Positions 1 to 64,000 of a stretch of 64,000 nt of DNA are shown one piece after another. The position numbers were made by a program, and so were the translations under genes. Under the pieces are notes generated by a model that worked only from the letters and a program-made list of their open reading frames with translations, was not told where the DNA came from and did not search any database. Numbering within the stretch: the stretch's first letter is position 1; each line of letters starts with the position of its first letter. Origin of the DNA: an uncultured Thermoleophilia bacterium (GTDB lineage Bacteria; Actinomycetota; Thermoleophilia; UBA2241); NCBI GenBank assembly GCA_963702475.1, contig CAVPCT010000006.1:224001-288000 (forward strand), read 5' to 3'.

Positions 1-759
1 ATCGTCGGCGTCACCGCCGGAACGGCTGCCGGCGCCGGCGTCGCCCTCAGCCGCGGCCTGCGCCGGCTGCCCTGGTGGCTCGCCCTGCCGGCCGGCGCCT
101 ACGCCCTCAAGACGACCTTCTCGCTACGCGGCCTCGTGCGCGCCGGCCGGGACGTGCAGGACGCCCTCGGCGAAGACACTGGTGCGGCCCGGGAGCGGCT
201 CGCGGCACTGGTCAGCCGCTCGCCCGACCTCGACCCTCCGCTCATCGTCTCCGCCACGGTCGAGTCGCTCGCCGAGAACCTCACCGACAGCGTCGTCTCT
301 CCGCTGCTCGCGTTCTCGCTCTTCGGACTGCCGGGCGCGCTGGCGTATCGGTCGGTGAACACCATGGACGCCATGCTCGGCTACCGCGACCACCGTGAGT
401 ACGTCGGCAAGGCGGCGGCCCGCAGCGACGACGCCGCCAACTGGCTCCCCACCCGTCTCACCGGGTTGCTGCTCGTCGGCATCGCGGCGCTCAAAGGGAG
501 GGCCGGGCGCGCGTGGTGGGCGTTCCGCACGCAGCACCGGCCTGAGCATGGTCCCAACAAGACGCTGGCCATCGCGACCATGGCCGGCGCCCTTGGCGTG
601 CAGCTGCAGAAGCCGGGGGCCTACGCGCTCGGCGAGGCCGAGCGCCCGCTGACGCCGGCGGTGATCGACGACGCCGCGAAGATGGTGTGGGCGGCCGGCG
701 GTGTCGCGGTGGCCGCCACTGCGGGGCTCGCCGCACTCGTGCGGGCGGTGACGCGATGA
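1..759 (+). CDS. cbiB: adenosylcobinamide-phosphate synthase CbiB (5' end outside window)
   Basis: Frame open from base 1; motifs ESLAENLTDSVVSPL, AYRSVNTMDAMLGY, ARSDDAANWLPTRL. Confidence 0.95.
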   Translation: MVGVTAGTAAGAGVALSRGLRRLPWWLALPAGAYALKTTFSLRGLVRAGRDVQDALGEDTGAARERLAALVSRSPDLDPPLIVSATVESLAENLTDSVVSPLLAFSLFGLPGALAYRSVNTMDAMLGYRDHREYVGKAAARSDDAANWLPTRLTGLLLVGIAALKGRAGRAWWAFRTQHRPEHGPNKTLAIATMAGALGVQLQKPGAYALGEAERPLTPAVIDDAAKMVWAAGGVAVAATAGLAALVRAVTR

Positions 760-1910
760 ACCGGCCGCTGCCCGAGCTGCTCGCAGTGCCCGGCGCCCCG
801 GCGCCCGCGTACAGCGCCGGCCTTCTCCGCCGGGTGGCCCGGTCGGCTCACGGTGCGGTCGACCCCACGGCGCTGCGCGCCGAGGGCGTCGACCCGGGAG
901 CGATCGTCGACTTCAGCTCGAACCAGTCGCCGCTCGGCGCCGCCCCCGGCGTGGCCGCAGCGGTCGCCGGCGCCGTTGTGGACGCCTACCCGGACCCGCA
1001 CGTTGCGGAGCTCGGTGAGCGCCTCGCCTCGCGGCACGGCGTCGACCCCGCGCAGGTGGTCTGCGGCAACGGCAGTACCGAGCTGATCCGGCTGGTCGCC
1101 CAACTGGCGCTCGGCCCGACGGAAACGGCGCTGGCGCTGGCGCCGGTGTTCGGCGAGTGCGAGGTGGCCACGGCGCTCGCCGGCGCGCGTCTGGAGCAGG
1201 TCATGCTGGCGCACGACGCTCCCGGCTCGGGCTTCGCCTGCGACGACCAGGCGCTGCGCTGCGCGCTTGCGCGTCTGCGGCCGCGGCTGTGTTGGCTCTG
1301 CTCGCCGAACAATCCGACCGGAGCGTCGCTGTCCCCCGCCTTGATCGCTGCGCTGGTCGCTGGTCACCCGGAGACCCTGTTCGTCCTCGACGAGGCGTAC
1401 TGCGACCTGCTGGCCGAATCGCAGTGGGAGCGCGCCGCACTGGCCGGCGGCAATCTCGTCGTGCTGCACTCGATGACCAAGTATTGGGGGTTGGCCGGAC
1501 TCCGTCTTGGCTTCGCCGTCGCGGCTCTACAGACGGCCGCGGCGCTGCGCGCCGCGGCACCACCCTGGAGCGTGAACGCCTGCGCCCAGAAGGCCGGCCT
1601 GGCCGCGCTCGCCGACCTCGGTCACCACCGCAGGTCCGTCGAGCTGCTCACCCGCGAGCGCGACCGCCTTGCGGCCGGCCTGCACGCGAGCGGCTGGACG
1701 ACCGAGCCGACGACGGCCGGCTTCTTCCTCGTCTACGCCGGCGACGCGGCAGCGCTTCGCCGCGCCCTGCTCACGCGCGGCTGCCTGGTCCGCGACTGCG
1801 CGTCGTTCGGGCTGCCCGGGCACGTGCGCGTCAGCCCCCGACACCCGGAGCAGAACGACCTGCTGCTGGCCGCGTTCGCCGCGCTCGGGCCGCCGGAGGC
1901 GGCAGCATGA
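756..1910 (+). CDS. cobD: threonine-phosphate decarboxylase (PLP class I/II aminotransferase fold)
   Basis: HG..DFSSNQSP, CSPNNPTG, LDEAY, SMTKYWGLAGLRLG; ATGA overlap with cbiB. Confidence 0.88.
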   Translation: MNRPLPELLAVPGAPAPAYSAGLLRRVARSAHGAVDPTALRAEGVDPGAIVDFSSNQSPLGAAPGVAAAVAGAVVDAYPDPHVAELGERLASRHGVDPAQVVCGNGSTELIRLVAQLALGPTETALALAPVFGECEVATALAGARLEQVMLAHDAPGSGFACDDQALRCALARLRPRLCWLCSPNNPTGASLSPALIAALVAGHPETLFVLDEAYCDLLAESQWERAALAGGNLVVLHSMTKYWGLAGLRLGFAVAALQTAAALRAAAPPWSVNACAQKAGLAALADLGHHRRSVELLTRERDRLAAGLHASGWTTEPTTAGFFLVYAGDAAALRRALLTRGCLVRDCASFGLPGHVRVSPRHPEQNDLLLAAFAALGPPEAAA

Positions 1911-3355
1911 GCGCCGTGAGCGCCGCCGCCCTCCGTCGCTCGCCGGCCGTGTTCGCGCCGCGCATCGTCGTCGCCGCGCCGCGCAGCGGCGAGGGCAAGA
2001 CCACGGTAGCCCTCGGCCTTATGGCGGCTCTGCGCCGTCGCGGTCTTCGCGTCCAGGGGTACAAGGTCGGCCCGGACTACCTGGACACGGGCTACCAGCG
2101 GTACGCTGCCGGTGCGGCCGGGCGGAACCTGGACCTGTTCATGATGGGCGAAGACGCGGTGCTCGGCGCGCTCGCCGGCGCGGACGCCGACGTCGCCGTG
2201 ATCGAGGGCGTGATGGGCTTGTTCGACGGCCATCGCGACGGCGTGACGCCGACCAGCACGGGTGACGTGGCGGCGCGCCTGCGGGCCCCGGTCGTCCTCG
2301 TGCTCGACGCGGCGCGCATGGCCGCGAGCGCCGGGGCCGTCGCGCTCGGCTTCAAGAGCTTCGACCCGTCGGTGGACGTCGCCGGCGTGCTCCTCAACCG
2401 CTGGAACCCGAGCCGCTCCAAGGTCGCGGTGGAGGCCGCGCTCGACCGCGCCGGCGTCCCGGCGCTCGGGTATCTGCCGGTGGCCGGCGACCTCGAGCTG
2501 CCCTCGCGACACCTCGGCCTCGTGGTCGCGGACGAGCTCGGCGCCGAGATCGCCGGGGTGATGGACCGCCTCGGCGACTGGGTCGAGCAGCACGCCGATG
2601 TCGGCAGGCTGCTGGAGCTCGCGCGGTCTACGCCGGAAGTGCCGGTGGAGCGAGCCGCCGTGTGGCCCGCGCCTTCCGGGCCCGGGCCGCGCATCGCCAT
2701 CGCCTGGGACGCCGCCTTCGCCTTCTACTACGCGGACAACCTCGAGCTGCTGCGCGCCCGCGGCGCCGAGCTCGTCTTCTTCAGCCCGCTGGAGGCCGCC
2801 GAGCTGCCCGTCTGCGATGGTCTCTACCTCGGCGGCGGCTACCCCGAGCTGCACGCGGCCGGTCTGTCGGCCAACGAGCCTCTCCGCCATGCTCTCGCCG
2901 CAGCCATCCGGGACGGTCTGCCGACCTACGCCGAGTGCGGCGGCCTGCTGTATCTGTGCGAGTCGCTCGTCGACCTCGAAGGCCGACCCTGGCCGCTCGT
3001 TGGCGCGGTGCCTGGCCGTGCCGCCATGCACGGCCGGCTGCAGGGCATGGGCTACCGTGAAGGCGTCCTTGCCTCGGATTCGCTCCTCGGCGCCTTCGGC
3101 ACGGCAGTCCGCGGTCACGAGTTCCACTACTCGTCCTGCCGGATCGACCGCACCGGCGCACACGGCACCGGCCCGCATGTCGCCGGTCACCCTGCCTATC
3201 TCGTCGACGGAGCGCCGGAGGGCTACGCCGCCGGCGACCTCTTCGCGTCCTACGTCCACCTGCACTTCGCCGGCTACCCCGCGCTGCTCGACAGCTGGCT
3301 CGAGCGCTGCCGGGCGTCCGCCCGCCCTGCCCCCTCAGGAGGTCCATCAGTATGA
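1907..3355 (+). CDS. cbiA: cobyrinate a,c-diamide synthase
   Basis: SGEGKTT, KVGPDYLD, IEGVMGLFDG, GGGYPE, AECGG, GHEFHYS. Confidence 0.96.
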   Translation: MSAVSAAALRRSPAVFAPRIVVAAPRSGEGKTTVALGLMAALRRRGLRVQGYKVGPDYLDTGYQRYAAGAAGRNLDLFMMGEDAVLGALAGADADVAVIEGVMGLFDGHRDGVTPTSTGDVAARLRAPVVLVLDAARMAASAGAVALGFKSFDPSVDVAGVLLNRWNPSRSKVAVEAALDRAGVPALGYLPVAGDLELPSRHLGLVVADELGAEIAGVMDRLGDWVEQHADVGRLLELARSTPEVPVERAAVWPAPSGPGPRIAIAWDAAFAFYYADNLELLRARGAELVFFSPLEAAELPVCDGLYLGGGYPELHAAGLSANEPLRHALAAAIRDGLPTYAECGGLLYLCESLVDLEGRPWPLVGAVPGRAAMHGRLQGMGYREGVLASDSLLGAFGTAVRGHEFHYSSCRIDRTGAHGTGPHVAGHPAYLVDGAPEGYAAGDLFASYVHLHFAGYPALLDSWLERCRASARPAPSGGPSV

Positions 3356-3720
3356 GTGCTCTCATCGTGCTCGGTCACGGCAGTCGCAACGCCGCGGCCA
3401 CCGAGCAGTTCCACGTGGTCGTCGAGCAGCTGCGCGTGCGCCGGGACGACCCGGTGTACGCCGCCTTCATGGAGCTCGCCGAGCCCACGCTGGGCGACGC
3501 GGTCGCGGAGGCCGTCGGCGCCGGCGCCGCCGAGGTCGTGGTGCAGCCATGCTTCCTGTTCGACGGCAACCACATCCGCCGCGACGTCCCCGAGCTCCTC
3601 AGCGGGCTCGCCGCCCGGTATCCGGACGTCTCGTTCAGGTTCGGACGTCCCATCGGACCCGATCCGCGTGTCGCCGACATCCTGCTCGAACGTGCCGGGG
3701 AGGCCGCATGTCTGGCCTGA
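3352..3720 (+). CDS. cbiX: sirohydrochlorin cobaltochelatase, short single-domain CbiX type
   Basis: LGHGSR, AFMELAEP, PCFLFDGNH...DVP; 122 aa. Confidence 0.88.
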   Translation: MSALIVLGHGSRNAAATEQFHVVVEQLRVRRDDPVYAAFMELAEPTLGDAVAEAVGAGAAEVVVQPCFLFDGNHIRRDVPELLSGLAARYPDVSFRFGRPIGPDPRVADILLERAGEAACLA

Positions 3721-4331
3721 AGCCGCACGAGATCGAGGTCCGCAGCATGGAGATCATCGACGGCCTCCTGCCCGCGGGCGACTGGGATGCGGGCGAGCGC
3801 ACGGTGGTCAAGCGTCTCGTGCACACGAGCGGCGATCCCTCGCTGGCCGGGGAGGTGCGGTTCTCCGCCGGCGCCGTTGCGGCCGGCGTGGCGGCGCTGC
3901 GCGCGGGCGTGCCCGTGTTCACCGACACCCACATGGTGCGGATGGGCATCAACCGGGACCGCGTCGCCGCGCTGGGCGGGACGGTGGAGTGCCTGATCTC
4001 GGACGAGGCCGTGGCGGCCGAGGCGAAGCGGACCGGCCGCACGCGTGCGGCGACGGCCATGCGCACGCTGGGCGCCCGGCTCGATGGTGCGGTGGTCGCG
4101 CTGGGGAACGCGCCGACCGCGCTGCGCGAGGTGCTGGTGATGGCGACGGAAGGCGTGGCGCGTCCGGCGCTGGTCATCGGCATGCCGGTCGGGTTCGTCG
4201 ACGCGGCCGAGTCCAAGGATGCACTCATCGACTCCGACCTGGCGTTCGTCGCGGTCCACGGCACGCGCGGCGGCAGCCCGCTCGCCGCGGCGACCGTCAA
4301 CGCCCTGCTGCGCGTGCTCGCCGAGGAGTGA
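3708..4331 (+). CDS. cbiC: cobalt-precorrin-8 methylmutase
   Basis: EIEVRSMEII, TRAATAM, GNAPTAL, GMPVGFV..AESK, RGGSPLAAATVNAL. Confidence 0.95.
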   Translation: MSGLKPHEIEVRSMEIIDGLLPAGDWDAGERTVVKRLVHTSGDPSLAGEVRFSAGAVAAGVAALRAGVPVFTDTHMVRMGINRDRVAALGGTVECLISDEAVAAEAKRTGRTRAATAMRTLGARLDGAVVALGNAPTALREVLVMATEGVARPALVIGMPVGFVDAAESKDALIDSDLAFVAVHGTRGGSPLAAATVNALLRVLAEE

Positions 4332-4369
4332 GCGGGACGGACGTGGACGGGACGGCCGGAAGGGAAGCG

Positions 4370-6200
4370 ATGACGACGGAGCGGACACGGGGTCGGGATA
4401 CCGCGGCGGAGGCGGAGCCGCGCAGCGGCCTGACGACGGGCACGTGCGCCGCCGCCGCCACGAAGGCGGCGGCCCTGGCGCTCGCCGGCGCGCCTTGCGC
4501 CGCGGTGGACGTCGAGCTGCCCGGCGGTGACGTCGTGACCCTGGCGGTCGAGTGGACCGAGCGCCCGCGACCCGGCTGCGCCCGCGCGGCCGTCGTGAAG
4601 GACGCGGGCGACGACCCGGACGTGACCGACGGCATGACGGTGGTCGCCGAGGTCGAGGTGCTCGACACGCTTGAGGCGGCCGGGTCCGGCGGCGCCCCGC
4701 CGGCCGAGCCCGACGGCGTGACCTTCGCTGCCGGCCCGGGCGTCGGCACGGTCACCCGGGCCGGGCTGCAGGTGCCGCCCGGCGAGCCGGCCATCAACCC
4801 CGTGCCGCGCCGCATGATCACGGAGGCCGTGCGCCAGGTGTTGCCCGAGGGCGCGCTGCGCGTCACCGTGAGCATCCCCGGCGGCGAGGAGACGGCGCGG
4901 CGCACGTTCAATCCGCGGCTCGGCATCGAAGGCGGGCTGTCGGTGCTGGGTACGTCGGGCCGCGTGATACCGAAGTCGGAGGACGCCTGGCTGCGCTCGC
5001 TGCTGCCCGCAGGTCGACATGGCGCTGGCCGAGGGTCACTCGAAGCTGTACCTTGCGCCCGGCGGCTTCGGTGAGCGCGCCGCGCGCGAGCAGCTGGGCG
5101 CGCCCGAGGCAGCGATCGTGCAGTGCTCCAACTTCGCCGGCGACCTGCTCGACCACTGCGCCGACAGGGGAGTCGAGCAGGTCGTGTTCGTCGGCCACGC
5201 CGGCAAGCTCGTCAAGCTCGCGGCCGGCATCTGGAACACGCACAGCCGGTACGGCGATGCGCGCCTTGAGACGCTCGCCGCGCTGGCGGCCGCCGCAGGC
5301 GCGCCGCCCACGGTCGTGACGAAGCTGCTCGACCTGCCGACCGCCGAGGCGGCGGCGGCGCTGCTCGCCGAGGCCGGTCTGGACGATGTCTGGGACGACG
5401 TGGCGGACCGCGTCGTGTGGCGCGCCGCCGAGCGCGTCGCGAAGCGCGCCGCGGAACTGCCGTGCTGTGATTGTGCCGTGGTGGCGTACGACGGCGAGGT
5501 ACTGGGCCGCTCGGCGGCGCTGCGCGCCGCGCCGGCGTCTGCACCGCCCTCGGGACCGCCCGCAGCCTCACCCGCGTTCGAGCTGACGGTCGTCGGGGTC
5601 GGCCCTGGCGCCGACGAGTGGCTCACGCCTGCCGCGTGGCGTGCGGTGCGCCACGCCGACGTGGTCGTCGGCGGCCACCGCCAGCTCGAGCGGTTCGCCC
5701 CTGCCGGGGCTGAGAGGGTGGTCGTGGGAGCCAGGATGGAGGACGTCGCGGCGGCACTGCGTCGCTGCGCCGGGCGTCGCGTGACCGTGCTGGCCAGCGG
5801 CGACCCCGGCTTCTACGGCATCCCCGTCGCCTTGCGCCGCCTGCTGCCGGACGCTCACGTAGTCACGCTGCCCGGCATCAGCTCGGTGCAGCTGGCGGCA
5901 GCGCGGCTGGGTCGCCCCTGGCACGATGTCTGCTTCGCGAGCGCGCATGGCCTCGAGACCGCCGGCGTGGTCGAGGCCGTGCGGGCCCACCCGCGGGTCT
6001 TCGCCCTGAGCGACGCGGCACACGCGCCGCAGACTCTGGCGGCCGCGCTTGTCGCCGCGGGCATCGCCGCTCTCGTCACGGTGCTGGAGCGACTCGGGGA
6101 GCCCGACGAGCGTCTCACCGCGGGCGACGCGGCCGTCATCGCCGAAGGCGAGTTCGACGGCCTCGCCGTGACCTTCATCGAACGAGAGGAGCAGGCATGA
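4370..6200 (+). CDS. cbiD: CbiD fused to C-terminal CbiE methyltransferase; one apparent frameshift near 5006-5008
   Basis: RSGLTTGTCAAAA, VKDAGDDPDVT, GPGVG.VT..GL, FNPRLGIEGGLSVLGTSG in one frame; GHAGKLVKLAAGIWNTHS then VVGVGPG/LASGDPGFYG/PGISS (CbiE) in the next frame; removing one C restores continuity. Confidence 0.88.
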
Positions 6201-6836
6201 GTGCCTCCGCATGCGAGGGCGGACGAGTGTGTGGCGCCGTCCCTCCAGGCCTCCCCGACGGACTCTTTCAGCGTGGCGACGCGCCCATGACCAAGGCTGA
6301 GGTGCGCGCCGTGACCATGTCGTTCGCGCGCCTCCGCAGTGACGACCGCGTACTCGATATCGGCGCCGGCACCGGCAGCATGACGGTCGAGGCGACGTTG
6401 TTGTGCCCGCACGGCGAGGTCGTCGCTGTGGAGCGCGACCCGGCGGCGCTCGAGGTACTGCGTCGCAACCTCGAGCGCTTCGGGCTGACGAACGTCGCCG
6501 TGGTCGAGGGGCACGCGCCCGACGTCTTCGCCGACGTGGTCGCGTTCGCAGAGGCGTCGTTCGACTGCGTCCTCGTCGGCGGCAGCGGCGGCAAGCTCGC
6601 CGGAGATCATCGAGGGGGCTGCTGGACTACTTGTTCCGTCTGGACGGATCGTCTGCAACACCATCTGCCTCGAGACGACGGCGACGGTGGCGGCGGTGCT
6701 GCGCCGGCCGCCATGGACCGGCTTCTCTTGCAGCCAGGTGAGCGTCGCGCGCGGCGTCCCGGCCGGCCCGCTGCTCCGTTTCGAGGCTCTGAACCCGGTG
6801 TGGGTGACGACCGCCGTGCTGGGAGGAACCGAGTGA
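6197..6836 (+). CDS. cbiT: cobalt-precorrin-6B C15-methyltransferase (decarboxylating); apparent frameshift near 6602
   Basis: PMTKAEVR, LDIGAGTGS, VGGSGG, then shifted frame GRIVCNTICLET...EALNPVWV ending at TGA 6834-6836. Confidence 0.88.
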
Positions 6837-7555
6837 CGGCGCCGCGCGCCTCGGGCGAAGCCGCGGTCTACGGTGTCGGCGTCGGTCCCGGAGACCCGGG
6901 CCTGCTCACCGTGCGCGCCGTCGAGGTGCTGCAGCGCGTGACGGCGGTGATGACGCCTGCGCCCAAGCGGGGCGGAGAGAGCCTCGCCCTCGAGATCGCG
7001 CGCATCCACCTGCCGGCCGGCTGCGAGGTGGTCTCCGGCCACTTTCCCATGACGGAGGACCGCGGGACCCTGCAGGCGGCGTGGGACGAGGCGGCGGCGA
7101 CGCTGCTGCGCCTCGCCGCCGTCTCCCCGCCCGTCGCTTTCATCACGCTCGGCGACGCCATGCTCTACAGCACCTGGAGTTATCTGCTGGCGGCCCTCCG
7201 GCGCCTCGCGCCCGGCCTTGCCGTCGAGACCGTGCCCGGCGTGACGGCCATGGCGGCCTGCGCGGCCGCGGTCGGCCGGCCGCTGGCGGAGGGCCGCGAA
7301 CCACTGCTCGTGTGGCCCGACGAACCGCCGGCCGACGCCGCCGGCCTGCTGGAGGTGGCGCCCAACCTGGTCTTCATGAAGGCAGGACGACACCTGGACG
7401 CGCTCGCCGACCTGGCCGACGCGTCCGGCGCGCAGGCCGTCGCCGTGCGCCGCGCCTCCCAGGAGCAGGGCGCCTTCACGGGCGACCTGCGCGCTTGGGC
7501 CGGCGGGCGCGAGTACTTCACCACCGTCCTCATGCACCGGGAGGAGAGCGAATGA
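6833..7555 (+). CDS. cbiL: cobalt-precorrin-2 (factor II) C20-methyltransferase
   Basis: YGVGVGPGDPGLLTVRA, FPMT, AFITLGDAMLYST, VPGVTA. Confidence 0.93.
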   Translation: MTAPRASGEAAVYGVGVGPGDPGLLTVRAVEVLQRVTAVMTPAPKRGGESLALEIARIHLPAGCEVVSGHFPMTEDRGTLQAAWDEAAATLLRLAAVSPPVAFITLGDAMLYSTWSYLLAALRRLAPGLAVETVPGVTAMAACAAAVGRPLAEGREPLLVWPDEPPADAAGLLEVAPNLVFMKAGRHLDALADLADASGAQAVAVRRASQEQGAFTGDLRAWAGGREYFTTVLMHREESE

Positions 7556-8379
7556 TCTGGTTCGTCGGCGCGGGCCCGGGCGACCCCGAGCTCATCACCG
7601 TCAAAGGCCGCCGCCTTCTCGAGGAGGCGGACGTGGTCGTGTACGCGGGCTCGCTGGTTCCCAAGGCCGTGCTCACCTGGACGCGCGAGGGCTGCGAGCT
7701 GCACGACAGCGCCGCGATGACGCTCGGCGAGCAGGTCGAGGTCATGGCGGCAGGCGAGGCGGCGGGCAGGAAGGTGGTCCGCCTGCACACCGGCGATCCG
7801 AGCATCTACGGCGCCATCGGCGAGCAGATGAGGGCCCTCGACGCACACGGCGTGAGCTATCAGGTCGTGCCGGGCGTGAGCTCGTTCGTGGCCGCCGCCG
7901 CGGCCCTGCCGGTGGAGCTGACGTCCCCCGGCATCTCGCAGGCCGTGATCATCACTCGGCAGGCAGGGCGCACGCCGGTGCCCGACGGCCAGGACATCGC
8001 CGGGCTGGCGGCACACGGCGCGACCATGGCCATCTTCCTCTCGGCCGGCGACCTCGACGGGACGGTCGCGGACCTCTGCCGGCACTACCCGAGGGACACG
8101 GCCACGGCCATCGTGCAACGCGCCTCGTGGCCGGAGCAGGTGGTCCTGCGCGGCACGCTGGCGACGATCGCCCGGCAGGCGCGGGAGGCCGGCGTCGACC
8201 GCACGGCGATGATCCTCGTGGGCAACGCGCTGCGCAACGAGGGCGACCCGTCGCTGCTGTACGACGCCGGGTTCACGCACGGGTACCGGGTGGCCGAGGA
8301 GCCGGGCGTCACTGCCGCCGGCCCCGGCCCCGACTGCCCCGCCGCGCCGCCCGCGGACTCCGCCGGAGCCGCCGAGTGA
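7552..8379 (+). CDS. cbiF: cobalt-precorrin-4 C11-methyltransferase
   Basis: MIWFVGAGPGDPELITVKG, YAGSLV, RLHTGDPSIYGAIGEQ, SLLYDAGFTHGYR. Confidence 0.96.
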   Translation: MIWFVGAGPGDPELITVKGRRLLEEADVVVYAGSLVPKAVLTWTREGCELHDSAAMTLGEQVEVMAAGEAAGRKVVRLHTGDPSIYGAIGEQMRALDAHGVSYQVVPGVSSFVAAAAALPVELTSPGISQAVIITRQAGRTPVPDGQDIAGLAAHGATMAIFLSAGDLDGTVADLCRHYPRDTATAIVQRASWPEQVVLRGTLATIARQAREAGVDRTAMILVGNALRNEGDPSLLYDAGFTHGYRVAEEPGVTAAGPGPDCPAAPPADSAGAAE

Positions 8380-9212
8380 CCATCCGCTTCGACAGGCCCG
8401 GTCCCATCGCGCTCGTCGCCGTGTCCGAGGAGGGCGCGCGGCTCGGGCTCGGACTGCGCGAGCGGTTCGCCGAGCCCGGGCGTGTCACGTTGTGGGCGGC
8501 CAGGAAGTACATCCCCGAGGTGCGCGTGTACGAGGGCGGCATGCAGGCGTTCACCGGCGCACTGTGGCCGGACCACGCCGCCATCGTCGGCATCATGGCC
8601 AGCGGCATCATGGTCCGCGCCATCGCGCCGCACGTGGCCAGCAAGTACGAGGACCCGGCGGTCATCGTGGTCGACGACGCCGGGCGGTACGTCATCAGCC
8701 TGCTGTCCGGGCACGAGGGCGGCGCCAACCGGCTGGCCGAGCAGATCGCCGGCGAGACCAACGGACTGCCCATCGTGACGACCGGCAGCGAGGCGCGGCG
8801 GCGCATCGTGCTCGGCATCGGCGCGCGCAGAGGCGTGAGCGAAGAGCAGGTGCTGGCGGCGGTGGACGAAGCGCTTGCCGCCGCCGGCATGACCCGCGAC
8901 GACGTGCGCGCCGTCGCGACCATCGACCTCAAGAAGGACGAAGCGGGCATCCTGGCCGCAGCCGAGCGGCTGGGCGTGCCCGTGCAGATCATCGGCCGGG
9001 AGCGCATCCGCGCCTTGCAGGACGTGCTGCGCGAACCGGGATTCGTGGAACAGATCACAGGAGTGGCCGCGGTATGCGAACCGGCAGCGATGCTGGCCGG
9101 CGCCCAGACGGAGCTCCTCTCGCGCCGGACGGCGCGGGACGGGGTGACGGTGGCGCTGGCGCAGGACATCTGTGGCTCGTCGGCCTGGGACCAGGCGGAC
9201 GAGAGCATTTGA
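8376..9212 (+). CDS. cbiG: cobalt-precorrin-5A hydrolase
   Basis: MASGIMVRAIAP, KYEDPAV, ISLLSGHEGGAN, VTTGS, GIGARRG, VCEPAA. Confidence 0.94.
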   Translation: MTIRFDRPGPIALVAVSEEGARLGLGLRERFAEPGRVTLWAARKYIPEVRVYEGGMQAFTGALWPDHAAIVGIMASGIMVRAIAPHVASKYEDPAVIVVDDAGRYVISLLSGHEGGANRLAEQIAGETNGLPIVTTGSEARRRIVLGIGARRGVSEEQVLAAVDEALAAAGMTRDDVRAVATIDLKKDEAGILAAAERLGVPVQIIGRERIRALQDVLREPGFVEQITGVAAVCEPAAMLAGAQTELLSRRTARDGVTVALAQDICGSSAWDQADESI

Positions 9213-9890
9213 CGGCGGCGGCGGTCGCGGCGCTCACCGCCGCGGACGTCGTGGTCGGCTACAAGCCGTACCTCGAGCTGGTCGCCGACCTGGCGGCCGG
9301 CAAGCGCACTGTCGCCAGCGGCATGCGCCAGGAGACGGCGCGGGCCGAGGCGGCCGTCGCCGAGGCGACGGCCGGCGCCCGCGTGGCCGTCATCAGCACC
9401 GGCGACGCCGGCGTGTACGGCATGGCCGGTCTCGTGCTGGAACTGCTGCCCGTGGGGTCGCCGGTCACCGTGGAGGTCGTGCCCGGCGTGACCGCGGCCA
9501 GCGCCGCGGCCGCCTGCCTGGGCGCTCCGCTGATGAACGACTTCGCCGTGGTCAGCCTCAGCGACCTGCTCACCCCGCTGGAGGTCATCGAGCGACGCCT
9601 CGCGGCGGCCGCCGACGGCGACTTCGTCCTCGCGCTCTACAACCCGCGCAGCACGAAACGGCACGTGCCGCTGCGCCGTGCGCTGGCGATCCTGCGCGAG
9701 CGGCGCGCAGCCGGGCACGCCGGTGGGCATGGTCCGCAACGCCCTGCGCGACGGGCAGGAGACCCGCGTGACGACGCTCGGCGAGCTGCGCGAGGAGGAC
9801 GTCGACATGCTCACCATCCTCATCGTCGGCAACAGCACGACCGTCATTCGCGACGGACGTATCGTGACCCCTCGGGGGTACCGCACGTGA
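9074..9890 (+). CDS. cbiH: cobalt-precorrin-3 C17-methyltransferase; overlaps cbiG; apparent frameshift near 9713
   Basis: LVGLGPG, VVGYKPY, ISTGDAGVYGMAG, GAPLMNDF, ALYNPRS, then shifted frame PVGMVRNA...VDMLT..IVGNS..TPRGY. Confidence 0.9.
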
Positions 9891-11255
9891 TCCTCCTGCT
9901 CGGAGGGACGGGCGACGCGCGCGAGCTGGCGGCCAAGCTGCGGCGCGCCGGTCACGACGTGCTGCGTGAGCACCGTGAGCGAGTACGGCGCCCGCCTGGC
10001 GGCGGGCGCCGGCGCCGAGGTCCGCAGCGGCGCTCTGGACGAGGCCGAGCTGGACGGGCTCGTCGGTGAGGCGGTCGCCGTCGTGGACGCGACACACCCG
10101 TTCGCCGCGGCGATCTCCGCGGCGGCGGAGGCGGCCTGCGAACGGCGCGGCCGGCCGTACCTGAGGTTCGCGCGGCCGGCTCGCGAGCTCGGCGACGGCG
10201 TCGTGCGCGCGACGGACGCCGCGAAGGCCGCGCGCCTGGCGGTGGTCGCGGCGCTCGCCGGGGCGCGCGATGAGGCGGCCGGCGGTGCGCCGCCGGCGAT
10301 CCTGCTCACCGTCGGCAGCAAGACGGTGGACGTGTACGCGCGTGCGGCCCGCGAAGCCGGTGTGCGCGTGGTCGCCCGCGTGCTCCCGGTCCCTGAGTCG
10401 TTGGCGGCCTGTGCCGCTGCCGGCCTGGAGCCGCGCGACATCGTGGCCATGCAGGGGCCGACGACGGCGGAGGTGGACGCCGCGCTGCTCCGTCACCTGG
10501 GCGCGAGCGTCCTGGTGACGAAGGACAGCGGCGACGCCGGCGGTCTGGGCGAGAAGCTGCGCGCCGCCGAGCTGGCCGGCGCAACGGCCGTCGTCGTCGC
10601 GCGACCCGGATCGGCCGCCGCCGGCGAGGCTGCGCCGGCCGGCGCTGAAGCCTCGGACGTCACCGCCGTGCTCGCCTGGCTCGCGGGGATCGGCAGGCGA
10701 TCCGAGGGCACGCCGAAGGCCGGCGCGGACCGGAGCCTCTCGCGCGGCCTCCTGCAGGTCTACACCGGTGACGGCAAGGGCAAGACCACCGCCGCCGCCG
10801 GCCTGGCGCTGCGCGCCCGCGGCGCCGGCCTGCAGGTCGTCTTCGTCCAGTTCGTCAAAGGCGGAACAGAGAGTTCGGAGCTGGCGCCGCTGCGCGCCTC
10901 CGGAGTGCGTGTCGAGCGCCCTGCGGTCGCGCGCAGCGGCCTGCTCCGAGGAGAAGTGACGCCTGAAGACCGGGCCGCCGCCGCCGCGGCCTGGGCCGCG
11001 GCCCGGGCGGCCCTGACCGACGGGTCCTGCGACCTCGTGGTGCTCGACGAGCTGCACGCCGCCCTGCGGCACGAGCTCGTCGAGCTGGACGAGGTCCTCG
11101 CTGCGCTCGAGGCTCGTCCGGCGCACCAGGAGGTCGTGACCACCGGCCGCGGCGCGCCGCAGGCGCTGCTCGACGCGGCCGGTCTGATCACCGAGATGAC
11201 CGTCATGCGCCACCCGTATCCCGACGTCCCCGCCCGCAGAGGAATCGAGCTGTGA
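9887..11255 (+). CDS. cbiJ: precorrin-6x reductase CbiJ fused to cob(I)yrinate adenosyltransferase (CobO/BtuR type); apparent frameshift near 9965
   Basis: ILLLGGTGDA, VVDATHPFA, AMQGP, LVTKDSG..GG..EK, then in the same frame GLLQVYTGDGKGKTTAA.GLALRA.GAG, VVLDE, VVTTGR, ARRGIE. Confidence 0.88.
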
Positions 11256-12876
11256 ACCCTTCGCCGTCGCCCGCCACGCCCGCCCGTCCGGCCCCCAGCA
11301 CCGCATCAGTCACCGGCTCCCGACAGTCCGGCGCCCGCGCCGTCATGTGCGTCGGCACCGGCTCGCACGCCGGCAAGAGTGTGCTGGCAGCCGCCCTCTG
11401 CCGCATCTACGCACGCCGCGGCTACCGCGTCGCGCCGTTCAAGTCCCAGAACATGGCCCTCAACTCGTTCGTCACGCCGGAGGGCGGCGAGCTCGGCCGC
11501 GCGCAGGCGTACCAGGCGCGCGCGGCTGGGGTCGAGCCGCACGTGGACATGAATCCGGTGCTGCTCAAACCGAGCTCTCAGACCGGCAGCCAGGTCATCG
11601 TCCTCGGCCGTCCCGTGCGCCACATGTCGGTGCGCGAGTACCACGCGTACCAAGCCGAGGCGTGGCCGATCGTCACCGCCGCCTACGAGCGCCTGCGCGC
11701 CGTCAACGACCTCATCGTCATCGAGGGTGCCGGCAGCCCGGCCGAGATCAACCTCCGCGGCCAGGACATCGTCAACATGAAGGTCGCGCTCTACGCCCAG
11801 TGCCCCGTGTTGCTCATCGGCGACATCGACCGCGGCGGTGTGTTCGCCAGTCTGGTAGGCCACATGGAGCTGTTCACGCCGGAGGAGCGCGAGCGCGTCG
11901 CAGCGTTCGTCATCAACAAGTTCCGCGGGGACGCGAGCCTGCTGGACTCCGGCATCGAGTTCCTGCAGGAGCGGACCGGCGTGCCGACCCTGGGCGTCGT
12001 GCCCATGCTCACCGATTGGCGCGGGGACGAGGAAGACTCGCTCGGCATCGAGGACCGGCGGCGCCGGGCGAAGCCGGATGCGCCGCTGCAGGTCGCCGTC
12101 GTGCGCCTGCCGTTCATCAGCAACTACACGGACTTCGACGCCCTTGCCGACGAGCCGGACGTGAACGTGCGGTACGCGACGACGCCGGCAGAGCTGGACG
12201 GTGCGGCCGCGGTCGTGCTGCCCGGCACCAAGAGCACGATCGCCGACCTGCGAGTGGCTGCGAGACGAGCGGCATGGCGGCGGCGGTGCTGGCGCGGGCC
12301 GCCGCCGGCACGCCTGTGCTCGGCGTGTGCGGCGGCTACCAGATGCTCGGCCGCCGCATCCACGACCCCGAGCATGTCGAGTCCGACGCCGGCAGCGTCG
12401 ACGGCCTCGGCCTGCTCGACGTCGAGACGACGTTCGCCGGCGACAAGCGCACCGTGCGTGTGGAGGGCGAGTTGCTCGGCGCCGGGGACGGCACGCCGTC
12501 GGCCCTCGGCCCGGCCGGCACGCCGTTGCACGGCTACGAGATCCACATGGGCCGGACCACGCTCGGCTCCGGCGCCGCGCCGCTGCTGCGGCTGCGCGGC
12601 GCCGACGGCTCGGTGCACGACGACGGCGCCGTCTCGGCCGCCCCGGCTTCGCCCGCCGCCCCCACGGCCGTCTGCGGCAGCTACGTGCACGGCATCTTCG
12701 ACCATCCGGCTTTGGGCGGCGCGTTCCTCGACGGGCTCCGCGCCGCCCGCGGCCTGCCGCTCCGCGGCGCGACCGCGACCCCGCCCGACGACGACATCGA
12801 CCGCCTCGCCGACCACGTCGAGGCCCATCTGGACGCCGAGCTCCTCGAACGCATCGTCGGCTTGGAGGCACGATGA
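11252..12876 (+). CDS. cbiP: adenosylcobyric acid synthase; apparent frameshift(s) at 12250-12262
   Basis: GTGSHAGKS, PFKSQNMALNS, MNPVLLKP, EGAGSPAEINL, DIDRGG, ISNYTDF, LPGTKST, then GVCGGYQMLG, GYEIHMG, GSYVHG. Confidence 0.93.
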
Positions 12877-14445
12877 CCGACCACATCGCCACTGCGATCG
12901 TCACCCCGGAGGGTGACCTGGCGTCTGACGTCACCCCCGAGGGTGACGTTCCTGAGGGCGTCGTTCCCGGCACCGTCTACCTCGTCGGCGCCGGCCCCGG
13001 CGACCCCGGGCTGCTGACCCGTCATGGCGCCGACGCCCTCTCCCGCGCCGACGTCGTCGTCTACGACCGTCTCGCGGACAACTCGATGCTTTCCCTCGCG
13101 CCGGCCGACGCCGAGCTGATCTACGTGGGCAAGCAGGCCGCCGTGCACGCCGTGCCGCAGAAGCGCATCAACGAGTTGCTGGCCGAGCACGCGCTGCAGG
13201 GCAAGTGCGTCGTGCGCCTCAAAGGCGGCGACCCGTTCGTGTTCGGTCGCGGCGGCGAGGAGGCCACGCATCTGCGTGAGCGCGGCGTGCCGTTCATCGT
13301 CGTCCCCGGGGTGAGCTCGTCCATCGCCGCCCCAGCCTACGCGGGCATCCCAGTCACCGACCGCCGGTACGCCAGCAGCTTCGCCGTCATCACCGGGCAC
13401 GAGGACCCGACCAAGCCGTGCTCGCGGGTCGACTGGGCCGGCGTCGCCAAGGGCGCCGACACCCTGGTGTTCCTCATGGCACTGACCAATCTGAAGGCAG
13501 TGGCAGAGCGGCTGATCGTCGAGGGCCGCCCGGCGGAGACCCCTGCGGCCGTCATCGAACGCGGCACCACGCCTGGCCAGCGCGTCGTCACCGGCACCCT
13601 GGCCGACATCGAGGCGCGTGTGCGGAGCGCCGGCCTGCACCCTCCGGCGCTCATCGTCGTCGGCGAGGTCGTGAAGCTGCGCGACGTGCTCGCCTGGCAC
13701 GACACGCAGCCGCTGGCCGGGCGCCGCATCCTGGTGCCCCGCGTGCGGCGGCGTCCCAGCGAGATCGTGCGGCTGCTCAAGGCCGCCGGCGCCGACACCG
13801 CCGAGGTGCCGGTGCTGCGCTCCGACACCCTGCCGGCGGCGCCGGACCTGGTGCAGCGTCTGCACGCGGCGGCATGGCTCGTGTTCACCTCGCCGGGCGG
13901 CCTGGATGCGTTGCTCGAGCAGCTTGCGGAGCTGGGCCTCGACGTGCGCGCCCTCGGCGCCGCGCGGGTCGCGGCCGTCGGTCCCGCCACTGCCGCGCAC
14001 CTGCGCCGTCACGGCCTGCGCGTCGATCACGACGCCGGAGACCCCGGCGAGCTTCGTGCCGGCCTGCCGGACGTGCGCGGAGCGACCCTGCTGCTGATCG
14101 GCGAGGCCCGCGGGGAGACGACCACGTGGCCCGCGGCCTCGACGCCCTCGCCGCCCAGGTCATCGTCACGCCGGTGTTCCGCATCGCCGTCGATGACCGC
14201 GCCCCGCTGCCCCCGGTGGACGAGTTCGACGCCGTGGCGTTCGCCAGCTCGAACACGGCACGGCGCTTTCTGGAGGCCTACCCGGACGGGCCGGCCGACG
14301 GGCAGTACCTGGTGAGCATCGGGCCTTCCACGACGGCGACGGCCCGGTCGTTGGGACTCCGGGTGGACGACGAGGCGGCAGAGTCGTCGCCTGCGGCCGT
14401 GGTACGGCTGATCATCGAGAGGCTCGGCCCGGCGGCGCGTCGTGA
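12873..14445 (+). CDS. cobA: uroporphyrinogen-III C-methyltransferase/uroporphyrinogen-III synthase fusion (CobA-HemD); frameshift near 14113, 3' end uncertain
   Basis: VYLVGAGPGDPGLLT, VVYDRL, VRLKGGDPFVFGRGGEE, YAGIPVT, then PLAGRRILV, VFTSPGG, AVGPATA, FASSNT, SIGPST. Confidence 0.88.
12900..12948 (+). repeat. two copies of a GTCACCCCNGAGGGTGAC inverted-repeat unit (VTPEGD) at the 5' end of cobA
   Basis: Direct reading: gtcaccccggagggtgac ... gtcacccccgagggtgac. Confidence 0.6.
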
Positions 14446-14461
14446 CGCACGGGTCCTTCGA

Positions 14462-15210
14462 TCAGCCGCGACTGCCGCGGCTCCGCGGGTCAGGACTCCG
14501 GGCTGGCCTCGGCCAGCACGCGCACGAGCACGGCGCGCGCCTGTACCTCGGCCTCAGCGGCCTGCCGGCAGCCGCCAACAGCCGCGCCAGCGGCAGGTCG
14601 AGCACCTCGTGCCAGGCCGCGCGCCGCGCGGCCGGCGGGACGCCGGCCGCGATCGCGCGCGGCTCCCACTCGGCCCTGAGGCGTCCGAGCAGCTCAGTGA
14701 GCGCGCCCCACTCGGGGCCGAACTCGGCGTCCAGCCGTTCGCGGATGCGGCGCGCGAGCGCGGGGCTCGCGCCGCCGGTCGAGACCGCGATGCGCAGCGC
14801 GCCGCGGCGCACGACGGCCGGCAGCACCACGTCGCCTTCGTCCGGCTCGTCCACGACGTTCACCCATACGCCGCGCTCGCGCGCGAGCCGCGCGACGCGG
14901 GCGTTGAGCTCGCGGTCGTCGCTGGCCGCCACCGAGAGCGTGACGCCGTCGAGGTCGTCGTCGCGGAACGGTCGCAGCGTGACCGTCACGCCGCCGGGCA
15001 TCGCCAGGCACTGGGGAGCAACCACCGTGACGGCGCGCCCGCCTCGGCCAGGCCCTCCGCCTTGCGCTGCGCCACGACACCGCCGCCCACCACGAGGCAG
15101 GGACGCCCGCGCAGGTCGAGCCCGGCCTGGTACAGGCGCCGGGGCTCGTGGCCGCCGGCGGCCCCGGCACCCGTCCTCGCGTCGTCAGGCTCTGGTGCTT
15201 GCTCGCTCAC
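14462..15210 (-). CDS. sirC: precorrin-2 dehydrogenase (SirC/CysG N-terminal type); frameshift near 15030, 3' end uncertain
   Basis: LDLRGRPCLVVGGGVVAQRK then shifted frame VVAP...NVVDEP..GD.VLPAVVRRG.LRIAVSTGGASPALARRIR. Confidence 0.87.
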
Positions 15211-15263
15211 GCCGCACAGGATACACGCCGCTCGTGCGGCCTTGTCGCCGGGGGGAGCTGACC

Positions 15264-16997
15264 GTGCACATCATGGAGGGCTACCTGCCGCCGCTGTACG
15301 CCGCCGTCTGGACGGTCGCCTCGGCGCCGGCCGTGGTGCAGAGCGTGCGCAGCACGGCGCGCATCGTCAACGAGAAGCGCTCGTCGCTGCTTCTCCTCGG
15401 CGCGGCCGGCGGCTTCTGCTTCGTGCTCTCGGCCCTCAAGCTCCCGTCGGTCACCGGCAGCTCATCGCACCCCACGGGGGTAGGCCTGGGGGCGATCCTG
15501 TTCGGACCCTGGGTGATGGTCCTCGTGGGGACCATCGTGCTCGCCTTCCAGGCGCTTCTGCTCGGTCACGGCGGCATCACGACCCTGGGAGCCAATGTCT
15601 TCTCCATGGCCATAGTGGGCTCGTTCGTCGCGTACTTCACGTGGCGCCTCGCCCGGCGTAGAGGTCTCTCGATGCCGGTGTCCGCGTTCCTCGCCGCCAT
15701 GTTCAGCGACCTTGCGACCTACCTGACCACGTCTGTGCAGTTGGCCTGGGCGTTTCCCGACCCAGCCGGGGGCTTCATCGGATCCCTGGCCAAGTTCGCC
15801 GGGGTGTTCGCGTTCACGCAGCTGCCCCTCGCGGTCGTGGAGGGTGTCCTGACCATGCTCGTGGTCCAGACGCTCCTCGCCCACGGGCGCGCCGACCTGG
15901 CCGCCACCGGCTTGCTCGAAGACGACAAGACCCCGGCCGTGGCCTTTCGCAAGGTCGCTGTGGCCGGCGGCCTCGCCGTGCTTGTCGTCGTGGCCGCCGC
16001 CGCTCTCGTATCGTTCGGTGTGCTGGATCTCGGTGGTTCGGACGACAAGGCGCAGGCCGCCGTCGACGCGCTCCGGCCGGGCTACACGCCGTGGTTCCGG
16101 ACGCTCTGGGAACCGGGGAGCTCGGGTCTGGAGAGCGCTCTCTTCGCGCTGCAGGCGGCGATCGGCGTAGCCGCCATCAGCCTCTACGTGCGGCACGTGC
16201 GCCGCCGCCGCCGCGACATGTCGCGACGCGAGCAGGGCGGCGGCCTGAACCTCATCGACAGCGCCGCCCACGGCAACCGCATCGCCCGTGCGAGTGCGGT
16301 GGAGAAGATGACCTTCACGGCAGGGATGCTGCTGCTCGCCCTGGTCCTGCCGCCGATACCCGGGGACCTGTTCGTCATCGCCGCGGCCGTGATCGCGACG
16401 CTCGCCGTGGCGCGTATCCCGTTGCGCGTCTACGCCAAGGTCATGGCGATCCCGCTCGTCTTCCTGCTCATCGGCGTGGTGCCTCTGCTCTTCAGTCTCA
16501 CGCTCGGCGGCCCTGGGCTCCTGCGTCTTTCGGCGGCCCCGGACGGACCGCAGCTCGCGCTGCGCGTGGCGCTGCGCGCGGCCGCCGGCCTCACCAGTCT
16601 CATCTTCCTGGCTCTCTCCACCCCCCTGCCGCAGATCCTGCTGGCCCTGCGCCGCATGGGCATGCCGGCGGTGGTCGTCGAGGTCGCGGCGCTCGTCTAC
16701 CGCTCCATCTGGACCTTCGTCGAGACGGTCGCGGCCACCCGCCGCGCCCAGGCGGCGCGGCTGGGGTATCGCTCGTTCCGCAGCTCGTACCGCTCGTTGG
16801 GCATGCTGACCGCCTCGTTCTTCGGCCGCTCCCTGCAGCGCGCCCGTGCCCTGGAGAACGGCCTCGCGGCGCGCAACTGGCACGGTGAGCTCCGCGTGCT
16901 CGACGAGGAGGCGGCGGTGTGCGTCAAGCACGTGACGCTGATCATCGGCCTGCAGGCCGTCATCGTCCTGCTTACGCTGCTCTGGGTGCTGCAGTGA
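15264..16997 (+). CDS. cbiM: cobalt ECF transporter, CbiM-CbiN-CbiQ encoded as one ORF
   Basis: N-terminal (V/M)HIMEG after SD; LKLPSVTGSSSHPTG, HGGITTLGAN (CbiM); GSDD.A...PGYTPWF..LWEP..LES.LFALQAAIG (CbiN); LSTP...YR..ARLGY..R (CbiQ). Confidence 0.88.
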   Translation: MHIMEGYLPPLYAAVWTVASAPAVVQSVRSTARIVNEKRSSLLLLGAAGGFCFVLSALKLPSVTGSSSHPTGVGLGAILFGPWVMVLVGTIVLAFQALLLGHGGITTLGANVFSMAIVGSFVAYFTWRLARRRGLSMPVSAFLAAMFSDLATYLTTSVQLAWAFPDPAGGFIGSLAKFAGVFAFTQLPLAVVEGVLTMLVVQTLLAHGRADLAATGLLEDDKTPAVAFRKVAVAGGLAVLVVVAAAALVSFGVLDLGGSDDKAQAAVDALRPGYTPWFRTLWEPGSSGLESALFALQAAIGVAAISLYVRHVRRRRRDMSRREQGGGLNLIDSAAHGNRIARASAVEKMTFTAGMLLLALVLPPIPGDLFVIAAAVIATLAVARIPLRVYAKVMAIPLVFLLIGVVPLLFSLTLGGPGLLRLSAAPDGPQLALRVALRAAAGLTSLIFLALSTPLPQILLALRRMGMPAVVVEVAALVYRSIWTFVETVAATRRAQAARLGYRSFRSSYRSLGMLTASFFGRSLQRARALENGLAARNWHGELRVLDEEAAVCVKHVTLIIGLQAVIVLLTLLWVLQ

Positions 16998-17866
16998 GCG
17001 TACAGACTCCGCCCGCCCTCGCCGCCCGCGAGCTCACCTACCGCTACGGCGACGTGGTGGGCGTCAACGGGCTGTCGCTCGACGTGAGCGAGGGCCGGCG
17101 CCTGGCCATCGTCGGCGCGAACGGCGCCGGCAAGACGACGCTGCTCCTGCACCTGAACGGGACCCATCGTCCGCTTTCCGGAGAGGTGCTGCTGCGGGGG
17201 GCGCCGATCGCTTACGACCGCCAGGGGCTCACGGCGCTGCGCACCGCGGTGGGACTGGTCTTCCAGAACCCCGACGACCAGCTGTTCGCCGGCAGCGTGT
17301 TCCAGGACGTGTCGTTCGGACCGCTCAATATCGGCCTCTCGGAGGCTGCGGCACGCGAGCGCGTGGAGGACGCTCTGGATGCGCTGGAGATCGCGCATCT
17401 GCGCGACCGGCCCACGCACATGTTGAGCTACGGCCAGAAGAAGCGCGCCGCCATCGCCGGCGCTGTGGCCATGCGGCCGGACGTGCTGATCCTGGACGAG
17501 CCCATGGCCGGCCTCGACCCGAGCGGGTCGTGGCACCTCATGGGCCTGCTCACGCGGTTGCACGAGACGGGCACGACGCTCGTTGTCGCCACCCACGACA
17601 TGAGCCTCGCGTACGAGTGGGCCGACGAGGTCGCGGTGCTCCGCGCCGGCGCGATCGTGGCGCACGGCAAGCCCCAGGACGTGATGCACGACCCGGCAGA
17701 GCTCGCACACTGCGGCCTGCGCGTGCCGTGGGTCGCCGACGTCGCGCAGACCCTGCGTGCGTGCGGCGTGCTGCCGGCCGATGTGCCGCCGCCGCGCACG
17801 CGAGACGAGCTCAAGGAGCTCATCGCCGTGCGCTGCGGCCTGGGCCGGCCGGCGGAAGGGCGATAG
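16994..17866 (+). CDS. cbiO: cobalt ECF transporter ATPase
   Basis: GANGAGKTT, VFQNPDDQLF, LSYGQKKR, ILDEP, ATHD. Confidence 0.94.
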   Translation: MSVQTPPALAARELTYRYGDVVGVNGLSLDVSEGRRLAIVGANGAGKTTLLLHLNGTHRPLSGEVLLRGAPIAYDRQGLTALRTAVGLVFQNPDDQLFAGSVFQDVSFGPLNIGLSEAAARERVEDALDALEIAHLRDRPTHMLSYGQKKRAAIAGAVAMRPDVLILDEPMAGLDPSGSWHLMGLLTRLHETGTTLVVATHDMSLAYEWADEVAVLRAGAIVAHGKPQDVMHDPAELAHCGLRVPWVADVAQTLRACGVLPADVPPPRTRDELKELIAVRCGLGRPAEGR

Positions 17867-17869
17867 GAG

Positions 17870-18691
17870 ATGCGCATGAGCAAAGGCGAACGGCTCGTCG
17901 CGGCTCTTGACCTTACGGAGCCGCTTCGTCGAGCAGCGATGCATGAGGCGGCCGCGGCGTTCGCCCCGGCGGCAGGCAGCCACGGCCTCGACGTCGGCTG
18001 CGGCACCGGCAGCCAGGCGCTGCTGCTGGCCGGGCTAGCCGGGTCCGGCGGACGCGTCACCGGCGTGGACATCTCCGGTGAGGTACTGGCGCGGGCCGCA
18101 GAGCATGCGGTTGCTGCCGGCCTCGCGGGCCACGTGGACTTCGTCGCCGGCGACATGGCCCGACTGCCCTTCGCCGATGACACCTTCGACTGGCTGTGGA
18201 GCGCCGACTGCGTCGGGTATCCCTGCGGCGACCCGCTGCCGGCCCTCCGCGAGGCGGTCCGCGTGGTCAGGCCGGGCGGCCGCGTCGCTGTCGTGGCGTG
18301 GACCTCGCAGGTGCTGCTGCCCGGCCACGCCATGCTGGAGGCGCGGCTCAACGCGACCTGCTCGGCCTACGCGCCGTACCTGCAGGCGGCGCCCGGCGAG
18401 ACACAGTTCCTCCGGGCGCCGGCGTGGTTCGCGGCGGCCGGTCTGACGGGCGCCGCCGTGCGCACCTTCGTCGGCGAGGTGCGCGAGCCTCTGGACGAGG
18501 ACGTCCGGGCGGCGCTGGCCGCCCTGTTCGAGATGCTGTGGGGCGCGCCGCAGCCGGGCGTCGCAGAGGCCGACGTGGCCGAGTTCCGGCGGCTGTGCCG
18601 CCCCGACTCGGCCGCGTTCATCGGCGACCTGCCCGGCTACTACGGCTTCTTCACGTACACCATGGTCGTCGGGACGGTGCTGTCCGCCTGA
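17870..18691 (+). CDS. class I SAM-dependent methyltransferase (UbiE-like)
   Basis: LDVGCGTG, VTGVDIS, GDMARLPFADDTFD, RVVRPGG. Confidence 0.85.
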   Translation: MRMSKGERLVAALDLTEPLRRAAMHEAAAAFAPAAGSHGLDVGCGTGSQALLLAGLAGSGGRVTGVDISGEVLARAAEHAVAAGLAGHVDFVAGDMARLPFADDTFDWLWSADCVGYPCGDPLPALREAVRVVRPGGRVAVVAWTSQVLLPGHAMLEARLNATCSAYAPYLQAAPGETQFLRAPAWFAAAGLTGAAVRTFVGEVREPLDEDVRAALAALFEMLWGAPQPGVAEADVAEFRRLCRPDSAAFIGDLPGYYGFFTYTMVVGTVLSA

Positions 18692-18760
18692 GCGGTCCGC
18701 GGAGCCGGCCGTGACGAGTGGATACGCGGTCCGGCCGGGCCGGTGGCGGCCGCCTGCAGC

Positions 18761-20248
18761 TCAGCCCGCGAACGTCACCCCGTCGCGGCGGCACATGGCT
18801 CTGACGGCCTTGTGCCCCGACTGGGCGGCCGTGGTGATGCCGCCCCAGCTCTCCACCCACTGCCCGGCCATCCAGAAGCCGTCCAGGCCGGGGTGGTCGT
18901 ACCGCGGGCCGCCTCGGAGCAGCGCCCTCATCACGCCGGCGTCGGGACGCCGCGCCTGCATGGCGCCCATGCGGTTTCCGGTGTAGCGCTCTCTCGTCAG
19001 CGGTGTGGACACGTCCACGACCTCGACCCTCGCGGCGAAGCCCGGCCGGCGCTTGTCGATCTCCTCCACGACGAGTTCCGCGCACCTGCGCTTCTCGGCC
19101 TCGTAGGCCGGGCGGTCCGCGGCGAGATCCCGCCAGAAAGGGTAGCCGGACTCGAGGAAGACGGTCAGCGCGCTCTTGCCGGGCGGCGCGGCCTGCTTGT
19201 CGTGGTGCTTGTGGTGGACGGTGATGCGTGACTGCCGCCGGCCTCCGGCGCTCGGCTGGGCCGGCAAGAGGTACGTGCGTGCCGGCCCCTCCCACACCTC
19301 GTCCACGCCGAGGTTCACCTGCACCGGCTGGTCCGAGAGTCGGCCGAGGTCGAAGCGTCCGTCGTCCGGCTCCCCGAGCAGCGAGGTACGCGTGAACTGT
19401 CCGTCGACGGCCGAGAGTGAACGGTCGGCGCCGACGATCTCGCCGCAGTCGAGCACCACGCCAGTCACGGCCCCTGCAGACGTCCGTAGGCCCGTCACCT
19501 TCGTCCGGTAGCGGATCTCGCCACCCAGGTCGAGGAAGCGCCGCTCGATGGCGCGGGCGAAGTCCAGCCAGCCGTGCCGCGGGATCCCCGTCAGCCGTCG
19601 ATGGGCGTAGGCGAGCGGGAGCAGCACCGTGAGCAGGGGGACGTCGGGCCCACCGAAGTGGACGAGGTTGTTGAAGACCTGGTAGCAGAACGGGTCCCTG
19701 ATCCGGCGGTCGAACTCGCGCAGGGTCAGACGGCCGTAGCGTACGACTGCCGGGAGGCTGAGGAGTTGCGCGGCTGTGTCGCGGGCGCGCCGGCCTGCCC
19801 TGCCGCGGCCGTCTCCGGAGGGAAAGGGGATGTCCAGACGGGCGCAGGCGCGAAGCGCCTTCGTGAAGTCACACACCTGGCCGGCGTCGAGCGGGAACTC
19901 GTCGAGGAAGTGCGCCTCGAGGCGGTCGATGTCGGTGTAGACCGTGACGCTCCGGCCGGAGGGATCGACGACGCTGCCGAAGTCCTCGGGGTCGTACAGG
20001 GGGCAGCCGTCGATGACGCCGAGGTCCTGCCAGAGACGGTAGATGGGCGCCGACGGCCCGGTACCGGCCAGCCCGGCTACGCTGCCATCGAAGAGGTAGC
20101 CCTTGCGGCGCCACGAAGTGCAGAGGCCGCCGGGCAGATCGTGCATCTCGAGGATCGTCACGCGGTAGCCGCTGCGGGCGGCGTAGATGCCGGCCGAGAG
20201 GCCGGCCACGCCGCCGCCGATGACGACGAGGCGATGCGCCGGGCTCAC
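18761..20248 (-). CDS. FAD-dependent oxidoreductase, phytoene desaturase (CrtI)-like family
   Basis: VIGGGVAGL, EMHDLPGGLCTSWRRKGYLFD, TPLT.ERYTGN..G, MAGQW..GG. Confidence 0.85.
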   Translation of the reverse strand: MSPAHRLVVIGGGVAGLSAGIYAARSGYRVTILEMHDLPGGLCTSWRRKGYLFDGSVAGLAGTGPSAPIYRLWQDLGVIDGCPLYDPEDFGSVVDPSGRSVTVYTDIDRLEAHFLDEFPLDAGQVCDFTKALRACARLDIPFPSGDGRGRAGRRARDTAAQLLSLPAVVRYGRLTLREFDRRIRDPFCYQVFNNLVHFGGPDVPLLTVLLPLAYAHRRLTGIPRHGWLDFARAIERRFLDLGGEIRYRTKVTGLRTSAGAVTGVVLDCGEIVGADRSLSAVDGQFTRTSLLGEPDDGRFDLGRLSDQPVQVNLGVDEVWEGPARTYLLPAQPSAGGRRQSRITVHHKHHDKQAAPPGKSALTVFLESGYPFWRDLAADRPAYEAEKRRCAELVVEEIDKRRPGFAARVEVVDVSTPLTRERYTGNRMGAMQARRPDAGVMRALLRGGPRYDHPGLDGFWMAGQWVESWGGITTAAQSGHKAVRAMCRRDGVTFAG

Positions 20249-20841
20249 GGCTCGACCTCCTGCGACTCGGCGGAAGGAACCGCGAGGGCGCAGAGCCGCG
20301 CCAGAAGCGCGTCCCGCTGCGCCTTGTCGCTCACGTCAGCGCCGAGCCACTCGGCGCACCCCTGCGGACGCAGGACGAACTGGTGGATCACGGCCGTCAT
20401 CGCCCACACGCGGAAGCGGACCTCGGCGTCCGGCAGCCGTCGGTCCGCGTGCCGGACGAGACCGGCGAAGGCCTCCATGGTCTCGCGCGTGAGGCTCGGG
20501 CCGGCCCCGCCCACGTCCAGCTCGCTGCGCAGCGCGAGCGTCGCCGCGACGGGTTCGTCGAAGAGGAAGTCGCACACGCGCACCAGGTTGGCGAGCAGCC
20601 CGGGGCCGGTGGACCCGGGCGCCATGTCTCGCGCGGCGAAGTAGTCGCCGATGATCGTTCTCACCGCCTCGCGCACGAGGCTCTCCTTGGCGCCGAAGTG
20701 GTAATTGACCGCGTTCAGGTTGGCGCCGGCCCTGTCGACCACCCTTCGGATGGTGACCTGCTCCGGCGCCCGCGCCTCCCTGATGAGATCGACGGTCGCG
20801 TCGAGGATGGCGGTCCGCGTGGTTCGTGGCTCCTCGTTCAT
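20245..20841 (-). CDS. TetR-family regulator, probably leaderless
   Basis: TRTAILDA...TIRRV..RAGANLNAVNYHFGAKESL. Confidence 0.88.
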   Translation of the reverse strand: MNEEPRTTRTAILDATVDLIREARAPEQVTIRRVVDRAGANLNAVNYHFGAKESLVREAVRTIIGDYFAARDMAPGSTGPGLLANLVRVCDFLFDEPVAATLALRSELDVGGAGPSLTRETMEAFAGLVRHADRRLPDAEVRFRVWAMTAVIHQFVLRPQGCAEWLGADVSDKAQRDALLARLCALAVPSAESQEVEP

Positions 20842-20848
20842 ACAACGT

Positions 20849-20878
20849 TTTATACAATGTATCAGCGTCGCGCGTCAA
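20849..20878 (-). promoter_or_regulatory. sigma70-type promoter for tetR (-35 TTGACG, -10 TATAAA) overlapping an ATACA-N-TGTAT inverted repeat
   Basis: Minus strand TTGACG (20878-20873), 18 nt spacer, TATAAA (20854-20849), ATG 7 nt later. Confidence 0.65.
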
Positions 20879-20897
20879 GGCCTGATACCCTCGGCCC

Positions 20898-21575
20898 ATG
20901 GGCGGACACACGCCTCACGACGACGATCTGGCCGACCTCTTCCATCGCAACAGGGCCTGGGCCGCCAGGTGCGTCGCCGCCGACCCCGGGTTCTTCGCGC
21001 GCCTGCGGAGCATCCAGCGACCCGACCTGCTGTGGATCGGCTGCTCAGACAGCCGTGTTCCCGCCAACGAGATCGTCGGTCTGGCGCCCGGGGAGCTCTT
21101 CGTCCACCGCAACGTGGCCAACCTCGTCCCGGTCACCGACGTCAACGCCATGGCCGTCATCGAGTACGCCGTCTCGGCGCTCGGCGTGCGGCACATCATC
21201 GTCTGCGGGCACTACGGGTGCGGCGGCGTGCGTGCTGCCCTTGAGGGCCACCAGCCGGGCGCCGTTGCTCTCTGGCTCCAGCCGCTGCGCAACCTGGCCG
21301 ACGAGCGCCGCGACGAGCTGGACGGCCTGCCGTCCGATCAGGCCCGCTGGGACCGGCTGTGCGAGCTCAACGTAGCGGCGCAGGTGCACGCCGTGGCGCG
21401 GTCGGAGGTCGTCGAGTCAGCGCTGGAGCGAGGTGTGCCGCTCGCGGTGCACGGCTGGATCTATGATCTCGGGGACGGCCTCTTGCGCGACCTCGAGGTC
21501 ACCGTTGGACTCGCCGCGGGAAGTGGGCACCAGGCTGGCCCGGCGGCACCCGCTCCTGGCTCGGGAGGGCACTGA
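20898..21575 (+). CDS. can: beta-carbonic anhydrase
   Basis: WIGCSDSRVP, GELFVHRNVAN, IIVCGHYGCGG, HGWIY; extended -10 TGATACCCT ends 6 nt before ATG. Confidence 0.94.
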   Translation: MGGHTPHDDDLADLFHRNRAWAARCVAADPGFFARLRSIQRPDLLWIGCSDSRVPANEIVGLAPGELFVHRNVANLVPVTDVNAMAVIEYAVSALGVRHIIVCGHYGCGGVRAALEGHQPGAVALWLQPLRNLADERRDELDGLPSDQARWDRLCELNVAAQVHAVARSEVVESALERGVPLAVHGWIYDLGDGLLRDLEVTVGLAAGSGHQAGPAAPAPGSGGH

Positions 21576-21576
21576 G

Positions 21577-21729
21577 GTGTTCCACGACATCCCCGCACCG
21601 GTCGAGGCCCGCATGGACGAGCTCCACCGGCTCAACGTGCGGCAGCGCGCCGAAGGCATGCCGCGCCTTCGGGGGAACGGCCCGGTGCCGGTGAGCGGAG
21701 AACGGCCGGGGCGCCTGAGGCGCGCCTGA
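21577..21729 (+). pseudogene. short ORF, possibly the N-terminal remnant of a truncated gene
   Basis: GTG right after can with SD-like GGAGG; first ~30 aa look protein-like (VFHDIPAPVEARMDEL), then degenerate. Confidence 0.3.
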
Positions 21730-21755
21730 GGGACTGACTCGCCCCCGGCGTTCAG

Positions 21756-22418
21756 TCAGGGCGGAGCGAGCAGGCCGCGGGCCAGCGCCCTGATCCCGTA
21801 CTCGAAGTCGGCTCCAAGGAAGTCCTCCGCGCGCACCGGCGCGCTGCGGAGGTGGGGGGACCCATCCTCCGGGCACGCCGCTTCCTGCTCCGCGGGCTGC
21901 CCGGCGGCGTTCTCCCGGCCGTCGCACTCCACCGCCAGGCCGACGAGCCCTCTCACGACCGCCGCGACCGCGTTCATGCCGGCCATGGCGCGGGATGGCG
22001 GCAGGCCGGCGTCCGAGAGGATACCGAGCAGTACCTCGACGGGTCGCATCGCCGTGGCGGTGGCCGGGCTGCGGGTGAGCACGATGGGCAGCGCTCGCGC
22101 GTGCGCGAGCAGGGCGTCGCGGTAGGACAAGGCGGCTCGCAGTATGCGTTCTTCGGCGGGCGCCGACCGGTCGTCATCGTCCAGGGCGATCTCTGCCATC
22201 ACTGCCTCGACGATGGCGTCGAGCAGGGCGTCCTTGTTCGGCAGGTGGTAGTACACGGCCATCGGATCGACGCCGAGATCGGCGCCGAGACGGCGCATGG
22301 AGAGGGCCTCGGGGCCGTCACTGTCCACGAGATCGAGCGCCGTGGCCACGATTCGTTCGCGCGTGAGGGGTGTGTCCGGCGCTTTCTTGCGTGCGCCCGC
22401 GGCGCTGCTGTCGCTCAT
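21756..22418 (-). CDS. TetR-family regulator (TetR_C type)
   Basis: LTRERIVATALDLVD..G.EALSMRRLG..LGVDPMAVYYHLPNKDALL; FEYGIRAL. Confidence 0.92.
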   Translation of the reverse strand: MSDSSAAGARKKAPDTPLTRERIVATALDLVDSDGPEALSMRRLGADLGVDPMAVYYHLPNKDALLDAIVEAVMAEIALDDDDRSAPAEERILRAALSYRDALLAHARALPIVLTRSPATATAMRPVEVLLGILSDAGLPPSRAMAGMNAVAAVVRGLVGLAVECDGRENAAGQPAEQEAACPEDGSPHLRSAPVRAEDFLGADFEYGIRALARGLLAPP

Positions 22419-22441
22419 GCGCGGCTGCCTTTCGCCAGTGG

Positions 22442-22497
22442 TTGACACCCGTATTCTACACCGTAGAATGAGCACGTCATGTTCTACACCGTAGAAC
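22442..22497 (+). promoter_or_regulatory. promoter (TTGACA...TAGAAT) with two palindromic TTCTAC-ACC-GTAGAA operators
   Basis: ATTCTACACCGTAGAAT at 22453-22469 and GTTCTACACCGTAGAAC at 22481-22497; TTGACA at 22442-22447. Confidence 0.85.
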
Positions 22498-22507
22498 CGA
22501 GGAGCGG

Positions 22508-23605
22508 ATGAGTGGTGTGACGAGCAAGGGATCCCTGGCACTCGAGACGCGTCTCGAAGGGATCCTCGCGAAGTACGAGGCGCGTTCCGACACCGGGGCC
22601 GTGCGCTTCGCCCTCGCCTCGCCTTCTCGCGGCTGGAGCTGGGAGCGGACTCTCGATGCAGCCTCCGGCAGGGGCCAGTACTTCATCGCCAGCGCCACCA
22701 AGCTGTACGTGACGGCCCTCGCGATGCAGTTGAGGCACGAGGGCCTGCTCGATCTCTCGGCTCCTGCGGCGGCCTACCTCGATGCGCCGGTCATCGCCGG
22801 TATCCACGTGCTCGACGGCGTCGACTCCAGCGCTCGCGTCACGGTCGCCGAGCTGCTCTCCCACACCTCGGGCATCGCCGACTACTTCGAGCAACGCCGG
22901 CACGACGGGACCACGACCATCGGCAGGGCGCTCGATGAGGACTTCTCCTGGAGCCTGGACGAGGTGCTGCGCATCACCAGGGAGGACCTCACGCCGCGAT
23001 TCCCGCCGTCGTCTCCCGGCAGGGCGTTCTACTCGGATACCAACTACCAGCTGCTCGGGGCAGTCGTCGAGGCCGTCACCGGGACCTCGTACGAGGAGGC
23101 CCTGCGCTCGCGGATCCTGGAGCCTCTGCGTCTCGTGGACACCTACCCCTTCACGCGCGAGACGCTCGACAAGTACGTCACTGTGGACGACATGCTCCAC
23201 GGCGCACGGCGCATCTCGATACCGTGCGCGATGGCCTCGGTGCGCGCAGACGGTGGGATCGTCTCGACGGTCGGCGACGGTGTCGCCTTTCTGGAGGCGT
23301 TCATGACTGGTGGGCTGTTCCCGGAGGAGTACCTCGCCGAGCTGCAACGCCGCTGGACGCCCATCTTCCGTCCCCTCGAGTACGGCGTCGGCATCATGAG
23401 GTTGTCGCTCCCGCGCTACTACACGATGTTCACGAGCGTCCCGCCGATGGTCGGTCACTCCGGCGCATCCGGCGCAGTGCTGTTCTTCGTGCCCGATCTG
23501 GACCTGTATGTGTCGGGGACGGTCAACCAGGTGAAGAAACGCAGCCTGTCGTACAACGTGATGGTGCGCCTCGTGACGGCGTGCCGGGCCGCATGGAGGC
23601 GCTGA
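22508..23605 (+). CDS. serine hydrolase, beta-lactamase/PBP family
   Basis: IASATK (SxxK), LLSHTSGI, FYSDTNY.LLG, GHSG; no signal peptide. Confidence 0.9.
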   Translation: MSGVTSKGSLALETRLEGILAKYEARSDTGAVRFALASPSRGWSWERTLDAASGRGQYFIASATKLYVTALAMQLRHEGLLDLSAPAAAYLDAPVIAGIHVLDGVDSSARVTVAELLSHTSGIADYFEQRRHDGTTTIGRALDEDFSWSLDEVLRITREDLTPRFPPSSPGRAFYSDTNYQLLGAVVEAVTGTSYEEALRSRILEPLRLVDTYPFTRETLDKYVTVDDMLHGARRISIPCAMASVRADGGIVSTVGDGVAFLEAFMTGGLFPEEYLAELQRRWTPIFRPLEYGVGIMRLSLPRYYTMFTSVPPMVGHSGASGAVLFFVPDLDLYVSGTVNQVKKRSLSYNVMVRLVTACRAAWRR

Positions 23606-23606
23606 G

Positions 23607-24692
23607 ATGACGGTGCCCGGTGTCGAGCAAGACTCCATCCTGCTGGTCGGCGGGACAGGCGTGGTCGGCCGCCAGATAGCCGAGGCGGTACGCAGGCGGC
23701 ACCCCGAGCTGTCGCTCGTCCTCGCCAGCCGGGACTCCGCGAGGGCGGCCGCCGTCGCGGCCGAATCGGGCGCCGCGGCCGGCGTCGCCGTCGACGTGAG
23801 CCGTCCGGCGCCGCTCGCCATCGCGCCCGCCGCCGTGATCTCGGCGGTCAACGACCCGGGCGACCATCTGCTCGCCGACGCCCTTCGCCTGGGTGTACCG
23901 TTCCTCGATATCGCGCGCTGGACGGACCGCGTCAGGTCGGCGTCGGCGCTCGTTCGAGCCGGAGACCCCAAGGCGCCCGTGCTTCTCTCCTCCGGCTGGA
24001 TGGGCGGGATCTGCGCGACGCTCGCGGCCGGGGTGGCTGCGGAGATGAGCGCGGTTGACAGCATCGATATCAGCGTCCTTTATGCCCTCAAGGACAAGGC
24101 GGGCCCCGACTCGGCCGAGTACATGGACCGCCTGGCCACGCCCTTCGTGGTGACGATCAACGGTGACATCCGGGTGGTGAAGCCGTTGAGCGACGGGCGC
24201 CGCGTCAGCTTCCCCGGCGGCGGACGCTCCAAGGTCTATCGCTTCGACACGCCGGACCAGCTCACGCTGCCGGCGACGACAGGCGCCGGTACTGTTGCGG
24301 CGCGCATCGGCTTCGACGACGCCTTCACGACGTCGCTCCTCGTGGGGCTCGTGAGGTCGGGCCTCTGGAGGCTGATCAGCGGCGAGCGTTTCACCGGCCT
24401 GCGTCGCCGGGTGCTGTACAACCCCGGCGAGGGGGCCGGCCATCATGTGCTCGTCGACGTGCGTGGCCGGGAAGCCGGCGGGCGGGAGGTGCGTCGGCGC
24501 GTCGCCATCGGCGATCCGCTCGGCCAGACGCACCTCACGGCCGTGGCCGCGCTCGTTCAGCTCGAACGCCTGCTGGGCCTCGACGGCGCGCCGCCGCCCG
24601 AGCCCGGGCTGGTGTACCCGGACACGGCGCCCCGGCTCGAGGCGGCGCTTCAGACGCTCGGGGAGTCCGGCGTCTCCGTCACCGTGCGCTGA
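23607..24692 (+). CDS. saccharopine dehydrogenase-like NAD(P)-binding oxidoreductase
   Basis: ILLVGGTGVVG Rossmann motif, PFLDIARW, SSGWMGG. Confidence 0.75.
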   Translation: MTVPGVEQDSILLVGGTGVVGRQIAEAVRRRHPELSLVLASRDSARAAAVAAESGAAAGVAVDVSRPAPLAIAPAAVISAVNDPGDHLLADALRLGVPFLDIARWTDRVRSASALVRAGDPKAPVLLSSGWMGGICATLAAGVAAEMSAVDSIDISVLYALKDKAGPDSAEYMDRLATPFVVTINGDIRVVKPLSDGRRVSFPGGGRSKVYRFDTPDQLTLPATTGAGTVAARIGFDDAFTTSLLVGLVRSGLWRLISGERFTGLRRRVLYNPGEGAGHHVLVDVRGREAGGREVRRRVAIGDPLGQTHLTAVAALVQLERLLGLDGAPPPEPGLVYPDTAPRLEAALQTLGESGVSVTVR

Positions 24693-24742
24693 TGTACCAC
24701 GTTGTCTGACGGCCGCGGTCCCCACGCCCTCAGGAGGTGACC

Positions 24743-25567
24743 ATGGCCCGCAGCGAGACCCGTATCCTCACCGGAAGGGCGCTCGTCGGCGCCCTCGCGA
24801 CGTCGCTGGCGCTGCTCGTCGCCGTGGCCCCGGCCGGCCTCGTCCCAGACGCGTCCGCGGCCGCGACTGCTCTGAAGGGCAAGGTGTGGACCGCCACGTA
24901 CGTCCGGGGTATCGGGGAGGTCCCGCCGTCTGCATCGTTCACGTCGACGGCGGAGTTCGGCTCCAGGACCGTGCGGGGCCGTGGCGCGGTGAACTCGTAT
25001 CGGGCCCGGTACATCGCGCGGGGCGACGGCACCATCCGCATCTTCGACCCCGTGTCGACGCTGACGGCAGGGACGCCCGAGGCCGACGCGCAGGAGCGCG
25101 CGTTCTTCAAGGCGCTGAGCAGGTCGGCCACCTTCCGGATCTCGGGCGATGTCCTCAAGCTGCGAGGCAGGCACGGTGGGCTGGTGATCGCCTTCGTCGC
25201 CAGTCCCGCGGGCCTGCTCGCCGGCACGTCATGGAAGGCGGTCGAGGTCACCGGCGCCGAAGGCGGGCTCAGACCGCTCATCGCCGGCAGCGAGATCACC
25301 GCCGTGTTCGGCACCGACGGCCGCTTGGGCGGCCGCGCGAGCATCAATCTCTACGGCACGACGTACGAGGAGAGGGACGGCGGGGCGCTCACCATCGACC
25401 CGCGCATCATCAGCACCCTGATCGCGGGTCCCGAAGAGCCCATGGCGCAGGAGCAGGCCTATCTCGCCGCTCTGCCGCGCGTGATCGCGTACGAGATCGT
25501 CGGCGACGGACTGTGGCTGCGCGACGCCCGTGGTGCGCCGCTCGCACACTTCGCCGCGGGGCACTAG
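24743..25567 (+). CDS. secreted protein with two META (HslJ-like) domains
   Basis: SD GGAGG; signal-like N-terminus; two repeats of G.G.VNSY...Y / STL.AG....QE..F/YL.AL. Confidence 0.8.
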   Translation: MARSETRILTGRALVGALATSLALLVAVAPAGLVPDASAAATALKGKVWTATYVRGIGEVPPSASFTSTAEFGSRTVRGRGAVNSYRARYIARGDGTIRIFDPVSTLTAGTPEADAQERAFFKALSRSATFRISGDVLKLRGRHGGLVIAFVASPAGLLAGTSWKAVEVTGAEGGLRPLIAGSEITAVFGTDGRLGGRASINLYGTTYEERDGGALTIDPRIISTLIAGPEEPMAQEQAYLAALPRVIAYEIVGDGLWLRDARGAPLAHFAAGH

Positions 25568-25689
25568 GCGCACGCCGGCGGTCCGGCGCCGCGGCGGACG
25601 TGGCCCGGGGGCGCAGGCGTGCGAACCCGGCAGCCGCAAGCGGGAGTCTCTCTCCCGACACGACACCCCTGCGGCCTCAGGAGGTCGCC

Positions 25690-26637
25690 ATGACACGCAC
25701 CCTGGCCGGATCGCCGGCGCACACGCTCCTCACCGTCGCCGCCGGCGTGCTGCTGGTCGCCGGCCTGCCGCTGCTGGCCGTCGCCTGCGGCGCATCCGGC
25801 TCCTCGTCCGGTGCGACGGCGGCGCTCGAAGACAAGCTCTGGACCGCGACGCAGATCGACGGCGTCGAGGAGCTCCCGCCCGCCGACGAGTCCGCCTCGA
25901 CGGCCAGGTTCGTGGACGGCACGGTCGGTGGCTCCGGCGGCGTGAACAGCTACAGCGCCTCGTACGTGGCCACAGACGACGGGACTCTCGACATCCAGCG
26001 ACCGGTCTCCACGCTGATGGCGGGACCGCCCGCGGCGAACCAGCAGGAGACGGCCTTCTTCGCGGCGCTGATCGCGGCCGAGACCTTCGCGGTCGACGGC
26101 GACACCCTCAAGCTGTTCGGGCCGCAGGACAAGCTTCTCGTCACCTTCGCCTTCACGCCTCCCACGGAGTTGACCGGCACCACCTGGAGCGCTCTGGCCT
26201 ACAACAACGGCAGGGGAGGGCTCCAGTCGCTCGCCGCCGGCAGCCAGATCACCGCGGTGTACGGGGACGACGAGAGCCTGACCGGTGGGGCGAGCGTCAA
26301 CACTTACTCCACGACGTACGTCGCCGAGGCGGACGGAGGGATGACCATCAGTCCGCAGATCGTCGTGACCGAGATGGCGGGCCCGGAGGAGCTCATGGAG
26401 CAGGAGCAGGCCTACCTCGCGGCGCTGCCGCGCACCGCCACCTACAGCATCGAGGGCGATGAGCTGTGGCTGCGCGATGCCGACGGGGCAGCGCTCGCGC
26501 ACTACGTGGCAAGTGAGGCGCTGAGACAGGGTGGCCGCCCGGCGCGCTTCTCCAGTCGCGCAGGGCGGCGACTCTGCTGCGTGTGCGCATGGGCCGCACG
26601 GTGCAGGCCGGTCCGCAGTCTGCCGATAGGGGGGTGA
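25690..26637 (+). CDS. lipoprotein with two META domains (true stop may be TGA at 26514-26516 after an indel)
   Basis: Lipobox LAVAC; GGSGGVNSY, STLMAG, QETAFFAAL; second domain LTGTTW, SVNTY, TEMAG..ELMEQEQAYL; paralogy with upstream gene ends at AHYV. Confidence 0.8.
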   Translation: MTRTLAGSPAHTLLTVAAGVLLVAGLPLLAVACGASGSSSGATAALEDKLWTATQIDGVEELPPADESASTARFVDGTVGGSGGVNSYSASYVATDDGTLDIQRPVSTLMAGPPAANQQETAFFAALIAAETFAVDGDTLKLFGPQDKLLVTFAFTPPTELTGTTWSALAYNNGRGGLQSLAAGSQITAVYGDDESLTGGASVNTYSTTYVAEADGGMTISPQIVVTEMAGPEELMEQEQAYLAALPRTATYSIEGDELWLRDADGAALAHYVASEALRQGGRPARFSSRAGRRLCCVCAWAARCRPVRSLPIGG

Positions 26638-26700
26638 CGGGCCGCGCGGTCTTCGACCGTCCGCCGCGCGCAGTGTCCGCACCACGGCCGGGAGGGCGAC

Positions 26701-28368
26701 GTGTCCGACAGGTACACCGTGTCCAGCTATCTCATCGACCGCCTGTTGGACGTCGGCGTGAGGCACGCGTTCGGCGTTCCCGGCGACTACGTGCTGGACT
26801 TCCTGGACCACGTGGTCGCCAGTGACCTTGAGTGGGTCGGCACCTGCAACGAGCTGAACGCCGGCTATGCGGCGGATGGGTACGCGCGGCTCAACGGGGC
26901 CGGAGCCGCCGTGGTCACCTACGGCGTCGGCGGCCTGAGCATCATGAACGCTCTGGCCGGCGCCTACGCAGAGCAGGTGCCGCTGATCCTGGTCAGCGGC
27001 GCCCCGCCCGCCCGGCGACGGGAAGCGGGCGCCATGGTCCACCACCTGATCTCGAGTTACTACCTGCAGCTCGACATCTGCACGAAGATGACGGCCGACG
27101 CGGCCATCCTCACCGACCCCGCGGCGGCTCCGGACCAGATCGACCGCGTGCTCGCCGCCTGCGTGGCACGCAAGCTGCCCGTGTACCTCGAGTTGCCGGC
27201 CGACGTGGCGCTGGCGCCGTGCCGGCGGCCGGGCGCGCTCGCCGATGAGCCGCCGGCGGTCTCGGACGAGGAGAGCCTCGCTGAGTGCATGGCCGAGGTC
27301 GCGGCGCTGGTCGACGCCGCCGAGCATCCGCTCGTGCTGGCGGGCGTCGACCTTCTGCGCTTCGGCCTCGGCGATGAGGCGCTCGCGCTGGTGGAGACCA
27401 CCGAGATCCCGTTCGCCACCATGCTCAGCAGCAAGTCGCTACTGCCCGAGCTGCACCCGCAGTTCGTAGGCATCTACCAGGGCGGCTGGAGCCGCGTTTC
27501 GGTGCGTGATGAGGTCGAGGCCGCCGACTGCGTACTCTCGCTCGGCGTGCGCCAGACCGACCTGGACACCGGGCTCTTCAGCGCTGTGCTCGACGGGCCC
27601 CGCGTGATCAGCGCCGGTGGCGGCGAGGTGCGCATCGGACATCACTACTACCGCCAGGTCGAGCTGGGCGACCTCATGCGCGGCCTCACGGCTGCGCTCC
27701 GGCCGCGCACCTACCTGTGCTCGCACCCGGCGAGCGGCTACCGTTTCGCGAAGCCCTTCGCCCCCGAGCCAGACCGGCCGCTTACCGCCGTCAGGCTGTA
27801 CGAGGCGCTCGACTTCTTCCTGGACGACGACATGATCCTGCTTGCGGAGCCGGGGGACGCATTCTGCGCGGCCCCGGAGTTCCACATCGAGGAGGCCGAG
27901 AACTTCATCGTGCAGGTGTACTACAGCTCCATCGGCTACTGCACGCCCGCCGCGCTCGGCGTGGCGCTGGCGCGGCCCGCCAAGCGCCCCGTCGTGCTGA
28001 CGGGCGACGGGGCCTTCCAGATGACCGCCCAGGAGGTCTCCACCCTGGTGCGCAGGCGTCTGCCCGCCCTCATCGTCGTCATCAACAACGACGGCTACCT
28101 GGTGGAACGGAAGCTCCACGAGGACGGCGTCTACAACGACATCCAGATGTGGGACTACAGGCGCCTGCCGGAGGTGTTCGGCGACGAGTCGTTCGTGGCA
28201 GGCTACCGCGCCGAGACCGAGGAGGAGCTCGATGCGGCGCTCGAGGGCGCCACCGCGAACCGTGACAAGCTGGTGCTCGTCGAGGCCTGCATCCCGGGCC
28301 GCGACTGCTCGGACGGCCTTGAGCGGCTCGGGCGGTCGTTCCGCGCGGCGCCCGCGCCGGGGAAGTGA
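26701..28368 (+). CDS. TPP-dependent 2-oxoacid decarboxylase (pyruvate/indolepyruvate decarboxylase family)
   Basis: FGVPGDY, CNELNAGYAADGYAR, VTYGVGGLS, HH, GDGAFQMTAQE, INNDGY.VER. Confidence 0.93.
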   Translation: MSDRYTVSSYLIDRLLDVGVRHAFGVPGDYVLDFLDHVVASDLEWVGTCNELNAGYAADGYARLNGAGAAVVTYGVGGLSIMNALAGAYAEQVPLILVSGAPPARRREAGAMVHHLISSYYLQLDICTKMTADAAILTDPAAAPDQIDRVLAACVARKLPVYLELPADVALAPCRRPGALADEPPAVSDEESLAECMAEVAALVDAAEHPLVLAGVDLLRFGLGDEALALVETTEIPFATMLSSKSLLPELHPQFVGIYQGGWSRVSVRDEVEAADCVLSLGVRQTDLDTGLFSAVLDGPRVISAGGGEVRIGHHYYRQVELGDLMRGLTAALRPRTYLCSHPASGYRFAKPFAPEPDRPLTAVRLYEALDFFLDDDMILLAEPGDAFCAAPEFHIEEAENFIVQVYYSSIGYCTPAALGVALARPAKRPVVLTGDGAFQMTAQEVSTLVRRRLPALIVVINNDGYLVERKLHEDGVYNDIQMWDYRRLPEVFGDESFVAGYRAETEEELDAALEGATANRDKLVLVEACIPGRDCSDGLERLGRSFRAAPAPGK

Positions 28369-28411
28369 GCGGCGGGCTGCCTGTGCTGATGTGGGCGGCC
28401 GCCCGCTCCGC

Positions 28412-28858
28412 TCAGCCGCCCCAGCGCCCCCAGTCTTCGCGCTCCTCGCGCCCGCGGCGCCAGTGGAAGCGCGCGACGATGGGGGCGTCGCGGAGCTCGG
28501 GATGCGCCGCCGACAGGGCTGAGTCGCCGCTCTTGAGCGCGTCGAGGACGAGGTCGCGGTAGCGGTGGAAGATGCCCACGCGCATCCGCGCCGTGCCGAA
28601 CACCGGCAGGCCGCCCTGGGCGGCCATGTGCAGCTCCAGGCGAGGCCCGTCGTCCACGACCCACTCGCCCAGGACCTCGTCCCGCTCCAGCCGCACCTGG
28701 AGGGTGCGGAGCGCCGCCGCATCGTAGTCCGCGCCGATGCTCAAGAAGAGGTGGCCGGTCCGGTCCGAGTGCGTGAGCGTGTAACGGCGCGGTGTGAGCG
28801 GGCTGTCGCGCCCGGTGCCGGGCAGGAACGTCACGTGGAGGCGAGCGGTATCGAGCAC
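28412..28858 (-). CDS. Staygreen (SGR) family protein, Mg-dechelatase homologue
   Basis: PRRYTLTHSD.TG.LFLSIG, RDEVLGEW, LH, R..IF, GD......P.L, WG - characteristic SGR motifs. Confidence 0.85.
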   Translation of the reverse strand: MLDTARLHVTFLPGTGRDSPLTPRRYTLTHSDRTGHLFLSIGADYDAAALRTLQVRLERDEVLGEWVVDDGPRLELHMAAQGGLPVFGTARMRVGIFHRYRDLVLDALKSGDSALSAAHPELRDAPIVARFHWRRGREEREDWGRWGG

Positions 28859-29022
28859 TTCAGGCGGGGAGTCGCTGGGGCGTCATGTGCGGCGGTGCCT
28901 CCCGGGGCGTCATCGGCGTCCGCGTAGGGTATACCGGGGTGGCGGTCGCGGCGGCAAGTCGCGAACGTCCCTGTGCGTGGTCGCGGGCAGCGGGCCACGC
29001 GCCCGGGTAGACTGCCCTGGAG

Positions 29023-29910
29023 GTGCCCGCCGTGGAGAAGCCCGACAGAACCGCGCTCGTGACCCTGCCGGTGACGGTGCTCGTCGCCGTGGGCGTGGCC
29101 GTGGCCGGGAGTCAGGGCGGGGCGACTTTGGGCGGCGTGCCCGTCTTCGCCCTCTGCATCGCCCTCGCGTTCGTGGCGCAGTGGGCGGTGTTCGTCCCAG
29201 CGTATCTTCGGCAGACCGAGCGGTTCTACGACATCACGGGCAGTGTCACGTACATCACCGTCACCGCGGTCGCCGTGCTGCTCTCGCCGGCTGCGGACGC
29301 GCGTTCCCTCCTCCTTCTGGCCCTGGTGGTGGTCTGGGCCGTGCGTCTCGGGGCGTACCTCTCGTTGCGCATCCGCAGGTCGGGCAAGGACGAGCGCTTC
29401 GATGCCATCAAATCGTCGTTCCCGCGCTTCCTGAGCGCGTGGACGCTGCAGGGGCTGTGGGTGAGCCTGACTCTCTCGGCCGCTCTCGCCGCGATCACCG
29501 CGGACGCGCGGGAGGATCTCGGCGTGGTCTCGTACGTCGGTCTCGCGTTGTGGGTGCTCGGGTTCACGGTCGAGGCCGTGGCCGACCTCCAGAAGAGCCG
29601 TTTCCGCGCCGATCCGGCCAACCGTGGACGGTTCATCAGCGGCGGGTTGTGGGCCTGGTCCCGGCACCCGAACTACTTCGGCGAGATCGTCCTCTGGATC
29701 GGCGTGTTCGTGATCGCCGCACCGGTCCTGAGCGGCTGGCTGTGGATCGGTGTTCTCTCACCCGTGTTCGTGACGCTGCTGCTGACGCGCGTGAGCGGCA
29801 TACCGCTGCTGGAGAAGCGCGCCGACCGCACATGGGGTGGGCAGTCGGAGTACGAGGCCTACAAGGCGAGCACGCCGGTTCTGGTGCCGCGCCCGCCGAG
29901 GAGAAGGTGA
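29023..29910 (+). CDS. DUF1295 / steroid 5-alpha-reductase-like membrane protein
   Basis: ERFYDITGS, W..RLG.YL..RI...G.D.RF, ADLQK, GLWAWSRHPNYFGE, SGIPLLE. Confidence 0.9.
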   Translation: MPAVEKPDRTALVTLPVTVLVAVGVAVAGSQGGATLGGVPVFALCIALAFVAQWAVFVPAYLRQTERFYDITGSVTYITVTAVAVLLSPAADARSLLLLALVVVWAVRLGAYLSLRIRRSGKDERFDAIKSSFPRFLSAWTLQGLWVSLTLSAALAAITADAREDLGVVSYVGLALWVLGFTVEAVADLQKSRFRADPANRGRFISGGLWAWSRHPNYFGEIVLWIGVFVIAAPVLSGWLWIGVLSPVFVTLLLTRVSGIPLLEKRADRTWGGQSEYEAYKASTPVLVPRPPRRR

Positions 29911-30605
29911 GCGAGGGCCGGCCGGCGGAAGCGGGGCCGGCCGTGCGGGCACTCATCCTCGACATGGACGGCCTGATCTTCGACTCCGAGCGGCTCGCGC
30001 GCGAGGCCTGGCGTGCCGCCCTGCTCGCGCGAGGCTACCGGCTCACGGACGAGGTGTACCTGCGGGCCGTCGGGCGCACGGCCGCGGAGGCACGGGACGT
30101 CTTCGTGAAGGCCTTCGGCGCCGGGCTGCCGATCGACGAGGTCGAGGAGGACAAGACCCGACGACTGCGTGTGCTGCTCGGCGAGGCGCCGACGGTGAAG
30201 CCCGGCCTCGATGCACTGCTGGACGAGGCCGGCCGGCTGGAACTTCCGGCCGCCGTGGCGAGCGCGACGGCGGCGGCCGAAGTTCGGCGCCGGCTCGCCG
30301 CCGCCGGACTGGAGCGCCGGATCGCCGTCGTAGCCGGCGGTGACGAGGTGAGCGCCGGCAAGCCGGCGCCCGACCTGTTTCTGCGGGCGGCCGAGCTGCT
30401 GGCCGTCCCGCCCGCCGCCTGCCTGGTACTCGAGGACGCGGAGGCCGGCGTCCGCGCCGCGGCAGCGGCCGGCATGCCGGCGATCATGGTCCCCGACCTC
30501 GCCCAGCCGTCGGCGGCGTGCCGGGCGCTCTGCGTCGCCGTGGTGGACTCGCTGGCGGCGGCCGTGCCGGTGCTGCGCTCGCTGGCCGCCTCTCCGCGCA
30601 CATGA
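29907..30605 (+). CDS. HAD-family phosphatase (beta-PGM-like)
   Basis: DMDGLIFDSE, GKPAPDLF, LEDAEAG. Confidence 0.9.
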   Translation: MSEGRPAEAGPAVRALILDMDGLIFDSERLAREAWRAALLARGYRLTDEVYLRAVGRTAAEARDVFVKAFGAGLPIDEVEEDKTRRLRVLLGEAPTVKPGLDALLDEAGRLELPAAVASATAAAEVRRRLAAAGLERRIAVVAGGDEVSAGKPAPDLFLRAAELLAVPPAACLVLEDAEAGVRAAAAAGMPAIMVPDLAQPSAACRALCVAVVDSLAAAVPVLRSLAASPRT

Positions 30606-30880
30606 AGCAGCGCCTGCTCCGTCCGTTCGCGTCACCGGATGAGTACTTCGATGAGGTCCGCACGCTCGTCGCCGACCTGGCGCACTCCGGTCACGCCGCG
30701 GCGGCAGCGGACCTCCGAGGGGGCTTCGGCTGCCTCAACGGCCTCACAGACGGCTGGGCGCTCTTCCTCGAGGCAGTCGAGGCCGTCGCCGGCCGCTACG
30801 GGCCGGATCTCTCCGGCGAACAGCGGCGTCGGCTCGACGGTGTCCGCTGCGTCGCCGACCGTGTGACGCACCGCCACTGA
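30602..30880 (+). CDS. hypothetical small helical protein
   Basis: ATGA overlap with HAD gene; coding-like composition; NGLTDGW motif. Confidence 0.6.
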   Translation: MKQRLLRPFASPDEYFDEVRTLVADLAHSGHAAAAADLRGGFGCLNGLTDGWALFLEAVEAVAGRYGPDLSGEQRRRLDGVRCVADRVTHRH

Positions 30881-31015
30881 CCGCGTCGCGCGCCGCCGCC
30901 GGCCACCTCTTCTTCGATGGGATCCGCAGGCCGGTCGGCAGCCGGCCTCGGTCTCCGCTCGCGGCGTTCGCCGGGGATAGACTGGACCCACCGGGGTCGA
31001 TGTGAGGTGGTGCCG

Positions 31016-32515
31016 ATGAGCGGATTCGCGGAGTACCGGGAGTACGACGGGCTGGGCCTGGCCGAGCTGGTGAGGACGAAACAGGTCTCGGCCGCCGACC
31101 TCGTCGAGGAGGCGGTCGCACGCATCGAGGCGCGCAATCCCGCCGTCAACGCGGTGATCAGGCCGCTGTTCGCTGAGGCGCGGGCGGCGGCCCAGGAGCC
31201 GCTCCCGGAAGGGTCGTTCGCCGGCGTGCCGCTGCTGCTCAAGGATCTGATCTGCGCCGCGGAGGGGGTGCCGACCAGCTGCGGCACGCGGATCCTTCGA
31301 GACGTGCCGCAGCAGCGGGACAGCGAGATGGTGCGGCGCTTCCGCGCCGCGGGGTTCGTCATCGTCGGCAAGACCAACCTGCCCGAGTTCGGCCTGCTCC
31401 CGTACACCGAGCCGGAGGCCTTCGGCCCCACCAACAATCCGTGGAGTCTGGAGCGCACGGCCGGCGGCTCCAGCGGCGGCTCCGCCGCCTCCGTGGCCGT
31501 CGGCATGGTGCCCATCGCCTCGGGCGGAGACGGCGGCGGCTCCATCCGCATCCCCGCCTCCTGCTGCGGGCTCTTCGGCCTCAAGCCGAGCCGCGCGCGC
31601 ACGCCTACGGGTCCCGACTTCGGTGAGCTCTGGCGCGGCTTCGTCCAGGAGCATGTGCTCACACGCTCTGTGCGCGACAGCGCTGCCGTCCTGGACGCGG
31701 TCGCCGGACCGGACGTGGGCGCGCCGTACTGGGCTCCGCCCGCGGCGCGCCCCTTCCTCGACGAGGTCACCGCGGAGCCCGGGCGGCTGCGCATCGCCTT
31801 CACGGCGAAGCCGCTCATGGGCCACGACGTGCACCCGGACTGCCTCGCGGGCCTGGACGCCACGGTGAGCCTGCTGGAGGAACTCGGTCACGAGGTCGTG
31901 GAGGCGGCGCCGCCGATGGAGCGTGAGTCTTTCGCGGTGTCGTACATCCTGGTGCTGGCCGGAGAGACAAGGGACGCGGTGGCCGCGGCCGCGCGCGCCG
32001 CCGGACGAAGGCTCTCTTTCGCCGACTTCGAGACCGGCACGGCCGCTCTGGCGCTGCTCGGCCAGGCGTACAGCGCGGGGGACTTCGCCGCCGCTCTCAA
32101 CAACCTCCAGCGCGCGTCGCGGCGCATCGCCGGGTTCTTCGAGCGGTACGACGTCCTGCTCACGCCGACGCTCGCGCAGCCGCCGGTGCCCACGGGGTCG
32201 CTGCAGCCGAGCGCTGCGGAGCGCCGCCAGATCGCCCTCGTCGGCCGGCTGAACGCGGCCTGGCTGCTCAAAGCGCTGCGGGTGGTCAAGCCGCTGGCCG
32301 ACAAGACCTTCGACTTCATGCCCTACACGGCCGTCTTCAACGTCACCGGACAGCCGGCGATGTCCGTGCCGCTGCACTGGAACGCGCAGGGTCTGCCCAT
32401 CGGCATGCAGTTCGCCGGCCGCTACGGTGCCGAGGCGGTGCTCTTCCGCCTGGCGGGGCAGCTCGAGCGCGCCAGGCCCTGGTTCGCCCACGTGCCGCCC
32501 GCGTTCGCAGGCTGA
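31016..32515 (+). CDS. amidase (amidase-signature family)
   Basis: GVPLLLKD, GKTNLPEFG, GGSSGGSAA, GDGGGSIRIPAS, GQPAMSVP. Confidence 0.94.
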   Translation: MSGFAEYREYDGLGLAELVRTKQVSAADLVEEAVARIEARNPAVNAVIRPLFAEARAAAQEPLPEGSFAGVPLLLKDLICAAEGVPTSCGTRILRDVPQQRDSEMVRRFRAAGFVIVGKTNLPEFGLLPYTEPEAFGPTNNPWSLERTAGGSSGGSAASVAVGMVPIASGGDGGGSIRIPASCCGLFGLKPSRARTPTGPDFGELWRGFVQEHVLTRSVRDSAAVLDAVAGPDVGAPYWAPPAARPFLDEVTAEPGRLRIAFTAKPLMGHDVHPDCLAGLDATVSLLEELGHEVVEAAPPMERESFAVSYILVLAGETRDAVAAAARAAGRRLSFADFETGTAALALLGQAYSAGDFAAALNNLQRASRRIAGFFERYDVLLTPTLAQPPVPTGSLQPSAAERRQIALVGRLNAAWLLKALRVVKPLADKTFDFMPYTAVFNVTGQPAMSVPLHWNAQGLPIGMQFAGRYGAEAVLFRLAGQLERARPWFAHVPPAFAG

Positions 32516-32560
32516 CCAGAGGGGGACCGACGTGACCGCGCTACCGACCGGGAGGCCATC

Positions 32561-32959
32561 GTGACTAACGAGACGAGACACCTGCTGGGCTGGCTCGCTA
32601 TGCCGGCGGCTGCCGTGGCGAACGGGGTGCTGCGCGACGTCACCTACGGCAGGCGGATGAGCCGCACGGCGTCCCACTCGCTCGCGGTCTGTCCGCTGGC
32701 TGCCTTCATCCTTGTCTGGGCCGCGCTGCTGCAGCGGCGGTGGCCGCTTCCCGGGCGCGGCCCGGCGCTTCGTGTCGGGGCGCTCTGGCTGGCCTTCACC
32801 CTGGCGTTCGAATTCGGCATGGGAGCCGCCCGCAAGGTCCCGGTGCGCGACATGCTCGCCCAGTACGACGTACGCCGCGGCAACCTGTGGCCGCTCGTCC
32901 CGCTCGCGGTCGTCGCGGCGCCGCTGATCGTCTGGCGCCGGACGAGGGGCGGCGCATGA
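32561..32959 (+). CDS. hypothetical membrane protein
   Basis: SD GGAGG; four hydrophobic segments; NG.LR, TLAFEF, GNLW. Confidence 0.7.
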   Translation: MTNETRHLLGWLAMPAAAVANGVLRDVTYGRRMSRTASHSLAVCPLAAFILVWAALLQRRWPLPGRGPALRVGALWLAFTLAFEFGMGAARKVPVRDMLAQYDVRRGNLWPLVPLAVVAAPLIVWRRTRGGA

Positions 32960-33549
32960 GGTCGCCCGCCCTCAGCATCCGGCCCGAGACCCCGGCCGAC
33001 GAGGCCGGCGTCCGTACGGTGGAGGAGCGCGCCTTCGGACGTCCGGTCGAGGCGCGCCTGGTCGACGCTTTGCGGGCCGCCTGCCCCGATCGGCTCTCGC
33101 TGGTCGCGGTCACCCCCGCCGGCGAGGTGGTCGGGCACGTGCTCTTCACGCCGGTCACCATCGGGCCCGGCGGACCAGCCGCGGCCGGCGCCCACGGCAC
33201 CGCCGTACCTCCGGGCATGGGGCTCGGCCCCCTGGCGGTGCTCCCCGAGCTCCAGCGACAGGGAATCGGCAGCGCCCTCATGGAGCGCAGCCTCCTGGAC
33301 CTTCGCGCCGCGGGGTGTCCCTTCGTTGCCGTGGTCGGCCATCCGGAGTACTATCCCCGGTTCGGGTTCGTCCTCGCCTCGGGCCTGGGTCTGAGGTCGC
33401 AGTGGGACGCTGTGCCGGACGAGGCCTGGATGGCTCTGGTCCTGGATCCCGCAGCGCCGCCGGCCGGGGGCGTCGTCCGCTTTCATCCGGAGTTCGACGC
33501 CGCCGCGCAGGACGCTCCGGCGGTTCAGACGCCGGCGACGACGGAGTAA
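32956..33549 (+). CDS. GNAT acetyltransferase (YhbS-like)
   Basis: IRPE, VVGHVLF, LGPLAVLPELQRQGIGSAL, VGHPEYYPRFGF. Confidence 0.9.
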   Translation: MRSPALSIRPETPADEAGVRTVEERAFGRPVEARLVDALRAACPDRLSLVAVTPAGEVVGHVLFTPVTIGPGGPAAAGAHGTAVPPGMGLGPLAVLPELQRQGIGSALMERSLLDLRAAGCPFVAVVGHPEYYPRFGFVLASGLGLRSQWDAVPDEAWMALVLDPAAPPAGGVVRFHPEFDAAAQDAPAVQTPATTE

Positions 33550-33560
33550 GGAGGCCCTAA

Positions 33561-33896
33561 ATGTTCGCGATCGCAGGTCCAGACGGCTTCGAGGACGTCC
33601 TCCCCGGCGTGCGCCGCAAGACCCTGTGCTACGGGCGCGAGACCCTCATCACCGAGTTCCGCCTGGTCGAGGGGCACGAGCTGTCGCAGCACAGCCATCC
33701 CCACGAACAGACCGGCTACCTGGTGAGCGGCCGACTGCGGTTCACGATCGACGACGAGACGCGCGAGGTCGGGCCCGGCGACAGCTGGTGCATCCTCTCC
33801 GGCGCGGTGCACGGGGCCGTCGTGCTCGAAGACGCGGTCGCAGTGGAGGTGTTCTCTCCGGTGCGAGAGGACTTCCTGCCGGACGACGGGGCCTGA
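33561..33896 (+). CDS. cupin-domain protein
   Basis: HSHPHEQTGY..SG, GDSWCI...VH, EVFSPVRED. Confidence 0.9.
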   Translation: MFAIAGPDGFEDVLPGVRRKTLCYGRETLITEFRLVEGHELSQHSHPHEQTGYLVSGRLRFTIDDETREVGPGDSWCILSGAVHGAVVLEDAVAVEVFSPVREDFLPDDGA

Positions 33897-33897
33897 C

Positions 33898-34105
33898 GTG
33901 CGCGAGGCGCGCCGAGAGGACGTGCTCGCGCTGCTCGCGATGATGGAGGAGTTCTCCGCCGAGGCCGGGTTCGTCCTCGACCGGTACGCGGCGCGCGAGT
34001 CGTTCGAGACGCTCCTCGCGGACTCCCGCCTCGGGCGCGTGTGGCTGGTCGAGGCGGACGACGACGCTGTCAGCGGCTGCGACCGACGAGCCGCCCAAGG
34101 CGTGA
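33898..34105 (+). pseudogene. truncated GNAT acetyltransferase fragment
   Basis: GNAT-like N-terminus (REA...D..LL.MM.EF...LGRVWLVE.DD.AV) without motif A; runs into the VOC gene. Confidence 0.5.
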
Positions 34106-34123
34106 CCACGAGAGGAGCAGGTG

Positions 34124-34510
34124 ATGGGCAGAGTCATCCACTTCGAGATACACGCGACCGACCCGGAGGCGCTGGCCGCCTACTACGTCGGTCTGCTCGG
34201 CTGGGAGCTCGACCTTCAGCCGGGCATCGAGTACTGGCTCATCCGCACGGGGCCTGAGGACCAGCCGGGCATCAACGGCGGGCTGCTACGCAGACACGTG
34301 CCCGGCCCGGCGGGCGGACCGGTCGTCAACGCGTTCGTCTGCACGGTGCAGGTCGAGTCGCTGGCCGACACGCTGGCGCGCAACGAGGAGCTCGGCGGCG
34401 AGGTCGCGTTGCCGCGCATGCCGGTGACGGGGATGGGCTGGCTGGCGTACATCAGGGACCCCGACGGGAACACCCTGGGCCTGCTCGAGACGGACCCCTC
34501 GGCCGCCTGA
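34124..34510 (+). CDS. VOC/glyoxalase family protein
   Basis: RVIHFEIHA.DP, GINGGLL, GMGWLAY.RDPDGN.LGL. Confidence 0.92.
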   Translation: MGRVIHFEIHATDPEALAAYYVGLLGWELDLQPGIEYWLIRTGPEDQPGINGGLLRRHVPGPAGGPVVNAFVCTVQVESLADTLARNEELGGEVALPRMPVTGMGWLAYIRDPDGNTLGLLETDPSAA

Positions 34511-34622
34511 AGGGGCAGCCCGGCGAGACGAGGCGGCGCGGGCGTGGCTGGCCGATCTGCCACGCCCGAGCTGGCGCCCGGCGTCGTGCGCCCGGCCGGG
34601 AGTTGACGCCTGCCGCCACCGT

Positions 34623-34660
34623 TGATATGTTTTCTCACCTCGGGATGAGAGCGATTCTCA
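34623..34660 (+). promoter_or_regulatory. two Fur-box-like 7-1-7 inverted repeats
   Basis: TGATATGTTTTCTCA (34623-34637) and TGAGAGCGATTCTCA (34646-34660) in an AT-rich patch 21 nt upstream of the Fur-family gene. Confidence 0.7.
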
Positions 34661-34681
34661 ATACGCTGCAGGAGGCTCGAG

Positions 34682-35128
34682 GTGAGCAACCGGGAGCCCG
34701 AACACGACATCGCGGCGGTCTTCCACGAGAAGGGCATCCCCTTCACGCGGCAACGTCGTTTGGTATGGGACTTCTTCGCGAGCGCCGACCGTGCCGCCAC
34801 CATCACCGAGGCGGCCGAGGCGCTGCGTCCCGAGGGCGTTGGCCAGGCCACCGTCTACCGCACCGTCACACTGCTGGGTGACCTGGGCCTGCTGGCCCGC
34901 GTGCAGGACCGGCGCGGCGAGATCTGCTACACCGCGCCGCCCATCGGGCACAGCCACCCGCTGATCTGCGGCGTCTGCCGGCGCATCGTCCGCTTCGACG
35001 GCAACGGCGACGTCAAGGATCTGGAGAAGCGTCTGGAGCGCGAGACCGGCTTCAGCATCTACGGGCACCACCTCGAGGTGTACGGCATCTGCCCCGAGTG
35101 TGCCGCACTGGGAGGTCGGGATGAGTGA
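34682..35128 (+). CDS. Fur-family metalloregulator
   Basis: TRQR..V, ATVYRT..LL...GL, HSHPLICGVC, HHLEVYGICPEC. Confidence 0.92.
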   Translation: MSNREPEHDIAAVFHEKGIPFTRQRRLVWDFFASADRAATITEAAEALRPEGVGQATVYRTVTLLGDLGLLARVQDRRGEICYTAPPIGHSHPLICGVCRRIVRFDGNGDVKDLEKRLERETGFSIYGHHLEVYGICPECAALGGRDE

Positions 35129-35849
35129 CGTGACGGCGACCGACACCGCCGCGCCGGCGCCCGACGGCGCCGGGGAGATCTGGTCCGGCGCCGCCGAGCT
35201 TGCGGGGCGCCGCTTCTTCGTCTCCTGGAGCGGCGGCAAGGACGCCTGCCTGGCGCTGCAGCGGGCCGTGGCCGCAGGCGGACGACCCGCTGCCCTGGTC
35301 TGCATGCTCCATGAAGGCGGCCGCGTGAGCCGCGGACACGGCCTGCCGCTTAGCCTGTTGCAGGCGCAGGCCGCGGCGCTCGGCATCCCTCTCGTCACGC
35401 GTACCACCACCTGGGACGACTACGAGGCAACCCTCGTCTCGCTGCTCCACGAGCTTCGCGACCAGGGTGTAGAGGCCGGCGTGTTCGGCGACATCGACCT
35501 GCAGGCGCACCGCGACTGGGTGGAGAACGTCTGCGAGATCTGCGGCCTGAGCTGCCATCTGCCGCTGTGGCTGGAGCCTCGGCGCCGCCTGCTCGAGGAG
35601 TTCCTCGGCGCCGGCGGCGTGGCCACCATCGTCGCCGTCGACCAGTCGAAGCTCGGCCGGGAGTTCCTCGGTCTCGTCCTCGACAACGGCGTCATCTCCC
35701 GCCTCGAGGCCGCAGGCGCCGACGCCTGCGGTGAGGAGGGGGAGTACCACACCATGGTCACCGCCGGCCCGCTGTTCTCTGCGCCGGTCCCGCTCTCATG
35801 GACCGGTGTCGACGAGCGCGACGGCCACTGGGTCCTCACGTACGAGTAA
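35121..35849 (+). CDS. Dph6/MJ0570-like N-type ATP pyrophosphatase
   Basis: SWSGGKD, HG, FGDI....HR.W.E.VC, PLW, DACGEEGEYHTMV.GP.F. Confidence 0.9.
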   Translation: MSDVTATDTAAPAPDGAGEIWSGAAELAGRRFFVSWSGGKDACLALQRAVAAGGRPAALVCMLHEGGRVSRGHGLPLSLLQAQAAALGIPLVTRTTTWDDYEATLVSLLHELRDQGVEAGVFGDIDLQAHRDWVENVCEICGLSCHLPLWLEPRRRLLEEFLGAGGVATIVAVDQSKLGREFLGLVLDNGVISRLEAAGADACGEEGEYHTMVTAGPLFSAPVPLSWTGVDERDGHWVLTYE

Positions 35850-35882
35850 CGGCGTTCTCACAGGAAGGGAGTCATTATCACC

Positions 35883-36851
35883 ATGAGTACCACCCGCACC
35901 CTGCGTCTTCTTTGGGCGCTCGTCCTGCTCGCCGCCTTCGTCGCCGGCGCCGGCGCTCTGGCCGCCTGCGGCTCGTCGGACGAGGCGACCGGCGAGACCG
36001 CGTCAGCATCCCCCTCGGCGGCCGCCGGCGGCGAGATCTCCGTGACCGACGGCACCGGCGCCACCGTCACCATGGCGCAGCCGGCCGAGCGCATCGTCAG
36101 CCTCGCGCCCGCCAATACCGAGATCGCCTTCGCCGTCGGCGCCGGCGCCAAGATGGTGGCCGGCACCAGCTACGACGACTATCCGGCTGAGGCCGCGGAT
36201 CTCCCCAAGATCGGCGACTTCGCCAACCCGAGCGTCGAGAAGATCGCCTCCTTCGAGCCGGATCTGGTGCTCGCCGCCGGCGGTATCCAGGAAGACCTGC
36301 GCAGCAAGCTCGAGGACCTGGGCATGACGGTCTACGTGGTGGACCCCAAGACCTACGCCGATGTCGTGACGGACGTGAAGAACGTCGGCCTGCTTGCGGG
36401 TACGTCCGAGCAGGCCCAGCCGGTCGTCGACACGATGGAGCAGGCGGCCGCCGAGGTCGCCGAGAAGGTCGGTGGCCTTGAGCCGGCCTCCACGTTCCTC
36501 GAGATCTACTCCAAGCCGCTCATGACCGCCGGGTCGGAGACGTTCATCGACGACATGATCACCATGGCCGGCGGCACGAACATCGGCGCCGAGGCCGGCA
36601 GCGGCTTTCCCGAGTTCAGTACCGAGGTCCTCGTGAACGACGATCCGCAGGTGTACATCGCCGACTCGGGCTCGATGAGCGAACCGGGCGCTATCTCCGA
36701 GCGTGCGGGGTTCGCCGACCTCACGGCCGTCAGAGACGGCAGGGTGTACGTGATCGAGGACAGCATCATCGCCCGTCCGGGTCCGCGTCTGGCCGACGGC
36801 CTCCGGCAGCTGGCCGAGATGATCCACCCCGAGGCGTACTCGGCGCAGTGA
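35883..36851 (+). CDS. cobalamin/Fe-complex ABC substrate-binding lipoprotein (BtuF-like)
   Basis: Lipobox LAAC; RIVSLAPANTEI.FA.G, YDDYP, AV..GRV, RPGPRL. Confidence 0.88.
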   Translation: MSTTRTLRLLWALVLLAAFVAGAGALAACGSSDEATGETASASPSAAAGGEISVTDGTGATVTMAQPAERIVSLAPANTEIAFAVGAGAKMVAGTSYDDYPAEAADLPKIGDFANPSVEKIASFEPDLVLAAGGIQEDLRSKLEDLGMTVYVVDPKTYADVVTDVKNVGLLAGTSEQAQPVVDTMEQAAAEVAEKVGGLEPASTFLEIYSKPLMTAGSETFIDDMITMAGGTNIGAEAGSGFPEFSTEVLVNDDPQVYIADSGSMSEPGAISERAGFADLTAVRDGRVYVIEDSIIARPGPRLADGLRQLAEMIHPEAYSAQ

Positions 36852-36911
36852 CGCCCGTGACAGACAGGGGCGCGCGGTGCTGAGCCGCCGCGCCGACAAG
36901 GGCGCGCGCAG

Positions 36912-37913
36912 GTGACGCGCATCGCGCGCGCCGGCGTGTGGCCGGGCATCGCCCTGGCCGCCGGCATCCTCGTCCTGTGCATGGTGCTGGCGCTCGTCCT
37001 CGGACCGGTCTCGCTGTCGCTCAGGGAGCTTTGGAGCCTGGTGACGGCGGGACCGGTCGACGGCGACCTGCAGAATGCGATCTTCTGGGACATCCGCCTG
37101 CCGCGCGTGCTCGTGGCCTGCCTGGTGGGCGCCGCGCTGGCCGTTGCCGGGGTCGTCCTGCAGGACCTCTTTCTGAACCCGCTCACCGACCCGTACGTCA
37201 CCGGCGTGTCGTCCGGCGCCGCGCTCGGCGCGACCATCGGCATCGTGCTCCACCTCTCCGGCCTGTACTGGACCACGGTGCTGGCTATCATCGGGGGTCT
37301 GGGCACCCTGCTGCTCGTGTGGGCGGCGGCGCGACGACGCGGTCGTATCGACGTGTTTGTCCTGCTCCTTGCGGGCGTCACCATCTCGTACCTCGCCAGC
37401 GCCGTGGTCACCGTCCTCATGATCAAGGCCAGCGCCGACATGCACGCGATCGTGTACTGGCTCATGGGCAGCTTCTCGGGGCGCGGCTGGCCCGACGTGA
37501 AGATCGCCCTCATCGTCGTCCCGTTCATGGTGGTGCCGCTCCTTTTCACCAGGGAGATGGACATCCTGCTGCAGGGCGAGAAGCGCGCTCTGGAGCTGGG
37601 GGTGGAGGTCGAGCGCACGAAGCGGCTGCTGCTGGTGACGGCGGGGGTGCTGACGGCCTTGGCGGTGTCGGTGAGCGGCATCATCGGCTTCGTGGGCCTC
37701 GTGGTGCCGCACATCGTGCGGCTGCTTGTCGGCCCCGGCCACCGGGGCCTGCTGCCGGTCTCGTTGCTGGCCGGCGCCTCCTTGATGGCCGTCGCCGACC
37801 TGCTCTCGCGCACCGTGGTCGCGCCCAACGAGATCCCCGTGGGGGTGGTCACGACCTTCGTGGGCGCGCCGCTGTTCGTGTATCTGCTGCGGCGCGGGAA
37901 GCGCTCGGGATGA
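36912..37913 (+). CDS. ABC permease, FecCD/BtuC family
   Basis: DIRLPR, Q.LF.NPL.DPY..GVSSGA, WLMGS, GIIGFVGLVVPH, EIPVG. Confidence 0.93.
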   Translation: MTRIARAGVWPGIALAAGILVLCMVLALVLGPVSLSLRELWSLVTAGPVDGDLQNAIFWDIRLPRVLVACLVGAALAVAGVVLQDLFLNPLTDPYVTGVSSGAALGATIGIVLHLSGLYWTTVLAIIGGLGTLLLVWAAARRRGRIDVFVLLLAGVTISYLASAVVTVLMIKASADMHAIVYWLMGSFSGRGWPDVKIALIVVPFMVVPLLFTREMDILLQGEKRALELGVEVERTKRLLLVTAGVLTALAVSVSGIIGFVGLVVPHIVRLLVGPGHRGLLPVSLLAGASLMAVADLLSRTVVAPNEIPVGVVTTFVGAPLFVYLLRRGKRSG

Positions 37914-37953
37914 CGGCCCTGGTGGCAGTCGGGCCGCCGGCGCCGAGGAGCGC

Positions 37954-39201
37954 GTGATGGCGCCCCTCGTCTCCGTCCGCGACGTGGCCTTCGCCTACGA
38001 CGAGCGCCCGGTGCTCCGGCGCGTGAGCTTCGATCTGGAGCCCGGCGGCTTTGTGGGCATCGTCGGTCCCAACGGGAGCGGCAAGTCAACGCTGATCGAC
38101 CTCGTCGACGGCATCCTGCGTCCGAACGAGGGTGACGTGCTCGTGGCCGGCCGCTCGACCGGCGCCTACCGGCGGCGCGACATGGCACGCGAGGTCGCGC
38201 TCGTGCCGCAGCACTTCGACCTGGACTTCGACCTCGCGGTGCGCGAGGTCGTGGAGATGGGCGCCTACTGCCACGGCAAGGGCGCGGCGGGATGCGACGA
38301 CGCGACCGGGACGCTGGCCCGCCTCGGCGTCGCCGACCTCGCCGACCGCCGCTTCGCCGAGCTCTCGGGCGGCGAGAAGCAGCTCGTCGTCCTGGCGCAG
38401 GCTCTCATGCAGCGGGCGCCGCTCCTGCTCCTCGACGAGCCGGCCTCGGCCCTGGACGTCTCGCACCAGCTGCGCCTCTTCGACCTGCTGCGCGAGCTCA
38501 ACGCCGACGGGCTCACCGTGCTCTGCATCTTGCACGACCTCAACCTGGCCCTGCATTACTTCGACAAGCTGCTGGTCCTGAGCGGCGGCGAGGTCGCGGC
38601 GTACGGGCCGCCCGACGACGTGCTGCGGCCCGAGATCCTCGAGGCCGTGTACGGCGTGCGGGCGTACATGCACCGGCATGCCGGACGCACCTTCCTCACG
38701 TTCTCGCCGCGGCTGCGCGGCGAGCGCCGCGGCCGCGTGCACGTGGTCTGCGGGGGCGGAACGGGCGCCGGTCTGATGCGCCGGCTCGTGGACGCCGGGT
38801 ACGAAGTGACCGCCGGCGTCCTCAACGCCCTCGACACCGACGAAGAGACCGGCCGCGAGCTGGGGCTGCAGATGGCGGTGGAGGCGCCGTTCTCGCCTGT
38901 GGGCGAGGAGGCGCACGCCGACAACCTGGAGCTGATGCACGCCGCCGACCTCATCCTCATCACCGCGGTGCCCATCAGCACCGGAAACGCGCGCAACGTG
39001 GAGGCGGCGCTGCAGATGGCCGCCGCCGGCACGCCGGTACTGGCCGACGCTGCGGTGCTGGACCAGGACCTCGCCGGCGTCACCGACCGGCTGGCCCCGG
39101 CCGGCGTGCGCCTGTGCGGTGGCGAGGCGGAGCTGCTCGCCGCGGTTCGTGGACTGCAGACTTCGGACGCGGACGCGCGGCCTGCGTCTGCCTGGGGCTG
39201 A
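37954..39201 (+). CDS. ABC ATPase (BtuD/FecE family) with long C-terminal extension
   Basis: GPNGSGKST, LSGGEKQ, LLDEP, LHDLNLA; extra domain VHVVCGGGTG...TAGVLN..DTD...EAPFSP. Confidence 0.9.
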   Translation: MMAPLVSVRDVAFAYDERPVLRRVSFDLEPGGFVGIVGPNGSGKSTLIDLVDGILRPNEGDVLVAGRSTGAYRRRDMAREVALVPQHFDLDFDLAVREVVEMGAYCHGKGAAGCDDATGTLARLGVADLADRRFAELSGGEKQLVVLAQALMQRAPLLLLDEPASALDVSHQLRLFDLLRELNADGLTVLCILHDLNLALHYFDKLLVLSGGEVAAYGPPDDVLRPEILEAVYGVRAYMHRHAGRTFLTFSPRLRGERRGRVHVVCGGGTGAGLMRRLVDAGYEVTAGVLNALDTDEETGRELGLQMAVEAPFSPVGEEAHADNLELMHAADLILITAVPISTGNARNVEAALQMAAAGTPVLADAAVLDQDLAGVTDRLAPAGVRLCGGEAELLAAVRGLQTSDADARPASAWG

Positions 39202-39476
39202 TCCCTCAGGGGGAACTCGCCCTCTTCCGCCGGCGTGCTCGCCACAGGCTCCGCCTGCCACGGACGGCGACGGTTTACACAGCCCTGACACGCCCACGGC
39301 CCTCGCCTGACCTTCGTCCGGCAGCATCCTCGCAGCGGAGACCACGAGGAGGGCTCATGATCGTCACGGCTTCGGCTCGCGCCCGCGAGCGGCTTGATAG
39401 CATGCAGGATGCTGGCACACCAGTGCCGGCCATGCTGCGACGCGGGGCCTCTGCGACGCCCGCTCCGTGGAGGCGT

Positions 39477-40145
39477 ATGGACTCCACCATCCTCATCGTC
39501 GAGGACGACCGCAACATCGGCGACCTGGTCCGCCGGTACCTCGAGCGCGACGGGTATCGCGTCGCGTGGGTGCGCTCCGGCGAGGACGGCCTGGTCGAGC
39601 TGGGCAGGCAGCGTCCCGACCTCGTCGTGCTCGACGTGGGTCTGCCCGGCATGGACGGGTTCGAGGTCTGCCGGCGCATCCGTGCGGCCGGCGAGACGCC
39701 GGTCATCATGCTCACCGCGCGGGACGAGGAGGTGGACCGCGTCCTCGGGCTCGAGCTCGGTGCCGACGACTACGTGCCCAAGCCGTTCAGCCCGCGCGAG
39801 CTGGTCGCGCGCGTGAAGGCGGTGCTGCGCAGGACGCAGCCGAAGCCGTCGAGCGACGTGCTCGGCCTCGGCGGCGTGGAGCTGAAGCGCGGCGCCCGCG
39901 AGGCTACGGCCTCGGGCGCCGCGCTCGACCTCACCATGAAGGAGTTTGACCTGCTCGCCTGCTTCATGGAGCACGCCGGCCTCGTGCTCTCTCGCGAGCA
40001 GCTGCTCGAACAGGTCTGGGGCCTCGAGTTCCCCGGCGGCACGCGCACCGTCGACCAGCACGTCGCGCAGCTCCGCGCCAAGCTGGACGGCGCGCTGACC
40101 ATCGGGACACTCCGCGGCGTCGGCTACAAGCTGGTGCGGCCGTGA
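39477..40145 (+). CDS. OmpR-family response regulator (alternative in-frame start at 39357)
   Basis: ILIVEDD, LD.GLPGMDG, MLTAR, GADDY.PKPFSPREL, RTVDQHV..LR.KL, RGVGY. Confidence 0.95.
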   Translation: MDSTILIVEDDRNIGDLVRRYLERDGYRVAWVRSGEDGLVELGRQRPDLVVLDVGLPGMDGFEVCRRIRAAGETPVIMLTARDEEVDRVLGLELGADDYVPKPFSPRELVARVKAVLRRTQPKPSSDVLGLGGVELKRGAREATASGAALDLTMKEFDLLACFMEHAGLVLSREQLLEQVWGLEFPGGTRTVDQHVAQLRAKLDGALTIGTLRGVGYKLVRP

Positions 40146-42259
40146 ACGCGCCTTTCTCCGCCCCGGCGCAGGAGCGGACGCCCGGCCTTACGCCGGCCTC
40201 GTCCACCGAGGAGCGACGCCGGACGCCCTGGCTCGCGATCGCGGGTGCCATCGCCGTCGCCGCCTTGCTGCTGCTCGTCCTCGCGGTGTTCGTCCGCGTC
40301 GCCCTCCGGTACTCCGACTTCGGTCTGGCGAGAGCCTACGGGTTCGTCCCCTTTCTCAGTACGGAGGGCGTCGCCGTGCTCGGCCTGGTGGGTCTCGGCG
40401 TTGCACTCGTCATCGCGATCATCGGCTGGCGGTCGGGCTCCCGTGCCCGTGCCGGCGCCGGGGGAGCAAGTGCGAGCGAAGGCCCGTCGCATCGCGCGGG
40501 GATGCTGTGGGCTGCCGGTGGCCTCGCGGTCGGCTCGGTGCTCCTGTTCATCGTGGTCTGGGAGCTGGGGCTGGGGTACGGAGTCACCGCCGGCCTGGCC
40601 CTGATCGCCGCGGCCTTGGTGATGGCGGCCGGACTGATCGCGGCCGCGATCCTGGGAGTGGGTGCGATGCGGCCCGGGCGGGCGACGTCGCTGCGCACCC
40701 GCGCCTTCGGCGTCATCGTTGCGTTGATCCTCGTCCCGAGCGTGTGTCTCTCCCTGCTCGGCGTGTACGCGTACTACGCGAGCTGGGAGCGCGCGACCCT
40801 GCTCAACACCGACCAGGCGTACTACCGTGCCGGCGAACTTGCCCGTGAGATCGAGTCGGTCCAGCGGCAGCGCGGCCGCTTCTCCGCGGAGGAGCGCGCC
40901 CGACTGGCCGCCACGATCGCCGCGGCGTACGGGAGCTGGGCACACCCGGAGGGAGCTCAGCTCGCAACGCTCGCACAGCTCCGTGCGACGAGCACGCTGC
41001 CCGCCTGGGCGATCAGGCAGCTCGAACGCGACGGCTACGCCATCGGCTCGGAGCGCGGACCGGCCGCGCTCGACGGGGCGACGAGCAAGCCTGTGGACAC
41101 CGTCGCCTGGCGCGTCGGCCCCGAGACGGTGCGCTACTACGTGCCGGTGTGGACGGACACGGGCAGCTTCACCGCGCCGACCCCCGGCGGTCCGTTGATC
41201 GCCCTCGCGCTCTCAGGTATCGCGCTGATCGTGGTGCTCGGCCTGCTCGGCGCCTGGATCCTCTCACGCAGCGTCGTCCGCCCGGTGCGCCGGCTGGCGG
41301 AGGCCAGTGGCCGGCTCGCCGAAGGCGAAGCCGGCGTCACCGTGAAGCCGGAGGGACCGCGCGAACTGCGCGACCTCGCGGTCTCGTTCAACGACATGAA
41401 CAGCAAGCTGACGAAGGCGCAGGAGACCGAGCAGGCGTTCCTCCTCTCGGTCAGCCACGAGCTCAAGACGCCGCTGACATCCATCCGCGGCTACGCCGAG
41501 GGCATCGGCGACGGGACGGTGCAGCCGGACGACGGCGCCGCCGTCATCGGCGCTGAGTCGAGCCGGCTGGAGCGTCTCGTCGGCGACCTGCTCGAGTCCG
41601 GCCGTATGCGCAAGAGCGCCTTCACCGTGCGCCGCGAGGCCGTTGACCTCGCCGCGGTCGCCGCGGACGTCGCGCGCCGCTGCGAGGCCACGGCGCGCGA
41701 CGCCGGCCTGACCCTGCTGGTGAACACGGACGCCGGCGGCGCAGCGGGCGCCGACCACGACCGCGTACTCCAGGTCGTCTCCAACCTGGTCGAGAACGCC
41801 ATCCGCTGCACCCCGGCGCCGGGCACGGTGACGATCACGACGGCGCCGGGAGTCGTCACGGTCGCCGATACCGGGCACGGCCTGACGAGCGACGATCTGC
41901 CGCGCGCCTTCGAGCGCTTCTACCTGTACACGCGGTACGGCACCGACCGGCCCGTGGGCACCGGCCTCGGCCTGGCCATCGTCAAGGAGCTCACCGAGGC
42001 GATGGGTGGCACGGTGAGCGTGGCCAGCGCCGTCGGCGTCGGCACGGCGTTCACCGTCACCCTGCCGGGCGACAGGGGCGCGGCTTCACCTGCGGCCGGG
42101 ACGACAGCCGCAACCGCCGCGCCGTCCTCCATCACCGCCGCCACGGAGACGGCTTCGCCGGACCCGGCGGCGGTCGTCACCGTGTCACCCGACGCGGGCG
42201 CCCCCGCCGCGACTGAGACGACAGCCGCCACCGCCGCGCCCAAGGACGATGTCTCGTGA
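40142..42259 (+). CDS. membrane sensor histidine kinase (multi-TM, HAMP, HisKA, HATPase)
   Basis: SVSHELKTPLTSI, QV..NLVENA, DTGHG, FERFY, GTGLGLAI. Confidence 0.93.
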   Translation: MNAPFSAPAQERTPGLTPASSTEERRRTPWLAIAGAIAVAALLLLVLAVFVRVALRYSDFGLARAYGFVPFLSTEGVAVLGLVGLGVALVIAIIGWRSGSRARAGAGGASASEGPSHRAGMLWAAGGLAVGSVLLFIVVWELGLGYGVTAGLALIAAALVMAAGLIAAAILGVGAMRPGRATSLRTRAFGVIVALILVPSVCLSLLGVYAYYASWERATLLNTDQAYYRAGELAREIESVQRQRGRFSAEERARLAATIAAAYGSWAHPEGAQLATLAQLRATSTLPAWAIRQLERDGYAIGSERGPAALDGATSKPVDTVAWRVGPETVRYYVPVWTDTGSFTAPTPGGPLIALALSGIALIVVLGLLGAWILSRSVVRPVRRLAEASGRLAEGEAGVTVKPEGPRELRDLAVSFNDMNSKLTKAQETEQAFLLSVSHELKTPLTSIRGYAEGIGDGTVQPDDGAAVIGAESSRLERLVGDLLESGRMRKSAFTVRREAVDLAAVAADVARRCEATARDAGLTLLVNTDAGGAAGADHDRVLQVVSNLVENAIRCTPAPGTVTITTAPGVVTVADTGHGLTSDDLPRAFERFYLYTRYGTDRPVGTGLGLAIVKELTEAMGGTVSVASAVGVGTAFTVTLPGDRGAASPAAGTTAATAAPSSITAATETASPDPAAVVTVSPDAGAPAATETTAATAAPKDDVS

Positions 42260-42905
42260 CGTGAGGCGCCGCCGCATCTACCACTCTCGGGCCGTGAGGC
42301 GGCGCCGGTCGGCGCTCGTGGTGTTCGTCGCGGCAGTTATGGCGCTCGGCGCTGTCGCCGCCGCGCAGGGCGGCGGCAGCGAACGCGTGCGGGTTGCCTA
42401 CGACCGCCGCGCCGCTGTCACGTACGCAGACACCTGGGCGCTGAAGGTGAATCCCGAGTACTGGTCGTCGCCGGACAACGACTGCGCCAACTTCGTCTCC
42501 CAGTGCCTCGCGGCCGGCGGGCTGCGGCCCACCTTCGACGCCGGCCTGGAGTGGCACGCCGACGGCACGGACTTCCCCACGGTGGCGTGGGTGAATTGCG
42601 GCGCGCAGAGACGTGCCCTCTCTGGCGAAGGCGCGGGCCGTTCGCGTGCCTTCGCCCGGGTCACGGATGCACTGCCCTCAGAATTGGCGCCGGGCGACGT
42701 CGTGTACCTGGGCAACATCGTGGCGGGCGAGGTCGTGTGGCAGCACGTCGTGATCTGCGTGGGCCGCAGGGGTGGCGAGTGGGTCTACGACAGTCACACC
42801 GCAGCTCATCGTCGGCGGCCGTTGAGCGTGTGGTACCCGGAGCACTTCTCGCTCGTCAGCTACTGCAGCGTCGCCGACACGGTGTACTACGACGCGCAGG
42901 AGTGA
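42249..42905 (+). CDS. exported amidase-domain protein (Amidase_6, NlpC/P60-related)
   Basis: TM/signal segment; YDR.AAV.YA..WA...NP.Y, DCANFVSQCL.AGG, PGDV, H, SHT. Confidence 0.8.
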   Translation: MSRDVRRRRIYHSRAVRRRRSALVVFVAAVMALGAVAAAQGGGSERVRVAYDRRAAVTYADTWALKVNPEYWSSPDNDCANFVSQCLAAGGLRPTFDAGLEWHADGTDFPTVAWVNCGAQRRALSGEGAGRSRAFARVTDALPSELAPGDVVYLGNIVAGEVVWQHVVICVGRRGGEWVYDSHTAAHRRRPLSVWYPEHFSLVSYCSVADTVYYDAQE

Positions 42906-43041
42906 TTGCGGATCCCGGGCTGCCCTGCGGGGCCGGCGGGCGAAGCTCCAGCCGGCCCCGCGTCACCGGTGACCCTCTCGGCATAGGCGCGCCACGGCGC
43001 CGGGGTGAGTCCGCGCCGGTGCGCCCCACGCGGCCGTGCGG

Positions 43042-44613
43042 TCAGACGTCGTCCGGGTCCAGCGCTCGCACGTAGGCGACGAGCTCGCGGGTCTCGTCCG
43101 AGTCGATCTTCATGAGGTCGTAGTCCACGAGCACGCCGTTGAAGTACTCGAACGTGGCCAGGTCCGTCACCGGCCCCGCCGGCAGCACGCCGGTGAAGAG
43201 GAAGCCCAGCTCTTCGAGCTGGGATGCGGCCGCCGCGGCGCCGGGCCGCGCCATGTCCACGCTCGCCTCGATCACGCGCAGCTCGGACTCGCGCAGGCGG
43301 CGCAACTCGTCGTGCAGGCGACCGCGCAGGTCGCCGCCGACCCCGGTCACCCGAAGCGTGGCGACCGAGGTCGACGGGTCGAGGCGCACCGTGATGCTCG
43401 TCTCCGCCCGAAGGTCGCGCAGCGCGTCGAGGGCGCCAGGCGGGGACCCGTCCAGCCTGCCTGGCGCGCCTATCCACCCGTAGAGGCGCGCAATCGTGGA
43501 ACGGTGCCGCTCGGGCACGTCCAGCGGCACCGTCGACGGCGCACCGAAGTAGCGGTACATGGTGATCGCCGAGTTCCGATGGTGCGACTGGGCGTCCATG
43601 CCGCGGAACTCGCGGTCCGGCGGGATCGTGGCCAGGCGCACGCCGCAGGTGCCCATGCCGAGCTGCACGTTGAGGTGCTGCGTGAACGGGTGCACCGTGA
43701 TGGCCTCGGCGAAGACCCCGTAGAGGCCCCGGGAGGCAGCCTCCTCCATGAGCATGTCGGCGAGCCGCCGGGCCACGTGCTTGCCGCGCCACGCCCTGCG
43801 GGTCGCGGCGATGCCGAGCTCCGGGACGTCCCGGAGCTCGTCGGGGAACGAGAGGGCGAAGTGGCCGACCACCGTGCCATCGGGGGCTGTGGCCACCACC
43901 GAGATCATGGCCCCGCTCTCGTTCAGCTCGGCGATGCGCAGCGGGTGGTACATGTCCTCGTGCAGGTACGACAGCCGGTACGTGTCGAAGATGCACTCGC
44001 TCACTGAGGCGGCCTGCTCACGGCGCAGCAGGCCGTAAGTGATGCCGTCCGCGTCGGTCGCGGGCGGCGCCTCCCGGGCGTCATCCGGGTCGAGCTCCCA
44101 GAGCTGCTCCACGTCGCCGCCCTGCAGCTCCCAGGCCCCGCGGCCGCCGATCACCAGCGCGTCGTCGTCGCCCTCGGGAAGGTCGTCGTCCCCCACCTTG
44201 CGCGCCGCTGTGTGGTGATGGAACATCATGCGCACCGTCTTGCCGCCGCGCCCCTCGTTGCGGAACTCGACCCAGTCGGCCGAGCCCTCGTCCAGGAGGC
44301 TGCGGACGAACGAGTCGGCCTCGCCGGCCCGGGACGGGTCGAACGGCGGCCCGTCGTCGTGCAGCGTGACCGTGAGTCCGCCGGGGACGACCTCGCAGGT
44401 GACGTCCACCGTCAGCACCTCGTGCGTCGCCTCCAGCACGAGGATCGCCGCCAGCTGCTGCACCACCACCGCCACGCGCTTGCGGGCGTCGTCGCGGAAG
44501 CCGGCCAGGGCGGCGCCCCCTCGCGCCGTGTCGCGCACGAGCCCGAGGAACTCAGGCCGGCTCGGCACGCTGAGTGTCACCCGCCGTGATGCGGCCGTGT
44601 CCGACCCACTCAT
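43042..44613 (-). CDS. RsbW-like HATPase domain fused to GNAT-like domains
   Basis: N-terminal LSVPS.PE.L..VR...L.V.LHDDGPPFDP...G.GGK; C-terminal YRLSY, VVGHFAL, ELGIAAT..AWRGK.VA, LGFLFTGVLP. Confidence 0.7.
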   Translation of the reverse strand: MSGSDTAASRRVTLSVPSRPEFLGLVRDTARGGAALAGFRDDARKRVAVVVQQLAAILVLEATHEVLTVDVTCEVVPGGLTVTLHDDGPPFDPSRAGEADSFVRSLLDEGSADWVEFRNEGRGGKTVRMMFHHHTAARKVGDDDLPEGDDDALVIGGRGAWELQGGDVEQLWELDPDDAREAPPATDADGITYGLLRREQAASVSECIFDTYRLSYLHEDMYHPLRIAELNESGAMISVVATAPDGTVVGHFALSFPDELRDVPELGIAATRRAWRGKHVARRLADMLMEEAASRGLYGVFAEAITVHPFTQHLNVQLGMGTCGVRLATIPPDREFRGMDAQSHHRNSAITMYRYFGAPSTVPLDVPERHRSTIARLYGWIGAPGRLDGSPPGALDALRDLRAETSITVRLDPSTSVATLRVTGVGGDLRGRLHDELRRLRESELRVIEASVDMARPGAAAAASQLEELGFLFTGVLPAGPVTDLATFEYFNGVLVDYDLMKIDSDETRELVAYVRALDPDDV

Positions 44614-44640
44614 GCTGGACCGTTCATCAGCCGGCGGCCG

Positions 44641-45090
44641 TCAGGCAAGCCGGTCGCGAAGCTGTGCCGCCGCGGCACGGTCTTGAGTGGCGCTCTTCTC
44701 GAACGCCTTCTTGCGCGCGCCGAGCAGCTCGCCGCAGCTCGCCACGAACGCCTCGTGGAAGCCGGCGGCGTCTTCCTCAGCTCGGGCCAGCTGCTCCACG
44801 GCGCCCGGCCAGTGGACCTCGGGCTCGGCGTCCAGCGTGCCGAGATAGGCGCCGGCGTCCAGCACCACGGCCACGCCGGCGCTCGCCTCGGTCTCCTGCC
44901 GCGTGGCGGTGAGCTTCGCCACGCGGTCGTCGTGCGTGCAGACGATCTCCTCGAGCTTGTCGCGCCAGACCTGGTCCGGCGCAATGACGCCGGCGGCCGC
45001 CGCGAGGTCGGCGCAGGCCTGCTCGGCCTCCAGTGCGAACCGCAGGGCGGCGCCGTACGTCGTGATGTCGGGGAACTGGTGAGCCACCAC
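44641..45090 (-). CDS. ferritin/rubrerythrin-like four-helix protein
   Basis: SD GGAGAG; ALRFALEAE...H..R and EE.AA.FHE helix pairs. Confidence 0.6.
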   Translation of the reverse strand: MVAHQFPDITTYGAALRFALEAEQACADLAAAAGVIAPDQVWRDKLEEIVCTHDDRVAKLTATRQETEASAGVAVVLDAGAYLGTLDAEPEVHWPGAVEQLARAEEDAAGFHEAFVASCGELLGARKKAFEKSATQDRAAAAQLRDRLA

Positions 45091-45162
45091 CTCTCCTTTG
45101 GTCGTGTCTTGTCGGGGCCGTCCTACCCGGCCGCGCAGTTCCCCTATCGGCTGCGTGGCACG

Positions 45163-45204
45163 AAAAGCGGAGGGTGGGGGAGCCGTGAAGCTCCCCCACC
45201 CTCC
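45163..45204 (-). terminator. intrinsic terminator after mmsA/iolA
   Basis: 15-bp stem GGAGGGTGGGGGAGC/GCTCCCCCACCCTCC, 6-nt loop, short T-run on minus strand. Confidence 0.8.
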
Positions 45205-45250
45205 TCCGGTCAGACGGTGCCGGCGGTCCGCGCCGCGCGCGGAACGTGCC

Positions 45251-46786
45251 TCACCACTGCTTGTTGACGGTGCCCTCCCAGGTGCCGACCTTCTTCTCCT
45301 TCTTCTCCGCCTCGGTGAACCAGCGCGAGGTGACGCACTTGCTCTCGGTGAAGAAGCGGATGCCGTCGAGGCCGAACACGTGGCTCTCGCCGAAGAACGA
45401 GTCCTTGTGGCCGGCGAACGGGAAGAAGCTCACCGGCACCGGGATGCCGACGTTGATGCCGACCATGCCGGCGTGCGTGCGCTTGGCGAACTCACGCGCA
45501 TAGTAGCCGCTCTCGGTGAAGATGCAGGAGCCGTTGGCGAAGCGGCTGTTGTTCATGATCGTGATGCCCTCTTCGAAATCCTCGACGCGCTTGATCCCGA
45601 GCACTGGGCCGAAGATCTCCTCGCGGCCGACCTCCATGTCTTCGGTCACGTGGTCGAAGATCGTCGGGCCGACGAAGAAGCCGTTCTCGAAGCCGGGGAC
45701 GACGAGGTCGCGACCGTCGAGGATGAGGTCGGCGCCCTCTGCGACGCCCTTGTCGATCCAGCCCTTGACGAAGGCCTGGTGGCCGGCCGAGACGACCGGG
45801 CCGAGCTCCGTCTTGGGATCGTAGGAGCAGCCGACGACGCGCTGCTTGGCGAACTTCATCATGTAGCCGATGAACTCGTCGGCGATGGAGTTCTCGACCA
45901 CGATCACGGGCAGCGCCATGCAGCGCATGCCGGCGCAGCCGAAGGTCGAGTTGATGATGCCCGCGGCGGCGCGTTCCAGGGAGGCGTCGGCCAGCACGAG
46001 GCCGTGGTTCTTGGCCTCGGTCTGCGCCTGGACGCGCTTGCCGTGCGCGGCCGCCAGCGAGTAGACGTGCTTGCCGACGCTGGTCGAGCCCACGAAGGAG
46101 ACGCCGCGCACCAGCGGGTGGGTCATCATGAGCTCGGCCTCGGTGCGCGAGCAGGTCACGACGTTGACGACGCCCTTGGGCAGGCCGGCCTCGTAGAGCA
46201 GCTCGAGCAGGCGCATGCCGGTCGTCGGCACCATGCTGGCCAGCTTCAGGACGAGGGTGTTGCCGGTGACGATGCACAGCGGCAGCATCCAGCCGAAGGG
46301 GATCATGCCAGGGAAGTTGAAGGGCGCGATGCCGGCGAACACGCCGATCGGCTCGCGGTAGCTCACGGTGTCGTGCCCGGTGGACACGTTCATGAGCGAC
46401 TCGCCCTTCATGGTCATCGGGGCGGAGACGCCGACCTCGCAGCCCTCGATGATCTTGATGACCTCGCCGCGCGCCTCGTCGAGGTTCTTGCCGAGCTCGC
46501 GCGAGCAGAGATAGGTGATCTCCTCGGCGTGCTCCTCGAGCAGGGCCTTCCAGCGGTAGAGCACCTGGGTGCGCTTCTGGATCGGCGTCGTCGACCAGGT
46601 CTGGAACGCCCTGTGGGCGCTCTCGATGGCGGCCTCGACCTCTTCGGCCGTGCAGCACGGAGCCTCGGCGAACACCTCGCCGGTGGAGGAGTCGGTGACC
46701 GGCATGTAGGTGTCGGTGGCCGATTCGCGCCACTCGCCGTCGATGCAGTACTTCAGGGTCTTCACTTCTGTCACTGCCTGGGCCAT
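45251..46786 (-). CDS. mmsA: CoA-acylating (methyl)malonate-semialdehyde dehydrogenase
   Basis: IAPFNFPGM, GNT.VLK, SFVGST, RVQAQTEAKNH, FGCAGMRCMA, EEIFGPV, GMVGINVGIPVP. Confidence 0.93.
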   Translation of the reverse strand: MAQAVTEVKTLKYCIDGEWRESATDTYMPVTDSSTGEVFAEAPCCTAEEVEAAIESAHRAFQTWSTTPIQKRTQVLYRWKALLEEHAEEITYLCSRELGKNLDEARGEVIKIIEGCEVGVSAPMTMKGESLMNVSTGHDTVSYREPIGVFAGIAPFNFPGMIPFGWMLPLCIVTGNTLVLKLASMVPTTGMRLLELLYEAGLPKGVVNVVTCSRTEAELMMTHPLVRGVSFVGSTSVGKHVYSLAAAHGKRVQAQTEAKNHGLVLADASLERAAAGIINSTFGCAGMRCMALPVIVVENSIADEFIGYMMKFAKQRVVGCSYDPKTELGPVVSAGHQAFVKGWIDKGVAEGADLILDGRDLVVPGFENGFFVGPTIFDHVTEDMEVGREEIFGPVLGIKRVEDFEEGITIMNNSRFANGSCIFTESGYYAREFAKRTHAGMVGINVGIPVPVSFFPFAGHKDSFFGESHVFGLDGIRFFTESKCVTSRWFTEAEKKEKKVGTWEGTVNKQW

Positions 46787-46839
46787 CGTGGGTCCTCTCG
46801 TCTGTGTCCTCGCGGTTGCCTCAAAGGGTGGCACGTAGT

Positions 46840-46859
46840 CTAATCAATCGAATGATTAG
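46840..46859. promoter_or_regulatory. palindromic operator between mmsA and divergent tetR
   Basis: CTAATCAATCGAATGATTAG, near-perfect inverted repeat in an AT-rich island. Confidence 0.75.
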
Positions 46860-46887
46860 TCTCAACTCCCATGACGAGGATGCCTCG

Positions 46888-47598
46888 GTGAGCGGCGTGC
46901 TGCAAGCTACGGGCCGCGGCACGTCGGCGACGACCACACAGGGTCCCGCCGTCGCCGGTCCTCCCGTCGAAGACCCGCGGCCGAGCATGCCTCCCGCCGC
47001 CGCGCACCTGCTCGAGGCCGCCCAGCACGTGTTGCTCAGCAAGGGGTTCGGAGGCCTCACGCTGCGGGCCATCGCACAGGAGTCGGGCGAGAACTCGGCC
47101 ATGGTGCAGTACTACTTCGGCAACAAGGACGGCCTCGTCCGGGCGATGATCGACTCGGCGTTCCGCGACGACCAGCAGGACGCCGCCGCGGCCATGAACG
47201 CGGCCATGGGCGACGCCCGGTTGCCCGCGTTCGTGGACGCGCTCCGGACCATCGGGTCGTCGCGCTCGTTCCGTGTGTTCTTCGACATCCTGCCGTACGC
47301 CCTCCGCAACGAGACGCTGCGGGACCGCATGGCGCGGGTGTACGTCTGGTACCGGCGGATCAAGTGCGACTGGCTGAGCGGCGGGAGCGAGAGCGGCGAG
47401 CCCGCCGCCGCGGAGCGCGAGGCTCTGCAGGGCGTGGCCGAGCTCATGACGGCGGTGGTCGACGGGCTCGCCGTCCAGGAGGCGATCGACGACGACTTCG
47501 ACTCGAGCCGGGCCTACGCTGTGCTCGAGCTCATGCTGCAGCGCTCGCTGCCGGAGCTGATCGAGCGCGGTCTGCCCGAGGCTTCGTCCGCGGAGTGA
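46888..47598 (+). CDS. TetR-family regulator (start uncertain)
   Basis: LLEAA..V....GF..LTLRAIA.ESG...AMV.YYFGNK.GL. Confidence 0.88.
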   Translation: MSGVLQATGRGTSATTTQGPAVAGPPVEDPRPSMPPAAAHLLEAAQHVLLSKGFGGLTLRAIAQESGENSAMVQYYFGNKDGLVRAMIDSAFRDDQQDAAAAMNAAMGDARLPAFVDALRTIGSSRSFRVFFDILPYALRNETLRDRMARVYVWYRRIKCDWLSGGSESGEPAAAEREALQGVAELMTAVVDGLAVQEAIDDDFDSSRAYAVLELMLQRSLPELIERGLPEASSAE

Positions 47599-47637
47599 GA
47601 GCCGGGGGCCGGCGGGGCCCTGCGGGCCCGGCCCCCG

Positions 47638-49389
47638 TCACTGCCCGTCCGTCTTCCAGCACTCGAAGAAGTTGAACGTCCAGACTGGGTGCACGTAGAA
47701 GCCCCCGGTCGTGGGGCCGTGCATCGCGTTCCACACGGGCTGGTACAGCGGGGCGGCCGGCGCGTCACGCATGATGATCCGCTGCATCTCCTGGAACAAC
47801 GCGATGCGCTTCTGCCGGTCGAGCTCGCGCTTTGACGCTTCGAACAGCGCGTCCACCTGCGGGTCGCTGTAGAAGCTCGCGTTCGCGCCGCCGTCGCGGG
47901 GGTCGGTGAACAGGGGCCCGATCCAGTCGCTCGGGTCGGGGTAGTCCATGTACCAGTTGCCCAGACCGATGGCGATGTGCGCGCCGGAGAGGCCCACGGC
48001 GTTCCAGTACGAGGCTCTGTCCATCTCCTCGATCTCCGTCTCGATGCCGACGGCGGCGAGGTCCCGCTGGACGGCTTTGGCGAGCTGGGGGAAGGGATCG
48101 ACGTCGTGGGTCGCGAGCACCGTCTTGAAGCCGCTCGAGTAGCCGGCGAGCGCGAGCAGGCTCTCCGCGCGTTCGGGGAAGTAGCTGTAGAACCGGGCGG
48201 TGGTCTCGTGACCGGGCAGCCCCCGCGGGTAGAGCTGGTCGAGCGAGAGGCCCTGACCGCCGAGCGCCTCCTGGATCTTCTGCGTGTCGATCGCGTAGTT
48301 TATAGCGCGGCGCACGCGTGCGTCCTGGAACGGTCCCTCCCGCACGTTCATGAACACGTAGTACCAGGCGATCTGGGGGGCGTCGACCACGTACCTGCCC
48401 CAGGCCGGGTCCTGTTTGGTCCTCTGGTAGTCCGACGGGGGGATCGGGTCCCCGAGCACGTCCACCTCTCCGCGCTCGAGACCGGCGAGGGCGCTGCCGG
48501 GGCTCACGATGTCGAACTCCAGGCCGTCGAGCCACTGCCCGCCGGCGCCCGTCCAGTTCGGGTTTCGTTTGGCTGTGATGCTGGTGCCGGGCGTCCAGCC
48601 ATCTACGATGTAAGGGCCGGTGCCGAGTGGCCGGCGGCCGATCTGCCTGCCCACCTCGACGACCCACTCCTTGGGCAGCACCGACGTGAACGGCATGGTC
48701 ATGACGGTGAGAAAGGCGGCGTCGGGGGCATCCAGGGTGATGCGCACCGTGTGGTCGTCCATGACTTCGAAGCCCGTCACCTCATCGGCGGCGCCGTCCA
48801 GATACGCCTGGGCGCCGGCGATCCCCGTGTAGAACGACGTCGCCGGCGCCAGCGGCTCGCGCAGCATACGCTCGAAGCTGTACTTGAAGTCCGCGGCCGT
48901 GACCTCTCTGCTCACCGGCGGTGCGAAGCGGACGCCCTTCTTCAGATGGAAGGTGTACACCAGGCCGTTCCGGGAGATGCCCCCGTTGTCCACGGCCGGC
49001 ACCTCGGTCGCGAGGTCGGGCACGAGCGTGGTCCCGGCGGAGCCGGAGGCGCTCGCGTACGTGAGGAACGTCTGGTAGGTGAGTCGCTCGATGCCCCACG
49101 ACTCGGTCTCCCAGGCCACCGCCGGGTCGAGGGTCGCGGGCTCGTTCTCGAAGGTGACGACCAGGGTGCCGCCGCGCACGGGCTCGGTGGCGGGGATGCC
49201 GGCCGGGGGGTTCGCCGGTCCCGGTGTGGCGCGGTCGCGAGTGAGGAGCACGATCCCCGCCACGGTGGCGAAGATCAGCAGGGCTGCGACCAGGACGACG
49301 AGTCGCCGGTGGCGTACGTGAGGCGCTGTCCGCTCCTTCTCCGACGGGCGGCCGGGAGTGCCGTCCGGCTCAGGCTGCGGTGTCCCCAT
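47638..49389 (-). CDS. peptide/nickel ABC substrate-binding protein (family 5), N-terminal membrane anchor
   Basis: GGTL, TLDPA, PDLA, YTFHLKKGVRF, VTAADFKYSFER, GTGPY, D.RVRRAINYAID. Confidence 0.9.
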   Translation of the reverse strand: MGTPQPEPDGTPGRPSEKERTAPHVRHRRLVVLVAALLIFATVAGIVLLTRDRATPGPANPPAGIPATEPVRGGTLVVTFENEPATLDPAVAWETESWGIERLTYQTFLTYASASGSAGTTLVPDLATEVPAVDNGGISRNGLVYTFHLKKGVRFAPPVSREVTAADFKYSFERMLREPLAPATSFYTGIAGAQAYLDGAADEVTGFEVMDDHTVRITLDAPDAAFLTVMTMPFTSVLPKEWVVEVGRQIGRRPLGTGPYIVDGWTPGTSITAKRNPNWTGAGGQWLDGLEFDIVSPGSALAGLERGEVDVLGDPIPPSDYQRTKQDPAWGRYVVDAPQIAWYYVFMNVREGPFQDARVRRAINYAIDTQKIQEALGGQGLSLDQLYPRGLPGHETTARFYSYFPERAESLLALAGYSSGFKTVLATHDVDPFPQLAKAVQRDLAAVGIETEIEEMDRASYWNAVGLSGAHIAIGLGNWYMDYPDPSDWIGPLFTDPRDGGANASFYSDPQVDALFEASKRELDRQKRIALFQEMQRIIMRDAPAAPLYQPVWNAMHGPTTGGFYVHPVWTFNFFECWKTDGQ

Positions 49390-49493
49390 GTGTCCCTCCA
49401 TGGCCCGGAAGTCTACTTCCCGCGCTCGGTCGAACGCGACAGGGGGTCAGGCGGCGACGGTATGATCGCGAAGGAACGAACGTGAGGAGAAGC

Positions 49494-49955
49494 GTGGCGC
49501 ACGTGACGACCACCGCCGTGGATCCGGAGACCGCACGGCCGTTCGGCATCTCCCGGGAGATGCGCGCATTGTCCGCCAACTACGTCGTCGAGCTGCGCGA
49601 TGGCGGGCTCGTGGGCCGCGGTGAGGCGGCGCCGAACCCGCGCTTCGGCGAGGGGCGCGAAGAGGGCGAGGGGCTGCTCGTGGATCTCGCGCCCGAGATC
49701 GCCGACGCCGAGGGTCCGGCTGCCGTCGAGACCGCCTGCGCCTGCCGCGGCGTACCGGTGCTGCTCGGCTGCATGGTCGAGTCGAGTCTCGGTGTGGCCG
49801 CGGCCCTGCAGCTCGCGGGGTTGGTCGACCACGTGGACCTCGACGGCGCTCTCCTGCTGGCCCGCGACCCGTTCACCGGGATAGAGACACGAGGCGACGT
49901 CCTCAGCGCGACGGACGCGCCGGGCCTCGGCGTGCGCCCGGTGGGCACGAAGTAG
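49494..49955 (+). pseudogene. internally deleted L-Ala-D/L-Glu epimerase (enolase superfamily)
   Basis: N-terminal PFGISR...GRGEAAP joined directly to C-terminal GCMVES...DLDG.LLL..DP..G...PGLG; central barrel missing. Confidence 0.75.
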
Positions 49956-49970
49956 CGACCGGACGGCCGG

Positions 49971-50738
49971 TCACATCGCCGCGTGCGCCCCGGCGTCCAC
50001 GTGAAGCACTTCGCCGGTTATGGCCCGTGACAGGTCGCTGAGCAGGAACACGGTGGCGTCGGCCACCTCATCGCTGGTCACGTTGCGGCGCAGCGGCGTG
50101 TGGCTCTCCAGCAGCTCGAGCATGCCGCTGAAGTCCTTGATCGTGCGCGCGGCCACAGTGGCGATGGGGCCTGCGGACACCGCGTTCACGCGGATGCCCT
50201 GCGGTCCCAGGTCGGCCGCCAGGTAGCGTACCGCGCTCTCCAGGGACGCCTTGGCCGGCCCCATGACGTTGTAGTTGGGCACCACGCGCCAGGAGCCGGC
50301 GTACGTCATGGTGACGACGGCGCCCCCCTTCGTCATCAGGCGCCGCGTCTCCCGCGCCAGGGCGATGAGCGAGTAGGAGCTGATGTCGTTGGCCTGCGCG
50401 AAGCCGTCGCGTGTGGTCTCCACGAAGCTCCCCTGCAGGTCTTCCGCGGGCGCCCAGGCGATGCTGTGCACCAGGCCGTCGAGGACGGGCATGGAGTCCT
50501 CGAGCTCGGTGACGGCACGTCGCACAGCTTGGTCGCTGCTCACGTCCAGCTCGATCATGGGGGCTCCGTCCAGCTCGTCGGCGAGGCTCTGTACGCGCCT
50601 CCGCAGGCGCTGCGCCTGGTACGAGAGCGCGACGGCGCCGCCGTGGCGCTTGACGGCCAGGGCGACGGCCCAGGCTATGGAGCGCGGATTGGCGGCGCCG
50701 GTCACGAGGAAGTTCTTGCCGTCGAGCAGGCCGGTCAT
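49971..50738 (-). CDS. fabI: enoyl-ACP reductase
   Basis: G.AN.RSIAW, VHSIA.AP, ISSYSL, TY.GS.RV.PNYNVMG.AKASLE, RVNAVSAGPI.T.AA. Confidence 0.95.
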   Translation of the reverse strand: MTGLLDGKNFLVTGAANPRSIAWAVALAVKRHGGAVALSYQAQRLRRRVQSLADELDGAPMIELDVSSDQAVRRAVTELEDSMPVLDGLVHSIAWAPAEDLQGSFVETTRDGFAQANDISSYSLIALARETRRLMTKGGAVVTMTYAGSWRVVPNYNVMGPAKASLESAVRYLAADLGPQGIRVNAVSAGPIATVAARTIKDFSGMLELLESHTPLRRNVTSDEVADATVFLLSDLSRAITGEVLHVDAGAHAAM

Positions 50739-50819
50739 GAGGTCCCCCTTTGCGACGGGGCCAGTGTATGCCTCGCCGCAGGGGCCGTCACGGACGGGGG
50801 CCGCGGCCGGCCCCGGCGT

Positions 50820-51479
50820 TCAGCGCGGCTTCTCGGCGAGCAGCAGGAACTGCCGCGCCCAGTAGTCGCGGAAGATGTAGAGCGACAGGATGAGACAGGC
50901 GGCGCGGACCGGTGCATAGCGCGTGAAGTACGGTTCCACGCGCAGTACGCGCAGGCCCGCGCCCTCGAGCAACCGCACCATGTCCCGCTTGCCGAACCAG
51001 CGCGCGTGGGTGCGGTCGAAGATGCCCGAGTCCCTGCGCGGCCAGTGCTGCAGGAGCAGGTTGGCGAACGTCCACACCTGTGCCACGTTGGGAAGGGAAA
51101 CGACCACCGCGCCGCCGGGCCGCAGGCGCTGCACGGCGCGCCCGAGCACCTGCTCCGCGTCGGCGAGGTGCTCGAGGACGTCGCTGGCGAGGATCGCGTC
51201 GAAGGGCTCGTCGCCGAGCTGCTCGGGTCGCAGCAGGGAGAGGTCGGCCTCCACGACCAGATCGAGGCGCCGGCGCGCTTCGGCGGCGGCGCCCGGGTCG
51301 CGCTCCACACCGACCACCTCGCGGGCGCCGGCGCGCTTGAGCAGCGCCCCGTTGTGACCACCCCCGCAGCCCAGGTCGAGGATGCGCAGGCCGCGTGGGT
51401 CGATCAGGGCGAGAAGGGCGGGCTTGGAGTCGCCGAAGTAGCGGCTGCGCCAGGAAGGAGCCGGGATGCCGTCGCTCAC
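50820..51479 (-). CDS. class I SAM-dependent methyltransferase
   Basis: ILDLGCGGG, VVGVE, FD.I..SDVLEHL, SLPNV, G.FDRTH.RWF. Confidence 0.85.
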   Translation of the reverse strand: MSDGIPAPSWRSRYFGDSKPALLALIDPRGLRILDLGCGGGHNGALLKRAGAREVVGVERDPGAAAEARRRLDLVVEADLSLLRPEQLGDEPFDAILASDVLEHLADAEQVLGRAVQRLRPGGAVVVSLPNVAQVWTFANLLLQHWPRRDSGIFDRTHARWFGKRDMVRLLEGAGLRVLRVEPYFTRYAPVRAACLILSLYIFRDYWARQFLLLAEKPR

Positions 51480-52523
51480 GGCAGCCGGACGGCGTAGGGA
51501 TCCGTTCCCTCAGGCAGCGCGCGAGCGATGGCCATTTCGCCGTCGAGCGTGTACACGACGGGCACGGACGAGGTGAAGAGCTCGGCCTCGGCCGTGGCCA
51601 CGATCGCCGTGGTCGTGGCCTCGCCCACCGGGCCGTCGCTCCGGCGTCGCTGTCGCGGCGGGCATCGGCGGAGCCACCGCGGAGAACGGCTGCAGCATCA
51701 CCAGGTGCAGCCGGCCGACGTCGGCCAGACGGCCGGCCATCCGGAGGTGCAGCGTGGCCGGGCTGTCGCCGCGCAGCACGCGCAGCACGACGAAGTCCTG
51801 GAAGCCGTCGGCGGCCTGCTGCGCCGTGGCCAGGACGATGACCGCGAAGTCGTTCATCTGCTCCTGGAGTGCGGACAGCCGCTCGAACGTGCCGGACGGA
51901 ACGGGGATGCCGCCGGCCATCACGACGGGACCGGCGGAGGCTGCGTCGAACGCGTCCGGACTCCGCAGCGGCGCGGTGGCCGCCACCGGCGTCGCGCCGG
52001 AGAGCGCGCCGCCGGAGGACGCGCCCTCCTGGGAGCCCCCGTCGGTCGCGCCGGAGCCTCCGGCCGACTCGTCGGACGCGCCTGCGGAGTCTGTGCTCTT
52101 GCCGCTGCGCTCGGCGACGCTCGTCTGGCTCACGTCGGCCTGGCGCTCGATCACGGAGACGCCGACCGCCACGGCCAGCGCGACGGCCGCCACCGGCGCG
52201 AGCACGCGGAGCCAGCGCCGCGAGCCGCGGCCGGCTTTTGCCGGCCGTTCCTGGCCCGGCGTGAAGTACTCCTGCAGGCCGGCCCAACGCGGGTCGCCCA
52301 GGTCGGTGTAGTCGTCGGCTGGGGTCGGCACGGCGGCGCGGACCCCCGCTGCGACCTGGTCGACCTCGGCGCGCACGGTCTCGAGTCGGCGGCCGAGCAC
52401 CGCATCGGCGTCGGCGGCCGCCTCGAGGTCGGGGTCGTCCTCGAGTCCGAGGACGTACGCCAGGAGACGGTTCTCGTCCATGTCGTCGCCGGGTTGCACG
52501 CCGTTCCAGACCTCGTCAGCCAT
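51476..52523 (-). CDS. putative anti-sigma factor (single TM); apparent frameshift near 51640
   Basis: Follows ECF sigma with overlap; LLAYVLG N-terminus, RRW..APVAAV TM; shifted frame VVYTLDGEMAIARALPEG.DPYAVRLP ends at TGA overlapping the next GTG. Confidence 0.65.
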
Positions 52524-53094
52524 CGACGACCGCCTCGCTCTCGGGTAGGGGGGCCTCTCCGTCGCGGGCGTACGCGGCGTTCGCCGTCAGGGAGCGCTTG
52601 AGCTGGCGCATGGCGCCATGAAGGCGGGACTTCACGGTGCCGACGGGGATGCCCTGGGCCGCGGCGATCTCGTCGAGCGGCAGATCGGCGAAGAAGCGCA
52701 GCGCGACGCACTCCCGCAGTTCCGGCGACAGCGCCGCCAGTGCTTCTCGAAGGGCCGGGTCGGCCGGCTCCGACGGCGGGTCGACGGAGATATCCGGGGA
52801 GATGCGCTGCAACTTGTCCATGAGGCCCAGGCGTGTCTTGCGCCTGCGACCCGCATCGCGACCCGTGTTCAGGATGACGCGGTAGAACCAGGCCAGAAAC
52901 GTCTCCTCGGCCGGGATCTGGGCGCGATACACCTTGATGAACACCTCTTGCACGGCGTCGTCTACCTCCTCGCAGAACCCCTGGAGGAAGAGGATGCGGC
53001 GCACCTGAGGGGCGTACCGGCGGAAGAACTCTGCGCGCGCTTCCGGCTGGTTCCTGCGCAGCCGGTCGACCAGCCCCTGCGGCAGCTCTTCGAT
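52516..53094 (-). CDS. ECF RNA polymerase sigma factor (start uncertain)
   Basis: DD.VQEVFIK, F.AW.YRV..N...D, L..L....RE...LR.F......EIA...GIPVGTVKSRLH. Confidence 0.9.
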   Translation of the reverse strand: MEELPQGLVDRLRRNQPEARAEFFRRYAPQVRRILFLQGFCEEVDDAVQEVFIKVYRAQIPAEETFLAWFYRVILNTGRDAGRRRKTRLGLMDKLQRISPDISVDPPSEPADPALREALAALSPELRECVALRFFADLPLDEIAAAQGIPVGTVKSRLHGAMRQLKRSLTANAAYARDGEAPLPESEAVVDG

Positions 53095-53237
53095 GAGTCT
53101 TCCTCCGCTGTGAGTGACGCCGATGCTTCCGGCGGCGTTCGGCGCGCCGGTTCGAGCAAGTATAGCGCGGTGCGCCGAGGCCGGTCGGGGCACGGCCGGA
53201 GGAGCGCGCGGCGCCTGTCCGGCCGCGCCCGGCGCCG

Positions 53238-54137
53238 TCAGGCGAAGCCGAGGCGGCGGACCTCTTCGACGAGCTCGTGGCCGCTTTGCTCGCGCACGCG
53301 GCGCCTGACCTCGTCGGCGAGCGCGACGATGTCCGCGGCCGTCGCGCCCGGCAGCGCGACGAGGAAGTTGGCGTGCTTCTCGCTGACGCGGACGCGGCCC
53401 TGCGTCAGCCCCTTGAGGCCGGCGTTCTCGATGAGGCGGGCCGCGGGCAGGTCGCGTGACGGGTTCTTGAAGTAGCTGCCGCAGGAGGCGTATTCGAGCG
53501 GGTGCTTGCTGCGGCGCAGGCCGGCATCGCCGGCGATCTCGGCGAGCAGTCCGCCCGGGTCGCCCGGCTCGAGGCGGAAGGTCGCCGAGAGCACCGTGAG
53601 CTCAGGGAGAAGCTTGAAGAGGCTGGTGCGGTAGCCGAACTCGAGATCCCGGGGTTCCTTGACGTGCTCGTTGACCCCGTCGAGCAGGTGCACGGCCATG
53701 AGCACGTCGCTCACCGAGCGGCCGTAGGCGCCGGCGTTGCCGACCACCGCGCCGCCGACAGAGCCGGGGATGTTGCCCGCGAACTCCAGCCCGGCGAGGC
53801 CTCGCGTCGCGAGCTCGGTCACGAGGGCCGGCAGCTCCACGCCGGCCTCGGCCATCAGGACGCCGTCGCCGACCGTGAACGCCTCGTTGCGGGCGAGCAC
53901 GGTGAGGCCGGGCAGCCCGGCGTCGGCGACGAGCACGTTGGTGGCGCGTCCCAGCACCGTGACGGACAGGCCGAGAGAGTGGCCCGTCTTCACGGCGTGC
54001 GCCAGCGCGCCGGTCGAGGCGGCCCGGTACAGGAGCTCCGCCGGGCCGCCGACGCCGTAGGCGCACAGCGGCGCGAGAGGTACGGCCTCTTCGAGGCCGG
54101 GCAGCTCGCGCCGCAGGATGTCCGCCGCCGCTTCCAT
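53238..54137 (-). CDS. murB: UDP-N-acetylenolpyruvoylglucosamine reductase
   Basis: GGPA, LG..TNVLV.D.G, GLEFA..IPGSVGGAV.GNAGAYG, FGYR.S, SCGSYFKNP, VSEKHANF. Confidence 0.94.
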   Translation of the reverse strand: MEAAADILRRELPGLEEAVPLAPLCAYGVGGPAELLYRAASTGALAHAVKTGHSLGLSVTVLGRATNVLVADAGLPGLTVLARNEAFTVGDGVLMAEAGVELPALVTELATRGLAGLEFAGNIPGSVGGAVVGNAGAYGRSVSDVLMAVHLLDGVNEHVKEPRDLEFGYRTSLFKLLPELTVLSATFRLEPGDPGGLLAEIAGDAGLRRSKHPLEYASCGSYFKNPSRDLPAARLIENAGLKGLTQGRVRVSEKHANFLVALPGATAADIVALADEVRRRVREQSGHELVEEVRRLGFA

Positions 54138-54160
54138 GGCACAATGGTAGCAGCGGATGC

Positions 54161-54212
54161 TTGACGTGCCCTCCCGTCGACCATAACATCCCTAAACCTA
54201 GTGATAACTAGG
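54161..54212 (+). promoter_or_regulatory. sigma70 promoter (TTGACG-17-TAACAT) followed by palindromic operator CCTAGT-GATA-ACTAGG
   Basis: -35 at 54161-54166, -10 at 54184-54189, inverted repeat at 54197-54212. Confidence 0.8.
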
Positions 54213-54241
54213 ATTTTGACACCGGGTGGTCCGGAGAGGTC

Positions 54242-55980
<1,739 letters not shown>

Positions 55981-56113
55981 TGACGCAGGCGGGGCGGCGG
56001 GGGGTCTCAGGGCGCCGGCCGCCGCCCGTCCGCTGCGCGCGGCCGGCGTCACGCTGCATCGTGCCGGTCGCTGCGGCACGCCACGGCCCTGCCTCGGCTA
56101 GAATCAGGCTCCC

Positions 56114-57316
56114 ATGACCGAGAACAAGCGCACAGCGAAAGAGATCGGCGACGTCGCCATGGGTCTCGACAGCGACGCCGGTTCCGCCGGTGTCGTCACG
56201 ACGAGGTACGTGACGTTCGACCAGCCCGGCCAGGAGCTTGCTCTCGAGGGCGGCGGCGCGCTGGCCCCGTTCACGCTCGCCTACGAGACCTACGGGTCCC
56301 TCAGCGAGGCGAAGGACAACGCCATCCTGGTGACGCACGCCCTGTCGGGCGATGCCCACGTCGCCGGTCGCCACAGCGTCGACGACAAGCGCCCGGGCTG
56401 GTGGGACATGCTCATCGGGCCCGGCAAGGGCCTGGACACCGACAGGTACTTCGTCATCTGCAGCAACGTCATCGGGGGCTGCAGCGGCTCGACCGGGCCG
56501 GCCGGCGATAACCCGGCCACCGGCCGGCCGTACGGCACCGACTTCCCCATGATCACCATCAGGGACATGGTGAACGCGCAGATCATGCTGCTCGACCACC
56601 TCGGCATCGGCAAGCTGCTGGCGGCGGTCGGTGGCTCCATGGGCGGCATGCAGGCCCTCGAACTGGCCATCTCGCACCCGGACCGCGCGCACCTGTGTCT
56701 GCCGCTCGCGACCGCAGCGCGCCAGCCCACCATGGCCATCGCCTTCAACGAGGTCGGCCGCCAGGCCATCATGGCCGATCCCAACTGGAAGGGCGGCCAC
56801 TACTACGGTGGCAAGGCGCCGGCCAAGGGTCTCAGCGTGGCGCGCATGGTCGGCCACATCACGTACCTCAGCGACGAGGCCATGGAGGAGAAGTTCGGGC
56901 GACGTCTCCAGGACATCCGCGACTACACGTTCACCTTCTCCGCCGACTTCGAGGTCGAGAGCTACCTGCGGCACCAGGGCCTGAGCTTCACCAACCGCTT
57001 CGACGCCAACACCTACCTGTACATCACGCGGGCGCTGGACTACTTCGATCTCACCCGGCAGCACGGGACGCTGGTGCGCGCCTTCCGCGACGTCAAGGCG
57101 CGCTTTCTCGTGATGGGATTCAGCAGCGACTGGTTGCACCCGCCGTACCAGCTCAAGGAGATCGTCAGCGCGCTGCGCGCGACCCACAAGCACGTGAGCT
57201 ACTACGAGGTGGAGAGCCACTACGGCCACGACGCGTTTCTGCTGGAGCGCGAGAAGATGGAGGGCATCATCGCCGCCTTTCTGGCCAGCGGCGCGCGTAC
57301 GTACGCGCTGGGCTGA
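56114..57316 (+). CDS. metX: homoserine O-acetyltransferase
   Basis: AYETYG, HALSGD.H, GWWD..IGPGK, SNVIGGC.GSTGP, GGSMGGMQ, RFDAN.Y, GHDAFL. Confidence 0.96.
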   Translation: MTENKRTAKEIGDVAMGLDSDAGSAGVVTTRYVTFDQPGQELALEGGGALAPFTLAYETYGSLSEAKDNAILVTHALSGDAHVAGRHSVDDKRPGWWDMLIGPGKGLDTDRYFVICSNVIGGCSGSTGPAGDNPATGRPYGTDFPMITIRDMVNAQIMLLDHLGIGKLLAAVGGSMGGMQALELAISHPDRAHLCLPLATAARQPTMAIAFNEVGRQAIMADPNWKGGHYYGGKAPAKGLSVARMVGHITYLSDEAMEEKFGRRLQDIRDYTFTFSADFEVESYLRHQGLSFTNRFDANTYLYITRALDYFDLTRQHGTLVRAFRDVKARFLVMGFSSDWLHPPYQLKEIVSALRATHKHVSYYEVESHYGHDAFLLEREKMEGIIAAFLASGARTYALG

Positions 57317-57338
57317 GGCGGCGAGCCGGGGAAAGACC

Positions 57339-57935
57339 ATGCAGCGCATCGACTACAAGCTCATCGAGGGGCTGGTGCCCGAGAACGCCACGGTGCTTGA
57401 CCTGGCGTGCGGCGACGGTGAGCTGCTGGCGGAGCTCATCCGCGGGAAGCATGTGCACGGCAGCGGCGTGGAGATCGACCAGGCCGCGGTGGAGAAGTGC
57501 ATCGCCCGCGGCCTCAGCGTCTTCCACGGCGACCTCGACGCCGGCCTCGCCGACTTCATGGACCAGTCGCACGACGTCGTCATCCTGAGCCTGAGCCTGC
57601 AGCAGCTGCGCCGCCCGCGCATGATCGTGCGCGAGATGGTGCGTGTCGGGCATCTCGCCATCGTCAGCTTCCCCAACTTCGCTCATTGGAGCACGCGGCT
57701 GCAGCTCTTTGCGCAGGGCCGCATGCCGGTCACCAAGGAGCTGCCCTACAAGTGGTGGGACACGCCCAACATCCACCTCTGCACCATCGAGGACTTTCGC
57801 GCGCTCTGCCGCGCGGAGGGGCTGCGCATCGAACACGAGCTTTACCTGCGTTCCGTGGACCGGCCCGCCCCGGACCGGCCGATCCTGCCGAATCTGCTGG
57901 CGCGTCTGGCCATCTTCGTCGTGACGCGTTCCTGA
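57339..57935 (+). CDS. metW: methionine biosynthesis protein MetW
   Basis: VLDL.CGDG.LL, G.G.EID, VSFPNF.HW, GRMPVT..LPY.W.DTPNIH.CTI.DF. Confidence 0.94.
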   Translation: MQRIDYKLIEGLVPENATVLDLACGDGELLAELIRGKHVHGSGVEIDQAAVEKCIARGLSVFHGDLDAGLADFMDQSHDVVILSLSLQQLRRPRMIVREMVRVGHLAIVSFPNFAHWSTRLQLFAQGRMPVTKELPYKWWDTPNIHLCTIEDFRALCRAEGLRIEHELYLRSVDRPAPDRPILPNLLARLAIFVVTRS

Positions 57936-58185
57936 CGCCGTCCGCGACCGTCCGCGGTGTGCGCCTCCCGCGCTTCGGAAGGATGTGGCGCCCGGCCGAC
58001 CGACCGACTCTCCCGCGGGCAACTGCTGAGACCCGGCGTCGGGCTTACGGTTTCCGGCTTTCGGGCACGACGGGGAGCGAGTACACTGTCTGTGCGTCCG
58101 AGGCCCGGACCTCGGCGGCACAAGAATCGCCCACCGTCTTCACCGAGCGTCGGCGGAGGGCCAAGTCATCAAAGGAGTACCGAAA

Positions 58186-58582
58186 GTGCCTCAGGGTAAA
58201 GTCAAGTGGTTCTCGACGGAGAAGGCGTACGGCTTCATCGAGCAGGACAACGACAACGACATCTTCGTGCACGTCACCGGCCTGGCCGAGGGCGTGACCG
58301 CGATCGACAAAGACATGGTCGTCGAGTATGAGGTCGAGCAGGGCCGCAAAGGCCCGCAGGCTGCCAAGGTGCGTCCCGTCACCGCGTCGGCTGCGGCTGA
58401 TGCCCCGGCCGACGATGCGGCCGACGATGCGGCCGACGATGAGGCCGACGACCAGGCCGACGATGCAGGCCGACGACGCGGCCGACGATGCGGCCGACGA
58501 TGCGGCCGACGATGCGGCCGACGACCAGGCCGACGACGCGGCCGACGACGCGGCCGACGATGTGAGTGCCGAGGCCGAGTAA
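58186..58582 (+). CDS. cold-shock domain protein with long acidic repeat tail; 1-nt insertion in the repeat near 58467
   Basis: SD AAGGAG; GKVKWF..EK.YGFI, DIFVH, G.KGPQA; removing the extra base gives (ADDA)n-VSAEAE-stop at 58582. Confidence 0.88.
58408..58564 (+). repeat. tandem repeat, 13 copies of 12-nt GCCGACGA(T/C)NNG
   Basis: Counted directly; the fifth unit is 13 nt. Confidence 0.95.
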
Positions 58583-58596
58583 CTCCAGCTCTCTCA

Positions 58597-58649
58597 GGGG
58601 GCCGACCGTCGGGGCAGTGCTCGGAGCCCGGCGGCCGGCCCCTTCTCTG
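58597..58649 (+). terminator. probable intrinsic terminator after the cold-shock gene
   Basis: GGGGCCG...CGGCCCC stem followed by TTCTCT. Confidence 0.55.
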
Positions 58650-58723
58650 CGTACGTCGGGGTGCCTTCGGCGCTCCGTGGGTACCACTGTGTGAAGACGG
58701 CGTCCGGATTCTGGAGGCAGACC

Positions 58724-59371
58724 ATGATGGCGACCACAGACGGCATCCACTGGCTCGGGCACGACTCGTTCCGGCTGGAAGGCTCCGTGACCGTGTACTT
58801 CGACCCGTGGGAGCTCGTCGAGGGGCTGCCTGCCGGTGACGTCATCCTCATCACGCACGACCACTTCGATCACCTGAGCCTGCCGGACATCGAACGCCTC
58901 TCCGGGCCGGACACCGTGGTCGTCGGTCCGGCGGCTGTGACGGCGCAGGTGCGGGGGCAGAAGACCGTGACGCTGGCGCCGGGCGGGAGCGCGCAGGTCC
59001 AAGGCGTGGGGATCACCGCGGTGCACGCCTACAACACGAGCAAGTTCAGGAAGCCGGGTGAGGTGTACCACCCGCGCGACGACGATCACGTGGGGTACGT
59101 GGTTGAGCTCGACGGGCGGCGCGTGTACCACGCCGGCGACACCGACCACATCCCGGAGATGGACGATGTCCAGTGCGACGTCGCCCTCGTGCCGGTGAGC
59201 GGGACGTTCGTGATGACCGCGGACGAGGCCGCCGGCGCGTGCGGCAGCATCTCCTCCGCCATCGTCGTCCCGATGCACTTCGACAAGATCGTCGGCAGCA
59301 GGGACGACGCCGAGAGACTCAGCGCTCTCCGCGGCGCCACCGTGGTGATCCTGCCGAACGAGAACAGATGA
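58724..59371 (+). CDS. metallo-beta-lactamase-fold hydrolase
   Basis: WLGHDSF, DP, ITHDHFDH, YHAGDT, VPMHF. Confidence 0.92.
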   Translation: MMATTDGIHWLGHDSFRLEGSVTVYFDPWELVEGLPAGDVILITHDHFDHLSLPDIERLSGPDTVVVGPAAVTAQVRGQKTVTLAPGGSAQVQGVGITAVHAYNTSKFRKPGEVYHPRDDDHVGYVVELDGRRVYHAGDTDHIPEMDDVQCDVALVPVSGTFVMTADEAAGACGSISSAIVVPMHFDKIVGSRDDAERLSALRGATVVILPNENR

Positions 59372-59381
59372 GCCGGGAGGG

Positions 59382-59600
59382 TCAGGCCTCCTCGGCCACC
59401 CACTCAAGTACCACCGCGTCTTCGGGGCACGCTTCTTCAGCGCGCTCGACGCACGGCCACAGCGTCTCGTGGGGCTCCGGCTCGAGCACGTCGGGCAAGC
59501 CGTCGTCGCGCATGAAGAAGACTTCCGGGCACACCGCCTCGCAGGCGCCTACTCCGGTGCAGCGGTCGTAGTCCACGCTCACTCTGAGTCGTCTGACCAT
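59382..59600 (-). CDS. small ferredoxin, probably [3Fe-4S]
   Basis: VDYDRCTGVGACEAVCPEVF...ACPEDAV; C-x2-V-x2-C pattern; -10 TACACT ends 6 nt before ATG. Confidence 0.9.
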   Translation of the reverse strand: MVRRLRVSVDYDRCTGVGACEAVCPEVFFMRDDGLPDVLEPEPHETLWPCVERAEEACPEDAVVLEWVAEEA

Positions 59601-59913
59601 GGCCCGAGTGTACTACCTCGGACGTCCGGCTGGCGCGTCGTTTCCGACGACGGTCGTGTGGCAACAACTGGCGTGGGGAGCTGAGCGGGACGACCCTCAC
59701 CGCACGCTGTGCCGGTCGTTCGGGGTGATGGAGCTCACCGGTCGACACCGGACGCGTCCGGTGACGTTCCGGACGGACACGGCCGGCGTGGTGCGTCGGG
59801 TGTTCCAGGCGATCCCGCCGTGCGGGCATGCACGCGACGTTCTCGAGGCCGCGCGGGAGTCGTGGGCTGAGGCGCCGCAGGCGGGCTCAGCCGGAGATCG
59901 AGAGGAGGGACGC

Positions 59914-60363
59914 GTGCTCAAAGAAGGGGACAAGGCGCCGGGAGTGACCGGCACGTCGTACGACGGGGCGACGTTCGACTTGGGGTCGCCGGGCAAGAGA
60001 ACGGTGCTGTTCTTCTACCCCAAGGCGACCACGGGCGGCTGAACCACCGAAGCCGTTGAGTTCAACGGCCTGCTGGACGAGTTCGCCGCGCTGGATGCGC
60101 AGGTGGTCGGCGCGAGTGTGGACAAGCCGGCGTCGAACGAGCGCTGGGCACAGAAGTACGACCTCAAGATGCCGCTGATAAGCGACCACGGTGACCACAC
60201 GGTGGCGGGCGCGTTCGGTGTGGCGCGCCCCATGGTGGGCGTGGCCAAGCGTACCACCTGGCTCATCGATCCCGATGGGACGTTGCGCAAGATCTACCTG
60301 AAGGTGACGGCGAAGGGGCACGCCGCCCAGGTGCTCGACGACAGCCAGGAGCTCTGGGGCTGA
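59914..60363 (+). CDS. bcp: peroxiredoxin BCP/PrxQ with in-frame TGA at the peroxidatic position (probable selenocysteine, U43)
   Basis: SD GAGGAGG then GTG; LK.GDKAP...VLFFYPKATTGG-TGA-TTEA.EF...VVG.S.D...PL.SD...R.T.LIDPDG..GHA; both halves in the same frame. Confidence 0.88.
60052..60069 (+). other. putative bacterial SECIS hairpin
   Basis: GCCGTTG-AGTT-CAACGGC perfect stem; loop starts 16 nt after UGA and has G as its second base. Confidence 0.75.
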
Positions 60364-60391
60364 CCTGAGTCCCGGACAGGCGTACGAATCG

Positions 60392-60429
60392 GCAGACGGC
60401 CGGGGCGGCGTGCCGCCCCGGCCGTCTGC
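60392..60429. terminator. long perfect hairpin between convergent bcp and HD-domain genes
   Basis: GCAGACGGCCGGGGCGGC-GT-GCCGCCCCGGCCGTCTGC. Confidence 0.7.
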
Positions 60430-60445
60430 GTCACCGACCCGTCGG

Positions 60446-61453
60446 TCAATCGCCGGCTACGGGCTGGTCGCGTGGGCCGAGGTACGCCGCCGTGTCTATC
60501 ATGAAGATGCGCGACGACCAGCTGTCGCCGGCCGGCGTGCCGCGCTCGGCGTCGTCGACGGCGCCGATGCGGGCCGTCATGTCGTCGCAGTAGTGCACGA
60601 TGATGGCCTCGCGCGTCTGCGGGATGACGGGGCTGCCCTTCTCGCGCATGCCGTGGTGCGACACGATGATGTGCCGCAGCTGTTTGGCTGTCTCGGGCGG
60701 GAAGCCGGGGACCTCGGCGATGAGGCCGCGCACGATGTCGTGACCGATGACGATCTCGCCGTGCAGGCGGCCCTCATCGGTGAGCAGCGGCGCCATGGCG
60801 TCGCTCGTGTACGCCTCGATCTTGCCGATGTCGTGCAGGAGCGCGCCGGTGAGGACGAGGTCGCGGTCGACGGTGTCGAAGTTGTCGGCCACGCCGGCCG
60901 CCGTCTCGGCCACGATCACCGAGTGCTCCAGCAGCCCGTGCCGGTACGCGTGGTGGTTACGCACCGCGGCGGGCGCGACGAGGAACGTGGCGCCCGGCTC
61001 TCGGGAGCCGTCCAGGGCACGCTCGAGCAGGGCTCGCAGCCAGGGATCTGCGACCGAATCGACGAGGGCCGCGAGACGCTCGCCGAGTTCCGCGATGCCG
61101 ACCGGCGACACGGGAACGAGGTCGGCGGCGTGGTACTCGTCGGTCGCGGCCGGGCGCAGACGACGCAACTGGACCTGGGCGCCGTACTGCGGGTGGACGC
61201 TGTAGGTGCCGCCGGCGACGACGACGTCGCCGGCACTGAGGCCACAGGCCTCGTCGGATGGGTCGAAGTGGATGGCGTTGACCTCGCCGCTGGCGTCGCG
61301 AAGCTTGAGGCGGAGGTAGGTCTTGCCGTTGCGGTCGGTGGCCGCGGTGATCTCCGAGCAGGTGAAGTAGGTGTCCACGGCCTGGCCGCTCTCGAGATCG
61401 GCGATGGGCACCCTGGGCATGGCGGCAGCGAGGCCGCGGAGGTCGTTCAGCAT
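60446..61453 (-). CDS. OB-fold + HD-domain 3'-5' exoribonuclease (YhaM family)
   Basis: GK.YL.L.L.DASG, PAA..NHHAY..GLLEHS, LLHDIGK, T.EG.L.G, H.I.SHHG..E.GSP..P.T.EA. Confidence 0.9.
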   Translation of the reverse strand: MLNDLRGLAAAMPRVPIADLESGQAVDTYFTCSEITAATDRNGKTYLRLKLRDASGEVNAIHFDPSDEACGLSAGDVVVAGGTYSVHPQYGAQVQLRRLRPAATDEYHAADLVPVSPVGIAELGERLAALVDSVADPWLRALLERALDGSREPGATFLVAPAAVRNHHAYRHGLLEHSVIVAETAAGVADNFDTVDRDLVLTGALLHDIGKIEAYTSDAMAPLLTDEGRLHGEIVIGHDIVRGLIAEVPGFPPETAKQLRHIIVSHHGMREKGSPVIPQTREAIIVHYCDDMTARIGAVDDAERGTPAGDSWSSRIFMIDTAAYLGPRDQPVAGD

Positions 61454-61557
61454 CAGCTCTCCTTGGTCATCGCTAGGCTACCAGACGGCCGGGACGAACG
61501 ACGTCGCCGGGCTGGTGGACGTTGGTGCGGGGGAGCGGCCCGCAAGGTGGCGAGGCG

Positions 61558-62013
61558 TCAGTGGGCCTCCGCGCCCGCCGCGCTCGAGGTCGCGCCGTCC
61601 GCGTCCGGCGAGTCCGGCGCCGTGGCCGCGTCAGCCTTCCCGGCCGCCGCCGCCCCGGCCGCTTCCGTCTCGGGCGTGGCGACCAGGACCGTCGTCGTCT
61701 CGGGGCGCGCCGGCGTGTCGCCCGGAGCCGAGGGCTCCGCGGCCTCGCCGCGCAACTCGGCGATCTCGCGCTCGTTCTGGGCCAGCGCCTCGCGCGCCGC
61801 GGCCACTGCCTCCACGGAAGCGTCCAAGTCCGTGTGTGGCCGCTCGCCCTGTTCCATCAAGTCGTACGCCGCTCGCCCCAGCTCGCGCTCGGCCCTGCGG
61901 ACGTCGTTCTGCAAGGCGACGGCGCGCGCCTGAGCCGCGGCCACCTTGCCGGCCCGCTCGGCGTCCGCGGCCAGTTCCCCGGCCTTCGCCTTGACTGTGT
62001 CGAAGAGCCCCAT
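61558..62013 (-). CDS. hypothetical coiled-coil protein
   Basis: SD GGGAGG; MGLFD.VK.KA..LA, ELGR.AY helical pattern with low-complexity tail. Confidence 0.7.
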   Translation of the reverse strand: MGLFDTVKAKAGELAADAERAGKVAAAQARAVALQNDVRRAERELGRAAYDLMEQGERPHTDLDASVEAVAAAREALAQNEREIAELRGEAAEPSAPGDTPARPETTTVLVATPETEAAGAAAAGKADAATAPDSPDADGATSSAAGAEAH

Positions 62014-62097
62014 GCGGCCTCCCTGTGAGCTTCGCGTGTCGCAGTTCGCGGCCGACTGACGGCGCCGCCTCGCACCACCCCTCTGAGTCCCCTGTGT

Positions 62098-62516
62098 TCA
62101 GTCTGGCGCGCTGGGGGATCTGCGTCCACCGCGAGCGTGAGTGCCGCGGCTGCGCTGGACGGCGAGCAGGACGAGCAGCGCCGCCGCGTTCAGCATGACC
62201 GCCACGAACCGCAGAGCGTAGCCGCCCGGGACAACAGGCCGCCCACCACCGCGCCGCAGGCCATCGGCAACCCCATGATGGTGTCGAAGATCGCGAGTCC
62301 CCACGCCGTCGGCATGTCTCCGAAGGAGTCGTTCACCATGCCTGCCGCGACCAGGCGCAGCGATTCGTAAGCGCCGCAGCACGCCATCGCGACGCCCCAG
62401 ACGACCGGGCTCCAGCCGGCCGGGAGGAGGGCTGTGCCGGCGAGCAGGAAGATGAGCACTCCGGCCATCCCGGCACGCGTACCGTACCTGTCTGTCGCGT
62501 GCCCCATGGCGAACAA
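62098..62516 (-). pseudogene. degraded MFS transporter fragment
   Basis: MFS motif-A-like G.ATDRYG.R and hydrophobic helices split across two frames; no N-terminal half. Confidence 0.5.
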
Positions 62517-62741
62517 CAGGTTGGCGATCGCGGTCAGGCGCAGGTCGCGGTGCAGGTGTCTGACCGGTCTCCCTTCGCGGGAGCAGATTCTATCGTCACG
62601 CCGGAGGCGGTTTCGCCGCGCTGTCCGGGTGGTCCATACTGGGTATCCCGCGGGCGGCCCCGCGCGGGACGAGGAGTGTTCCCCGTGAAGTCCGCGGGGT
62701 GCGAAGGACGATCGAGGCAGTGGCCGCCTCCGGGTGAGGAG

Positions 62742-63608
62742 ATGAGAGACGTGCAGATCGGCGGGATGGCGCTGAGGGACGGGGTGCTGCTGCAGAGCGA
62801 GCGGTACTGGGCGGCGGCGGTCAGGGAGCCCGACGGGTCGGTCAAGGTGAGCTCGGGGGCGAAGACCCCCCTTCCGGGGGCAGAGGCGATGAGGCAGGTG
62901 CCGCTTGTCCGCGGCGTAGCGCGTCTGGCGGAGTCGCTGGCCGTGTTGCCGGCCGTGCGGCGCGCCACGGGAGGGCCGGTACTGCCGCAGGAGGATCCGC
63001 GTATGCTGGCCGCCACGGCGGCGTCGGCCGTGGCCACTCTGGCGCTGCGCAGCTCAGGCCGCGGGTCTCCCCTCCTCAAGGAGCTGGCCGTGGCCGGCGT
63101 CTCGCTGGCGCCTCTCCTCCTTCTGTTGCGCGATTCACGACTGGCCCGCTACCACGGCGCCGAGCACAAGAGCATCGCCGCCTACGAGAGCGGGCAGGAC
63201 GTCGTGGAGGCGCAGAAGGAGCACGCGCGCTGCGGCTCCAACCTGGTCGCGCCGATGGTCCTCACGTCGCTCGGCACGAACCTTGCCCTCCGCGCGCTGG
63301 GCCGGGAGCGCGAGCCGCTCGCCACGCTGGTGGCGGGACTCGTGAGCCTGGGAGCCGCCATGGAGCTGTTCGCCTGGATGGCGCGCCACCAGGACCACCC
63401 GCTCGCGAAGACGCTGCGGATGCCGGGCATCGAGCTCCAGCGGGCGTTCACGACGAGCGAGCCCACATCGGATCAGTTGGACGTCGCCGACGCAGCTCTC
63501 AAGGAGCTCCTGCGTCTTGAGGAGGCGTCAGCGGCGAACTGCGCGGGCAGGCCTGAGTGTGGCAGCGGTGCACCCGACGGAGAACCGCTCATCGAGCCCG
63601 CTACGTAG
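62742..63608 (+). CDS. DUF1385 family membrane protein
   Basis: IGGMAL.DGV, P..RG, YHGAEHKSI.AYE, H.RCGSN, PG..LQ..TT.EP..QL. Confidence 0.88.
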   Translation: MRDVQIGGMALRDGVLLQSERYWAAAVREPDGSVKVSSGAKTPLPGAEAMRQVPLVRGVARLAESLAVLPAVRRATGGPVLPQEDPRMLAATAASAVATLALRSSGRGSPLLKELAVAGVSLAPLLLLLRDSRLARYHGAEHKSIAAYESGQDVVEAQKEHARCGSNLVAPMVLTSLGTNLALRALGREREPLATLVAGLVSLGAAMELFAWMARHQDHPLAKTLRMPGIELQRAFTTSEPTSDQLDVADAALKELLRLEEASAANCAGRPECGSGAPDGEPLIEPAT

Positions 63609-64000
63609 CTCGATCGTCGGCGGGCTGACGCAGGGCGAGGCGGGCGCGGCGTCGCTCGGCCGCCTCCGCGAGCCACTGCTTCTGCTGGTCGGTCTGGGGG
63701 TCGAGGCGCGGGACCGGGATGGGTCGCCCGCTGCCGCTGAGTGCGACGAACACCAGGTAGGCCGAATTGGTGTGCGCGACCATGCCGGTGGTGAGGTCCT
63801 CCGCCTCCACGCGCACGCCCACCTCGAGCGAGGTCGTCCCGGTGTAGTTGACGTTCGCCATGAGCCGCACCAGGTCGCCGGGCTGCACGGGGTGGTGGAA
63901 GTCGATGCGGTCGATGGCGGCGGTGACCACGGCGGTGCGGCAGAAGCGGTAGGCGCAGGCGCCGGCGGCCTCGTCGATCAGCTTCATGATGATGCCGCCG
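63601..64000 (-). CDS. acyl-CoA thioesterase, hotdog fold (5' end outside window)
   Basis: GG.IMKLIDEAA, VVTA.ID.I.F..PV..G, VNYTG.TS.EVGV.VE.E, AYLVFVAL. Confidence 0.92.
   Translation of the reverse strand, partial: GGIIMKLIDEAAGACAYRFCRTAVVTAAIDRIDFHHPVQPGDLVRLMANVNYTGTTSLEVGVRVEAEDLTTGMVAHTNSAYLVFVALSGSGRPIPVPRLDPQTDQQKQWLAEAAERRRARLALRQPADDRAT

Follow-up and report, generated by a model that had tools for sequence, protein, structure and literature searches.

Does the TGA codon at 60040-60042 end a gene, or does it lie within one? The DNA analysed here is a 64-kb stretch from an uncultured Thermoleophilia bacterium (the window), in which two open reading frames, 59599-60042 and 60103-60363, both on the plus strand, share one frame with this TGA as the sole stop codon between them. 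An earlier note on this DNA had described a split gene joined by the TGA, with the TGA at the C of a PxxxTxxC motif, a 149-residue product without other cysteines, and a perfect hairpin, GCCGTTG-AGTT-CAACGGC, whose loop lies 16 nt after the UGA and has a G in its second position; each of these points is borne out by the list of reading frames, the readthrough translation and the sequence itself. Its central proposal, a selenocysteine (Sec) peroxiredoxin with a catalytic UGA and a SECIS element just downstream, is supported by the pairing of cysteine with Sec codons in homologues, by the conservation of both the TGA and the hairpin among orthologues, and by the selection data, which indicate that the coding sequence to either side of the TGA is under purifying selection and that synonymous change is suppressed where the hairpin lies. 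On this comparative evidence it is highly probable that 59914-60363 encodes a single 149-residue thiol peroxidase of the BCP/PrxQ type, in which selenocysteine would replace the peroxidatic cysteine.

A peroxiredoxin reading frame with an in-frame TGA

Readthrough from the GTG at 59914 gives a product of 149 residues that lacks cysteine and contains FFYPKATTGG-U-TTEAVEFNG, ending at the TGA stop codon at 60361-60363. The start is preceded, 5 nt upstream, by a ribosome-binding site, AGGAGG (59903-59908, plus strand), and the starts of the orthologues align here; a purine-rich GGAGG/GGGAGGGG block lies directly 5' of the aligned start codon in 17/17 aligned upstream regions, and nothing common to them was found beyond this site. 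In the motif P36-K-A-T-T40-G-G-U43, the codons from P36 to T40 occupy 60019-60033, and a 36-row alignment (A3) shows almost no variation at either P36 or T40. Genome-wide reassignment of TGA was considered and can be ruled out, as TGA is the stop codon of 36 of the 38 coding-like reading frames in the window and of the peroxiredoxin gene itself. Other genes in the window, cbiD and hemD, have frameshift-like breaks, and the window assembly is thus not error-free.

Downstream, between the convergent peroxiredoxin and HD-domain genes, there is a 17-bp perfect GC-rich inverted repeat (60392-60429, assigned to neither strand), which is likely to be a transcript-end hairpin; the fold of 60364-60445 has an energy of -51.4 kcal/mol (z = -4.4), and none of 200 shuffled sequences was equally stable. 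A scan of 59500-60550 for promoter and terminator consensus sequences gave no match, its silence on the repeat being due to the lack of a T-run there.

The Pfam AhpC-TSA domain (PF00578) spans the TGA, matching residues 5-126 with an E value of 6.9e-31 (107.2 bits against a cut-off of 26), and the Redoxin domain is also matched; we note that the query used for the Pfam, NCBIfam, PDB and protein-collection searches bore one extra C-terminal C, from reading through the stop TGA at 60361-60363. A phmmer search of the PDB (E ~1e-19) places U43 on the peroxidatic cysteine of the solved BCP/PrxQ structures 5enu and 5iph. The arginine at position 113 (codon 60250-60252), which we take to be the catalytic active-site arginine of peroxiredoxins, matches the R of ERSTFLID in the same two structures, and is invariant in alignment A1 and nearly invariant in A3. 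An AF2 model built from A3 (without row L071, which has a stop codon in the row) is a single compact thioredoxin-like fold (pLDDT 95.7, pTM 0.91) in which residue 43 opens helix 43-52, so that the peroxidatic residue sits in the first turn of helix 2. The top Foldseek matches are BCP/PrxQ structures, including Sulfolobus Bcp1, Xanthomonas PrxQ and M. tuberculosis BcpB among others, with TM scores of 0.83-0.88, and the product of 59914-60363 belongs to the BCP/PrxQ class. The best NCBIfam models are the Deinococcus-type PrxQ (NF053650; 82.2 against 260) and BCP (NF006960; 75.8 against 140), both scores being under the equivalog cut-offs; judged by these profiles, the protein represents a subfamily distinct from both and is an equivalog of neither.

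The TGA codon in homologous loci

The protein collection yielded 278 matches at E <= 1e-10. Among the best 120 of these, the full-length proteins are limited to P0002 (149 aa) and P0003 (152 aa), each with a cysteine at position 43; the remaining 118 are C-terminal pieces of 82-117 aa that cover 49-70% of the query. In a 20-row alignment containing 17 such pieces, the longest of them begin directly after residue 43. We take these pieces to be the footprint of a stop codon at position 43 in many genomes.

At the DNA level we compared the best 80 of 532 confirmed related stretches, of which L001-L033 derive from metagenome-assembled genomes (MAGs) assigned to Thermoleophilia, Actinomycetota or Actinomycetes (50-87% identity) and L034-L080 are mostly from Acidobacteriota. 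Within this set of 80, codon 43 is TGA in 34 loci, comprising 33/33 actinobacterial loci and L077, TGC in 38 and TGT in eight. The earlier note had proposed looking for Cys/TGA pairing in homologues, and this is what the comparison reveals, with TGA in 34 loci and a cysteine codon in 46 at the very same position. It had also held that a lack of conservation 3' of the TGA would speak against a selenoprotein; both the coding sequence and the hairpin are conserved there, and the TGA and hairpin are present together in all 33 actinobacterial loci. The order of the surrounding genes is kept as well, metY (O-acetylhomoserine sulfhydrylase)-metX-metW-csp-MBL-fdx-prx followed by the HD-domain gene on the other strand, and the TGA loci are therefore orthologues. 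Two of the gene copies, L024 and L033, are frameshifted; in L024 the frameshift lies near codon 20, the TGA and hairpin are kept in the shifted frame, and the copy was missed by a motif search.

A conserved hairpin 3' of the TGA

The putative bacterial SECIS (bSECIS) hairpin lies at 60052-60069 on the plus strand, with a 7-bp stem, GCCGTTG/CAACGGC (60052-60058 and 60063-60069), and the loop AGUU (60059-60062). Its energy is -10.2 kcal/mol, the spacing from TGA to loop is 16 nt, and a G occupies loop position 2. The published rules for bSECIS elements, as set out in the legend to Fig. [quoted passage not shown] The window hairpin passes these rules, with its spacing at the lower limit of that range. 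When a contiguous-stem search was applied to all sequences, a rule-compliant hairpin was found in 31 of 34 TGA sequences compared with only one of 46 Cys-codon sequences (L071). The three TGA sequences that fail are L026 (-6.8), L032 (-5.3) and L077, in which the search found no contiguous stem; on folding, the acidobacterial L077 forms a bulged hairpin with the loop GUU 17 nt from the UGA, no stabler than shuffled sequences (z = -1.06).

In its 56-nt context the window hairpin folds with z = -3.2, and two of 200 shuffles fold as well. It is the comparison across sequences, and not the single sequence, that sets the hairpin above chance. An alignment of 34 sequences (30 distinct rows) shows pairing in 97.1% of cells; shifting the 3' partner by one to three columns lowers this to 14-59%. 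Pairing is kept despite change in L031 (U-A to U-G) and in L032 (U-A to C-G, along with one C-A mismatch), and L013 and L016 have G-C to G-U changes in the stem. With so little variation in the hairpin, covariation lends it thin support, only two pairs having changed on both sides. Across the window and 82 loci there are 33 copies of its 16-nt core, each lying 10 nt after a TGA. A scan of the whole window against Rfam at gathering thresholds gave no matches.

The two nucleotides that follow the UGA, A and then C, are invariant in 34/34 sequences. They fall within a possible outer SECIS helix at 60040-60085 (plus strand), in which UGAAC (60040-60044) is predicted to pair with GUUCG (60081-60085) in the RNAalifold consensus of the 34 sequences (columns 4-8 with 45-49); this helix would enclose the hairpin and include the UGA itself, and it recurs in the single-sequence fold, with no compensatory changes. 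These features, together with the competition between Sec insertion and release factor in known bacterial systems, could be taken to mean that the UGA and hairpin act mainly as a selenium-sensing switch, at which most ribosomes stop to give a 42-residue peptide and the full-length protein is made only when Sec-tRNA is available. The 42-residue peptide, however, consists of N-terminal strands of the fold and nothing points to a function of its own; moreover, such dual output is a quantitative nuance of Sec insertion rather than a distinct mechanism, and as the principal role of the element we think it highly improbable.

Selection on protein and RNA

The reading as a Sec-containing protein is strengthened by the patterns of substitution. 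We examined 25 distinct gap-free sequences (300 pairs) from the window and 24 loci, leaving out L023, L025, L028-L033 and L077 (indels or frameshifts) and L024 (no motif found). By the NG86 method, codons 2-42 give a dN/dS of 0.165 and codons 54-149 one of 0.261, and both halves are therefore kept as protein. Over the hairpin a different constraint is evident. Synonymous diversity is zero at codons 46-51 (GAA GCC GTT GAG TTC AAC) and has a mean of 0.038 over codons 46-53, the lowest 8-codon window of the gene, versus 0.322 elsewhere (column permutation, p 0.00175, 20,000 trials); likewise, dS is 0.12 over codons 44-53 and 0.59-0.80 elsewhere. The codons used are not the preferred ones, GTT being present in 25/25 sequences at codon 48 compared with 6/328 valine codons elsewhere in the genes compared and 11/609 in 17 reading frames of the window, and GAA in 25/25 at codon 46 compared with 25/135 elsewhere in the genes compared. 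We read these frozen, non-preferred codons as the mark of selection on the RNA and not on the protein.

These observations bear directly on the simplest alternative, that the TGA is a true stop resulting from pseudogene formation or sequencing error, or dividing two small genes, one for an N-terminal peptide of at least 42 aa and one for a C-terminal protein of 86-107 aa. Gene callers do annotate the two-gene form, as the 118 C-terminal pieces attest, and the breaks in cbiD and hemD and the frameshifted copies in L024 and L033 also lean this way. Nevertheless, the TGA is at the same codon in 33/33 orthologous loci from different species-level genomes, the dN/dS ratio is low on the 42 codons before it as well as after it, and a ribosome-binding site and start are conserved 42 codons upstream; neither half would by itself have the whole fold or the catalytic residue, and a true stop leaves the codon-level conservation of the rare-codon hairpin unexplained. 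We consider a true stop extremely unlikely.

Evolution within the family

In a quick, unrooted maximum-likelihood tree of 82 rows, built without L024 and L033 and with the Sec/Cys column masked, a clade of 36 rows splits from one of 46 with an SH-aLRT value of 100. The larger clade holds 45 Cys rows and L077, and we regard L077, from Acidobacteriota, as a separate Sec form with a different hairpin. The smaller comprises 33 Sec rows together with P0002, P0003 and L065, the last on a long branch and flagged as unsafely placed. The two Cys forms P0002 and P0003 nest inside the Sec clade, which fits a secondary replacement of Sec by Cys, as far as an unrooted tree can indicate. L029 contains a second, diverged Sec paralogue just upstream of the first, with an identical hairpin.

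The residue inserted at UGA

We infer that selenocysteine, rather than another residue, is inserted at the UGA. A conserved UGA and hairpin cannot of themselves tell Sec from Cys insertion, and the codon might instead be recoded, via the hairpin, as cysteine or another residue by a Cys-charged tRNA(Sec)-like tRNA, as proposed for systems with selC* tRNA(Cys) and SelB*; the available portion of PMC5389517 describes an E. coli test in which a selC* tRNA(Cys), its anticodon being UCA, can read the opal codon as Cys. The lack of sel genes in the window and the actinobacterial loci searched also leans this way. On the other side, the same portion of PMC5389517 reports selC* from Firmicutes, Thermodesulfobacteria, Nitrospirae and Proteobacteria and not from Actinobacteria, and the genomes containing it also had a full Sec apparatus. 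A lineage inserting only cysteine could moreover use TGC, as P0002 and P0003 do within this very clade, and the retention of UGA with a frozen hairpin in 33/33 loci suggests some benefit beyond that of Cys. Recoding as cysteine or another residue is thus, in our estimation, very unlikely.

The searches for Sec machinery covered about 64 kb of the window and up to 20 kb per genome, and are for that reason weak evidence. ARAGORN found no tRNA-Sec in the 64-kb window, and in the 34 TGA loci its only tRNA was a tRNA-Asp in L015 (for Actinobacteria, PMC5389517 reports a tRNA-Sec of the 8/4 form); Pfam searches found no SelA, SelB or SelD domains among 40 reading frames of the window; and tblastn with E. 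coli K-12 queries against the window and 80 loci did not find any of the three either in the window or in the actinobacterial loci. A single clear match, to selB, came from L044, a locus of the Cys form from Acidobacteriota (30.7% identity over 645 columns). Other tblastn matches were a partial GTPase-like match in L037 and a weak one to SelA in L023 (23%), which we take to be another PLP enzyme. Presence of selABCD in the source genome would be predicted from the conserved UGA and SECIS. We also scanned the window and the 34 TGA loci for a second selenoprotein family, as in-frame TGA codons with coding-like GC3 on both sides, and found none, although the scan is insensitive and missed the window's own TGA; it returned only the peroxiredoxin family, including the second copy in L029, the rest resembling gene ends or antisense frames.

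Proposed catalysis and recycling of the enzyme

For the Sec-containing enzyme we propose a mechanism modelled on the established bacterial system. During translation UGA codon 43 would not be read as a stop; rather, the mRNA hairpin with the loop AGUU, 11-28 nt downstream, would recruit SelB with Sec-tRNA(Sec), and Sec would be inserted. Lying where helix 2 begins and activated by T40 and R113, the selenolate would attack the peroxide and be converted to a selenenic acid, to be recycled by an outside thiol reductant. The window protein would need such a reductant because it is without cysteine, and no thioredoxin-like gene adjoins the peroxiredoxin gene, as judged by Pfam searches of the window reading frames. 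We infer, by family analogy, that thioredoxin or a low-molecular-weight thiol is the most likely reductant, and that Cys144 of the close orthologues may serve as a resolving residue.

This last point qualifies the earlier claim that the enzyme has no resolving residue. The claim holds for the window sequence, which has no cysteine: a resolving Cys either five residues after the peroxidatic site or in helix 3 is absent, with Val48 at the former position. The acidobacterial Cys forms follow the BCP pattern GCTxEAC, whose second Cys lies five residues after the first; the Sec forms have Val there. Position 144 is a serine in the window (AGC, 60343-60345, plus strand), within helix 136-148 of the predicted model. 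The claim does not extend to the relatives, since 14 of the 25 sequences compared encode cysteine at codon 144 (TGC in 12, TGT in two), among them the window's nearest relatives, L001-L013, and the family as a whole is therefore not cysteine-free. The AGC of the window is one base from TGC. In human peroxiredoxin 5 the resolving Cys is in a comparable C-terminal position.

It is conceivable, if rather doubtful, that this clade both maintains the whole Sec apparatus chiefly for a PrxQ with a class-wide frozen SECIS and switches between a 1-Sec form (the window protein, and others with Ala, Val or Ser at position 144) and a Sec43/Cys144 form. Were this so, the Sec43/Cys144 form would recycle via an intramolecular selenenylsulfide to the C-terminal helix, an arrangement undescribed for BCP/PrxQ enzymes. 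The natural Sec/Cys pairs within one clade (the window protein versus P0002 and P0003), and the forms with and without Cys144, offer ready comparisons of Sec and Cys catalysis.

Significance and comparison with known systems

Thermoleophilia are mostly uncultured soil actinobacteria. Almost every public call of the gene described here is split or truncated in this clade (118 of the best 120 of 278 matches), and its product reaches no NCBIfam selenoprotein model; peroxide defence and selenium dependence are therefore under-called in Thermoleophilia MAGs. The near-invariant 18-nt hairpin is a simple and specific marker with which such split genes could be found and corrected, and, should the machinery be confirmed, a widespread class of soil Actinobacteria would join the users of Sec. 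The finding is of moderate importance for the annotation and the selenium biology of soil Thermoleophilia.

It is a genuine, conserved selenoprotein gene split by gene callers, and will not surprise specialists. The find is less unusual than the earlier note had held, because Sec peroxiredoxins are an already listed and experimentally founded family; PrxU of Eubacterium acidaminophilum (Sohling et al. 2001) is reportedly the experimental basis for it. The family is listed as COG1225 (Bcp)/PF00578 with the motif TxxU in the available parts of PMC9312934 and PMC13188914, and numbered 12 proteins in 2006 (PMC1794560, Table 1) and 91 proteins in 78 organisms in 2016 (PMC5029168, Table 3). Rubrobacter xylanophilus, a deep-branching actinobacterium, is credited with five selenoproteins in Table 4 of PMC1794560. 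We found no literature report of Sec use or of a Sec-PrxQ in Thermoleophilia, although the supplementary tables of the surveys may list actinobacterial Sec peroxiredoxins, and none on a bacterial selenocysteine PrxQ or bacterioferritin comigratory protein under those names.

Among the profiled selenoproteins, PrxU (NF040737) likewise has Sec in place of the peroxidatic Cys, but the window protein, with 149 residues against a 233-position profile, reaches 42.6 bits where the cut-off is 270, and is not an equivalog. Prx-SUH (NF045827), described in the available part of PMC13188914 as a peroxiredoxin-fold selenoprotein, has the motif CxxU, and with 32.9 bits against 298 the window protein is not a member. 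The Cys-type BCP/PrxQ proteins (E. coli BCP, NF006960; Deinococcus-type PrxQ, NF053650; structures 5enu, 5iiz/5iph, 3drn and 5epf) share its fold and active-site motif, whereas the window protein would have Sec for Cys and has Val48 in place of the resolving Cys. The hairpin resembles the E. coli fdhF-type bSECIS in lying directly 3' of the UGA and in its small apical loop with G then U, although its sequence is unrelated and its binding of SelB is putative. The closest counterpart is the TxxU family of Sec peroxiredoxins, a likeness drawn from descriptions of that family, which in their available parts make no mention of the Thermoleophilia clade; the clade is set apart by its nearly invariant hairpin, and the window protein shares with the family its Pfam domain, the predicted Sec at the peroxidatic position, the existence of Cys homologues and a bSECIS 3' of the UGA.

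Sequence context of the peroxiredoxin gene

The start of the gene for the selenocysteine (Sec)-containing BCP/PrxQ-type peroxiredoxin (window 59914–60363, plus strand) is separated from a divergent ferredoxin gene by 313 bp (59601–59913), compared with approximately 150 bp in L001, an actinobacterial orthologous locus, and in similar loci. Many of the orthologous upstream regions share the motif CGTTTCGC, but this motif could not be aligned with the window. On the downstream side, an HD-domain gene converges on the peroxiredoxin gene, and the space between the two contains a perfect GC-rich inverted repeat of 17 bp (60392–60429); the folding energy of this region is -51.4 kcal/mol (z = -4.4), and there is no T-run following the repeat. 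Further upstream, a 12-nt tandem repeat with 13 copies and an 89% match (58406–58562) directly follows the cold-shock domain of ORF 58186–58839, in whose frame it encodes an acidic, A/D-rich low-complexity tail.

Cobalamin genes

Several cobalamin genes of the window have irregular reading frames. The CbiD match (3356–6200) covers profile positions 2–179 in the frame of 3356–5071 and 186–254 in that of 5019–6197, and the HemD (HEM4) match (12201–15661) is similarly divided between two separate frames, at profile positions 2–94 and 123–229. The GATase_3 match in 11252–12913 ends at profile position 61 of 196. These breaks look like frameshifts, suggesting either assembly indel errors or real pseudogenes. 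Domain matches also place CbiJ and the adenosyltransferase CobO in one stop-free ORF (9966–11255), and CbiM, CbiN, and CbiQ in a single frame of another (14442–16997); these domains are normally on separate proteins, and the two ORFs are either true fusions or the result of lost stops.

Variation among homologues

Among the actinobacterial orthologues with a TGA at the catalytic codon, L029 has a diverged second Sec-peroxiredoxin paralogue (9406–9880, TGA at 9532) directly upstream of its orthologue, with an identical hairpin. Two other loci, L031 and L032 (10001–10477), have an insertion of 10–12 residues immediately N-terminal to the Sec (…PKGGFVDELSDRLVPAWSP-U), which displaces the usual PxxxTxxU spacing of the active site; compensatory hairpin changes are present only in these two. 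The gene copies in L024 (10001–10460) and L033 (10001–10480) contain one and two frameshifts respectively, and represent either assembly indels or decaying copies.

Of the more distant homologues, most of which are from Acidobacteriota, 46 are of the Cys type, with TGC or TGT at the catalytic codon. Within this otherwise Cys-type clade, one Acidobacteriota MAG (L077, 10001–10441) has a TGA at the same codon (10130), followed by a different hairpin that is bulged and has a GUU loop; here Cys was probably replaced by Sec in a separate event. Another locus, L044, comes from a Candidatus Sulfopaludibacter MAG and has, approximately 8 kb from a Cys-type BCP gene, a selB homologue (66–1901) whose product shares 30.7% identity with E. 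coli SelB over 645 columns.
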